A stretch of DNA of 64,000 nt from Alphaproteobacteria bacterium (GTDB taxonomy: Bacteria; Pseudomonadota; Alphaproteobacteria; Rs-D84): assembly GCA_017520675.1 (NCBI GenBank), contig JAFXFG010000011.1, forward strand, positions 469 to 64,468, written 5' to 3'. Shown here piece by piece: positions 1-64,000 of the stretch; within the stretch, counting starts at the first letter, position 1, and every line of letters begins with the position of its first letter. The notes beneath the pieces were generated by a model. That model was not told the origin of the DNA. It worked only from the letters and a program-made list of their open reading frames with translations, and searched no databases. A program made the translations under genes and the position numbers.

Positions 1-1
1 C

Positions 2-235
2 AATAGACAATTATTTATACCGCGCGGTTTTTTACATGGCTTTTCGGTGCTGTCTGATACGGCAGTTTTTGCATATAAATGCGATAATTTGTATGCGCCA
101 CATTCTGAATTAGGAATCGCATTTGATGATGAAGATATCGGTATAGATTGGCAAATACCCGCCGATAAAATCATAATTTCTGATAAAGATAAAAATAACA
201 AAAGGCTGAAAGATGTTATTGATAACAGGTTGTAA
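2..235 (+). CDS. rfbC: dTDP-4-dehydrorhamnose 3,5-epimerase, C-terminal part (5' end upstream of window)
   Basis: Frame is open from the window edge. Translation ..IPRGFLHGFSVLSDTAVFAYKCDNLYAPHSELGIAFDD.. is the conserved RmlC cupin core. The 3' end overlaps the rfbD start. Confidence 0.85.
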   Translation, partial: NRQLFIPRGFLHGFSVLSDTAVFAYKCDNLYAPHSELGIAFDDEDIGIDWQIPADKIIISDKDKNNKRLKDVIDNRL

Positions 236-1043
236 TGGACAATTAGGACGCTGCCTTGCGGATTTATTGACAGATGCAATTTGCACAGATGTAAAAACAC
301 TGGATATTACAAATGCAGATGAAGTTAATAAATTTGTTAAAGATAATAACATAGATTTGATTATTAATTGTGCGGCCTATACAGCGGTTGATATGGCGCA
401 GAGCGATTCTTTGAATGCAAAACAAATCAATGTTGATGGGCCAAAAAATTTAGCACAAACAGGTGCAAAAATTATTCATATATCGACTGATTATGTTTTT
501 GATGGTTGTGGTCATTTGCCTTATACGCCTGATATGCAAACAAACCCACTGTCTGTATATGGTCAAACAAAACGCGAAGGAGAAATCGCAGTTGCAGAAA
601 ATTCTGATAACTATGTAATTATTAGAACTGCATGGTTGTATTCCGAATATGGAAATAATTTTGTTAAAACTATGCGCAGACTTGGCACAGAACGCGATAG
701 TATTAATGTTGTATCTGACCAAATCGGTACACCTACATTTGCACGAAATCTGGCAGATGCAATTGTTAAAATTATCCCACAGATGACACCTGAAAAATCC
801 GGTATTTATCATTATACAAATATGGGGGTTTGTTCGTGGTATGATTTTGCAAGCGAAATAATGGAAATGTCCGGTATTAATTGCAAGGTTAATCCAATTA
901 AATCTGAACAATATCCAACACCCGCCCCACGTCCGTTTTACAGTGTATTAGATAAAACAAAAATTATTGATACTTTTGGTATAGAAATACCACACTGGAA
1001 AAATGGACTTAAACAGTGTATTGATGAATTAAATAAAAATTAA
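213..1043 (+). CDS. rfbD: dTDP-4-dehydrorhamnose reductase
   Basis: 276 aa. N-terminal Rossmann motif LITGCNGQLG, STDYVFDG and YGQTK catalytic region typical of RmlD. Follows rfbC. Confidence 0.9.
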   Translation: MLLITGCNGQLGRCLADLLTDAICTDVKTLDITNADEVNKFVKDNNIDLIINCAAYTAVDMAQSDSLNAKQINVDGPKNLAQTGAKIIHISTDYVFDGCGHLPYTPDMQTNPLSVYGQTKREGEIAVAENSDNYVIIRTAWLYSEYGNNFVKTMRRLGTERDSINVVSDQIGTPTFARNLADAIVKIIPQMTPEKSGIYHYTNMGVCSWYDFASEIMEMSGINCKVNPIKSEQYPTPAPRPFYSVLDKTKIIDTFGIEIPHWKNGLKQCIDELNKN

Positions 1044-1046
1044 AAA

Positions 1047-1094
1047 TACCGGCTTTTTTTTAACATTTTTACAAAAAAAGCCGGTAATTTTTTT
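1047..1094 (+). terminator. intrinsic terminator after rfbD
   Basis: 14-bp stem TACCGGCTTTTTTT / AAAAAAAGCCGGTA followed by a T-run. Confidence 0.7.
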
Positions 1095-1126
1095 GTATTA
1101 AAAAAATTTATCCGTACCGATAAAAT

Positions 1127-1426
1127 TAAAGTGAACCAGATGGGAATTTGGTTCGGGGTCATGCTAGGCCCAGTCTATTCGGTGCAAATATGTGTATGTG
1201 TCGTAATCCGATGGTGTTTTCCGTATTTGCATCGCTTTGATATCTGCCCTGACTGTATAGGTCGGGGGGCTGTTCGTTATAAAATAGGTGCATTGCATCA
1301 AAGGCGGACAGTATCATTAATCGACCGAACAACAACAGAAAATACCACAACAAATAACGAATAGGTTAGGGGGATAATATCTAGGCAATATAAAAAAACC
1401 GCCAATCGGCGGAATTTTTATTTTTT
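1127..1426 (+). ncRNA. candidate structured RNA: copy A of a 3-copy leader-like element, ending in a terminator with no downstream + strand gene
   Basis: Aligns block by block with 23741-23900 (CCAG.TGG, GGTTCGGGG, TTCGGTGC.AAT, TCGTAAT) with indels that break reading frames. Helices CAGAT(1137)/ATCTG(1242) and GGTCG(1260)/CGACC(1322). Terminator CCGCC-AATC-GGCGG plus T-run at 1399-1426. Confidence 0.35.
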
Positions 1427-1552
1427 CTTGAAGCCCTGTTTCGCTTTGAATTTTGGATTATCAGGATCAATCAAGATAACCTGCTTGCCACGACGGATTT
1501 GTTTTACATTACCGCGTTTCTTCCAAGCCTTTAATGAACTTAAAAATTTCAT
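1418..1552 (-). CDS. rpmJ: 50S ribosomal protein L36 (alpha-proteobacterial long type)
   Basis: 44-aa ORF below the track cutoff: MKFLSSLKAWKKRGNVKQIRRGKQVILIDPDNPKFKAKQGFKKK. Matches the MK..SLK...R......RRG...VI......KFKA.QG pattern of type B L36. Confidence 0.85.
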   Translation of the reverse strand: MKFLSSLKAWKKRGNVKQIRRGKQVILIDPDNPKFKAKQGFKKK

Positions 1553-1813
1553 ATCGTTATCCTTTTTACAAGGCGATTATAAACATATTTTTTAAAAAAT
1601 CAAATAATAATATTATTTATTGTTGTTTTAGTAGGGCCTGTTAATTCTGTTGAAAATAGTTTTTAGTTTTTTTTAAATAGTTTTTTAACATTTTTTTCCT
1701 TGGTTTTCTTGATGTCTGGGATTTTTGTTAATTTTTTTAGCAAAATAATCAACTGTTTAAAAAAATCAAGTTTTCAACAGTTTTAACAATTTTAGTCATT
1801 TGTCTTTTTGTAC

Positions 1814-1842
1814 TTGTTGAAAATTGTTGAAATTGTTATAAT
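1814..1842 (+). promoter_or_regulatory. putative sigma70 promoter of virB3-virB4
   Basis: TTGTTG - 17 nt - TATAAT, 22 nt upstream of the virB3 ATG, embedded in repeated TGTTGAAA motifs. Confidence 0.4.
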
Positions 1843-1863
1843 TGTTAAAAAGGACGAGAGAGT

Positions 1864-2160
1864 ATGAAACAGCAAGTTTTAAAAGCATTAGCAAATCCTG
1901 CACTTCTTTTTTATGTGCCTTATTCACTGGCAGTGATTAATTTTGCTGTGCAGTTCATTATTTATATGATTTTGTTCATAGGTTCTTTGATTGTTTCAAA
2001 GGGTACAAACCCAATTAGTCCTTTGTTCTTTCTGCTGTCGGTTATTGGGGTACATATGTTTATGATGTTGTTCGCAAAAAAAGACCCGCAATTAGGGCAG
2101 ATTGTGTCCGCTAAAATTCAATTGTTTAAAAAAAGAATTCCTAATAGGTTGGCTGCGTGA
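1864..2160 (+). CDS. virB3: type IV secretion system protein VirB3
   Basis: 98 aa, two TM segments, N-terminal L.ANPALLFYVPY motif like VirB3. Stop overlaps the virB4 start (TGATG). Confidence 0.75.
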   Translation: MKQQVLKALANPALLFYVPYSLAVINFAVQFIIYMILFIGSLIVSKGTNPISPLFFLLSVIGVHMFMMLFAKKDPQLGQIVSAKIQLFKKRIPNRLAA

Positions 2161-4595
2161 TGAATAATATAGAAAACTTTTTTAATTATTTCGCCGGTGG
2201 GGGTGTTACAATTACTATGACTGTTATGGTTATGGTGGTGGTCTTGGTCTTTATTTTGATGATGATGTATCTGCCAGTCTTGACAAGAAAAATATTCCCA
2301 AAGTTCGGTTATGCAAAATATGCAAACTATTTGCCGTTCGATACCGTTTATAATGATAATTCTTTGTCTATGACAGATGGCAGTTTGGTTAGAGTTTATA
2401 GAGTCGCAGGTCTACAGACTTCGTTGCAGGATGATAAAACAAAAGAAAAATTCTTGGATTTGCGCGCGCAATTGTTTAACCAAATTCGCGACCCAAATGT
2501 TGTATTGCGATTTTATATGATTCGTGATGCCGCAGATGATAATGCAAAGTATGAATTTAATCAGCAGACTTTACAGAGAATTTACGATAAATGGAAAGGA
2601 CAAGGGTTAAAAATTTTCTTGAATAATTATTATATCGTTTTGTCTGTCGCAGGAAATGATGCACGCGCAAAACTTAATCAATATGGTAATTATGTTGAAT
2701 CTATTTTGGCTGCATATAAACCAAAAGTTTTGCGTAATGATAATCTTGATAATATGGCAACATTTATTGCAAGAATTTTGTCGCCAATTTCAAAACCTGT
2801 GATAAAACGCGCCGATAATAATATCGCAAATTTAACAACTGTTGATGATGTGGAATTCTTGAAAGATGGTTTGGTGCGTTATATTAGTGGCGAAAATCAA
2901 TCGTTTGCAGCAATGCTGTCTTTTAAAATGTCGCCTGATTATTTAGATGAAGAATTCTTTGATACTGTTTCAACTATTCAGACAGAAATGATTTCTATGA
3001 ATGGGTTTAGAATAATGGGCGCCGCAGATATTCAATCGACTTTTAGACAGAAAAGAGCAGTGGTAGATGAAAAAAAACAAGATTCTACGGAAGAACAGAT
3101 TTTTCAGGCCGAAGGGGCAATGGATGAAAATGTTTCAGGTAATCAAAGTTTGGTTAATTATTATCCTTTGTTCATCTTGTTTGGGAAAACAAAAGAAGAA
3201 CTTAAAAAATATGTCGATGAATTTAGAAAAATTGCTGCTTCGTTCGGTATCGCCCCAGTTGTTGAAACATTTGCATCAAAAGTTTCTTGGTTTGCACAAA
3301 TTCCAGGATTTGATGTTTTCCCACGCAGTTTTAAATTATTGTCAAAAACAGCTGCAATCAGTATTCCTATGTCTTCGCAACCACGCGGTATAGAAAATTC
3401 TGATTGGGGGCAGGGGCCGCTGGTGGTGTTCCCAACTGCACAAGGTACACCGTATCAATTCCAATTCCATGTTTCTGATAAACCTGCCGCAGTTGGACAT
3501 ACACTTACAATTGGGCCAACAGGTGGGGGTAAGACAACATTGTTCTCGTTCTTGATAGCGCAGAGTTTAAGACATCAAAAACTAAAAGCCTTTTTCTTTG
3601 ATAGAAATAAAGGGGCCGAGATTTTTACACTGGCTGTTGGGGGCAAATATATAACAATGAATGGTAAAGAAAAAAATACGGCTTCTAATAAGGTTGAAGA
3701 AAGTTTCTTGACACATTTAAATCCACTTAAAATGCCGGATAGTGCCGCAAATCGTGCTTTCTTGCGCAGGTGGTTCGCAATTATTTCAAATCAAAATGAT
3801 ACACAGTCTGCTGATGAAATTGCAAGGGCGGTTTCTGTTAATTTTGATTATCTGGCCGATAAAGATAGATTGTTAAAAAATTTGTGGGAAAGTTGTTTTT
3901 CAGCATCAGGTAATATGAGAGGGGCTTTGAAAAAATGGATTGATCCTTTGCAGTATGGCGATATGTTTAATGAAGCCTCTGATACTTTGGATTTGAATTC
4001 AAGACTGACTACTTTTGATTTTACAGACATTTTACAAGATGAGGTTTTGTCGCCAGCAGTGATTTCTTATATTTTGCACAGAATTAATAATATTACTGTG
4101 TCCGGGGGAAATCCGTCTTTGATTATGATTGACGAAACTGCACCAATGTTGGAAAATAAGATGTTTAGAGATAATTTTATTACAGGGTTGCAAGAGGGTA
4201 GAAAAAATCGTCAGGCATATATGGTGGCTTTTCAACGCGCAAATGTTTTGGATAAACTTGGTATCGGTGATGTAGTGCGCGGTCAGGCACAGACTGTTTT
4301 GTTCTTTAGAAACCCAGCCGCAGATGCACGCGATTATGAACATTGGAATTTAAATCCGCTGGAAATGGCGTTTATACAAGGAAAAGCATATCCTAATTTG
4401 AAACGCGCAGTTTTGTTGTCAAGACCAGTTAATGGTGAATCTGTGATTTTGAATACAGAGTTGGGGGGACTGGGGAATTTGTTGCGACTGTTCGAATCTG
4501 GGCGGTCGTCTGTGCTGTTGGCAGAAGAATTGTATAAAATGTATGGCAGTAATTTCGTAAATGAATATTTAAAAAAACAAAGCGCGCTTGATTAA
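2157..4595 (+). CDS. virB4: type IV secretion system ATPase VirB4
   Basis: 812 aa. Walker A GPTGGGKTT, Walker B LIMIDETAP. Size and position after virB3. Confidence 0.9.
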   Translation: MMNNIENFFNYFAGGGVTITMTVMVMVVVLVFILMMMYLPVLTRKIFPKFGYAKYANYLPFDTVYNDNSLSMTDGSLVRVYRVAGLQTSLQDDKTKEKFLDLRAQLFNQIRDPNVVLRFYMIRDAADDNAKYEFNQQTLQRIYDKWKGQGLKIFLNNYYIVLSVAGNDARAKLNQYGNYVESILAAYKPKVLRNDNLDNMATFIARILSPISKPVIKRADNNIANLTTVDDVEFLKDGLVRYISGENQSFAAMLSFKMSPDYLDEEFFDTVSTIQTEMISMNGFRIMGAADIQSTFRQKRAVVDEKKQDSTEEQIFQAEGAMDENVSGNQSLVNYYPLFILFGKTKEELKKYVDEFRKIAASFGIAPVVETFASKVSWFAQIPGFDVFPRSFKLLSKTAAISIPMSSQPRGIENSDWGQGPLVVFPTAQGTPYQFQFHVSDKPAAVGHTLTIGPTGGGKTTLFSFLIAQSLRHQKLKAFFFDRNKGAEIFTLAVGGKYITMNGKEKNTASNKVEESFLTHLNPLKMPDSAANRAFLRRWFAIISNQNDTQSADEIARAVSVNFDYLADKDRLLKNLWESCFSASGNMRGALKKWIDPLQYGDMFNEASDTLDLNSRLTTFDFTDILQDEVLSPAVISYILHRINNITVSGGNPSLIMIDETAPMLENKMFRDNFITGLQEGRKNRQAYMVAFQRANVLDKLGIGDVVRGQAQTVLFFRNPAADARDYEHWNLNPLEMAFIQGKAYPNLKRAVLLSRPVNGESVILNTELGGLGNLLRLFESGRSSVLLAEELYKMYGSNFVNEYLKKQSALD

Positions 4596-4598
4596 TAA

Positions 4599-5216
4599 GT
4601 GATTAGATGTATCGCATTTTTATTGTTAGTTTTGTTTGTTAATCCAGTAATGGCGGCTGATTGTATAGGTGTTAAAATTAATCCAAAAGTTGAAATTTAT
4701 AAACCAGATTGGAAAAAGACTGTTGTGCAGCCGCGAACACCAATGAATTTGTGGCATGGTAATGTGGTGGCAACTTTGGTGGATAATTTTGATATTGTTG
4801 TTGATGTGAAACCTGTTAAAGACGGTTTGTGTGTGTTCTTGAAAAGTGTAGATGCAACGATTGGATATAACGATTTTACTGTGCAGATAGATATAAGGCA
4901 TACACCAGATACTTGTGCGTATAGGGCGGTGCTGAATCATGAAGATAAACATATAAATACTTATTTAAAAGTTATAGATGATTTTCAAAATGATTTGAGA
5001 AATTCTGTAATGTGGGCCGCAGATTCTGTGATGCCTGTATTTGTTAATAATAATGATGATGTGAATTCCGCAATCGATATGATTAATCAAGAATTACAAA
5101 GGCATCCTGATTTGATTCTGATTAAGCAAAAAATTAATGCCGCACAGGAAATTAGAAATAAACAGGTTGACCAACAGGAAGATGGAAGGGAATTAGAAAA
5201 GTGCTTCGTTAATTAA
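4599..5216 (+). CDS. exported HExxH-motif protein (possible small zinc peptidase)
   Basis: GTG start, signal peptide FLLLVLFVNPVMAA, motif LNHEDKH. Family assignment uncertain. Confidence 0.5.
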   Translation: MIRCIAFLLLVLFVNPVMAADCIGVKINPKVEIYKPDWKKTVVQPRTPMNLWHGNVVATLVDNFDIVVDVKPVKDGLCVFLKSVDATIGYNDFTVQIDIRHTPDTCAYRAVLNHEDKHINTYLKVIDDFQNDLRNSVMWAADSVMPVFVNNNDDVNSAIDMINQELQRHPDLILIKQKINAAQEIRNKQVDQQEDGRELEKCFVN

Positions 5217-5788
5217 AATGAATATCTGAGGCCAATCGAAAATTCTGACATAGTGTTCACAAGTTCGTTGTTTATTGGTGTATAATGATATTGAAATAAA
5301 CCTGTTATATTATCACCAGGAAATGTGTACATAACACCAATCCCAATGCGTGTGCTGATATTATTGTCTGATGATTTTGTGTTCGTTTCTGTGGTGGCAG
5401 TTATATATTCGTGTTTGTCGTACATCTTGTAGTTTGCAACACCGAATGTTGTAAAAAAATCTGCATTTCGACTGAGGTTATAATATGCATATATATCAAA
5501 TCCAAATGCCATATAATAAATTTCGTGATTAGATGCGCTGAAACTGTTGGTGAAATCAAGATTGTTTGTTGATGAATGGGTAAAGAAAAATTCAAATCCA
5601 AAATTATTACCAATGCGTGCGCCTGCGTTGATGTTCGCAGAATAATACGTTTCGTCTAAATCAATCTTCATTGCGTAATCAGATAAATTTAATCCTGCGT
5701 TAATACCAATGTATGGCTTGAAACCAGATGTATACGCAAATGCGTTTGTTGTCGAAAGTATTAGTGATAAAATTATTTGTTTTTTCAT
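5213..5788 (-). CDS. outer-membrane beta-barrel protein (OmpA-like 8-strand/OmpW-like class)
   Basis: Signal peptide MKKQIILSLILSTTNAFA, alternating aromatic/Gly beta-strand pattern, C-terminal ..GLRYSF. Confidence 0.65.
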   Translation of the reverse strand: MKKQIILSLILSTTNAFAYTSGFKPYIGINAGLNLSDYAMKIDLDETYYSANINAGARIGNNFGFEFFFTHSSTNNLDFTNSFSASNHEIYYMAFGFDIYAYYNLSRNADFFTTFGVANYKMYDKHEYITATTETNTKSSDNNISTRIGIGVMYTFPGDNITGLFQYHYTPINNELVNTMSEFSIGLRYSF

Positions 5789-6741
5789 AAAGAATCTTTC
5801 TTGTTCGATTGTTTTGTTTTTAGAATAATTTTTTGTGTTAGTTTATCACTAGCTGATTTAAGCGTATTATGTTTATCGTTTGTTTTTGTAGTGATTTTTT
5901 TTAAGTTGTTTTCAAATTCATTAAATTTATGTTCATAATATTCTATAAATCGTTTCTTGAAATCAGATATATTTTCTTGTTTGTTTGTACCAATATATGA
6001 AACGTTTCTTTGTGCCCAAGCCCAGTCGGAATTTGTTGCATTTGTTTTTATCTTTTCAAATTTTTCTTTTATAATTTGAAATGTTTGATAACCACGACTT
6101 AGTTCTAGTTTTGTTTTATCGTTATTGTTTTCTTGTAAAAATGCATTGATGCCAGCAAGATTAGCACTGATTTCAAGGTCAACACAAAAATATGCAACCC
6201 AACGAAAATCATCGTGAAAAGTCCCGTCTTGTTGTGGTAGTATATTATCGTAATCTTTTAATTGTTTTTTTATTGTTTTTCTTTTCTTTGCGGTTTCAAA
6301 TAATTTGGCAAAATAGGATAATTTATTGTCTGTATTGGTATTGGTAGTTGGTTGTAATTTATGCCATGTTTCGTATGCGTGGTCAAGTTCGTGGGCAATA
6401 ATTTCAACAATTTTTGCTTTGTCAACATATCTATTTTTAGCAGGTATTACAACATTTAATTCAAGTTTTAGTTTGCCGTCTTTTAATGTCATTCGTTTGG
6501 GATAGTGGTATTCAGCAAACATAAATTCGTCATTTTTTTTGTCGTATTCTTGGTCGGATAATGGATAGAAACACAGATAAACACGACAGTCGTCATCGCG
6601 TAAAAAATCACCCAGATTATTCAGTTCTGATGCGGGGACTTTATAGATATATTCTGAACTGATAGTTGGGTCTGATTGAAACAGCTTTATATATTTTTCA
6701 ACAAAGTTTGATATTTTTTTTGGTGTAGGTTTTATTGACAT
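5785..6741 (-). CDS. hypothetical HExxH-motif protein
   Basis: 318 aa. IIAHELDHAYE motif. Stop overlaps the ATG of the downstream OMP gene (ATGA). Confidence 0.55.
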   Translation of the reverse strand: MSIKPTPKKISNFVEKYIKLFQSDPTISSEYIYKVPASELNNLGDFLRDDDCRVYLCFYPLSDQEYDKKNDEFMFAEYHYPKRMTLKDGKLKLELNVVIPAKNRYVDKAKIVEIIAHELDHAYETWHKLQPTTNTNTDNKLSYFAKLFETAKKRKTIKKQLKDYDNILPQQDGTFHDDFRWVAYFCVDLEISANLAGINAFLQENNNDKTKLELSRGYQTFQIIKEKFEKIKTNATNSDWAWAQRNVSYIGTNKQENISDFKKRFIEYYEHKFNEFENNLKKITTKTNDKHNTLKSASDKLTQKIILKTKQSNKKDSL

Positions 6742-6770
6742 TTTTTATCTTTTTATAGTTGTTATTATTT

Positions 6771-6974
6771 TTAATGGAATTTCTGTTTATTGTTTTTTTT
6801 GAATATTTGAATAAATTTGAAAAGAGCATCAAATATGGGGGATGGGCTGTTTAACATTTCAAGTTCTTTATTGGTTGCCCGTTCAAGTTTGTAATTTGAA
6901 AATTGTTCTTCGCGTTCAACCATGTGAGTGTATTCAGTGGTTGGTTCCCATTTGTTTTCAAAATCTGAATTCAT
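6771..6974 (-). CDS. hypothetical small protein
   Basis: 67-aa ORF co-oriented with neighbours. No recognisable motif. Confidence 0.3.
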   Translation of the reverse strand: MNSDFENKWEPTTEYTHMVEREEQFSNYKLERATNKELEMLNSPSPIFDALFKFIQIFKKNNKQKFH

Positions 6975-7076
6975 AGCGGTACCTTTTGGTATGGTTTTTA
7001 TAATTATAACTATATTTATTGTGTTTTGAATAAAAAAATAAGTTGTGAAAAAATACCGCCTAATTTTGGCGGTGGG

Positions 7077-7511
7077 TTATTTTTGATGATGTTGGCGCAG
7101 ATAATTTTTTATGTCTGATTTATGCTTATAAAATGATATCTGTTCGCGCCCCATCGGTGTTGGTAAAAATATTGTGCACCAATTTTTTGCATAATTAAAT
7201 ATGTAAAGCAGTGCAACAAGGTCATTGGGGTTGGCTTTTTTTATTTGCTTTGTTGCCAAATCGTATTCACAAATGATAGTTGCAGAAACAGAATTGTAAA
7301 AACTTTTTTCTGGATTGTTTTGAACGTTGCTAAAACCAAGTTTACGTAATGAATCAGCAGCAAAATCTGTGCCAATTTGTGTGGCAAAAGGTTTTTTTAC
7401 CTTAAAGCGCAAGTTTTCAATGTTCCCGTCGTTGCTATAAATTTTGACAGACCCCATTGTGTTGAGGGTTTCGCATATTTTTTGCATTTCTTGTTCTTTG
7501 GTTATTTGCAT
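7077..7511 (-). CDS. hypothetical protein
   Basis: Internal ATG at 7511 is preceded by AAGGAA. The longer 191-aa reading runs through low-complexity sequence. Confidence 0.45.
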   Translation of the reverse strand: MQITKEQEMQKICETLNTMGSVKIYSNDGNIENLRFKVKKPFATQIGTDFAADSLRKLGFSNVQNNPEKSFYNSVSATIICEYDLATKQIKKANPNDLVALLYIFNYAKNWCTIFLPTPMGREQISFYKHKSDIKNYLRQHHQK

Positions 7512-7696
7512 AGATATTCCTTTTTTGTTAATTATAACACAAATAAAATTATTGTCAATTATTATATTGGTGTAGGAATTGTTATACTGTTGGTGGAATC
7601 TTGGTTGGCAAAAGGGTGAAAGTGGGGCGGTTTTTATGGTGTAAAAAAGCATTAAAAAAGCCCAGAAAACTGGGCGGGAGATTGATGAGTTGATTT

Positions 7697-7990
7697 TTAA
7701 GCTTTCTGTCTGGCTTTAGCAAAACATGCGTCACAAATGTCGCGTTGTATTTGCATAATGTTGATATATTTATCTTTGAGTTCATTATAATGAAAAGTTG
7801 GAAAACTTAATACACCATTTGGCAAAACACTATAACCAATATCATATTCCGCTTGCAATTTTGCTAATTTCTCTCTTAATGTGCAATTTTCAACGGTCAT
7901 ACCCTCTGGACAATTACATCCCTGAATAGAATAAGGTTGCATCAAAGTTGACAAACGTTTTTCACCATCACCAGTTATTATATACGGCAT
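7697..7990 (-). CDS. hypothetical Cys-containing small protein
   Basis: 97-aa ORF, ATG start, AGGAG-like sequence upstream. No known motif. Confidence 0.4.
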   Translation of the reverse strand: MPYIITGDGEKRLSTLMQPYSIQGCNCPEGMTVENCTLREKLAKLQAEYDIGYSVLPNGVLSFPTFHYNELKDKYINIMQIQRDICDACFAKARQKA

Positions 7991-8225
7991 ATTTAACTCC
8001 TTTTTTGTCTACTAAATATATCTATATTCACTCTGCACTATATCAACTACAAACAAACATGCAAGAAAAAATCGCTGGAAATGCCGGGGAATGGATTTTG
8101 CTAGATACATGGTGTCTGTGCGCAAATTTGTAGTAATTCGAACTGCGCGTAGCTTGTTCTTATATACAAATTTTGAACTGGCAACTGTGTTGCATCGTCA
8201 AACCAATCGACCACAAAAAATTAAA

Positions 8226-8257
8226 CAAAAAATGCACCATATTGGGTGCATTTTTTA
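8226..8257. terminator. bidirectional intrinsic terminator (downstream of the S51 peptidase gene)
   Basis: ATGCACC / GGTGCAT stem flanked by an A-run and a T-run. Confidence 0.6.
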
Positions 8258-8335
8258 TTTAACTGGTTGTGCAGTTCTCGAGCCGAATTATTAGAGTTTG
8301 TACATGAAATACAAATTATTAAAGACAAATTAGGT

Positions 8336-9121
8336 TTATCTATTCTTTCCTAGATTTATATATTCTTGTCTTTGTTCCGTTAGTTTATATATTTTGGCAC
8401 CATTTTTCGATATAATTTCTGTAATCGTTTGTTTGTCGCCATCTGTTTGAATCATAAGTGCGGCACCTTCATCAACACCATAACCAGAGATGTTATTCTT
8501 TATCAACATGCGTTGAACAGCATTTTTAGATACAGAATCTTTTGCAATACCTTCTTCTGTTTTTGTATCCCAATGTGGTTCAAAGTACCCATGTACAAAT
8601 CCAAGTGCTTTTTTTGGGCTAAATGTTTCAAATGTGCCATCAAAGTCATCATCTTCATCGTTGCCATAGTAATCAAACCAGACACAACCACCGGCACTAT
8701 TGCCAGCCATGATGATACCTTTGTCGTATGCCTGACGTAATAGCTTATCAACTCCGGTCTTGCTCAATACCTTCATAAGGTATGTGACATTACCGCCACC
8801 GATATATATAATATCAGTCCCTAAAATAATCTTTTGAAGGTCATCTTTATTTGGTCTTTTCGAATCATCAATCAAATTTAAATTTTCAACTTCACAACCA
8901 AAATCATCACTAAAATACTTTTTAATCACCAAAAAACGAGATTCATCATCGCCATGTGCAGCACCGATAAACACAATTTTTGGATGCTCTTTGCCAGTAA
9001 GTTTTATCATTCTCTTATCTATTTCTATTGAGTCCTTATTTTTTTGAACTTGCCGACCATCTGGATAAGTTTTAAGTTGACCATACGAGCCGCCACCCAC
9101 AGCAATAATAGTTTTTTTCAT
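8336..9121 (-). CDS. peptidase S51 family (dipeptidase E / cyanophycinase-like)
   Basis: IIYIGGGNVTYLMKVL and MAGNSAGG match the PepE GGGN..L and SAG nucleophile motifs. Confidence 0.7.
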   Translation of the reverse strand: MKKTIIAVGGGSYGQLKTYPDGRQVQKNKDSIEIDKRMIKLTGKEHPKIVFIGAAHGDDESRFLVIKKYFSDDFGCEVENLNLIDDSKRPNKDDLQKIILGTDIIYIGGGNVTYLMKVLSKTGVDKLLRQAYDKGIIMAGNSAGGCVWFDYYGNDEDDDFDGTFETFSPKKALGFVHGYFEPHWDTKTEEGIAKDSVSKNAVQRMLIKNNISGYGVDEGAALMIQTDGDKQTITEIISKNGAKIYKLTEQRQEYINLGKNR

Positions 9122-9272
9122 CGTATACCCTTTTGTTTATGGTGGTATTATATATCATAAAAAGTTCGAAACCAATATAAAAATAACTTTTTTCAAAAGA
9201 ATAACTTTCGAACTCTTCGCAAATATTGGGAAACAAATAAAAACTTGCCCACCGGGGCAAGTTTTGAAATTC

Positions 9273-9349
<77 letters not shown>

Positions 9350-9475
9350 ATAAAGGTGTGTTAATTATATATTATTTTTTTTAATAGTCAATTAAAAAAT
9401 AACAGGGATTCATTTGGTTGAATTTCTTTTATTTTATTGCTAAGATTTATTTCAATTAATATATAAAGGCAAGTC

Positions 9476-10282
9476 GTGTTTCAAAATAAAACATTTAGAA
9501 AACTGTGGAAGGGGTTTTGGGAACCTGTCTTGGGGTTGGGGTTTTTTCAATGGGTTGTCGCGATTTTATTCACAATACCTATTTGGATTGTGTATTTTAC
9601 TTCTATTAAAAAAATTACTAATATCGATGTGTTCTATAAATACAGAAAAAAGCCGGCGATATTTGTCTTTTGGCATGGACGCAGTATGATGTTAAGTCCA
9701 ATTATTTGTCTGGGGCGAATGAATGCTTATGCGGTGGCAAGTAATCATAAAGACGGGCGAATGATGGCAAAATTACAGCGCTTGTTCGGATTGCGGGCGA
9801 TTTATGGTTCATCGTCCAAAGGTGGGGTTTCTGTATTACGCGAAGGATTGCGTGTCTTGGCGCGCGGTGATTATGGTATCTGTATGTCGCCAGATGGTCC
9901 AGGGGGACCGTCCTTGCGGGTGCAAGATGGTGCATTATATTTTGCAAAAATGTCGGGTGCGCCAATTATTCCAGTGTGTTATACTGCATCACGCGCGTGG
10001 GTACAAAATAGATGGGATAGGTATTTGGTGGCGTTGCCATTTTCAAAGATTATTTGCGATATTGGAAATCCTGTGTTTGTGCCACGCAAGGCAACAGATG
10101 AAGAATTTGAAAAAATTCGCAAGGATTTAGAAGATTTTATGGTAAAACAAGTGCATGATTTAGATGCTCGGTTCGGTATAAAACCTGTTGAGCAAGATTT
10201 AAATGCAACCGAATTTAAACAGAAAAAACGCGAAGAAGCACAACTTAAAAAATTACAGAAAAAACAAAAAAAAGGAAAATAA
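9476..10282 (+). CDS. DUF374-type lysophospholipid acyltransferase-like protein
   Basis: FWHGR, DGR...GSSSKGG and SPDGPGGP motifs. Immediately precedes lpxK, as is usual in alphaproteobacteria. Confidence 0.75.
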   Translation: MFQNKTFRKLWKGFWEPVLGLGFFQWVVAILFTIPIWIVYFTSIKKITNIDVFYKYRKKPAIFVFWHGRSMMLSPIICLGRMNAYAVASNHKDGRMMAKLQRLFGLRAIYGSSSKGGVSVLREGLRVLARGDYGICMSPDGPGGPSLRVQDGALYFAKMSGAPIIPVCYTASRAWVQNRWDRYLVALPFSKIICDIGNPVFVPRKATDEEFEKIRKDLEDFMVKQVHDLDARFGIKPVEQDLNATEFKQKKREEAQLKKLQKKQKKGK

Positions 10283-11205
10283 TGAAAACTCCATTTTGGT
10301 TTTTAAAACAAAATCCGATTGCTTGGTTGTTGATACCGTTTTCTGTTGTTTATTATTTCTTTGGCAGGATTGTTTTTTGGTTCAGAAAATTTAGACAGGT
10401 AAAATCACGCAGGTTAATCATCTGTGTTGGAAATATTCTGGCAGGTGGGGTCGGTAAAACACCAATAGTAAAAGAAATTGCAAATTATTTGGATGCACCA
10501 ATTGTTATGCGTGGCTATAAAAAGTCTGAGGAAACATCCGGTGTCGGGGACGAGGCCACTATGTTGTCTAATAATGGATTGGTTGTACATACAGGCAATA
10601 GAAAAGTTAATGTCTTGATGTTGAATGAGCAAAATACAGATGTACCAATTGTTATGGATGATGGATTGCAAAACCCGACAATAAAAAAAGATATTTCAAT
10701 TCTGGTCTTTGATGAGAGGATTGGTTTTGGTAATGGTTTGTTGTTGCCAGCAGGGCCACTGCGTGTGCCAAAAAATCAAATAAAAAATGCAGATGCAATT
10801 ATTGTTATAAAAAGTAATAAGCCAAATAAAAAGTTTAAATTGCCAGCAGGAATACCTGTATTTTATGCAAAAAATCAGACTGTGTCCCCGTATGATGAAG
10901 ATGATAAGTTGGTGGCGTTTGCGGGAATTGGATATCCAAAGAAATTCTTTTCTGCGCTGGGGAATGTGGTTGCAACAAAGGCTTTCCCAGACCATTATCA
11001 ATATAATAAACAGGATATTGATAAGTTGATAGATTTAGCGGATAAAAAAAATGCAAGGCTTATTACAACAGAGAAAGATTGGGTGCGATTGCCAAAATCT
11101 GTTCAGGGTAAAATTAAATATGCAAAGTTAGAAACTGTTATTGATGGTTTGTTCTTTGATTGGTTAAAGGAGAAAATAAAATGCCAACAATTAATAAGAA
11201 AATAG
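10282..11205 (+). CDS. lpxK: tetraacyldisaccharide 4'-kinase
   Basis: P-loop GNILAGGVGKTP. About 300 aa. Confidence 0.85.
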   Translation: MKTPFWFLKQNPIAWLLIPFSVVYYFFGRIVFWFRKFRQVKSRRLIICVGNILAGGVGKTPIVKEIANYLDAPIVMRGYKKSEETSGVGDEATMLSNNGLVVHTGNRKVNVLMLNEQNTDVPIVMDDGLQNPTIKKDISILVFDERIGFGNGLLLPAGPLRVPKNQIKNADAIIVIKSNKPNKKFKLPAGIPVFYAKNQTVSPYDEDDKLVAFAGIGYPKKFFSALGNVVATKAFPDHYQYNKQDIDKLIDLADKKNARLITTEKDWVRLPKSVQGKIKYAKLETVIDGLFFDWLKEKIKCQQLIRK

Positions 11206-12122
11206 AAATTTCTGGTCTGGGGATTCATTCTGGGCAAAAGGTTAATATCGTTATTAAGCCGTCAGATGAAAAAGGTATCTTTTTTAAACGGGTTGATATG
11301 CTGGGGACTGGTTTAATACCGGCAAGTTTTGATAATGTTGGTGAAACAAAAATGCGTAATACCACGATTGGTTCGTTGGATGGCGCGTATGTTCAAACAA
11401 TTGAACATTTAATGGCGGCTTTGTTTATTGTGGGGGTTGATAGCGCAATTATCGAAATTGATGGGGCAGAAACACCAATCTTGGACGGCAGTGCAGCAGA
11501 ATTTATAAAAGAATTTCAAAAGGTTGGCAGGACTGATGGAAAATTAAAACGCATAATTGTTAAACGCGATGTTATGGTGCGGGCAACTGATGTGTTTAAA
11601 CAATTGTCAATAAAAGAAAGATTGAAAATATGGTTCTTTAATAAAATTGCAGGCAGAAAACCAGATGGTTTTGTTAAATTAAGTCCATGTTCTGATGGTG
11701 GGTTAAATATAAAGGCAACATTGGTTTATCCTGAAAAAATTATTGGAAAACAAAGTTTTTCTTATTCGTATGATGGTACAGAAAATTCTGTGAATGTGTT
11801 TGTAAAAGATGTGGCGCGTGCCAGAACATTTGGTAAGTATTCAGAATGGGAATATCTAAAAAAACGCGGTATGGGACGCGGGGCAAATGAAAATAATGTG
11901 ATTGCATTGAATGATGCTGGGGATGGTACAATTAATAAACTGATATGGCCCGATGAATTTGTTAGACATAAAATTATTGATGTTGTTGGTGATATGTTTA
12001 CCGCAGGTGGTGTGATTTGCGCGGATTTGGAATCTTATAAAGGTAGTCATGCAATGAATAATTTGGTGCTAAGAAAATTATTTAGCAATCCAGAAAATTA
12101 TGCTATAATTGATGGCGAATAG
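11181..12122 (+). CDS. lpxC: UDP-3-O-acyl-GlcNAc deacetylase
   Basis: ATG at 11181 behind AAGGAG. ISGLGIHSGQKV and HKIIDVVGDM motifs. Confidence 0.9.
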   Translation: MPTINKKIEISGLGIHSGQKVNIVIKPSDEKGIFFKRVDMLGTGLIPASFDNVGETKMRNTTIGSLDGAYVQTIEHLMAALFIVGVDSAIIEIDGAETPILDGSAAEFIKEFQKVGRTDGKLKRIIVKRDVMVRATDVFKQLSIKERLKIWFFNKIAGRKPDGFVKLSPCSDGGLNIKATLVYPEKIIGKQSFSYSYDGTENSVNVFVKDVARARTFGKYSEWEYLKKRGMGRGANENNVIALNDAGDGTINKLIWPDEFVRHKIIDVVGDMFTAGGVICADLESYKGSHAMNNLVLRKLFSNPENYAIIDGE

Positions 12123-12142
12123 ATAAAAAAGGAAGGAAAGGT

Positions 12143-12517
12143 ATGAAAAAAATATTTGCTTTGTTTGCTGTGTTGGGATTGGCTGCGTGTGGGGGGATGG
12201 TAAAAAATGAAAATGGCAGTCAGTATCTGGTAAAGTTAGATGCAGAACCAATTGGGTGTACTTTCTTGTATAAGTTAGAATCAGAAGTGTCTGTGTATGA
12301 TGCAGATGATGCGCGCAGATATATGGAAAATCGTATCGTAGATCAGGCGCGTGTTGGAAATGCGTATTGGATTACAAGTATGCGTACAAAACCAAATGAA
12401 TGGGTGATTTTTGGGCCAGAACGCGCGTTTGTCTTGGTTGCAAATGTGTATGATTGTCCAAATCCGCGCGCAGTCAGGACTGCAAATGGTGGTGGTGCAA
12501 TAACTATGTCCGAGTAA
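12143..12517 (+). CDS. small lipoprotein, unknown function
   Basis: Lipobox VLGLAAC at the end of the signal peptide. Confidence 0.6.
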   Translation: MKKIFALFAVLGLAACGGMVKNENGSQYLVKLDAEPIGCTFLYKLESEVSVYDADDARRYMENRIVDQARVGNAYWITSMRTKPNEWVIFGPERAFVLVANVYDCPNPRAVRTANGGGAITMSE

Positions 12518-12523
12518 ATATTT

Positions 12524-12550
12524 ATCCGTCGATAAGACGGATTTTTTATT
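12524..12550. terminator. bidirectional terminator between convergent genes
   Basis: ATCCGTC-GATAA-GACGGAT followed by TTTTTTATTTT. Confidence 0.7.
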
Positions 12551-12552
12551 TT

Positions 12553-13101
12553 CTAAAAACTATAATTCAAACCAAATCCAATATAGTTTATGCCACGATT
12601 TGTATCGGTGAAATCCCCGTTCGAGAAGTGTAGTGTAAAAAATTCAGCGTTAAGGTGCTTTGCAATTTTGGTGCCAATAAAAACTTTTTCGCCGAAAACA
12701 AGACGACTTTGAACATATTGGTCGCCACTGTCGCGCATATAAGGACCAATACCAATACCAAAATACCAATCACACCAATTTAATAATACTATGTCCCAAG
12801 ATATGCCAACTGCGCCAAATGATGCACCGTTTGTGCTGCGGTATGCGATGTTTTGTAATAAATGCAGGTTTATTCGTGCGGGAAGTCTTAGGATTTTTAT
12901 GGGTTGACTGTATTGTAGCATTATGTTGGTCATTGGTGTTATGTTCCATTCAAATGGTGATATTAAATGACCAAGATTGCCAAAACCACTGCTTTGAGAA
13001 ATGTAAATACCAAGACTGTTTTGAGTGTCAGAATAAAATAATGGATTCGCATAAATTGGCGATGCTGATAATATGGTTAATAGTAGTATTGTTTTCTTCA
13101 T
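12553..13101 (-). CDS. PagL-like lipid A deacylase / acyloxyacyl hydrolase, outer membrane
   Basis: Signal peptide, beta-barrel pattern, HFSNG catalytic His-x-Ser motif, C-terminal GLNYSF. Confidence 0.6.
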   Translation of the reverse strand: MKKTILLLTILSASPIYANPLFYSDTQNSLGIYISQSSGFGNLGHLISPFEWNITPMTNIMLQYSQPIKILRLPARINLHLLQNIAYRSTNGASFGAVGISWDIVLLNWCDWYFGIGIGPYMRDSGDQYVQSRLVFGEKVFIGTKIAKHLNAEFFTLHFSNGDFTDTNRGINYIGFGLNYSF

Positions 13102-13302
13102 TGTTGTTATGTTAATAAAATAATAATGGTGTATCTATATGATGAAAATCCCAATTGTTTATAGTGATTTTGTGCAAATTAAACTATTTACAGGGTGTTG
13201 AAAAATTGTTATAATCAAAATAAATAAACACGCATTGTGCGTGGCGTAAACTAGTAGAAAGGTTGGGTTTCTGCGGTTGCCAGAAAATCTAGGAGAGTCT
13301 GT

Positions 13303-15489
13303 ATGATGAATAAAAAATTAATATATTCATTGAAAAATGCGCTGGGGACAGTGTTCTTGCTGGCGGGTGCTTTCTTTGTGTGTTCGACTGTTTTGTCGGT
13401 TCGCTCGGTCTTGGCAGACCCTGTTGCACCAGTTATGTCGGAAATGTATGCTAATCCGCAAAATGCACGCACAAATGCGCGTGTGAATCCGCGTGCCAAG
13501 GCAAATGCAACACGCAGAACTGTGGCGCGCACAACTGTTGCGCCAAATAATCAGTCTGCAAATGTTGTACGTGCTGCTGAAAATGGACGCGTGAATGCGG
13601 GTGCTGTGAATGCAAATCGTGCAGTTACATCACGTACAGTTATAAATCGCGCAAATGTTGCACAACCACGCGTAAATACACAAACACGTAATGTTATATC
13701 GCGCAGACAGGATGTAACAAATCGCGCAAATGCAAATGCACGCAGAACTGTGCGCGCGCGTACTGCAACATCAGAGGTCGCAGATACAGCGCGTATTTCA
13801 TTGCAGGGTAGTGCAATTCGTGGGTCAAAGGCAAATACATCAAAATCATATTCTTATTTGTCTGGTAAATTATATACTGGTAATTATTCGAATATTATTG
13901 ATTCAACCACTGGTTTGATATCAGCAGATGCGTTTAATAATTGTATGGAATCTTATTATACCTGTATGGACGAGATTTGTACCGCCCGTAACGCAGCACA
14001 ACGCAGATGTGCCTGTGCAGGACGCGTGAAAGCATTTGCAGAGGCAGAAGCAGCATTGGAAACAGCAAATGAAGAACTTATCAAGGTTTCGGGTGAGTTG
14101 GCGTTGTTGGTCGCAAGTGGTGGTAAGGATGTGTCTGATGCGTTTAAATTGACAGATGCAGAAAAGGTTATGAACTGTGTTTCTTGGAAAGAGGCAAGTA
14201 AAAACGGAACAGCAACAAAAGAATACTTTGGTGATTGGTGTGAAGAACATGCCTTGTTTGATGATAAGTGTAGTGAAAAATCAGCGCCTTCGTATTGTAG
14301 TACCGGTGCAAAAGGAAATGATTTTGGATTTAATATAGATGATTTGGATGGTACAGGGTCTGATATTTTGGCACAGTTGCAATCGTGGGCAGATGCAAAA
14401 GAACAGACTATTACTATTTTAGCAGATGATGAAGATAATTTGTTTGATGCGTTTACTGGTGTGTCTGATGTTGTTGGTGGATTGGCAGGAATTAGCGGAA
14501 CTATAAGCAATGTTTCTGAATTAAAGGATTCTTTGGCGGAAACATGGGGATATGAATTGTTTGAATATGCACATAATAATGTTTGTGCACGTGTTTTGGA
14601 TTCTTGCTTTAACGGTATTTATGAAGCGTGTGGAACACCACCATCTGGTGTGAAGTGCGGAAATGGTGCGGGACAGTGTCCATATAACTATAATAGTCAT
14701 ATAACTGTTAATAATACTGGTTCGTATGAATTGAACTTTGTTAATGCGTCCAGTGGTTATACAAGTTCTAATTCTGCAACTTGTTTTGGTTATACGACTG
14801 CAAATGGTGATCCGTATGCCGATTTGCGTAAGCCTGTGGCGGATGCGCGTCGCAGTATTATGCAGAAATATGCATTGGATGCAAATGCAGACTGTGATGC
14901 CTATGGCGAGCAATTGCGTACAACAGCACAAAATATAGGTTATCAAAAAGTAGCGGCACAACAAGCGTTGCAACAACAGCGTCTGCAATTCGCAACAGCA
15001 GAGGCAGAAAGTGTCTTGACGCGTGCACAGGCGGCTATGGTTAACTTTAATGAGTGCCTGAGTGAAATATATGAATGTTATGAAGAAACAGCAGATAGTG
15101 AAGAAAATTGGCCAACATCGCGTATAAAGACTTATTGTGCACAGGTGGCAAATGTTCCGCATTGTTATGAAGAAATGATTTGTACACCATCTGGGGCACA
15201 ATTCACAGCAGTTATCGATAAGGAAGATAATAAGCAGTGTGAAAATACTCAGGATTATACATCAAATTCTTGCCGTAATGTTGTAACGTTGAATGAAATA
15301 TTGAATGGTGCATATGTGGGCAGTTTTGAAGGAAACTTTACTGTACATTGGGGAACCGGTGTTAAAGAAGATTCTATGATGATTCGCGAATCTTGCATAC
15401 GCAACGCAATGGGGATACCATTAGATGGTGATTTTGCAGGAAGTGGTGGTGATACATGGAATATTAGAAATTGGAAAAAAGATAAATAA
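13303..15489 (+). CDS. large exported protein: R/N/A/V-rich degenerate-repeat region followed by a Cys-rich domain
   Basis: 728 aa. N-terminal hydrophobic signal/anchor. About 130 aa of ..NARTNARVNPRAKANATRRTVARTT.. repeats, then many Cys. No family recognised. Confidence 0.7.
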   Translation: MMNKKLIYSLKNALGTVFLLAGAFFVCSTVLSVRSVLADPVAPVMSEMYANPQNARTNARVNPRAKANATRRTVARTTVAPNNQSANVVRAAENGRVNAGAVNANRAVTSRTVINRANVAQPRVNTQTRNVISRRQDVTNRANANARRTVRARTATSEVADTARISLQGSAIRGSKANTSKSYSYLSGKLYTGNYSNIIDSTTGLISADAFNNCMESYYTCMDEICTARNAAQRRCACAGRVKAFAEAEAALETANEELIKVSGELALLVASGGKDVSDAFKLTDAEKVMNCVSWKEASKNGTATKEYFGDWCEEHALFDDKCSEKSAPSYCSTGAKGNDFGFNIDDLDGTGSDILAQLQSWADAKEQTITILADDEDNLFDAFTGVSDVVGGLAGISGTISNVSELKDSLAETWGYELFEYAHNNVCARVLDSCFNGIYEACGTPPSGVKCGNGAGQCPYNYNSHITVNNTGSYELNFVNASSGYTSSNSATCFGYTTANGDPYADLRKPVADARRSIMQKYALDANADCDAYGEQLRTTAQNIGYQKVAAQQALQQQRLQFATAEAESVLTRAQAAMVNFNECLSEIYECYEETADSEENWPTSRIKTYCAQVANVPHCYEEMICTPSGAQFTAVIDKEDNKQCENTQDYTSNSCRNVVTLNEILNGAYVGSFEGNFTVHWGTGVKEDSMMIRESCIRNAMGIPLDGDFAGSGGDTWNIRNWKKDK

Positions 15490-15495
15490 AAAAAG

Positions 15496-15521
15496 TCCCC
15501 AATATTTTGGGGATTTTTTTT
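15496..15521 (+). terminator. intrinsic terminator
   Basis: TCCCC / GGGGA stem followed by 8 T. Confidence 0.7.
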
Positions 15522-15607
15522 AATATTTATGTGCTAATAATGCAAATTATAGGGTGTGTTATGATTTACTTGATTTTTTAATTGTTGGGGTGTATTCTGT
15601 AATTGTT

Positions 15608-15664
15608 ATGTATAATAATAAATTATTCTTTACTACAACTACTACAACCCCTTTGGGGGTGTAA
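15608..15664 (+). promoter_or_regulatory. candidate thrS leader peptide ORF (MYNNKLFFTTTTTTPLGV)
   Basis: ATG plus 17 codons including ACT ACA ACT ACT ACA ACC in a row, then a CCCC/GGGG hairpin overlapping the stop. Lies 88 nt upstream of thrS. Confidence 0.4.
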
Positions 15665-15751
15665 TTTCTGTGTTGCGATAAATCGCGTAAATATTTATAA
15701 TCAAGCAAATTAATCAAAATAAAAAAAACAAATATAAAAAGGATTGTTATT

Positions 15752-17485
15752 ATGTCTTATCCGATTGAAACGATACGTCATTCGTTGGCTCATGTTATGG
15801 CGGCGGCAGTTAAAAAGTTGCACCCACAGGTTAAATTTGCAGGGGGACCAGCAATTGAAAATGGTTTTTATTATGACTTTGATACAGATTATCGTTTTTC
15901 CGAAGAGGATTTTGCAAAAATTGAAAAGGAAATGCGCGACTTGATTAAGTCAAATGGTCGATTTGAGCAAAGAAATGTTAGTCTGGATGAAGCAAAAGAA
16001 ATCTTTGCAGCGCAACCATATAAAATGGAATGGTTGAATGATTATGATGCGGCGGGTGAACAGTTGTCTATCTATACTTTCCGCGATTTTGTTGATTTGT
16101 GTCGCGGGCCACATGTTGAATCAAGCAAGGATTTACCACGCGATTCTTTCAAAATTCGCAGTGTTGCGGGGGCGTATTGGAAAGGGGATTCCAAGAATAA
16201 AATGCTGCAACGCATTTATGTTGATGCATTTGAAACAAAAGAAGATTTAGATAATTTCTTGAAAATGCAGGAAGAGGCCGCGGCACGCGATAACCGTAAA
16301 CTGGGGAAAGATATGGATTTGTTCCATTTTGAACCGGAATATGCACCAGGGGCGGTGTTCTGGCACGATAAAGGATACAAGATTTATCGTGGATTGATTG
16401 AATATGTGCGTGCGCGTCAGGAAATGGCGGGATATCAGGAAATTTCAACACCTGCTGTTATGGATAGGTGTTTGTGGGAACGCAGCGGCCACTGGGCAAA
16501 ATATGGTGAGCATAATTATTCCGGTAAAACACAAGATGGTAAAGTATTCTGTATCAAGCCTATGTCGTGTCCAGGTGGGATGTTAGTTTTTGGACATGGG
16601 TTGCGTTCATATAAGGATTTGCCATTGTATATGGCGGAATTTGGTAAAGTTCATCGCTATGAAGCCGCAGGTGGTTTGTCTGGATTGTTGCGTGTGCGCG
16701 AATTTACGCAAGATGATGCGCATATCTTTTGTACAGAAGAACAGTTAGAGGCAGAAGTTGTTAAAATCTTGAAATTTATCAAAGATATTTATGCTAAGTT
16801 CGGTTTTGATAAAATTACAATGAAATTAGCAACCAGAAAAGAGTCTGAATTCCGTATTGGATCCGATGAAATTTGGGACAAAGCAGAGGGCGCATTGAAA
16901 CATGCGTTGGATGCAAATGGTATCGAATATGAAATCGCAGAAGGTGATGCAGCATTCTATGGTCCAAAAATTGATAATTATTTGCGTGATTCTATGGGGC
17001 GCGTGTGGCAGTGTGGTACTGTGCAGTTGGATATGAATCTGCCGGAAAGATTCGATTTGACCTATGTTGGTGAAGATGGTGAAAAACATCGTCCAATTAT
17101 GTTGCATCGCGCGGTGTTGGGCAGTATCGAAAGATTTATGGGAATGTTACTGGAATCAACAGGGGGACATTTGCCACTGTGGTTAAGCCCAGAGCCAGTT
17201 GTTGTTGCACCAATATCTGAAAAGTTTGCAGATTATGCAAATGAAGTGGTTGCGACTTTGCGTGATGCAGGGGTTAATACACGTGCAGATTTGCGTGATG
17301 AAAAAGTTAATTACAAAATCCGCGAATTGTCTTTGGCAAAAACACCAATTATCGCAATCGTTGGTGAAAAAGAGTGTCAGAATAAAACTGTTACTTTGCG
17401 AAAGTTGGGACAGGAAAAACAGGAATCTTTGCCACTGGATGAATTTGTCGAAATGATGAAAAATGCAGTGAAGATGCCATTGTAA
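15752..17485 (+). CDS. thrS: threonine--tRNA ligase lacking the N-terminal TGS domain
   Basis: 577 aa. Aligns with E. coli ThrRS from about residue 66 (ETIRHSLAHV, DLCRGPH, class II motifs FTQDDAH, HRA.LGS.ERF). Confidence 0.95.
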   Translation: MSYPIETIRHSLAHVMAAAVKKLHPQVKFAGGPAIENGFYYDFDTDYRFSEEDFAKIEKEMRDLIKSNGRFEQRNVSLDEAKEIFAAQPYKMEWLNDYDAAGEQLSIYTFRDFVDLCRGPHVESSKDLPRDSFKIRSVAGAYWKGDSKNKMLQRIYVDAFETKEDLDNFLKMQEEAAARDNRKLGKDMDLFHFEPEYAPGAVFWHDKGYKIYRGLIEYVRARQEMAGYQEISTPAVMDRCLWERSGHWAKYGEHNYSGKTQDGKVFCIKPMSCPGGMLVFGHGLRSYKDLPLYMAEFGKVHRYEAAGGLSGLLRVREFTQDDAHIFCTEEQLEAEVVKILKFIKDIYAKFGFDKITMKLATRKESEFRIGSDEIWDKAEGALKHALDANGIEYEIAEGDAAFYGPKIDNYLRDSMGRVWQCGTVQLDMNLPERFDLTYVGEDGEKHRPIMLHRAVLGSIERFMGMLLESTGGHLPLWLSPEPVVVAPISEKFADYANEVVATLRDAGVNTRADLRDEKVNYKIRELSLAKTPIIAIVGEKECQNKTVTLRKLGQEKQESLPLDEFVEMMKNAVKMPL

Positions 17486-17546
17486 AAAATAATAAGGCGC
17501 GTGATTTGGTTGCGCGCCTTTGATTTAATAAAAAAGGAAAGGATAA

Positions 17547-17690
17547 ATGAAAAAAATATTATTGTTGTGTGCTGTATTGGTTGTGCCGGTCGCTATGTCG
17601 GGGTGTGCAAAAAAATGTGAACTAGAACCAATAGTGCAGGAAAATCAAAAGCTGATTGTGCCACCTAATTTTGGGAAAATGCCAAAATAA
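17547..17690 (+). CDS. small lipoprotein (47 aa)
   Basis: Below the track cutoff. AGGAAAGGA upstream. MKKILLLCAVLVVPVAMSGC lipobox. Confidence 0.55.
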   Translation: MKKILLLCAVLVVPVAMSGCAKKCELEPIVQENQKLIVPPNFGKMPK

Positions 17691-17771
17691 TTTATATATC
17701 TGTTTGGTGGATTGATTTTTTTGTGATATAATAAATCATAAAGTTAATCTATATCAGAGAGGGGATTTGTC

Positions 17772-18596
17772 ATGAACGATGATAATAATTTAGATTTGTT
17801 GGACTTGGATGATAATGATTCTGTGGATTCGTTGCCAGATGTGCCTGCGTTTGCAACACCCAGACCAAAGAAACCTTGGTTGTTGCTGTCGGTTGGAATC
17901 GCGGTAATCGTATTGGCGACTTATATCATTGTTCAGGCAATTGGTGATGATTCTTCTTCGACGATAGAGGTGGATTTAGATGCACCTGTTGAATTCGTTG
18001 TCGGTGGTGATGAAGATGTCGCAACTGAGGTTGCAAAAGATATGAATGTTATGCCACCTGTAAAGCCTGTGCAGGTTGCACCAACACCACAGCCAAAACC
18101 ACAACCAGTGCAGGAAGTTAAAAAGATAGAACCAAAACCACAAGTACAAGTGCAACAACAGGAAGAAACAACGGTTATGCCTGTGCGTGTGGTTGAAGAA
18201 AGAAAAGATGTTAAGTTTAATCCTGCGGCAAAACCAAAAGCAGAGGTTAAAGCAAGACCGGTGGAAAGTAAACCAAAAACAGCGCAAAGGGCAACGGTAA
18301 AACCGCAACAAAAGAAAGCAGAAAATAAAAATGTTGCAGCCAGAACATCTGTGTCTTCGTGGTATGTGCAGTTTGGTTCGTATAGTACACGCGCACTGGC
18401 AGAGACTGCACAACGCAAAATTGCAAATGAACATAAAAGTCTGTTCGCAGGTAAACAGTTTGTTATCTTGGCGGCGCAATTGAAAAATGGTACAACAACA
18501 TACAGATTGCGTGTCGGATTTAATAATGCAAATGATGCAAATGGTTTTTGTAGAAATGCAAAGTCCGATGGGCTGGATTGTTATGTCGCAAAATAA
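17772..18596 (+). CDS. SPOR domain-containing protein
   Basis: TM anchor, P/Q/K-rich linker, C-terminal SWYVQFGSYSTRALAE...YRLRVGF SPOR domain. Confidence 0.8.
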   Translation: MNDDNNLDLLDLDDNDSVDSLPDVPAFATPRPKKPWLLLSVGIAVIVLATYIIVQAIGDDSSSTIEVDLDAPVEFVVGGDEDVATEVAKDMNVMPPVKPVQVAPTPQPKPQPVQEVKKIEPKPQVQVQQQEETTVMPVRVVEERKDVKFNPAAKPKAEVKARPVESKPKTAQRATVKPQQKKAENKNVAARTSVSSWYVQFGSYSTRALAETAQRKIANEHKSLFAGKQFVILAAQLKNGTTTYRLRVGFNNANDANGFCRNAKSDGLDCYVAK

Positions 18597-18616
18597 TTAA
18601 TAAAGGAGTTCTTATT

Positions 18617-18802
18617 ATGTTTGGACGATTTGGTTGGGCAGAGATTTTAATAATTGTAGTCTTGGTGGCTATCTTGTTTGGGCATAATAAAATTCCAACA
18701 ATGATGAAAAATTTGGCCGATGGATTAAATGTCTTTAAGAAAGAATTAAAGACAGATAAGAAAAAGTCAGAAAAAAATAAAAAAGCCGAAAAGAAAAAAT
18801 AA
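18617..18802 (+). CDS. tatA: twin-arginine translocase subunit TatA/E
   Basis: ATG at 18617 behind AAGGAG. MFGRFGWAEILIIVVLVAILFG...FKKEL. Confidence 0.85.
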   Translation: MFGRFGWAEILIIVVLVAILFGHNKIPTMMKNLADGLNVFKKELKTDKKKSEKNKKAEKKK

Positions 18803-18880
18803 TAAATAAATTAATTTTTCTTGAATACACAAGAATAAAAGATGCGCCAAGGATGGAAGTAATTGAAATAAAAATTATTA

Positions 18881-18912
18881 AAAAATCCCGAATTAATCGG
18901 GATTCTTTTTTT
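18881..18912. terminator. bidirectional terminator
   Basis: AATCCCGA / TCGGGATT stem with flanking A- and T-runs. Confidence 0.65.
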
Positions 18913-19480
18913 ATACCATAAATGGCAGATTTTCAAGGGTGCCTTCGGCAACACGAACATTAACATCAATCAGCATAAATATAGAATCAGGAGTACGAAT
19001 TATTTCGTCTGAAAATAATGATGTGTCAAGTAAGTGGCTGGTGTTGACGGAAAGTTTTGTTATTAAATGGTCGTCGTCCAATAGTGTATAAATTGGCCCA
19101 ATATCACGTGGGGTGTTGGCACCAATTTCGTGTTCGTTTTGTGGACAACGCAAACCATCAAGGATTGTTTTGACGCGATTGTCAATGTCGCTGCGTGGAA
19201 CGCCAACGATTTCAGGGTGTAACATTTGTATGTCTAGTTCGGCAATTAATTTTAAGTTCGGTGTAATTATTGGGTTCCAATCAATGCCACCAACATGACG
19301 CGTGGTAATGGGGCTTTTAGTCGGGTTGGGGACCATATATTGTGTCAAATTAGTCCAAGGACTGTGTTCAACAAGTTTCTTTAATTGTGGGTGAAATTGC
19401 ATACGGATATCCGCAATATGTTGAGCGCGCTTTTTAGGATTGATTAAAATGTCGCCAAAATATAATAACTTAAATTTCAT
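18911..19480 (-). CDS. hypothetical protein with a RusA-like motif
   Basis: RSDIDNRVKTILDGL ... LLDDDHLI resembles the RusA D.DN..K..DAL / DD..V signature, but the protein is longer (189 aa). Confidence 0.4.
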   Translation of the reverse strand: MKFKLLYFGDILINPKKRAQHIADIRMQFHPQLKKLVEHSPWTNLTQYMVPNPTKSPITTRHVGGIDWNPIITPNLKLIAELDIQMLHPEIVGVPRSDIDNRVKTILDGLRCPQNEHEIGANTPRDIGPIYTLLDDDHLITKLSVNTSHLLDTSLFSDEIIRTPDSIFMLIDVNVRVAEGTLENLPFMV

Positions 19481-19525
19481 AAAAAATACCCCTTTTTTCT
19501 TGATAATTATACCATAAATTGCTAA

Positions 19526-21955
<2,430 letters not shown>

Positions 21956-22003
21956 TTGATTGGCGCAGGAATCCCCTGCGCCATTAAATAAAAAGGGTGA
22001 ATA

Positions 22004-22243
22004 ATGTCGAAGAAACAAGATTTGTTGGCAGAAAAAGAACGGTTGCAAAATGAATTAAGGGATTTAGGTAGTGTCGCAGAATCGCAAGTGTGGCACAAAA
22101 AAGCACGAATACAACAAATTGATGAGGAAATAAAAAAATTAGAAACAGGTCAATTTAATGCGGGCGCTGATAAATTAAAAGAAAAAATCCATCAGCAAGA
22201 TATGGAAAAAATGTTAGTGGCGCAGGGGCAGGGGCGTGATTGA
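22004..22243 (+). CDS. small coiled-coil protein, unknown function
   Basis: 79 aa, charged heptad-like sequence. Stop overlaps the next ATG (TGATG). Confidence 0.45.
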   Translation: MSKKQDLLAEKERLQNELRDLGSVAESQVWHKKARIQQIDEEIKKLETGQFNAGADKLKEKIHQQDMEKMLVAQGQGRD

Positions 22244-22923
22244 TGTGGTTCTCGCGTGATTGGTTCTTTGACTTAGATGCGACTTTGCGTGCGCAGGGGT
22301 TGGACAGTGATGCCCAAAGTTTTGATGAAATTTTGCAGAACCTGCGTGCGCGAAAAATCTATACCGCTGATGAATTTGCATCGCATTGTGCTTATGTGAT
22401 TTTGGCGGGTGGTTTCTCGCAAAAAACAGCAAAAAAAATTCATAAAAAAATTATGGATGTTTTGTTGTCTGTTGGTGCAGATTTTAATACCTTGATTCAG
22501 GTTTTTAATAATAAAAATAAAATTAAGGCCATTTGTGAAATTTGGGAAAATCGGCAGTCTTTGCGTGATAGGTATTATGCAATTAATGTACCAGTAGAAA
22601 GATTGAATTATTTGCAGACCCTGCCACATATCGGAAAAATTACTGCAAATCATTTGGCGCGAAATCTGGGTGAAGATGTTGTTAAATATGATATTTGGAT
22701 TCAGCGTCTGGGGGTTCTATACAGCGGTAATTCTGGGCTTTATCAAAATATAGATAACGCCAAACTGGATGAAGAAATAAAAAAATCTTGTGATGATATG
22801 TTTGCGCATTTGTGTCAAGAAACAGGACTGCCACGCGGATACATTGATGTAGTGTTATGGAAATCTTGTCAGGTAAAATTAATTTCTATGGATGATTACT
22901 TGCATAAACCGCCGGTCATGTAG
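22243..22923 (+). CDS. HhH-type DNA glycosylase-like protein
   Basis: ILAGGFSQKTAKKI and LPHIGKITANHLARNLG resemble the endonuclease III-superfamily helix-hairpin-helix. Confidence 0.4.
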   Translation: MWFSRDWFFDLDATLRAQGLDSDAQSFDEILQNLRARKIYTADEFASHCAYVILAGGFSQKTAKKIHKKIMDVLLSVGADFNTLIQVFNNKNKIKAICEIWENRQSLRDRYYAINVPVERLNYLQTLPHIGKITANHLARNLGEDVVKYDIWIQRLGVLYSGNSGLYQNIDNAKLDEEIKKSCDDMFAHLCQETGLPRGYIDVVLWKSCQVKLISMDDYLHKPPVM

Positions 22924-23005
22924 CGAGTAGTATACTCTCTTTGGTTTGTGCTGCGTACTCGTATCATATAAATTAATTTTGAAGTTGGTTGAGGTTGATA
23001 AAATT

Positions 23006-23668
23006 ATGAATGTTAGAATTGAAGAATCTTGGAAAAACGCATTAAGTGCAGAATTTGATAAGGATTATTTTATCAAGTTGACTGACTTTGTGCGTGGTGA
23101 ATATTTGTCAGGACAGATTGTTTATCCTGCACCACAAAATATATTTAATGCATTTGACTTGTGTCCGCTGGATAATGTTAAAGTGGTTATTATTGGACAA
23201 GACCCATATCATGAGCCAGGGCAGGCACATGGGCTTTGTTTTTCTGTGTTGCCACCAACGCCAGTACCACCAAGTTTGCAAAATATTTATAAAGAGATAG
23301 AATCTGATATTGGTCACCCAAGTATTACAAATGGGGATTTGACAGAATGGGCAAAGCAGGGGGTATTGTTGTTGAATTCTGTGTTAACTGTTCAGGCGCA
23401 TAAGGCGGCATCACATTCGGGGTGCGGGTGGGAAGAGTTTACAGATGCAGTAATGCGTGTGCTGAGTCAACGCGAAAATATAGTCTATATGCTGTGGGGC
23501 AGTTTTGCGCAAAAAAAAGCAAGCGTAATAAATGCAAATAAGAATCTGGTCTTGAAATGTGTACATCCGTCCCCGTTGTCTGCATATCGTGGATTCTTTG
23601 GGTGTCGGCATTTTAGTCAGGCAAATAATTATCTGATAAATTGTGGAAAAACACCGATTGAGTGGTGA
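23006..23668 (+). CDS. ung: uracil-DNA glycosylase
   Basis: ATG at 23006. GQDPYH, HGLCFSV and HPSPLSA motifs. Confidence 0.92.
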   Translation: MNVRIEESWKNALSAEFDKDYFIKLTDFVRGEYLSGQIVYPAPQNIFNAFDLCPLDNVKVVIIGQDPYHEPGQAHGLCFSVLPPTPVPPSLQNIYKEIESDIGHPSITNGDLTEWAKQGVLLLNSVLTVQAHKAASHSGCGWEEFTDAVMRVLSQRENIVYMLWGSFAQKKASVINANKNLVLKCVHPSPLSAYRGFFGCRHFSQANNYLINCGKTPIEW

Positions 23669-23704
23669 TGTTTTTGAGAAAATAAAAAATATCTAAAAAT
23701 AGTC

Positions 23705-23733
23705 TTGCATAATTTTTTTAAAGTGGTTATCAT
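23705..23733 (+). promoter_or_regulatory. putative sigma70 promoter of leader B
   Basis: TTGCAT - 17 nt - TATCAT. Confidence 0.5.
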
Positions 23734-23738
23734 TGAAA

Positions 23739-24001
23739 ATGAATCCAGTGGAAGTTGGGTTCGGGGCTGTCGTAAGCCTTGTTCTGTTCGGTGCGAATGT
23801 AGACGTATCGTAATTTTTAGATATTGTCCCACTGTTCGTATCGCTTGTTTGTGTTGTATCCCCATGGCTAATGGAATTATTGTTAGTCGAGGGGTTGATC
23901 ACTGTAAAATAGAGATAAGTTATCTCGAAGGTGACAGGGTCAATAACAGAATGATTTACGAACTCCTCGACCGCTAAGATTTCCATAGCGGTTTATTTTT
24001 T
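23739..24001 (+). promoter_or_regulatory. copy B of the 3-copy structured leader, ending in an intrinsic terminator 24 nt before the ATG
   Basis: GGTTCGGGG at 23758. Helices CAGTGG(23746)/CCACTG(23829) and GTCGAGGGG(23886)/CTCCTCGAC(23963). Terminator ACCGCTA(23970)/TAGCGGT(23986) plus T-run. All ORFs across it are frame-inconsistent with copy A. Confidence 0.5.
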
Positions 24002-24024
24002 AACAATAAAGAAAGGAAAGGGAT

Positions 24025-24855
24025 ATGAACAAATCAAGAATATTGACATTTTTATCGACGTCGGCTGCGGTGTTTGCATTTGCGGGGGGGGCAGCATTCG
24101 CTGCTGCTGATGGTGGAGATCCAGTAGCTGTAGTGTATGGGACATATAATCCTACGTGTACTAAATTTACTGATGATATAACTGTAAATTTTTTCGGATA
24201 CACATCTGCAGGTACTTTTGGTAAGGTTTATTCTACCACTATTAGTAGATCGAGCAATAATTGGGCTAGCGGGGCGACTTTGACTACTCTAGCGGCACCT
24301 GTAGCTAAACCAGTTACAGTTGGCAGTGTTAGTTATACAAAAGGGGTGACCCCAAGGGGCGCGGTACTGTATTCGGTTGGTGGTTCTGAACCAACAGCAG
24401 TTGATTATTCAAGTAATGCAGGTTTGATTGTAGGGGCAACGACTGCTGTTTGGGATGTAGATTCGATGGTTACGGCAGATGATACGGGTCTTGCTGAAGA
24501 TATGTCGTTTGGTTTTGGGGCAGGTGGTACTTTTCCTACTATTCCTACCGATCTCTTTGATACAGTAGGAGAAAGTAATACTCTTGTTTTAAATTATATA
24601 ATTCCATATGCTGCAAGCTGTTTAGATGTGGATCATGGTGAGTGTACCCTGACTATCGGTGTGCAACAGGGGTCAACAAAATATCCTGGTGCTGCTGTCT
24701 ATCATAATTCTTGTGATGATGGGTATTCGGGTAGCAATTTTGGTGGTAGTACTTTGGCATGTGGAACAGCTGGGTCGTGTGGTGACATTCAAGCAAGTGT
24801 CCAAGGAGCAGCTCCATCACAATCTACAACACCGAATTATGCTAATGCTAACTAA
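24025..24855 (+). CDS. exported surface-type protein, unknown family
   Basis: Signal peptide ..AVFAFAGGAAFAA. Gly/Thr/Ser-rich, Cys only in the C-terminal third (..HNSCDDGYSG..). RBS GAAAGGAAAGGG. Confidence 0.7.
   Translation: MNKSRILTFLSTSAAVFAFAGGAAFAAADGGDPVAVVYGTYNPTCTKFTDDITVNFFGYTSAGTFGKVYSTTISRSSNNWASGATLTTLAAPVAKPVTVGSVSYTKGVTPRGAVLYSVGGSEPTAVDYSSNAGLIVGATTAVWDVDSMVTADDTGLAEDMSFGFGAGGTFPTIPTDLFDTVGESNTLVLNYIIPYAASCLDVDHGECTLTIGVQQGSTKYPGAAVYHNSCDDGYSGSNFGGSTLACGTAGSCGDIQASVQGAAPSQSTTPNYANAN
24084..24091 (+). repeat. G8 homopolymer inside the signal-peptide coding region
   Basis: tttgcGGGGGGGGcagc, read directly from the sequence. Exceptional in this AT-rich context. Confidence 0.9.
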
Positions 24856-24871
24856 TCAAACGGTAAAAAAA

Positions 24872-24904
24872 TCTCTCTTCTCTGAGTTAATCAGAGAAGA
24901 GAGA
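24872..24904. terminator. perfect 14-bp hairpin (T-run only on the minus strand)
   Basis: TCTCTCTTCTCTGA-gttaa-TCAGAGAAGAGAGA. Preceded by AAAAAAA on the + strand. Confidence 0.5.
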
Positions 24905-24919
24905 GTGTGTGTAATATAA

Positions 24920-25114
24920 TTCGAGGTATGCCAATGGCATTTCAAGCTGTTTCCAACCACAAATGATTCGTACTCTCATTCGTACTGTGCGAGTGCTTTT
25001 GTAGGGTTGTGTACGGAATCTGCATCTGCATATTGCAATTTGGATGTAATACGCGGTACAGATACAACACTTAGTGTTGTTTACGAAAATGGGTGTAATG
25101 CAGGATATTATTAG
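24920..25114 (+). pseudogene. start-less ORF fragment related to the C-terminus of the 24025 protein
   Basis: Open frame with no ATG, ending ..TLSVVYENGCNAGYY*. Resembles ..AAVYHNSCDDGYSG.. of the upstream gene. Confidence 0.25.
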
Positions 25115-25164
25115 TAAAATAATGATATGTGGGTTATGCCTTTAATTTTTGTTTTGTTTTGTTT

Positions 25165-25193
25165 AAAAGGGGGTGAAAGTCCCCCTTTTTTTT
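25165..25193. terminator. bidirectional terminator
   Basis: AGGGGG-tgaaagt-CCCCCT with flanking A- and T-runs. Confidence 0.65.
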
Positions 25194-25195
25194 GT

Positions 25196-25753
25196 TTAGA
25201 AATTGTATGATATGCCGAGACCATAAAATGCGTACGAGTTATTTTCTGGGGCGGTGTTGCCGTTTGACATGTGTTGCATAAAGGCCTCAATTGATGTACA
25301 TTCTGATATGCGATAGCCACCACCTAGTTTGAAACCAAATACCAGTTTTGAACCAATGCGGGCATTCTGTTGCGCCTGCATGCCAATGCCCAGACCAATA
25401 AAGGTGTACCAGTTATTACCATACAGTGGGATTACATCTTCGCTGAGCATCGCAATCGGTATAGAATAGTCGTCCCAATTCCAACCATATTTCTCGCCCC
25501 GTCCAACGTTTATAATCGCACTGATTGATTTGCGCGCAGGTAATCTGAAAAATGTCGTTGGCTGAGAATACTGAAACTGAAACATCGTATATGGTACAAA
25601 TTGCGATGGTGGTGGAATCAGAAAACCACTGTTTACACCGGCGCCAACATTAAAAGATATTTGATTGGTGTAACCGTTAAAAAACGGGTTGATTTCACCG
25701 TTTGCATAGGTGCAAAAAAGTAAAAGTGGCAAAATTGTAACGGTTTTTCTCAT
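25196..25753 (-). CDS. PagL-like lipid A deacylase paralog
   Basis: ATG at 25753 gives signal peptide MRKTVTILPLLLFCTYANG. HMSNG motif. C-terminal GISYNF. Confidence 0.6.
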   Translation of the reverse strand: MRKTVTILPLLLFCTYANGEINPFFNGYTNQISFNVGAGVNSGFLIPPPSQFVPYTMFQFQYSQPTTFFRLPARKSISAIINVGRGEKYGWNWDDYSIPIAMLSEDVIPLYGNNWYTFIGLGIGMQAQQNARIGSKLVFGFKLGGGYRISECTSIEAFMQHMSNGNTAPENNSYAFYGLGISYNF

Positions 25754-25892
25754 AGTTTGTATTATAGCATAAATAAAGTGTTTGTTCAAAGCGGATTATT
25801 AAAAAATATAATTATTTTTAACATGAATAAAATCCAATTAGTTTTTCTTTTGCTTGCAATTAAAAAAATGTCTGTTATAATCAGTGCCGTTT

Positions 25893-25967
25893 GGCAGCGT
25901 AGCTCAGTGGTAGAGCAGAGGAATCATAATCCTTTGGTCGGGGGTCCGAATCCCTCCGCTGCTACCA
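25893..25967 (+). tRNA. tRNA-Met or tRNA-Ile2 (anticodon CAT) with an unusual T-loop TCCGAAT
   Basis: GGCAGCG-TA-GCTC..GAGC-A-GAGGA-ATCATAA-TCCTT-TGGTC-GGGGG-TCCGAAT-CCCTC-CGCTGCT-ACCA. G1.U72 wobble. Followed by a TCCCGG/CCGGGA terminator. Confidence 0.8.
25923..25944 (+). repeat. direct repeat (att-like), copy inside the tRNA
   Basis: ATCATAATCCTTTGGTCGGGGG spanning the anticodon loop to the T-stem. Confidence 0.8.
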
Positions 25968-26247
25968 AAATTTCCCGGTGTTCCGGGATTTTTTATTTTG
26001 TAAAAAATTTTCGATTTTGTCCGAATTTGTCGGTTTTAGCAGATATATTTACATATACTGGACATAACCCAGGACATAGAAAATATGTTTACATGCGTAA
26101 TCCTTTTGCTTGCTTTACACTATGAATTATAAAGATGAATACATAGAAAGTCGCGACAAAAGGTTGCGAAGAATGACAAATGTTTACAAAGGGATAAGGT
26201 ATAATACAAAATACAACTAAACAAAAACCGCCACAGGGGCGGATGGT

Positions 26248-27288
26248 TTATTTTGTTTTGTAATGGTCACACACGCGGGCGATTGTGCCAACAAAGCCTG
26301 CGATTCTGTCTGCAACCTGTTGTGGGGACATCTCCCACCCCACTGTACTGGTTCCGGTATATTGATAATGGTGTTTTTCATCGATATAACGCGCCATAAT
26401 TTTCCCATCAATCGTCGGGTAAACGTAATCTTTATCAAATAAAAACGCCGTCCCCAGTTCACATCCGACATCACACCCATTACATTTTCCAGGTGATGGA
26501 ACATATACATTTCCTTGTTCTGGCTTTATGTTTATGCGTTGTTCTTGGGTGAATGCTTTCTTAGGTTTTTGTAGTGCTGTTTTTTGTTTGATGAACAAGG
26601 TGTATTCCTGAATTTTAGCGGCACATTTTTCGGGGCAACCGTTTGCGAAAATATGATTTATTGTTGGGTATTCGTTGTAACATCTGTTGAACTCATCATA
26701 GGGGTCAAGTGGATGTTTTTGATACCCCATATGGCAACGCCGTTCACACCCATCACAGCGCACAGGTGACTGTAATGGATTTTGTTCTTGGTAATTTTGT
26801 ATGCTGCAACCAAAGTATTCTAATAACGGTCTATATTTTGGGTTGACTAATTTTTCTGGGGCAAATTCTTTCATCTCACCATACACTGAATCATACAGAT
26901 ATGGATTTTTATGATATTTAACCACAGATTGCACCGCATGTCGAAATACCTTGTCTTGTTCTGGTGTAAAATGCGCAACAGGAATACCAATGCGCGGTAA
27001 CATTTCGTAAAAATTGTACAAATATATTGTGCCTTTTTGATAGATATAAAAATTTCTGTGTTCCTGTCCAAAACGTTGTTTAATTCCCCAACCAAAATGA
27101 ATTTCTGTATCTGGGGTAATGGAACCACGATAATTATGTGCAACTATATTACGTGCCGTTCGATACATTTGGGCCAGGAAATAGTCTGCATTGTTTTCGC
27201 GCATTGCGGTGGGGGATAATTTTTCTATATCTTGTGCCGTTATATCTTCCCATGGGCGAACAACAGAATTATCGTTGACAGATGACAT
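26248..27288 (-). CDS. hypothetical protein with two copies of a 4-Cys domain (CxGCx3C..YPTI..C.HYKTK)
   Basis: 346 aa. The C-terminal 100 aa are homologous to the 29223 product. A middle copy reads VRCDGCERRCH...YPTIN. Confidence 0.65.
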   Translation of the reverse strand: MSSVNDNSVVRPWEDITAQDIEKLSPTAMRENNADYFLAQMYRTARNIVAHNYRGSITPDTEIHFGWGIKQRFGQEHRNFYIYQKGTIYLYNFYEMLPRIGIPVAHFTPEQDKVFRHAVQSVVKYHKNPYLYDSVYGEMKEFAPEKLVNPKYRPLLEYFGCSIQNYQEQNPLQSPVRCDGCERRCHMGYQKHPLDPYDEFNRCYNEYPTINHIFANGCPEKCAAKIQEYTLFIKQKTALQKPKKAFTQEQRINIKPEQGNVYVPSPGKCNGCDVGCELGTAFLFDKDYVYPTIDGKIMARYIDEKHHYQYTGTSTVGWEMSPQQVADRIAGFVGTIARVCDHYKTK

Positions 27289-27320
27289 TTTTGTTTGCCT
27301 TTTAATTATTGTACATAAGT

Positions 27321-27348
27321 TTTATAGCACAAAATCGCAGATTTGCAA
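27321..27348 (-). promoter_or_regulatory. putative promoter of 26248..27288
   Basis: TTGCAA - 16 nt - TATAAA on the minus strand. Same promoter and first codons (ATGTCnTCTGT) as at 29916-29943. Confidence 0.45.
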
Positions 27349-27608
27349 GCGGTATAGCGGTTTTTGTTAAAGTGCTTTTTGTATTTAATCTGATTAACGT
27401 TTATGGACAATTTTACATATACTAGACATAGAAAATTGGTGTGCCGGTGAAAGTGGTGGTTTTCCGGCTGTTTTTTATTTTTGTCTTGCATTTGTAAATT
27501 GCATTTCAGTATAGTTTAATTCAAGGAAGGAAAGGATAACTGACCTTACTCTGATTTTACAGAGAAACAATGACAAAAATGGCGACCATCTGGCCGCCGT
27601 TTTATATT

Positions 27609-27839
27609 TTACAAAAATTCCTGTTCTTGGATGTTTTCTGGTACATGTTCTAGCGCAATTTTTATTTTCTTGCGCAGATGTGTGATATAGAGTTCTGCCC
27701 CGTCCAGATTTTTATATGCGGCATCATTTTCGCCAAGGCATATAGTTTTGGCAATATGAACCACATCTTCCAGTTCTTGCAAGGTTTCCAACATGCTCAT
27801 TTCCTGGGTGGTAAATGTTCCGCCTTTGGTGTATTTCAT
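27609..27839 (-). CDS. hypothetical small protein
   Basis: 76 aa, directly downstream of and co-oriented with 27853..28968. Confidence 0.45.
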   Translation of the reverse strand: MKYTKGGTFTTQEMSMLETLQELEDVVHIAKTICLGENDAAYKNLDGAELYITHLRKKIKIALEHVPENIQEQEFL

Positions 27840-27852
27840 AATGTGTCTCCTT

Positions 27853-28968
27853 TTAGTCGATACCGAGATAAGCCTGTTGTGCTTGGGCTTTTTTTAGTTC
27901 GTCCATACTGACATACGGTCCATGTTGAACTTGTTTGCCAAGCTCTTCTGTTGCCAATCGCAGTGATTGTATTCCGCGCTCGCGTTCTATTTTGCGTTGC
28001 AATTCTTCGGGGAATTCGGGGAGCAGTTTTTTATCTTCTTCACTTAGGTTGGATAATATGTCTAATTCACGTTTTATTTTTTTGCGCATGCCAGGTGACC
28101 AGCATTTTTCTTCTGCCACCTGTGCCAAGAATGTTTGTGCATCATCAAGTTTAACACGACTGCGATGTTCTAAAAAGTCTTCGTGGTTGGTACAATTTTC
28201 TGAAGATATATCCTTGATGATATACGGTACGTCTTCATGTCCTTTTATCAAATGTTCAAAAGACTTGCCAACAACCATATCGGAATCTGGAATTTCTTTT
28301 GTAAATACATTTTCTTGAATGGTTTCGTTTCGTGCCTCTATCATAACCCAGTTGTTAGTATTTAGTTTGACGCATGGGACAACGTGTCCTGCACGACCAT
28401 CTATCAGATTGGTATATTTTGTGGTTGCTAAGAATATAATATCATTTTTTTTGATGTTATCAATTTCTGCTTTTATTTCTTCTTTTGTAAGATTCTTGCT
28501 TTTAAGTATGTTTTCAACTGTTTTGATAAATTCATGTACAAATGCACCAGCTGCATTTGAACAGGATGTAGAAATGCCATATTTCATAAATACTTCTGGG
28601 GTTGCATTCAGTTGTTCGCGAATATTGTTGTATCCAGCCGTGCTCTGGATAAATATATTATTGGGCTGTGGATTTTCTATTTCTGCTATGCTTTTACGAA
28701 CATTGTCTAAAATATCTTGTCTGAAACCATCCGATTTCTTTCCATTCTTTTCATTCTCTTCATATTCTTGTATTTTTCTGGCCACAAACAGATTGAATCT
28801 TTCTTCGGCATAATAAGGTTTTGTAGCCCGGATAGTTTTCAACTTTTGCTGTTCTTCTGGGGATAAAGCACCCCATATACTATTAAGCAAACTACTTAAT
28901 CCCTTTTTATCATCCTTTAAATTTTTTATAGTTTCATTTATTGCGGATAATTTTTCTTCGTCTGTCAT
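27853..28968 (-). CDS. hypothetical protein (possible Cys/His hydrolase; weak)
   Basis: 371 aa. AGGAA before the ATG. Coiled-coil ends. Central STSCSNAAGAF ... GRAGHVVPC could be a Cys-His pair. Confidence 0.55.
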   Translation of the reverse strand: MTDEEKLSAINETIKNLKDDKKGLSSLLNSIWGALSPEEQQKLKTIRATKPYYAEERFNLFVARKIQEYEENEKNGKKSDGFRQDILDNVRKSIAEIENPQPNNIFIQSTAGYNNIREQLNATPEVFMKYGISTSCSNAAGAFVHEFIKTVENILKSKNLTKEEIKAEIDNIKKNDIIFLATTKYTNLIDGRAGHVVPCVKLNTNNWVMIEARNETIQENVFTKEIPDSDMVVGKSFEHLIKGHEDVPYIIKDISSENCTNHEDFLEHRSRVKLDDAQTFLAQVAEEKCWSPGMRKKIKRELDILSNLSEEDKKLLPEFPEELQRKIERERGIQSLRLATEELGKQVQHGPYVSMDELKKAQAQQAYLGID

Positions 28969-29222
28969 GGTTGTTCCTGATGATTTATTTTATTGATATT
29001 TTAACAAAAATTTGGGATTTTTGCCAGTTGTATATGGATGATTCAAGGTGGGTAAAAACTTTACATAGAAAAATGGTTAAAAAATGGCGGAAATGTGAGT
29101 GGTGTAGCGATTTTTTATTATTTTTTTATTTGTATTATGACCTGGGTCCCGTGGTGTGCGGCGGGATGACATAGAAAATAAAAACACCGCCCATTTGGGG
29201 CGGTATGGTTGTTTTGTTGTTT

Positions 29223-29546
29223 CTATCGTGTCTTGTAATTGTCGCACAGGCGGGCGATTTTGCCAGCTAGTACCTTGGCTGTCAGTTCTTTTTGACGTGC
29301 TTGAGCGGTTATTCCGTTTGGTGTGACAATATCACTAGTGGTTTGAATTTGAGAATTCTCGTCAACGTAACAAGATATGATAAATCCGTTAATTGTCGGA
29401 TAAATGTAACGAGTGTAATTTACTGAAATATACTCATGACCAAATTCGCACCGTTTATCGCATCCATCACAAAATCCCCCGGGTGCAACGTATGCCTGAA
29501 CCTGTTTTGGATTTATATTTGTGCGTTTTTCTTGTGTAAATGACAT
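29223..29546 (-). CDS. small 4-Cys domain protein
   Basis: 107 aa. FCDGCDKRCEF ... YPTINGF ... ARLCDNYKTR. Confidence 0.6.
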   Translation of the reverse strand: MSFTQEKRTNINPKQVQAYVAPGGFCDGCDKRCEFGHEYISVNYTRYIYPTINGFIISCYVDENSQIQTTSDIVTPNGITAQARQKELTAKVLAGKIARLCDNYKTR

Positions 29547-29557
29547 TTTGCGTTCCT

Positions 29558-29884
29558 TTATTTTGTTTTTTGATAATGCGGACAGTGTCTTGCGGCAAGG
29601 CGTGCCTGATGTGTTGCCCGCTCTAATACAGCCTTTAATGCGCCTTGGGGTAGTGGTGTAAAAACCATACTATCATCACTATCCCAACTATAATTTTTAA
29701 GTTGTATTCCTGCATCACATTCTTTGCCGAATTCATCAATGTATTTATTTATAGCCATATCACCAATCATGGGATGTATGTAATAAGTAGCATAAATTGA
29801 ACCACTTGTGTGCACGTTTGCCCATAGTTCGCAATTCTTTTCACATCCTTCACAATAAAACTTGGCTTCTTGTACAGACGACAT
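29558..29884 (-). CDS. small 4-Cys domain protein (paralog)
   Basis: 108 aa. YCEGCEKNCEL ... HPMIGD ... ARHCPHYQKTK. Confidence 0.6.
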   Translation of the reverse strand: MSSVQEAKFYCEGCEKNCELWANVHTSGSIYATYYIHPMIGDMAINKYIDEFGKECDAGIQLKNYSWDSDDSMVFTPLPQGALKAVLERATHQARLAARHCPHYQKTK

Positions 29885-29915
29885 TTTAAGTGCCTTTTTA
29901 ATATTTTACACAAGA

Positions 29916-48971: not shown

Positions 48972-48976
48972 AAGGA

Positions 48977-51370
48977 GTGAAAATGTTTAAAAAAATAATT
49001 GGGAATGTGCGTTTTTTCCTAAAGCCAAAGGAATTCTGTAAAAAAATTGGTTTAAAATCGCGTGCAAATATTGTTGATTTAGTAACTTTTCCTGAGGAGG
49101 CGCGAAAATATATTTATGTGTCGTCTGATATTAAACAAAAATATAAGAGAATTGCTATTTTTGCGTCTTTTTCGTTTGATGGAACAATTCCTGATTATGT
49201 AATTTATTATTTGAGTGAGTTAAAGAAGGTTTGTGATGGAATAGTCTTTTTTGCTGATAATCCTGTAATTTTGTCAGAGATAGAAAAGATAAAACATCTT
49301 GTAATTTATGCGCAGTTTGAAAGACATAATGAATATGATTTTGGATCGTATAAACGTGGATATATGTGGTTGAAGCAAAAGGGGATGTTAGATCAATGTG
49401 AAGAGTTGTTAGTTTGTAATGATTCTTGTTATGGGCCGGTTTATCCATTAAGTAATGTTTTTGATCAAATGGATGTTAGATGTTGTGATTTTTGGGGGAT
49501 GATACAAAATGATGATGTTAATTATCACCTGCAGTCGTGGTTTTATGTTTTCAGAAAAAGTGTTTTGAAATCTGGTTTATTAGGTGATTTTTTAAAACAG
49601 GTTAAGCATCAAGATGATTTTTGGGATTATGTTTTTAAATATGAATTTCAATTGACTAAATTTTTAATTGATAAAGGTTTTTGTGCAGATGCTTATATGG
49701 GGTTAGGGCTTAAAAGATTCGAAAGTGCTTATCAAAAAAGTGGAAATCGTAATATAACTGTATTTCCGCTTACTCTAATCAAGGATTATAAATTACCGTT
49801 TATAAAAGTAAAATGTTTTAGTTGTGGTTTTAAACATTATTTGGAAGAGCAGCCACTGAATGTTTTAGGTTTTTTAAAAAGAATAAATCCAGAATTGAAT
49901 AATTGTATAATAAGAGATTTGGCTCGAAGAGATGTTCTTAATGGAATTTGTGAAAGAGATATTGATTTGCAAATTCAAAAGCATGATATAATTTCTTTTG
50001 ATATATTTGATACTTTGTTAATACGTCCGTATGTCAAACCAACGGATTTGTTTTGGCATTTAGAAAAAATTTATAATATTCCTGGTTTTGCCGAGGCGCG
50101 TATTGCCGCAGAATTGTATGCGCGAGAAAAAACGAGTAAGAAAGACGTTACGCTTGATGAAATATATGAAGTTTTATTGCCGAAATATCAAAAAGCTAAG
50201 GCGAAAGAATTAAAAATGGAAGAAAAATCTTTGAGAATAAATCCTTTGATATTTAAAGCCTATCAAAAGGCTGTAAGGCAAAAGAAAACTATTTTGATTG
50301 TGTCGGATATGTATTTGCCATCTAGCTTTTTAATAAAGGTTTTGAAACGAAATGGTGTTAATGTTTTTGATAGGATATATGTGTCTTGCGAGTATAATAA
50401 AACTAAGGCTGATGGTTCTTTGTTTGAGCAGGTGTTAACAGATTTTTCTGTTAATCCACGAAATATATTACATATTGGTGATAATGAGCATAGTGATGTA
50501 TATATGCCAAGAAGATATGATATAGATAGTTTTTGTGTGTCTAAATATATTGATTTGTTTTTTGCTTGGTATGGAAATGCAAAATATAAAAATTTTTATG
50601 AACAAAAATCAGATTTTATGCGCAGTTATTTGGTTTCATTGATGGCTCAAAATCAACTAAATACAGAAATGTCGTATTGGCAGCAGGTTGGTTATAATTT
50701 GGCAGGACCATTAGGTTTGGGATATGTTCAACTGATATTAAAGGAAGTAAAGTTGAATGATATTGATACTTTGTTATTTGTTTCTAGGGATGGTTATTTG
50801 TTGCAAAAAGTCTATAATAAGATTTGTGAAAAGCCGGTCGCAAATACTTACATATATGCACCAAGAATATTAAATTTAAAATTGTTTGGCGATTATGCTA
50901 ATCAGCCAGAATATTTACGGGCATATATGGATATGTTAAAAGGTGTTTGTTTGAAAAATGAAAATGTCGATTGTAAAAAAATGGATGATTTTATTCATAT
51001 GTATAATGATGAAATTGTTGATTGGCATAAAAAAAATAAAAAAGACTATATTAGTTACATTAAGTCGTTAAATATTTCGGGAAAGAATATAGCGTCTGTT
51101 GATATGACTACAGGGGCTTATACGTCCCAGAAAATACTTCAAAGAATTTTTGATGATAGATATAAAATGTCTTTTTATAGTGCGTGTTTTCGAAAAACAC
51201 AGGAATTTAAGCATGTGTCGTATTTGAAAAAAGAAATCCTTCCTGATGTGCAGGAGTGTATAATTAATATTATGGAATTGTTAATTACTGCCCCAGAACC
51301 GCCGGTTGTTGATATCAAAAATAAAAACCTGTGTATAAGGATTTTAATGCCTATGATGAGGAACGTATAA
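48977..51370 (+). CDS. RgpF-like glycosyltransferase fused to a HAD-like domain (possibly frameshifted at its 3' end)
   Basis: IAIFASFSFDG..YYLSEL, HNEYDFGSYKRGY (RgpF). SFDIFDTLLIRP (HAD motif I). GTG start behind TAAGGAG. Confidence 0.7.
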   Translation: MKMFKKIIGNVRFFLKPKEFCKKIGLKSRANIVDLVTFPEEARKYIYVSSDIKQKYKRIAIFASFSFDGTIPDYVIYYLSELKKVCDGIVFFADNPVILSEIEKIKHLVIYAQFERHNEYDFGSYKRGYMWLKQKGMLDQCEELLVCNDSCYGPVYPLSNVFDQMDVRCCDFWGMIQNDDVNYHLQSWFYVFRKSVLKSGLLGDFLKQVKHQDDFWDYVFKYEFQLTKFLIDKGFCADAYMGLGLKRFESAYQKSGNRNITVFPLTLIKDYKLPFIKVKCFSCGFKHYLEEQPLNVLGFLKRINPELNNCIIRDLARRDVLNGICERDIDLQIQKHDIISFDIFDTLLIRPYVKPTDLFWHLEKIYNIPGFAEARIAAELYAREKTSKKDVTLDEIYEVLLPKYQKAKAKELKMEEKSLRINPLIFKAYQKAVRQKKTILIVSDMYLPSSFLIKVLKRNGVNVFDRIYVSCEYNKTKADGSLFEQVLTDFSVNPRNILHIGDNEHSDVYMPRRYDIDSFCVSKYIDLFFAWYGNAKYKNFYEQKSDFMRSYLVSLMAQNQLNTEMSYWQQVGYNLAGPLGLGYVQLILKEVKLNDIDTLLFVSRDGYLLQKVYNKICEKPVANTYIYAPRILNLKLFGDYANQPEYLRAYMDMLKGVCLKNENVDCKKMDDFIHMYNDEIVDWHKKNKKDYISYIKSLNISGKNIASVDMTTGAYTSQKILQRIFDDRYKMSFYSACFRKTQEFKHVSYLKKEILPDVQECIINIMELLITAPEPPVVDIKNKNLCIRILMPMMRNV

Positions 51371-51768
51371 GAATTTTAAAGGATGTTGAAGTTGGAGTGA
51401 TGAGGTTTATAGAAGATTTTTGCTCTGCGTGTGGTATGAGCGTTTATGAAACACCGTTTGAAATATCTATAGATGATGTATTACATTTGTTTGAATGTTT
51501 TTGCTCGACCTTGTCAAATGCAGATAGGACATATTTTAAACGTGTTTATCATAGTGCAGATATAGAAAATAAAAAATTTGTGTCTTTGTTAGACCAGATA
51601 GATGCTTGTTTTGGGGCTGGGTCGATGGTGTCCGACAATGATAAACAAGACTATAAAAAAACAAAATGTAAAAATAAATTAAAATTATTTTTGTTTTTTC
51701 CGTATTATTTAATTGCTGTATTTTTGTTGCGTATAAAAATTAATAAAATAATACATGAAAAAAAATAA
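51331..51768 (+). CDS. probable C-terminal continuation of the preceding gene in the -1 frame
   Basis: Overlaps the previous ORF by 40 nt. No own RBS. Ends with KLKLFLFFPYY anchor motif like that in the giant GT (RLKSYLLFPYY). Confidence 0.4.
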   Translation: MYKDFNAYDEERIRILKDVEVGVMRFIEDFCSACGMSVYETPFEISIDDVLHLFECFCSTLSNADRTYFKRVYHSADIENKKFVSLLDQIDACFGAGSMVSDNDKQDYKKTKCKNKLKLFLFFPYYLIAVFLLRIKINKIIHEKK

Positions 51769-51774
51769 AAAGAG

Positions 51775-51848
51775 TGGTGCCCTAAGCAAGAATCGGACTT
51801 GCGACTCGTCCTTACCAAGGACGTGTTTTACCACTAGACTATTAGGGC
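51775..51848 (-). tRNA. tRNA-Thr (GGU) with T-loop TCCGATT and one D-stem mismatch
   Basis: Reverse complement GCCCTAA-TA-GTCT..AAAC-A-CGTCC-TTGGTAA-GGACG-AGTC-GCAAG-TCCGATT-CTTGC-TTAGGGC-ACCA. Confidence 0.75.
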
Positions 51849-51919
51849 GGTTAAAAACAAAGGTATTATACGGATATGCAAATAAAAATCAAGAACAAAT
51901 AAATAATATGTCTGTATTT

Positions 51920-52306
51920 TTACATCGCGCGTAGTAGATAGCCGCGCTTGAACATACATTTGCGATATGCGCCGATTGGCTTTGATGCAGCATTACGGGG
52001 GACGGATAATAAACTGCGTTGACCAGCATCGCGGTATTCGTTCGATTGAAAGGTTACCCACAGACCATCCCAATCAGGCATTAGACCAGATTGATTGGGG
52101 GCAAGAAATTTTGATATTCGTGAACGGGGTTGGTGTGCCTGACGCGTTATGCCAAGACAGGACTTGTGATCGCGTACAAACTGTTCGGTCGTTACGGCTT
52201 CGTTTTCCCAGTTTAATATCGTTGCATTGTCAATGTTACCACGATTGACAGATGCACATGATGCAAGGGTTAGTGTTAAAAATACTAGTGGGATTTTTAT
52301 TCTCAT
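51920..52306 (-). CDS. lipoprotein, unknown function
   Basis: Lipobox LTLASC. Confidence 0.55.
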   Translation of the reverse strand: MRIKIPLVFLTLTLASCASVNRGNIDNATILNWENEAVTTEQFVRDHKSCLGITRQAHQPRSRISKFLAPNQSGLMPDWDGLWVTFQSNEYRDAGQRSLLSVPRNAASKPIGAYRKCMFKRGYLLRAM

Positions 52307-52382
52307 GCTTAGTATTATAATTTAATTGCCTTTTTGTGGCAATAGTTTTTATAATGTAAAAAAAGAGAGAAAGGATATTCAA

Positions 52383-52706
52383 ATGGCGATAACCGTTCAG
52401 CGATTTGTTAAATTAGCAAATTATTATAATCAAACCGCAATGTTGATGTCTGCAATCTGTGTTCAAAAGGGCGGAATTGCAATTGAAAACTATGTGGGAC
52501 GCTTTTATATGGCTGATGTTTTAGAGTATGTCTTGGAATATGGACGCAGGTTGGTTGCCCAAAATAAGAATGTTGCGCCAGAGGTGGTGGCTTTGATTAA
52601 TAGGTTGGCGGCGCAATTCGAAAAAGTGAAAAGTTTAACAACACCTACGCAGAAACCGTTTCATGAAATGACACTAGAAGAGTTTGAAAAAATTATGAAT
52701 ATCTAA
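52383..52706 (+). CDS. hypothetical protein
   Basis: ATG at 52383 behind AAAGGA. 107 aa. Confidence 0.45.
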   Translation: MAITVQRFVKLANYYNQTAMLMSAICVQKGGIAIENYVGRFYMADVLEYVLEYGRRLVAQNKNVAPEVVALINRLAAQFEKVKSLTTPTQKPFHEMTLEEFEKIMNI

Positions 52707-52732
52707 TATAATATAAATTAGAAAAAGGATTT

Positions 52733-54064
52733 ATGATGAATGTTCTGAAATTTATGTTGCTGGGATTATTTGTTGTTGGGGGATTGGTGGCATGTCAGCA
52801 ACAGGTGCAACAGCCGTTGTTTGATAATGTAACCGTTGTTGATGAATTGGTGATTGATGAAAACTCTGTGCCGATTTTTCCCAAAAAAGCAGCGCTGACA
52901 ACAGATACCGCACGCAGATTTTCTGTGGAACTGCCCAGACGGTGCGAGGTGGATTGGGATAATCAAACGGTTGTGTCTGTGGTGCCGGCGGAAAAAGTTG
53001 AAATTGTTAGGCTGGGGGTTGGTGATGCGTTGCCTGATTTGCAAGTGTCGGATTATGAATTTAAAAATCTGACTGTTAAACGCGCGTTGGATAAATTATT
53101 AGAAGGAACAGATATCGCAGTCGTTGAAGATGAACCTTTGTATGAAAAAATTACGGGGACTATTTCGGCAGGCTCGTTGGCGGATGCGGTAGAATTAATG
53201 ACTAAGATGGGGCGGGTTTATTATTCGTATGACGCGTATAATGGTGAAATTCATTTGAAGCATCAAGCAAAATGGCTGGTGAAAATGCCACAAAATGAAA
53301 CTATTATTATGGCGTTGTTAGATGCTATGCATGGGGCAGATATGCGTAACTTGTTGGTGGATTGGCAAGATAAAACCCTGATATTCCAAGGAAACTATCA
53401 AACAGAGCGCGAGGTTGAAAAAATAGTTGCTGATATTGCAGGAAAAAAATATATGTTGGCGTGGGATATTGATATCTATCGTGTTTATCCAAGAACCGAT
53501 AATCCAATTGTTTGGATGAATTTATTGCCGGCGTTTGGTGAAAATAATATTAAAATGTCTGTTCCTGGGGTTGTGGGGCGCGCCTTGGTTGTTGGACCAG
53601 AAATTAATACAAAAACTTTGCAGGAATTTATGTCGCAACAGGCAAATGTTGTTCTGGTGTCGCAGGGAACATTTGCAATACCAAATGGATGGCAGTCCCG
53701 ATTTGATATTGGACAGTGTAGTAAAGAGGAAAGGCTGGAAACTGATTTGATTGTTGGGGCAACTGCAACATATGCTGATATGGCAGGACGCAAAAAAATA
53801 GATGCAAAAATTGTTCTGCGTACAAGTAATGGCGAATTGTCTTCGTTTAATATCCCAAGTAGTGTAGGTGATAATTATGTTATTATTGGTATTCCAACAC
53901 ATTCATTTGTAACAACACCTGAAACATTGGTGTCGCCATTTGCAGAATTAGTGGTGTTTATGTCGCCACGTGTTATTTCAATTGTTGATACGCAAAGCGG
54001 GGATTTTGCCGGCGCAAATGAACTGATTGGTGATGCTTTGCGTGATTACTTGGATGAAGAATAG
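52733..54064 (+). CDS. secretin-family outer-membrane lipoprotein (PilN/BfpB-like class)
   Basis: Lipobox GGLVAC. STN-like FKNLTVKRALDKLLEGTDIAVV. Secretin C-domain pattern QQANVVLVSQGTFAIPNG...VGDNYVIIGIP...ELVVFMSPRVI. Confidence 0.5.
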   Translation: MMNVLKFMLLGLFVVGGLVACQQQVQQPLFDNVTVVDELVIDENSVPIFPKKAALTTDTARRFSVELPRRCEVDWDNQTVVSVVPAEKVEIVRLGVGDALPDLQVSDYEFKNLTVKRALDKLLEGTDIAVVEDEPLYEKITGTISAGSLADAVELMTKMGRVYYSYDAYNGEIHLKHQAKWLVKMPQNETIIMALLDAMHGADMRNLLVDWQDKTLIFQGNYQTEREVEKIVADIAGKKYMLAWDIDIYRVYPRTDNPIVWMNLLPAFGENNIKMSVPGVVGRALVVGPEINTKTLQEFMSQQANVVLVSQGTFAIPNGWQSRFDIGQCSKEERLETDLIVGATATYADMAGRKKIDAKIVLRTSNGELSSFNIPSSVGDNYVIIGIPTHSFVTTPETLVSPFAELVVFMSPRVISIVDTQSGDFAGANELIGDALRDYLDEE

Positions 54065-54073
54065 GGTGTTTAG

Positions 54074-55327
54074 ATGTTTTCAAAACTAGAAAGAAAAATT
54101 GCTTTTAGATATCTGGGCGCGAAAAAACGCGGTTTTGGTTCAGTGATATCTTGGGTGTCTTTGTTGGGGATTATGCTGGGTGTGGCGACCTTGATTGTCG
54201 TTATGTCTGTAATGGGCGGTTTTCATGATACCTTGTTAAGTCGTATCGTGGGAATGAATGGGCATGTGGTTGTTTATCATCAAGATGGACCAATTTCTGA
54301 TTTTGATTTCTTGATTGATAAAATGAAACAAAACAAGGTTGTGGAAAAAAATGCTGTGGCGATTGTGCCGATTGCCGAAGGGCAGGTTATGGCAACTGCA
54401 AATGGTAATAATACAGGGGCAATGATACGTGGTATCAGAATGTCTGATTTGATGGCAAAAACACAGGCGGGAACACGTATTTATGGAAAAAAACTGACAG
54501 ATATCAAAGATGGCGAATTGGTCGCAGGGGCTGCATTGACGCGTGCGTTGCGTGTTTCGATGGGGGATAAAATATCGCTGGTTTCTGCGAATGCAGCAAC
54601 ACCAACACCGTTTGGTTCAATGCCCAGAATTATGGCGTATCCGGTTATGAGTTCTTTCTTTATGGGTATGTATGAATACGATTCTGGTTATGTGTTTATG
54701 CCGCTGGAAACAGCGCAAAAGTATTTGAATATTGGTAATGCAGTGACGCATGTTGATGTGTTCTTGGAAAATCCAGAAGATACAACCGCGGTTGTAGAAT
54801 CGTTGGCGACATTATTGCCTGATGGTTTTGTTGTGCGGGATTGGCGTGATTTGAACCGCGGATTTGTTGGTGCACTGCAGGTGGAATCAAATGTTATGTT
54901 TCTTATCTTGCTGTTGATTGTTATTGTGGCGGCATTTAATATCGTTTCGTCTTTGGTTATGTTGGTCAAAGATAAAAATAAAGATATTGCTGTTTTGCGA
55001 ACATTTGGGGTTTCGCGAAAATCAATGATGAAGATTTTTATGCTGTCAGGTACAAGTATCGGTATAATCGGTGCCTTCTTTGGAACAATATTGGGGGTGG
55101 TTGTTGCGATTTATATTGAACCAATTCGTCAGTTCTTTCAATGGTTGACAGGACGTGATTTGTTTCCTGCGGAATTATATTATTTGTCAGAATTGCCATC
55201 AAAATTAGTTTGGATGGATGTTGTGGGAATTGCCTTGATTGCGATATTGCTGGCATTCTTGGCAACATTGTATCCTGCGTGGAAGGCAGCAAACACAGAA
55301 CCGGTAGAGGTGTTGAGAAATGAGTAA
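54074..55327 (+). CDS. lolC: lipoprotein-releasing ABC transporter permease LolC/LolE
   Basis: 417 aa. N-terminal IAFRYLGAKKRGF, MacB-type 4-TM topology with a large periplasmic loop. Confidence 0.85.
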   Translation: MFSKLERKIAFRYLGAKKRGFGSVISWVSLLGIMLGVATLIVVMSVMGGFHDTLLSRIVGMNGHVVVYHQDGPISDFDFLIDKMKQNKVVEKNAVAIVPIAEGQVMATANGNNTGAMIRGIRMSDLMAKTQAGTRIYGKKLTDIKDGELVAGAALTRALRVSMGDKISLVSANAATPTPFGSMPRIMAYPVMSSFFMGMYEYDSGYVFMPLETAQKYLNIGNAVTHVDVFLENPEDTTAVVESLATLLPDGFVVRDWRDLNRGFVGALQVESNVMFLILLLIVIVAAFNIVSSLVMLVKDKNKDIAVLRTFGVSRKSMMKIFMLSGTSIGIIGAFFGTILGVVVAIYIEPIRQFFQWLTGRDLFPAELYYLSELPSKLVWMDVVGIALIAILLAFLATLYPAWKAANTEPVEVLRNE

Positions 55328-55340
55328 AGGGTGTTAATAA

Positions 55341-56051
55341 ATGGCTGATATTTTAAGTTCTTTATCAAAAATTCAAAGCGCAGATGTCGTTATGTCGGTG
55401 CGTGATATCAAAAAGACTTTTATCGAAGGGGGACAGCCTTTGCACATATTGCGTGGGGGTGGATTTGATTTGCATCGTGGGGAAATTATCGCAATGGTTG
55501 GGCCATCGGGGTCTGGGAAATCAACCTTGTTGCAATGTGTTGGATTATTAGATAAACCAAGTGGGGGCAGTATTTTAATTGGGGGCAGTGCAGTTCAGAA
55601 AATGGATGAAGATATGCGCACTAATATACGAAGAAAAAAAATTGGATTTGTGTATCAAAAACATAACTTGTTGTCTGATTTTACTGCGCTGGAAAATGTG
55701 ATGTTGCCAATGATGGCAGATGGTGTGGCAGAAGATGTCGCGCAGGCGCGTGCAATGAAATTACTGCGCGCGGCAAATGTTGCACACAGGGCGACACACC
55801 TGCCGGGGGAAATGAGTGGCGGTGAACAACAACGTACAGCAGTTGCGCGTGCGCTGGCAAATAATCCTGATATTTTGTTGGCGGATGAACCAACGGGCAG
55901 TCTGGACCCACAGCATGCAGGCGCGGTATTTGAATTGTTGCTGGATTTGGTTCGAAAAAGTAAAATGTCAATGTTGTTCGTGACACACGATATGAATTTG
56001 GCTGCGCGTGCAGACCGAAAAATTACAATTAACAACGGAATTGTATTGTGA
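55341..56051 (+). CDS. lolD: lipoprotein-releasing system ATP-binding protein
   Basis: GPSGSGKST, MSGGEQQR, LLADEPTG. Confidence 0.88.
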   Translation: MADILSSLSKIQSADVVMSVRDIKKTFIEGGQPLHILRGGGFDLHRGEIIAMVGPSGSGKSTLLQCVGLLDKPSGGSILIGGSAVQKMDEDMRTNIRRKKIGFVYQKHNLLSDFTALENVMLPMMADGVAEDVAQARAMKLLRAANVAHRATHLPGEMSGGEQQRTAVARALANNPDILLADEPTGSLDPQHAGAVFELLLDLVRKSKMSMLFVTHDMNLAARADRKITINNGIVL

Positions 56052-56076
56052 TATAATAAAAAATAAGAGAGAGAAA

Positions 56077-56946
56077 ATGAAATCAGAAAAAAGAATTTCA
56101 GTAGTTCATACACCGATGCAACGTCTGTGGGGAATCTTGGCGTTGGGTGCGTTGTTTGCATGCGGATTGATGGTTGGTATGGGGGTTGGTAAAAAGTCTG
56201 AAAATACCATTCAGTGGTCTAAATATGATTGCAACTCGTTTATGTCAGACTTGAAGGATGCATTACGTAGCGAGAAGGTATCCGCAGAAAAGATAGAGGA
56301 ATTAAAAAAGACTTATATTGAATTTTGTGGCAACTTGGAAAAAGAAGAACCAAAGCCGGTTGTTAATGAAGTAAAAAAAGTAGATGAATCAAAAAAACCT
56401 TGTCAGATTATCGAAGAAATGTTGTTGGAACAACTGGAACCAGAAGGTGCGCCATATATAGAGTTGCATGAACAAAATGTCAGGATTTATGAAAAATTGG
56501 TTATGAATGGCTGTTCTGAAAATCAAATGAAATATCATAAAAGAATTCAACGCGAACAGGAATTTATCAAAGCGTTGGGCGAAACTGTGTCAACAAAAGA
56601 AACGTGTCAGCAGATTGAAGATTCTTTGTTAGGCAGATTGCCTTATGCAGATTCAGGAACATATGCAGAAGAACGTATCGTGCGTGCAAAAATATATGCA
56701 AACCTGTCAGAACGTGGATGTCCACAAAATTCCCAGAAATATGTTGAATTGGCAAAACAGGAATTGGAAATTGCACGTGCGCTGGAAGATGATGAATTTG
56801 ATGAAGATGACGCAATAGAAGTTGTCGAAACTTATAAACGTTTGAATATGCAGGCGGCAGCACAGGAAATTCTGGATACTGCGAAAAAATTAACAGACCC
56901 TGCAATAGACTTTATCTTGGAATTGGAAAAAATTATAAATCAATAA
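56077..56946 (+). CDS. membrane-anchored protein with an internal ~63-aa duplication
   Basis: ATG at 56077. Repeats CQIIEEMLLEQL..GCSENQMKY..IKAL and CQQIEDSLLGRL..GCPQNSQKY..ARAL. Confidence 0.55.
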   Translation: MKSEKRISVVHTPMQRLWGILALGALFACGLMVGMGVGKKSENTIQWSKYDCNSFMSDLKDALRSEKVSAEKIEELKKTYIEFCGNLEKEEPKPVVNEVKKVDESKKPCQIIEEMLLEQLEPEGAPYIELHEQNVRIYEKLVMNGCSENQMKYHKRIQREQEFIKALGETVSTKETCQQIEDSLLGRLPYADSGTYAEERIVRAKIYANLSERGCPQNSQKYVELAKQELEIARALEDDEFDEDDAIEVVETYKRLNMQAAAQEILDTAKKLTDPAIDFILELEKIINQ

Positions 56947-56959
56947 AAGGAATGATTAG

Positions 56960-57604
56960 ATGAAATATTTAGTCGCTTTGCTGTGTGCTGTTTTAACAAC
57001 ATCTGTGATGGCAGATGAAGAAGTTGTCGCAGGGGTTGCAGACCGTATGACTTGCGCTGATATTCAGCAAAGAATTTCTGAGTTGTCATCATCAGAAGAA
57101 GAACCTGATGAATCTATCATGAAAGAAATCGCAAAATTAAAAGCGGACTATCGTCGCAGTTGTACAAAAAGTGCAGGCGGACGGCGAACTGCGGCGGCAT
57201 CGCGTGTTGTAGTGCAAGTAAATACTAATGTTGTAGAAGATTCTGATGAAAAACAGGATGATGATATAGAACAGGAAGAAATTGTAGAAGAGGTTGAGGT
57301 TCTAGAGGAAGTAAAAACACCTGAGAAGGTAATAAAAAAACAACCTAAGAAGTCAGAATCAGAACAAACAGAAGAAGAGAGTTTTGATGATGCTGAGGTG
57401 CTTGATTCTGAACAGGTGTTAGAACAGGATTTGATGGAAACCGTAGAACAGGAATTAGCAAATTTAGATTCGGGACTTTGTGCAGATGGAACAGAACCAA
57501 ATAAATATGGTTGCTGTGGTAGTGAGATATTTAAGGATTTGGGTGGTATGGTTTTTGCATGTTGTCCAAGGGGTGGTGGTGATTGTTTCCCACCAATTAA
57601 GTAA
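56960..57604 (+). CDS. exported acidic protein with a C-terminal 6-Cys module ending CFPPIK
   Basis: Signal peptide ALLCAVLTTSVMA, E/D-rich linker, GLCADGTEPNKYGCCGSEIFKDLGGMVFACCPRGGGDCFPPIK. Confidence 0.6.
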   Translation: MKYLVALLCAVLTTSVMADEEVVAGVADRMTCADIQQRISELSSSEEEPDESIMKEIAKLKADYRRSCTKSAGGRRTAAASRVVVQVNTNVVEDSDEKQDDDIEQEEIVEEVEVLEEVKTPEKVIKKQPKKSESEQTEEESFDDAEVLDSEQVLEQDLMETVEQELANLDSGLCADGTEPNKYGCCGSEIFKDLGGMVFACCPRGGGDCFPPIK

Positions 57605-57672
57605 ATAAAAATTGTGTATACAATACTGAAAAAGTATTGTTGTTCCAAGGAGATAATTAAAAGGTTGCGTTT

Positions 57673-57900
57673 ATGAAAAAATATATATTTATAATCATTT
57701 CATTTTTCTTGGGGTTTTGTTTGGGCCTTGTTGTGGATTCTTTGCCAAAATGGTTTAATTTTTCTGATGCGTTATGTCTTGATGGTACGCAACCTGACAA
57801 AAATGGATGTTGCGAAGGGGAATTATATACTGATATGGGTGATTTAGGATTTAACTGTTGTCCGGAAGTAGGGGGCGACTGTTTTCCCCCAATCAAATAA
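57673..57900 (+). CDS. small exported or anchored protein with the same 6-Cys module
   Basis: 75 aa. ALCLDGTQPDKNGCCEGELYTDMGDLGFNCCPEVGGDCFPPIK. Confidence 0.55.
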   Translation: MKKYIFIIISFFLGFCLGLVVDSLPKWFNFSDALCLDGTQPDKNGCCEGELYTDMGDLGFNCCPEVGGDCFPPIK

Positions 57901-58112
57901 ATTAAATATAATGGCTTATCTAAACGCGGTGCCGGAAACTCATGTATCTTTTGTACACATCGTTTCCGGCACTGCGTTTATCTAAACCATTCTATTTAAT
58001 TTCTTTCCTAGTGTAAGGGGCGGTGGGGCTTATGTAGCGTTTGTACACTACGCCACCCCAATTGGCTTTATCTAAATCATTCTATTTAATTTCTTTCCTA
58101 GTGCAAGGGGGA
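57901..58112. repeat. second array of the nested palindromic units
   Basis: First unit nearly identical to 48321-48424. Again starts right after a stop codon. Confidence 0.85.
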
Positions 58113-58126
58113 CAGGGGGTAATAAG

Positions 58127-58321
58127 TCCCTGCGGGGCAATGGATACCCGCCTGCGCGGGTATGACGAATAGAGGGGGCGGGTGATGGTTGGGGTGATAG
58201 TAAGTTGTTAAAACCTTGTGTTGTAAAGGGCAAATAAATTATTTGAACTGTTGTTCATTCTTAGTTTTATTAAAAACACACGTCATTCCCGCGCAGGCGG
58301 GAATCTACTGCCCCGCAGGGA
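58127..58321. mobile_element. MITE-like element with ~45-bp terminal inverted repeats
   Basis: TCCCTGCGGGGCAATGGATACCCGCCTGCGCGGGTATGACG pairs with the inverted copy ending at 58321. A shortened solo arm lies at 58453-58481. Confidence 0.6.
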
Positions 58322-58562
58322 TACTAATAGTGGCGTTTTTTAATTTTTAGGAAATCCTGGATTAAAATTTTGTGTGTGTGAAAAGCCACACCGATAATAA
58401 AGAGCCAAAAATTTATAATTTTTGTGGGGGGTGAAAAAATCACAAAAATATGTCCCTGCGGGGCCCGATACGGGAATGACGAAAATGAGGCGGGTAATTT
58501 TTTATACTTTGTTCTTGATTTTGTTTTCTTTTAGTATATAATCATAAGGCTTTGAATTTGTT

Positions 58563-58637
58563 GCGAGCATAGTACAAAGGCTAGTATGCAAGCCTTCCAA
58601 GCTTGAAATGCGGGTTCGATTCCCGCTGCTCGCACCA
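58563..58637 (+). tRNA. tRNA-Gly (UCC)
   Basis: GCGAGCA..CAAGC-CTTCCAA-GCTTG..GCGGG-TTCGATT-CCCGC-TGCTCGC-ACCA. Confidence 0.9.
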
Positions 58638-58687
58638 AGAATAAGGTGAAGGACGAGTGAGTTTTTCTTTTGTTCTTCCAATAGATT

Positions 58688-58774
58688 GGGCGTGCGCCGG
58701 AGTTGGAGAGCCGGGGCAGACTGTAAATCTGTTGTCTTATGACTGAGGTGGTTCGAATCCACCCACTCCCACCA
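58688..58774 (+). tRNA. tRNA-Tyr (GUA), class II, with a 4:69 C.U mismatch
   Basis: GGGCGTG..GCAGA-CTGTAAA-TCTGT, long variable arm, GGTGG-TTCGAAT-CCACC-CACTCCC-ACCA. Confidence 0.85.
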
Positions 58775-59251
58775 GAACAAGAACCGACCGAATGGTCGGT
58801 TTTTTGTTATGGTGTTGGGGTGGGTAGGATGAGAACCACAGGTTCGACAATGACTAGATTTGATAAGCGAAGCGCAATCAAATCGTAAGGAATGCCCCGC
58901 AGAGGGCAACGCCCGCGAGGGAATACGAAGATAGACAATTAAAAAAATCTTAAAAAAATCGATGGGACGAGATTTTTTTGATTTTATTTATTGTATATCA
59001 AGGTGCACCCACTCCCACCAGAACAAGAACCGACCGAATGGTCGGTTTTTTGTTGTGGTGTTGGGGTGGGTAGGATGAGAACCACAGGTTCGACAATGAC
59101 TAGATTTGATAAGCGAAGTGCAATCAAATCGTAAGGAATGCCCCGCAGGGGGCGAAGCCCACGAGGGAATACGAAGATAGACAATTAAAAAAATCTTAAA
59201 AAATCGATGGGACGAGATTTTTTTTGATTTTATTTATTGTATATCAAGGTG
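58760..59251 (+). repeat. two tandem 246-bp units, each beginning with the tRNA-Tyr 3' end plus terminator
   Basis: CACCCACTCCCACCAGAACAAGAACCGACCGAATGGTCGGTTTTTTGTT... repeated at 58760 and 59006, with few differences. Confidence 0.85.
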
Positions 59252-59297
59252 CACCTACCGCCCACCAAAAGATACATCGCACCACAAAGGTGCGGTT
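59248..59297 (+). repeat. second att-like direct repeat, copy 1
   Basis: GGTGCACCTACCGCCCACCAAAAGATACATCGCACCACAAAGGTGCGGTT resembles a tRNA 3' end with CCA plus a hairpin. Confidence 0.75.
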
Positions 59298-59482
59298 TTA
59301 CTTTAGGTTTTTAATAATTTCACAAGTTCGAAAAAGTCATATCTAGAAAACACTAATTTTTACTAATCTTCGAACAATCAATATTTCCAAGTATTTGCCC
59401 TGTTCGAATCCACCGAGGCGGTTTTGGTTTTAAAAACAAACAAAATTATGATAGAATACAATCATAAACAAGGGAGATAATT

Positions 59483-59803
59483 ATGTTAAAAAAAATATTT
59501 TACATGTGTTCTTTATTAACTCTGATTGCCTGTGATAAAGTCGATATATCTAAATATCCAGAAGATGTTCAAAATTGTTATAATAAAACTATTTCTGGCA
59601 CTGATAATTGCACCAAAAGCAAAAAAATTATCGTTAAGTACTGTGAGTGCGTAAGTGCTGGAAAAGTTGATATAAAAGCACCAGATGGAAAATCTGTATC
59701 AGATTCAATACGCGCATGGGTGGACATGCAAAAACTTTATGAAAAATGCGCAGAAAAAACTGGGTATACTCCTTGCGAAAAAAATGAAACGGAAAATCAG
59801 TAA
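59483..59803 (+). CDS. small lipoprotein
   Basis: Lipobox LTLIAC. GGGAGA RBS. Confidence 0.55.
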   Translation: MLKKIFYMCSLLTLIACDKVDISKYPEDVQNCYNKTISGTDNCTKSKKIIVKYCECVSAGKVDIKAPDGKSVSDSIRAWVDMQKLYEKCAEKTGYTPCEKNETENQ

Positions 59804-59880
59804 ATTCAAAACCATTTTTCTTTAAACAAATGTATGAGTTGCATAAGTTCGGTGCATTGTTGTTTGTTTTCTGCTTGATT

Positions 59881-59930
59881 GGTGCACCCACCGCCCACCA
59901 AAAGATACACCGCACCACAAAGGTGCGGTT
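59881..59930 (+). repeat. second att-like direct repeat, copy 2
   Basis: Same 50-mer with 2 differences. The pair brackets the lipoprotein gene. Confidence 0.75.
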
Positions 59931-59966
59931 CGAAAATAGCATATTCAAAAAAACAAATTTTACCGA

Positions 59967-60530
59967 TTATCGAACAACAGGAAGTGGTTTAACTAGAACC
60001 ACTCTTAAAAGGTCTTTTTTTATTGAATCGGGTGCACTTTTCAAAATTTTATAACCATTGTGCAAAGCTGCCATTTTTGAACCAACGTTCGGTTCAAAAC
60101 ATTGCCACCCCATTCGCGATATAGTAGGTTCTAAAAGTGCAATTTTTTCTATATTGGCGGCAATTTCTTTAACAAAGCCTTGCCCCCAAGCAGATTTAAT
60201 CAACCATGTATTACCTATTTCCAATGTGGCATTATTTTTCCAATATATAATTTTAGTAAAACCGATTAAGCCATTGTTGTTGTATATTGCATAATTAATC
60301 GTATTCGATTCTTTACATTCTTTAACTAGTGTATCAAAAGTTTCTTGTTCCGATTGTGGCAGAGGTTTTAAGTTATCGGTTGAAAAAGATATGTACTTAA
60401 AATCATCTGGATTTTCGTTTTTTATTATATTCCAAAAATCTTGGGCTAACTTTTTCGTCGGACTTATTAAACAAAGTTCTAATCGTGGGGTTTTCACATC
60501 TCGTTTAAATAATTTTAACACTTTTTCCAT
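59967..60530 (-). CDS. GNAT family N-acetyltransferase (RimJ/RimL-like)
   Basis: TPRLELCLISP N-terminus, WGQGFVKE acetyl-CoA site pattern. Confidence 0.7.
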   Translation of the reverse strand: MEKVLKLFKRDVKTPRLELCLISPTKKLAQDFWNIIKNENPDDFKYISFSTDNLKPLPQSEQETFDTLVKECKESNTINYAIYNNNGLIGFTKIIYWKNNATLEIGNTWLIKSAWGQGFVKEIAANIEKIALLEPTISRMGWQCFEPNVGSKMAALHNGYKILKSAPDSIKKDLLRVVLVKPLPVVR

Positions 60531-60683
60531 AAAGTTAATCCTTTCACGACATTATATCACACATACAAAATCTAATCAAATTTCATCCATCGGGTAAAAT
60601 TATATGTTTCTATTTAAACTCTTTCACCCGTTGCATTAAATCAGCGAATCTTTGTTTATTATCTGCTCGATTAATGCAAGCAT

Positions 60684-60727
60684 ACTCCCACCAGAACAAG
60701 AACCGACCGAATGGTCGGTTTTTTGTT
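60684..60727 (+). repeat. third copy of the tRNA-Tyr 3'-end/terminator repeat
   Basis: ACTCCCACCAGAACAAGAACCGACCGAATGGTCGGTTTTTTGTT, identical to 58765-58808. Confidence 0.85.
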
Positions 60728-60786
60728 GTCTCAATTTTGTTATGTTGTTAATATGTTTTGTGTGATAAAACGTTTTAGGGTGGATT

Positions 60787-61377
60787 ATGTTTTGGGCTTA
60801 TTTGTTGTTTGCTTTGTTTTTGATATTTTATTTCTTTTTCTTTGTGAAAATATTTGAATATTTGTATTGTTCTTTTATTCGCAGACAAGTGCCATTTGTT
60901 CCAAGCGACAAAAATTTACGAGGGGCAGTGGTGCATGAAATAAATTCTTGTTATAAAAATGCCAGTCGTGTAATAGAGGTTGGGTCTGGGTTTGGTGGAT
61001 TGGCCCGATATATTGCAAGAAATACAAATGCAAATGTTGTGGCACTAGAAAATATGATTTTTTCAGCCAGTGTATCAAAGTTCTTGGATTTTATTACGTT
61101 TCAAAAAAAATCAAAAACAGTTTGGCAGGATGCTTTTAAATATATTGAAAATTCAAATCATAGATTTGATGTTGCTGTGGCTTATTTGGGTCCAAACATT
61201 ACAGCACGATTGATAGATTATGCTGATAAAATTGATGTCTTGATATCACTGAATTTCCAAGTTGATAATTTGAAACCAATTAAAGTAATTGATTTGAAAT
61301 CAGGGTATGTGTATTACAACAGAAAGAAGTATCCTAATAAATTGTTTGTGTATGATTTTAGAAAATTACGTGATTAG
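60787..61377 (+). CDS. class I SAM-dependent methyltransferase-like protein with an N-terminal TM helix
   Basis: VIEVGSGFGGLARYIA motif I. Confidence 0.5.
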   Translation: MFWAYLLFALFLIFYFFFFVKIFEYLYCSFIRRQVPFVPSDKNLRGAVVHEINSCYKNASRVIEVGSGFGGLARYIARNTNANVVALENMIFSASVSKFLDFITFQKKSKTVWQDAFKYIENSNHRFDVAVAYLGPNITARLIDYADKIDVLISLNFQVDNLKPIKVIDLKSGYVYYNRKKYPNKLFVYDFRKLRD

Positions 61378-62136
61378 TTATTTTGGGAAAATATGGGTCT
61401 TATAAATATCATCACTTAGTTGTTGAATGTTAGGAAATTCTGGGTAAACAGGGGACAGGTTGCATTCTTCATCAAAAAAATGTATGTCAGGTGTGATAAT
61501 CCCTTGGTGGATTTTGTAGTATTTTAGATAACTTAGATTGTTTTGATATGGTAAATTGTGCGTTGGTGGTGTGGCGTTTATAAGCGCACATCCAATGTAG
61601 GTTTCGTTTTCTGATATGTGTGTGTAGATTATGCATTTGTTGCCTGTGGTAGAGCAAATTGCATTTGCGTTTTCGTGTATGCAAAGAAGTTCACGACCGG
61701 TGTTGTTTATGAATAGCGGAGATTTGAAGTAACAAAAATCGCTTTTTGCCTTGGTTATCATTCGTGTTTGTGTTTCTTGGGGGTGTATGGGTTTGTTTTG
61801 TTCGTCAATAATTTTTTTGGCGGTAATAGTCAGAGTTTTTGTGATTTCTTTGATGGTGTCTTTTTGGTGCGCATCATTTGAAAGTAGTTTGTTCATATAT
61901 TCACAATATAAGGGTGTGTATAACATATCGTTTATTATGATACGAATATTGTGTGTTGTTGTGATGTCAAAAATGCGCTTGCATAAAGTGTATGTATCAT
62001 GTGCGGTTATTTTGTTTGCAAGATAATCAGAATATGTGTTTTCAATGCTGTCTAGTGTAATTGGTTTGTTGCCACCAGCAAAAGCAAGTGTTGTCATCAA
62101 GAAAAATAATATCAAAAAAATATGCGTTTTTATCAT
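61378..62136 (-). CDS. exported Cys-containing protein (paralog of the next gene)
   Basis: Signal peptide. IIINDMLYTPLYC, ETYIGCALI shared with 62143..62916. Confidence 0.55.
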   Translation of the reverse strand: MIKTHIFLILFFLMTTLAFAGGNKPITLDSIENTYSDYLANKITAHDTYTLCKRIFDITTTHNIRIIINDMLYTPLYCEYMNKLLSNDAHQKDTIKEITKTLTITAKKIIDEQNKPIHPQETQTRMITKAKSDFCYFKSPLFINNTGRELLCIHENANAICSTTGNKCIIYTHISENETYIGCALINATPPTHNLPYQNNLSYLKYYKIHQGIITPDIHFFDEECNLSPVYPEFPNIQQLSDDIYKTHIFPK

Positions 62137-62142
62137 TTTATG

Positions 62143-62916
62143 TTATTGACTTTGTGGTTTGCCGGGTAAGTTATAGAAAATATCTTGGCGATTGACACTT
62201 TCGTGTTTCTGGTTAAGTTCTGTGATGTATTGTCTGATTTTTTGTGGGTTTAGATAATAGTTTGGGTATTTTTTTGTGTCAATACTGCAATCTGGGTAAA
62301 ACATATATACGCTTGGGCTGATGTGTCCGTCAACGATAATGTTTGTTACATTTTTTACATTGTCGCATTTAAAATCGATTAGGTTGCATGAAATAAATGT
62401 TTGTTTGTCGGGAAGATGTTCATAAACAAGGACGCGCCTGCCTTCGTTGGCAGCAAGAATTTTGCGCTTTTTTTCTTCGCGACAATTAATCCTTTCTTTG
62501 TATGGGTAATTTGATAAGTCTGATTTTTTATAACAAATTTGTTCAACCAAATAAAAAATGTTTTGACCAAACCTGCAACCATCTGTGGGGTCCGATGTGT
62601 GTTGGTTGATTTGGAATGCAAAGTTTATAATTTTGTCTGTAAGTTCTGTTTGTAACAGATAGCCAAGGTGTGGGTTATCCTTGGCAATTTGTTTTATGTC
62701 TGCGCAATATTGTTTAGTGTATTTTGTATCGTTTATGATTATGTTTACAAGGCTGTCGTCAGCATACTTTATTATTCGATTACAGGTTTCGATAAGTGTG
62801 TCTAGGTCGTTGTGTTGTGCAATATATTTTTTTGTATATGTTAGAATGTCGTCTGGGTTACAGTGTGCAGATGTTGATATAATAATTAATATTATAAGTG
62901 TGAATATTTTTTTCAT
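62143..62916 (-). CDS. exported Cys-containing protein (paralog)
   Basis: Signal peptide. IIINDTKYTKQYC, QTFISCNLI. Confidence 0.55.
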   Translation of the reverse strand: MKKIFTLIILIIISTSAHCNPDDILTYTKKYIAQHNDLDTLIETCNRIIKYADDSLVNIIINDTKYTKQYCADIKQIAKDNPHLGYLLQTELTDKIINFAFQINQHTSDPTDGCRFGQNIFYLVEQICYKKSDLSNYPYKERINCREEKKRKILAANEGRRVLVYEHLPDKQTFISCNLIDFKCDNVKNVTNIIVDGHISPSVYMFYPDCSIDTKKYPNYYLNPQKIRQYITELNQKHESVNRQDIFYNLPGKPQSQ

Positions 62917-63875
62917 TGCAAGACCTCTTCACAACGTTGGGCGGTCTTGATTAGTTTCTTGGCTAGTGTGATAAGTGATACGTTTAAAACTGTGCCGGTG
63001 GCGCCAGTTGCAATGTTTGCACCGGCCATTATATTGGCTGCGGTGTTTAGGTTTTTGCTTTTTTCTTTTTCTGTATCGGATAATTTAGATTTGCTGTTGA
63101 TGTCTGTAAATTTATCAGAATTTGCAGTGGCGCTGGTAATTGTGCCGGCAATACCAATTGCACCGCCTGCAATGGAAGTGCCCATTACACCTTTCATACG
63201 GTTCTCGATTTTTTCAATGTCTGAAATGTCAATTTGATTGCACCATGTTTTGATGTTATCTAATTTCTGTGCAATTGGGGTATTAATTCCAAGAATTCCA
63301 GCAGATTTTAATTCGCGTTCGGTGTTTGTGGCGACTTGAACCATATCGTTACAGGCACTGATTTGCTGAATCAAATCAGATTGGTTGATGTTGCGACCGG
63401 AAATAATTGCAGATGCTAGATTTGTGCCAATTGTGCCCGCCATTAGCCCTGTGCGCCAATTGCCAAGTTTTTTCGAACGGTCTGCGTTTTCTTGTAATTC
63501 TGCAATTTTTGCAAATGGTTTAATTACTTTATTAAGGAAGTCTTCGTCAGACATGGTTTGTATGCTTTCTGCGGTGCAACCACCAGATGTGCACATTTCT
63601 GTGATTAGGTTTTCAATTTCTTCTTCGGTGCTGGATTTTTTTTTGCCTGCAACCAATGCACCAGTCGCCGTTGCAGTACCAATACCAGTGATGACGGTGT
63701 TTGTGGTAGATATCTTTGCAAGACGACCGATTTCATCGGATATGCCAGAACATACAATTTTGGTTGCTTGAAAAACCTGTTCTGCATTTTGAATCATGTC
63801 TGATTTGTTTGACGCAAGGGCAGGGTTGCATAGTATTAAAATGAATAATAATAAAAATTTTTTCATGCTTTTCAT
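62913..63875 (-). CDS. exported protein with four Gly/Ala/Thr glycine-zipper-like segments
   Basis: Signal peptide LCNPALAS. GIGTATATGALVAG, GLMAGTIGTNLASAIISG, GVMGTSIAGGAIGIAGTITSA, IMAGANIATGATGTVLN. Stop overlaps the next gene. Confidence 0.6.
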   Translation of the reverse strand: MKSMKKFLLLFILILCNPALASNKSDMIQNAEQVFQATKIVCSGISDEIGRLAKISTTNTVITGIGTATATGALVAGKKKSSTEEEIENLITEMCTSGGCTAESIQTMSDEDFLNKVIKPFAKIAELQENADRSKKLGNWRTGLMAGTIGTNLASAIISGRNINQSDLIQQISACNDMVQVATNTERELKSAGILGINTPIAQKLDNIKTWCNQIDISDIEKIENRMKGVMGTSIAGGAIGIAGTITSATANSDKFTDINSKSKLSDTEKEKSKNLNTAANIMAGANIATGATGTVLNVSLITLAKKLIKTAQRCEEVLQ

Positions 63876-63907
63876 TTTATCATAAATTTGTCGTATCTAA
63901 AACATAT

Positions 63908-64000
63908 TTATTCTTCGACTATTTCGTATTCGTCAATGTAAGAACGTTTTATAGTGTCGGATTTTATAGGTGTGAAATTTTCTGTCTTTATGGCTTCACT
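63908..64000 (-). CDS. 3' end of an unidentified gene continuing beyond the window
   Basis: Open minus-strand frame from the window edge ending ..SYIDEYEIVEE*. Confidence 0.3.
   Translation of the reverse strand, partial: SEAIKTENFTPIKSDTIKRSYIDEYEIVEE

Follow-up and report, generated by a model that had tools for sequence, protein, structure and literature searches.

What is the role of a stretch of DNA that lies between a promoter and a terminator, directly ahead of a gene whose product carries a signal peptide, and that seems to encode nothing itself? The question is raised by positions 23705–24024 of a 64-kb window, the term being used here for the whole stretch of alphaproteobacterial (order Rs-D84) DNA that was analysed. 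Inspection of this locus, designated copy B, reveals a sigma-70-type promoter, a non-coding structured RNA of ∼250 nt and an intrinsic terminator, all on the plus strand. The promoter proposed in an earlier note is present at 23705–23733 and consists of a −35 element, TTGCAT (23705–23710), a 17-nt spacer and a −10 element, TATCAT (23728–23733); transcription is predicted to start ∼7 nt further on, on the opening base of hairpin P1. The terminator that the same note described is also in place at 23969–24000: positions 23969/23970–23976 pair with 23986–23992/23993, the arms reading ACCGCTA (23970–23976) and TAGCGGT (23986–23992), and a T-run extends to 24000, 24 nt before the ATG at 24025. The loop of this terminator is 9 nt long, which is the sole reason why it was missed by an automatic terminator scan. 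The Shine–Dalgarno sequence (AAGGAAAGGGA) and the regulated gene occupy 24012–24855; the gene itself (24025–24855) specifies 276 amino acids with a signal peptide at the N-terminus, and its product matches no Pfam family.

The most direct answer would be that the element encodes a protein. Two ORFs do overlap copy B, one of 90 codons on the plus strand and one of 97 codons on the minus strand (23693–23986); the latter is picked up by gene callers and annotated as a gene in public assemblies. A coding role for either frame nevertheless deserves virtually no credence, as ∼80% of 147 family members lack any open frame of at least 70 codons on either strand, indels of 1 and 2 nt lie between the conserved blocks, and substitutions compensate base pairs. 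The absence of a credible ORF, as claimed previously, is thus true of most of the family, although not literally of copy B, and the accompanying inference that the conservation is non-coding is borne out by the indels and the compensatory substitutions. The leader is currently mis-annotated in public assemblies as a hypothetical protein.

Copy B is one member of a family. The motif GGTTCGGGG-N8-RGCC, whose recurrence in a third copy had been pointed out before, occurs exactly three times in the 64 kb, at 1150, 23758 and 48759, always on the plus strand; ∼0.43 matches are expected even with two mismatches allowed, and none of 100 shuffles reaches three. An nhmmer search with the family profile likewise detects exactly three copies, with E-values of 4e-39 (B), 1e-37 (C) and 6e-36 (A). 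Beyond the window, pattern scans recovered more than 200 homologues, comprising at least 112 genome matches and at least 120 metagenome matches, and the profile confirms 117 of 120 metagenome loci. Among the matches listed, the titled records are nearly all Alphaproteobacteria or Candidatus Enterousia metagenome-assembled genomes (MAGs) from the animal gut. Essentially all homologues come from animal-gut MAGs of Candidatus Enterousia and the order Rs-D84, with genomes smaller than 1 Mb that harbour several copies each (up to at least 11 per MAG, against three in the window of 64 kb). The leader, of 198–266 nt (∼240 nt), resides on chromosomal contigs of these MAGs. In 72 family members the spacing between P1 and a promoter profile, TTnnnn/17/TATAAT, is constant. 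A co-oriented ORF, in most cases with a Shine–Dalgarno sequence, follows 103 of ∼110 copies, its start lying ∼20–30 nt past the T-run and a median of 47 nt past CL, the closing helix of the 3′ domain.

The family is subject to concerted evolution: 27 pairs of copies are at least 95% identical and have unrelated flanks, the near-identical cassette extending with sharp boundaries from about −45 to the T-run, before unrelated genes. High copy number, near-identity and sharp boundaries are also what a selfish repeat or mobile element of the MITE or REP type would display, and copy B has the further peculiarity of a perfect 13-nt inverted repeat (23688–23700 and 23813–23825) that brackets its promoter, as expected of an invertible phase-variation switch. 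Both possibilities are scarcely tenable: the orientation and gene spacing of the element are fixed and covariation at the RNA level is strong, while the 13-nt repeat is unique to copy B among ∼200 elements and the segment has the same orientation in eight of eight independent assemblies. An invertible promoter of copy B was therefore rejected, as the repeat is not family-wide and no flipped variant was found in those eight assemblies. The leader family is real and apparently undescribed, and it precedes genes for surface proteins and glycan enzymes; no account of this leader RNA was found in literature searches that covered its host, the motif sequence and riboswitch candidates.

The earlier note had made its reading depend on homologues and covariation in related genomes, and both are found. 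Two alignments were used, A2 and A4, the latter collected without forcing the motifs. In A2, pairing holds in 93.3% of the cells, with double changes at 24 of 42 pairs; in A4 the corresponding values are 91.0% and 35 of 55, which none of 500 shuffles attains, and slid controls do not exceed 50% paired. Nine helices, the pseudoknot included, have covariation support, and two interactions are crossing. Fold z-scores are −5.7, −5.9 and −3.1 for copies B, C and A, respectively. These figures have to be read with some reserve: the narrow taxonomic range and the concerted evolution of the family imply that counts of covarying cells overstate the number of independent events.

The 5′ half of copy B begins with P1 (23741–23762), a hairpin of 9 bp closed by a GGAA tetraloop of the GNRA type (23750–23753). 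Family-wide, P1 is 93–97% paired with compensatory changes, and 107 of 135 members have a GNRA cap; a CsrA-type GGA loop was considered for P1 and rejected, as GAGA and GCGA loops also occur and conform to GNRA. The same 5′ bases had previously been assigned to a second covarying helix (CAGAT/ATCTG in copy A, CAGTGG/CCACTG in copy B), which finds no support: they form the local P1 instead. Strand G1 and hairpin P2 (GGGGCUGUCGUAAGCCU) follow at 23763–23779, the P2 stem pairing 23764–23767 with 23776–23779; P2 is 97.9% paired, with AU and UA replacements at alignment pairs 38:50 and 40:49. The P2 loop, UCGUAA (23770–23775), provides the 5′ strand of a pseudoknot, PK, whose 3′ strand is UUACGA (23956–23961). 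PK is 97.5–98.9% paired and three of its pairs occur as four pair types each. P3 joins 23781–23788 to 23945–23952 and has compensatory changes in eight of eight pairs in A2 and seven of eight in A4. It encompasses the P4 arm (23789–23843), a class I middle domain (CGGUGC...GUAUCG) folded with RNAfold, whose outer six pairs form in 91% of cells and include three that show double changes. Hairpin P5 (23860–23894), also from RNAfold, combines strand C1 (CCCC at 23860–23863 plus an inserted arm) with strand G2 (GUCGAGGGG, 23886–23894). Across the family P5 (CCCUGAC/GUCGGGG) is 96.9% paired, three pairs show double changes, and compensated variants exist in two homologues, L102 (a paired insertion) and L119.

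The 3′ domain spans 23886–23971 and scores 63.2 bits with R1, a model built for this domain. It is closed by CL, in which G2 (23886–23894) pairs with strand C2 (23963–23971) and encloses P6/P7 and a small helix, H. P6/P7 (23896–23942) contains a conserved internal loop, GUAAAAUAG/GAAGG, and covaries in both A2 and A4; H (GGGUCA, 23937–23942, with UGAUUU, 23952–23957) is pairable in ∼95% of cells and has few double changes. CL itself, GUCG(G/A)GG with CC(C/U)CGAC, is paired in 100% of 665 cells and in 98.3% on an independently collected alignment, with compensatory changes: pair 197:278 occurs as AU (39), GU (21), UA (9) and GC (2), and in a divergent copy, L046, the helix is compensated at three positions. 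The covariation of this long helix, asserted in the earlier note, is accordingly confirmed; not recognised there was that CL is a pseudoknot helix that crosses P3 and that the local hairpin P5 competes with it for GUCGGGG. Pairs of the terminator covary as well (A4).

A further pairing, ALT, links the 5′ GGGG with the 3′ CCCC (GGGG 23763–23766 with CCUC 23965–23968 in copy B). It is preferred by RNAalifold and is 95.2% paired, pair 35:283 being GC in 58 cases and AU in six. As a replacement for P2 and CL it was rejected, since L046 and another homologue, L095, break ALT and keep P2 and CL by compensation; it was retained for the same reason as part of an alternative fold. Its support comes from few independent changes, in about three lineages, and the covariation of P5 is modest.

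The other two copies in the window differ in their state of preservation. Copy C (48707–48971, plus strand) is a full paralogue with a class II middle domain and an R1 score of 68.2 bits. Its promoter comprises TTGAAA (48707–48712), a 17-nt spacer and TAAAAT (48730–48735), and is followed by P1 (48742–48763), G1/P2 (48764–48780), P3 (48781–48790 with 48917–48926), the middle hairpins (48791–48842), P5 (48845–48870), CL (48862–48870 with 48937–48945) and P6/P7 (48871–48909). PK joins 48771–48776 to 48930–48935, the terminator occupies 48944–48963 ahead of a T-run, and an RgpF/HAD gene follows with an ATG at 48983. Copy A (∼1129–1330, plus strand) retains P1 (1133–1154), P2 (1156–1171), P5 (1247–1267) and P6/P7 (1269–1312). 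It aligns only to positions 2–189 of the 240 in the profile, and the 3′ strands of P3 and PK and most of C2 are deleted, leaving CGACC (1321–1325) as residue; R1 gives 28.9 bits, skipping helix H. There is no adjoining terminator and no plus-strand gene downstream. Judged from these features, copy A is a decayed, 3′-truncated relic and not the equal of B and C, so that the three copies described earlier are all genuine profile matches of which only two are terminator-ended.

Does the leader belong to a known class? Rfam was searched at gathering and at permissive thresholds with the window, copies A, B and C and 23 related loci. At the gathering score of Rfam 15 only tRNAs reach threshold, with no riboswitch, T-box, leader or sRNA family, and copy B has no match at E-values up to 10. 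Rfam riboswitch models also fail to match copies B, C and the related locus L029 under permissive settings, in agreement with the earlier failure to place the element in a known riboswitch class. The sole non-tRNA family found consistently is sRNA-Xcc1 (RF02221), which scores 32.4 bits for copy C (48861–48954), 37.9 for L029 and 33.3–46.4 for seven of 20 metagenome loci, against a gathering score of 53; other permissive matches to copies A, C and L029 are at chance level. A confident Rfam match, which would have refuted the finding, is therefore lacking. In the nine matching elements the alignment covers model positions 1–87 of 87. The reverse search with R1 retrieves the sRNA-Xcc1 member of phage Aaphi23 at full length (35.4 bits, E = 5e-5), whereas the copy in Stx-phage P13374 gives no match at E up to 10. 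The 3′ domain would thus be a sub-threshold relative of sRNA-Xcc1, a real lead.

sRNA-Xcc1 is an RNA of ∼88 nt first cloned from an integron cassette of Xanthomonas campestris, with relatives in phages and genomic islands. Like the 3′ domain of the leader it has a GC-rich closing helix of 9 bp (GUCGGG.../...CCCGAC), two hairpins, of which one contains a AAUACAAUA/GAA internal loop and the other is small, and a short joiner; when aligned to the model consensus, the domain has the three-way-junction architecture of RF02221. Members of the known family, too, are followed at a distance of ∼40 nt by a co-oriented gene (symE, ORF6N, ant or an antitermination gene). The differences are considerable: sRNA-Xcc1 stands alone on cassettes, phages and islands, whereas here the module is embedded in a leader of 198–266 nt whose 5′ domain pairs with four parts of it (C1 with G2, G1 with C2, P3 with the H loop, the P2 loop with the joiner). 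Only in the leader does the closing helix share bases with an intrinsic terminator that is separate from the module, and the host group and the surface-protein regulon are different.

Published accounts treat sRNA-Xcc1 as a trans-acting sRNA, and no mechanism was found in the literature accessible. The leaders could by analogy be independent, terminator-ended genes for trans-acting sRNAs whose position before other genes is incidental: RF02221 is typed 'Gene; sRNA', copy A sits alone between two terminators, and termination would release an RNA of ∼250 nt from many near-identical loci. This is very improbable. Copy A is truncated, sRNA-Xcc1 members are themselves placed just 5′ of co-oriented genes, and the regular gap between CL and the ORF leaves no room for a second promoter, so that the downstream genes depend on read-through of the leader.

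Read-through is the core of the model that is proposed instead, in which the element is a cis-acting transcription-attenuation leader of riboswitch-like design. The transcript would begin at the first base of P1 from the sigma-70-type promoter and fold into a leader of ∼240 nt made up of GNRA-capped P1, P2, long-range P3 around arm P4, and the sRNA-Xcc1-like 3′ domain; the intrinsic terminator would follow ∼25 nt before the Shine–Dalgarno sequence of the regulated gene. Four strands, G1, G2, C1 and C2, are predicted to exchange partners. In the OFF fold, fully nested, G2 (GUCGGGG) would pair with upstream C1 (CCCUGAC) as P5, and G1 (GGGG) with the central CCCC of C2; since the GAC that ends C2 on its 3′ side would be left free, the base of the terminator would form and transcription would stop. 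P5, the local partner of G2, would act as an anti-antiterminator. In the ON fold, pseudoknotted, G1 would close P2, the P2 loop would pair with the tail (PK), and G2 would engage all nine bases of C2 as CL, which closes the Xcc1-like three-way junction. This would withhold the basal 2–3 bp of the terminator, by the U-tract, and RNA polymerase would read through into the surface-protein gene. Both folds are computational, with no experiment or transcript map behind them. The nested OFF fold is recovered independently by RNAalifold, and the summed helix energies are −28.6 (OFF) and −28.4 kcal/mol (ON), pseudoknot and loop penalties being ignored.

The overlap between helix and terminator on which the model hinges, and which the earlier note had recognised as a riboswitch or antiterminator layout, is a family trait: in 71 of 73 representatives the terminator stem starts within the 3′ strand of CL, at the G or A of GAC, and in copy B the basal GAC of the terminator also constitutes the last three bases of CL. 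The median free energy of the terminator over the 73 representatives is −10.7 kcal/mol, falling to −6.0 without GAC. In the modelled folds the G-rich strand and the terminator-overlapping C-rich strand have two mutually exclusive partners each, which is terminator/antiterminator anatomy. One reservation is that CL and the terminator share only 2–4 nt, so that a shortened CL could coexist with the full terminator.

This small overlap would be equally at home in a constitutive promoter-plus-leader cassette that senses no signal, its structure stabilising or insulating the mRNA or setting a fixed level of attenuation, and its alternative pairings being mere folding intermediates; copies at least 95% identical before unrelated genes do resemble a portable expression module. 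Such a cassette is nonetheless quite improbable, as complementarity among the four strands is preserved, compensatory changes being seen in either alternative partner, and a strong terminator is kept directly before the Shine–Dalgarno sequence in 72 of 73 representatives, a costly retention that is hard to explain without conditional read-through. Kinetic or constitutive attenuation with no dedicated effector, taken more broadly, is also thought improbable, if slightly less so.

The favoured explanation, held with somewhat better than even confidence, is an ON-type attenuation switch with a small-molecule effector. The sequence comparisons and calculations establish the family, its promoter, terminator and gene context, the helices by covariation, their mutual exclusivity and the near-equality of the summed helix energies of the two folds; that an effector shifts the balance between OFF and ON, and does so by stabilising the compact ON fold, is inferred. 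Known ON-type transcriptional riboswitches, such as the pbuE adenine and crcB fluoride riboswitches, are built similarly: a structured 5′-UTR element extends from the transcription start, the terminator draws on the 3′ strand of an aptamer helix or pseudoknot, helix and terminator are mutually exclusive, the decision falls just 5′ of the Shine–Dalgarno sequence, and joining regions and pseudoknots are conserved. Of the generic riboswitch criteria, a structured 5′-UTR domain supported by covariation and a mutually exclusive expression platform are both met in silico. In contrast to those riboswitches, the leader allows no ligand to be inferred, is larger than most aptamers, exchanges four strands rather than two and governs a non-metabolic regulon. 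A ligand pocket, if there is one, probably does not extend beyond the junctions and the internal loop of P6: the H loop and joiner, which are conserved single strands in sRNA-Xcc1, are here variable and paired to the 5′ domain.

The nature of the effector is the least certain part of the model. Taken by itself, the identification with a small ligand, metabolite or second messenger is tentative and stands at rather less than even, there being no binding data. The regulon offers some guidance. Among 86 distinct downstream ORFs, 62 have signal-peptide-like N-termini and 16 a lipobox; the products are mostly exported proteins (autotransporters, outer-membrane barrels, lipoproteins) and glycosyltransferases. 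Most have no Pfam family, those assigned being Autotransporter, OMP_b-brl, YadA_anchor, Opacity, Surface_Ag_2, Flg_new, RgpF, GT2 and GT-D. Such a set fits a signalling molecule and points to no particular metabolite. The c-di-GMP riboswitches (GEMM-I and GEMM-II) occur in multiple copies per genome upstream of genes for adhesins, surface proteins and exopolysaccharides; their regulon is thus of a similar type, but neither sequence nor structure matches the leader in Rfam at E up to 10.

The same switch could instead be operated by a protein or another macromolecule, such as a dedicated antiterminator protein, a paralogue of NusG, a tRNA or an RNA acting in trans, that binds the leader and selects the read-through fold. 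RfaH and UpxY are protein antiterminators that govern surface and polysaccharide regulons, and the RfaH/ops (JUMPStart) and UpxY leaders share with this one the location at cell-surface genes and the control of terminator read-through. The lack of metabolic genes in the regulon is in keeping with this idea, proteins could recognise the GNRA loop and the internal loop UAUAMAAYA/GAAA, which is asymmetric and conserved, and the related sRNA-Xcc1 RNAs adjoin phage Q, antitermination and antirepressor genes. However, known targets of protein-dependent antitermination (RAT, ANTAR, ops) are short and simple, and RfaH and UpxY act through a short DNA or RNA signal with a NusG paralogue, whereas this RNA is a large covarying, GNRA-capped fold of nine helices in which two interactions cross; the ops motif, GGCGGTAGnnTG, occurs in none of 201 elements. 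In addition, the window shows no linkage of the element to a gene for a candidate regulator, and genomes below 1 Mb carry few regulators (PMC12306168). A macromolecular effector is accordingly regarded as rather unlikely, although it cannot be disregarded.

The hosts lend the small-molecule switch its biological setting. Candidatus Enterousia and the order Rs-D84 are uncultured, have genomes smaller than 1 Mb without respiration and most transporters, and are thought to depend on partner cells (PMC12306168). Surface proteins are presumably their means of attaching to and exploiting partners or hosts, and a module placed before many surface genes suggests that one RNA-based switch may serve the cell surface of an organism with very few regulators. 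For RNA biology the leader represents an orphan switch that is large and covaries well, and whose exchange of partners among four strands is unusual.

A bolder extension, considered doubtful at present, is that the leader constitutes a new class of riboswitch, built on the sRNA-Xcc1 fold as its aptamer core, that senses a small signal, such as a second messenger or a metabolite supplied by a partner or host, to switch on much of the surface proteome. If so, dozens of copies would turn on the adhesins, outer-membrane proteins, lipoproteins and glycans of ultra-small, partner-dependent gut Alphaproteobacteria, and by extension the 'sRNA-Xcc1' RNAs found on phages, integron cassettes and islands would not be trans-acting sRNAs but would work in cis, as sensors in control of ant, symE and antiterminator genes. 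This testable re-reading concerns a family that is widespread in phages and integrons and has been in Rfam since release 11.0 (2012). The leader itself is represented on IMG/VR contigs by only one copy; the first pattern scan of viral contigs gave one real homologue together with 17 chance matches on high-GC contigs, after which the search pattern was made stricter.

The leader before the exported protein, copy B (23705-24024), begins with a forward-strand promoter, TTGCAT at 23705-23710 and TATCAT at 23728-23733 separated by 17 nt, and a GC-enriched stretch starts 7 nt past the -10 box. It ends in a forward-strand terminator hairpin (ACCGCTA, 23970-23976; TAGCGGT, 23986-23992) with a T-run to 24000, followed by a G-rich Shine-Dalgarno sequence and an ATG at 24025. 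The sequence thus bears out the layout described in the earlier note; an automatic terminator scan missed the hairpin solely because its loop is 9 nt long. The downstream gene encodes a 276-aa exported protein that belongs to no Pfam family, and leader and gene are identical in eight other assemblies. The window itself corresponds to the metagenomic contig scaffold_107 of ENA ERZ28653940. The broader proposal, a structured, terminator-ended leader with the layout of a riboswitch or antiterminator, describes something real and was essentially right in its interpretation. What emerges is a new and enlarged version of an RNA fold that is itself poorly understood; as modelled here, it serves as a leader that controls a terminator ahead of cell-surface genes in an uncultured lineage with reduced genomes, its effector being unidentified.

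The motif said to recur in three copies, GGTTCGGGG-N8-RGCC, does occur in the 64-kb window at exactly 1150, 23758 and 48759, all on the forward strand, against about 0.43 expected matches even with two mismatches allowed. A profile built from relatives also matches exactly three sites in the window (E = 4e-39 to 6e-36), and folding z-scores against shuffles are -5.7, -5.9 and -3.1 for copies B, C (48707-48971) and A (~1129-1330), respectively. Copy C precedes a gene for an RgpF/HAD rhamnan-synthesis-like protein (48983-51370). Copy A, in the 1129-1425 region, is truncated at its 3' end, but its promoter-like region is intact; downstream come a spacer that is rich in CA and lacks structure (1326-1365) and then a bidirectional terminator (~1399-1421) shared with the minus-strand bL36 gene (1427-1555), and an orphan RNA of ~290 nt could still be obtained from this copy. 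A number of envelope and glycan genes are clustered near the leaders. The gene context includes rmlD (213-1043), a VirB4/TrbE-like type IV secretion ATPase (2157-4595), gyrB with two unknown ORFs and a UDG-family gene after it (19556-23668), and a PagL-like lipid A deacylase (25196-25789, minus strand).

Copy B has further peculiarities. A 97-aa ORF antisense to the leader (23693-23986, minus strand) is called a hypothetical protein in public assemblies, likely a systematic mis-annotation at every RNA copy. Inside the downstream ORF, 24327-24359 gives a weak partial profile match (nhmmer E = 0.003, model positions 140-173) that is probably due to chance. A 13-nt perfect inverted repeat, 23688-23700 (AATATCTAAAAAT) and 23813-23825 (ATTTTTAGATATT), flanks the promoter and the part spanning helices P1-P3, its second arm falling within AT-rich sequence inserted into the P4 loop. 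This repeat is unique among ~200 family members, in which the longest repeat is typically 7 nt, equal to that of shuffles; no flipped form of the bounded segment is found in the eight assemblies.

Beyond the window the family is large. A tighter pattern applied to one genome per species returns at least 112 loci; among the 112 listed from this genome scan all but three lie on low-GC contigs, and nearly all listed loci are titled Alphaproteobacteria or Candidatus Enterousia MAGs, with goat, sheep, deer, buffalo, horse, mouse, chicken and human gut sources. The few contigs in otherwise-labelled bins are inferred to be mis-binned. Many loci stem from single MAGs in several cases, with no fewer than 11 copies in RGIG3039. 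A second, independent pattern, requiring three 3'-domain motifs only and leaving helices P1, P2, P5 and CL unconstrained, finds at least 120 loci in metagenomes, of which the profile confirms 117 of the 120 listed. Candidatus Enterousia, part of the uncultured order Rs-D84, has genomes smaller than ~1 Mb with no TCA cycle, respiration or standard transporters, and has been proposed to live in dependence on partners (PMC12306168). A pattern scan of a viral collection yields one true homologue, the remaining matches being chance occurrences on high-GC contigs. The only copy on a 'viral' contig (L017, IMG/VR contig IMGVR_UViG_3300029904_000303, 225-6163) lies directly downstream of an RVT_1 reverse transcriptase (3772-4746) and precedes an exported protein, with a large serine recombinase (225-1844) and a CoiA-like gene nearby; the surroundings may be those of a retroelement or a DGR-like system, or of an integrated element.

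The arrangement of promoter, element and gene is shared across the family. A -35 TTnnnn box and a -10 TATAAT box, 17 nt apart, are common to 72 non-redundant copies, and P1 lies 7 nt beyond the last base of the -10 box; the transcript should therefore start at the structured element, which measures 198-266 nt (median 240) with 46% G+C, compared with 36% in the window. In 72 of 73 representatives the terminator hairpin and U-tract come directly after the long helix's 3' strand. A co-oriented ORF, in most cases with a Shine-Dalgarno sequence, starts at a median of 47 nt past that strand. As no space is left for another promoter, the gene is inferred to be transcribed by read-through. This fixed spacing to genes speaks against a purely trans-acting sRNA, an unlikely reading. 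Among 86 distinct downstream ORFs, 62 have a signal-peptide-like N-terminus and 16 a lipobox, both called by our own heuristic. Pfam assigns only a few to families, namely Autotransporter, OMP_b-brl, YadA_anchor, Opacity, Surface_Ag_2, OmpA_membrane, Flg_new repeats, RgpF, GT2 and GT-D.

Protein coding is excluded, as the earlier note had argued from its alignment: stops interrupt every frame on each strand in ~80% of 147 members, and 1-2-nt indels separate conserved blocks. Twenty-seven copy pairs are at least 95% identical across ~245 nt with both flanks unrelated, pointing to duplication or gene conversion and suggesting that the leader acts as a portable promoter-leader cassette. L029, L037, L041, L095, L099, L124, L137 and other loci, from different species-level genomes, carry leaders 97-99% identical over ~245 nt that precede unrelated genes and follow unrelated upstream flanks, the homology beginning ~10 nt ahead of the -35 box and reaching the T-run of the terminator.

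Covariation was assessed on two alignments, A2 (74 representatives from the genome scan) and A4 (72 metagenome representatives and one reference sequence). For the nested structure plus pseudoknot, 93.3% and 91.0% of cells are paired and both sides change in 24 of 42 and 35 of 55 pairs, respectively. No shuffle out of 500 equals the observed pairing or covariation on any measure, and shifting the 3' partners by 1-3 columns leaves only 30-50% paired; near-identical copies make cell counts overstate the number of independent events. P1 is a hairpin of 9 bp whose cap is a GNRA tetraloop in 107 of 135 members. P2 (GGGC/GCCY) has pairs replaced by A-U and U-A in A4, as it does in two divergent copies, L095 and L119, and six bases of its loop form the pseudoknot PK with the tail just 5' of a conserved AAC (97.5-98.9% paired; four pair types at each of three pairs). 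The long-range helix P3 has double changes at 8/8 pairs on A2 and 7/8 on A4, the P6/P7 hairpin holds a conserved internal loop (UAUAMAAYA/GAAA), and the terminator pairs covary too. The P4 arm is of class I in copies A and B (YCGGUGC...CAUCGUUAAUCCG...GCAYCG) and of class II, two different hairpins, in copy C. These represent two unrelated middle-domain versions found family-wide, both containing an AAUCCG motif: class I (23789-23843) is a long arm with a conserved CGUUAAUCCG loop, and class II (48791-48842) combines a variable hairpin with a GGGCGCG...GCGUCUUUUAUU hairpin preceded by GAAUCCGC.

The G-rich strand G2 (GUCGGGG) has two alternative partners, the upstream strand C1 (CCCUGAC; helix P5) or the downstream strand C2 (CUCCCCGAC; helix CL). 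The local hairpin P5 is 96.9% paired in A4 with double changes at three pairs; a compensated insertion extends it in L102, and both strands are changed in L119. CL pairs in all 665 cells of A2 (100%) and in 98.3% of those in A4; flanking the G-run on the outside is a pair that reads AU in 39, GU in 21, UA in 9 and GC in 2, and L046 is compensated at three consecutive pairs. The long helix noticed earlier is thus genuine and compensated, including the A-U variant attributed to copy B; CL crosses P3, however, and is therefore a pseudoknot helix, not a closing stem. The CCCC core of C2 can alternatively pair with the 5' strand G1, which doubles as the P2 5' strand, forming ALT, the helix picked by RNAalifold; in support of ALT, G-to-A in G1 accompanies C-to-U in C2 in six sequences from ~three lineages.

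The simplest reading of these alternatives is a two-state model. The OFF state would comprise P5, ALT, PK and the full terminator, entirely nested; the ON state would comprise P2 and PK, as an H-type pseudoknot, together with CL. CL ends in GAC, and in 71 of 73 representatives the G or A of this triplet is the first base of the terminator stem; taking GAC away weakens the stem from a median of -10.7 to -6.0 kcal/mol and leaves a gap before the U-tract. Summed over their helices, OFF and ON have nearly the same energy (-28.6 versus -28.4 kcal/mol, loop and pseudoknot terms ignored). Mutually exclusive folds with an overlapping terminator and near-equal energies are, on this model, a conditional-terminator design. 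An effector is assumed to favour the compact, pseudoknotted ON state. Our tentative choice is a small ligand, held at somewhat under even odds; a protein or other macromolecule is possible but rather unlikely, and a leader working with no effector is improbable. What is left of our estimate goes to other rivals.

No family in Rfam 15 other than tRNAs reaches its gathering score in the window or the related loci, in line with the earlier failure to place the leader in a known class, and copy B gives no Rfam match even at E up to 10. Full-length matches (positions 1-87 of 87) to sRNA-Xcc1 (RF02221) are found in copy C, L029 and 7 of 20 metagenome loci, always spanning G2 to C2, with E down to 1e-5. 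At 32-46 bits they fall below the cut-off of 53, and formal membership in RF02221 is rejected. A covariance model of the leader 3' domain, R1, scores 68 bits on copy C, 63 on copy B and 29 on copy A, and reciprocally matches the Xcc1-family member of phage Aaphi23 (35.4 bits, E = 5e-5); it does not match the Stx-phage copy. Leader 3' domain and sRNA-Xcc1 share a 9-bp closing helix, a AAUACAAUA/GAA internal-loop hairpin, a second small hairpin, H, and a short joiner; in the Enterousia leaders H is GAAUCA/UGAUUU, ~95% of cells being pairable with hardly any variation. The sub-threshold full-length matches and the one reciprocal match lead us to file the 3' domain as a putative divergent relative of sRNA-Xcc1, or at least as the same fold. 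The Enterousia leader has in addition a 5' domain complementary to four parts of the Xcc1-like module (C1-G2, G1-C2, P3-H loop and P2 loop-joiner).

sRNA-Xcc1 was cloned from Xanthomonas campestris as an 88-nt RNA (PMC2996969) and is described in the literature as a trans-acting, integron-encoded sRNA. Papers and records place its members immediately ahead of genes in the same orientation. These are symE in Xanthomonas cassettes, an ORF6N gene in APSE phages, ant in Aaphi23, 39 nt downstream of the RNA (1497-1575 of locus L259), and an 'antitermination' ORF in Stx phage P13374, ~40 nt downstream of the RNA (1501-1566 of locus L260). The RNAs of Aaphi23 and P13374 are positioned like cis-regulatory leaders, despite the family's classification as a trans sRNA, and from this gene-proximal placement we infer that the known family may itself be cis-regulatory. 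In P13374 a 48-aa 'antB2' CDS is annotated across the RNA.
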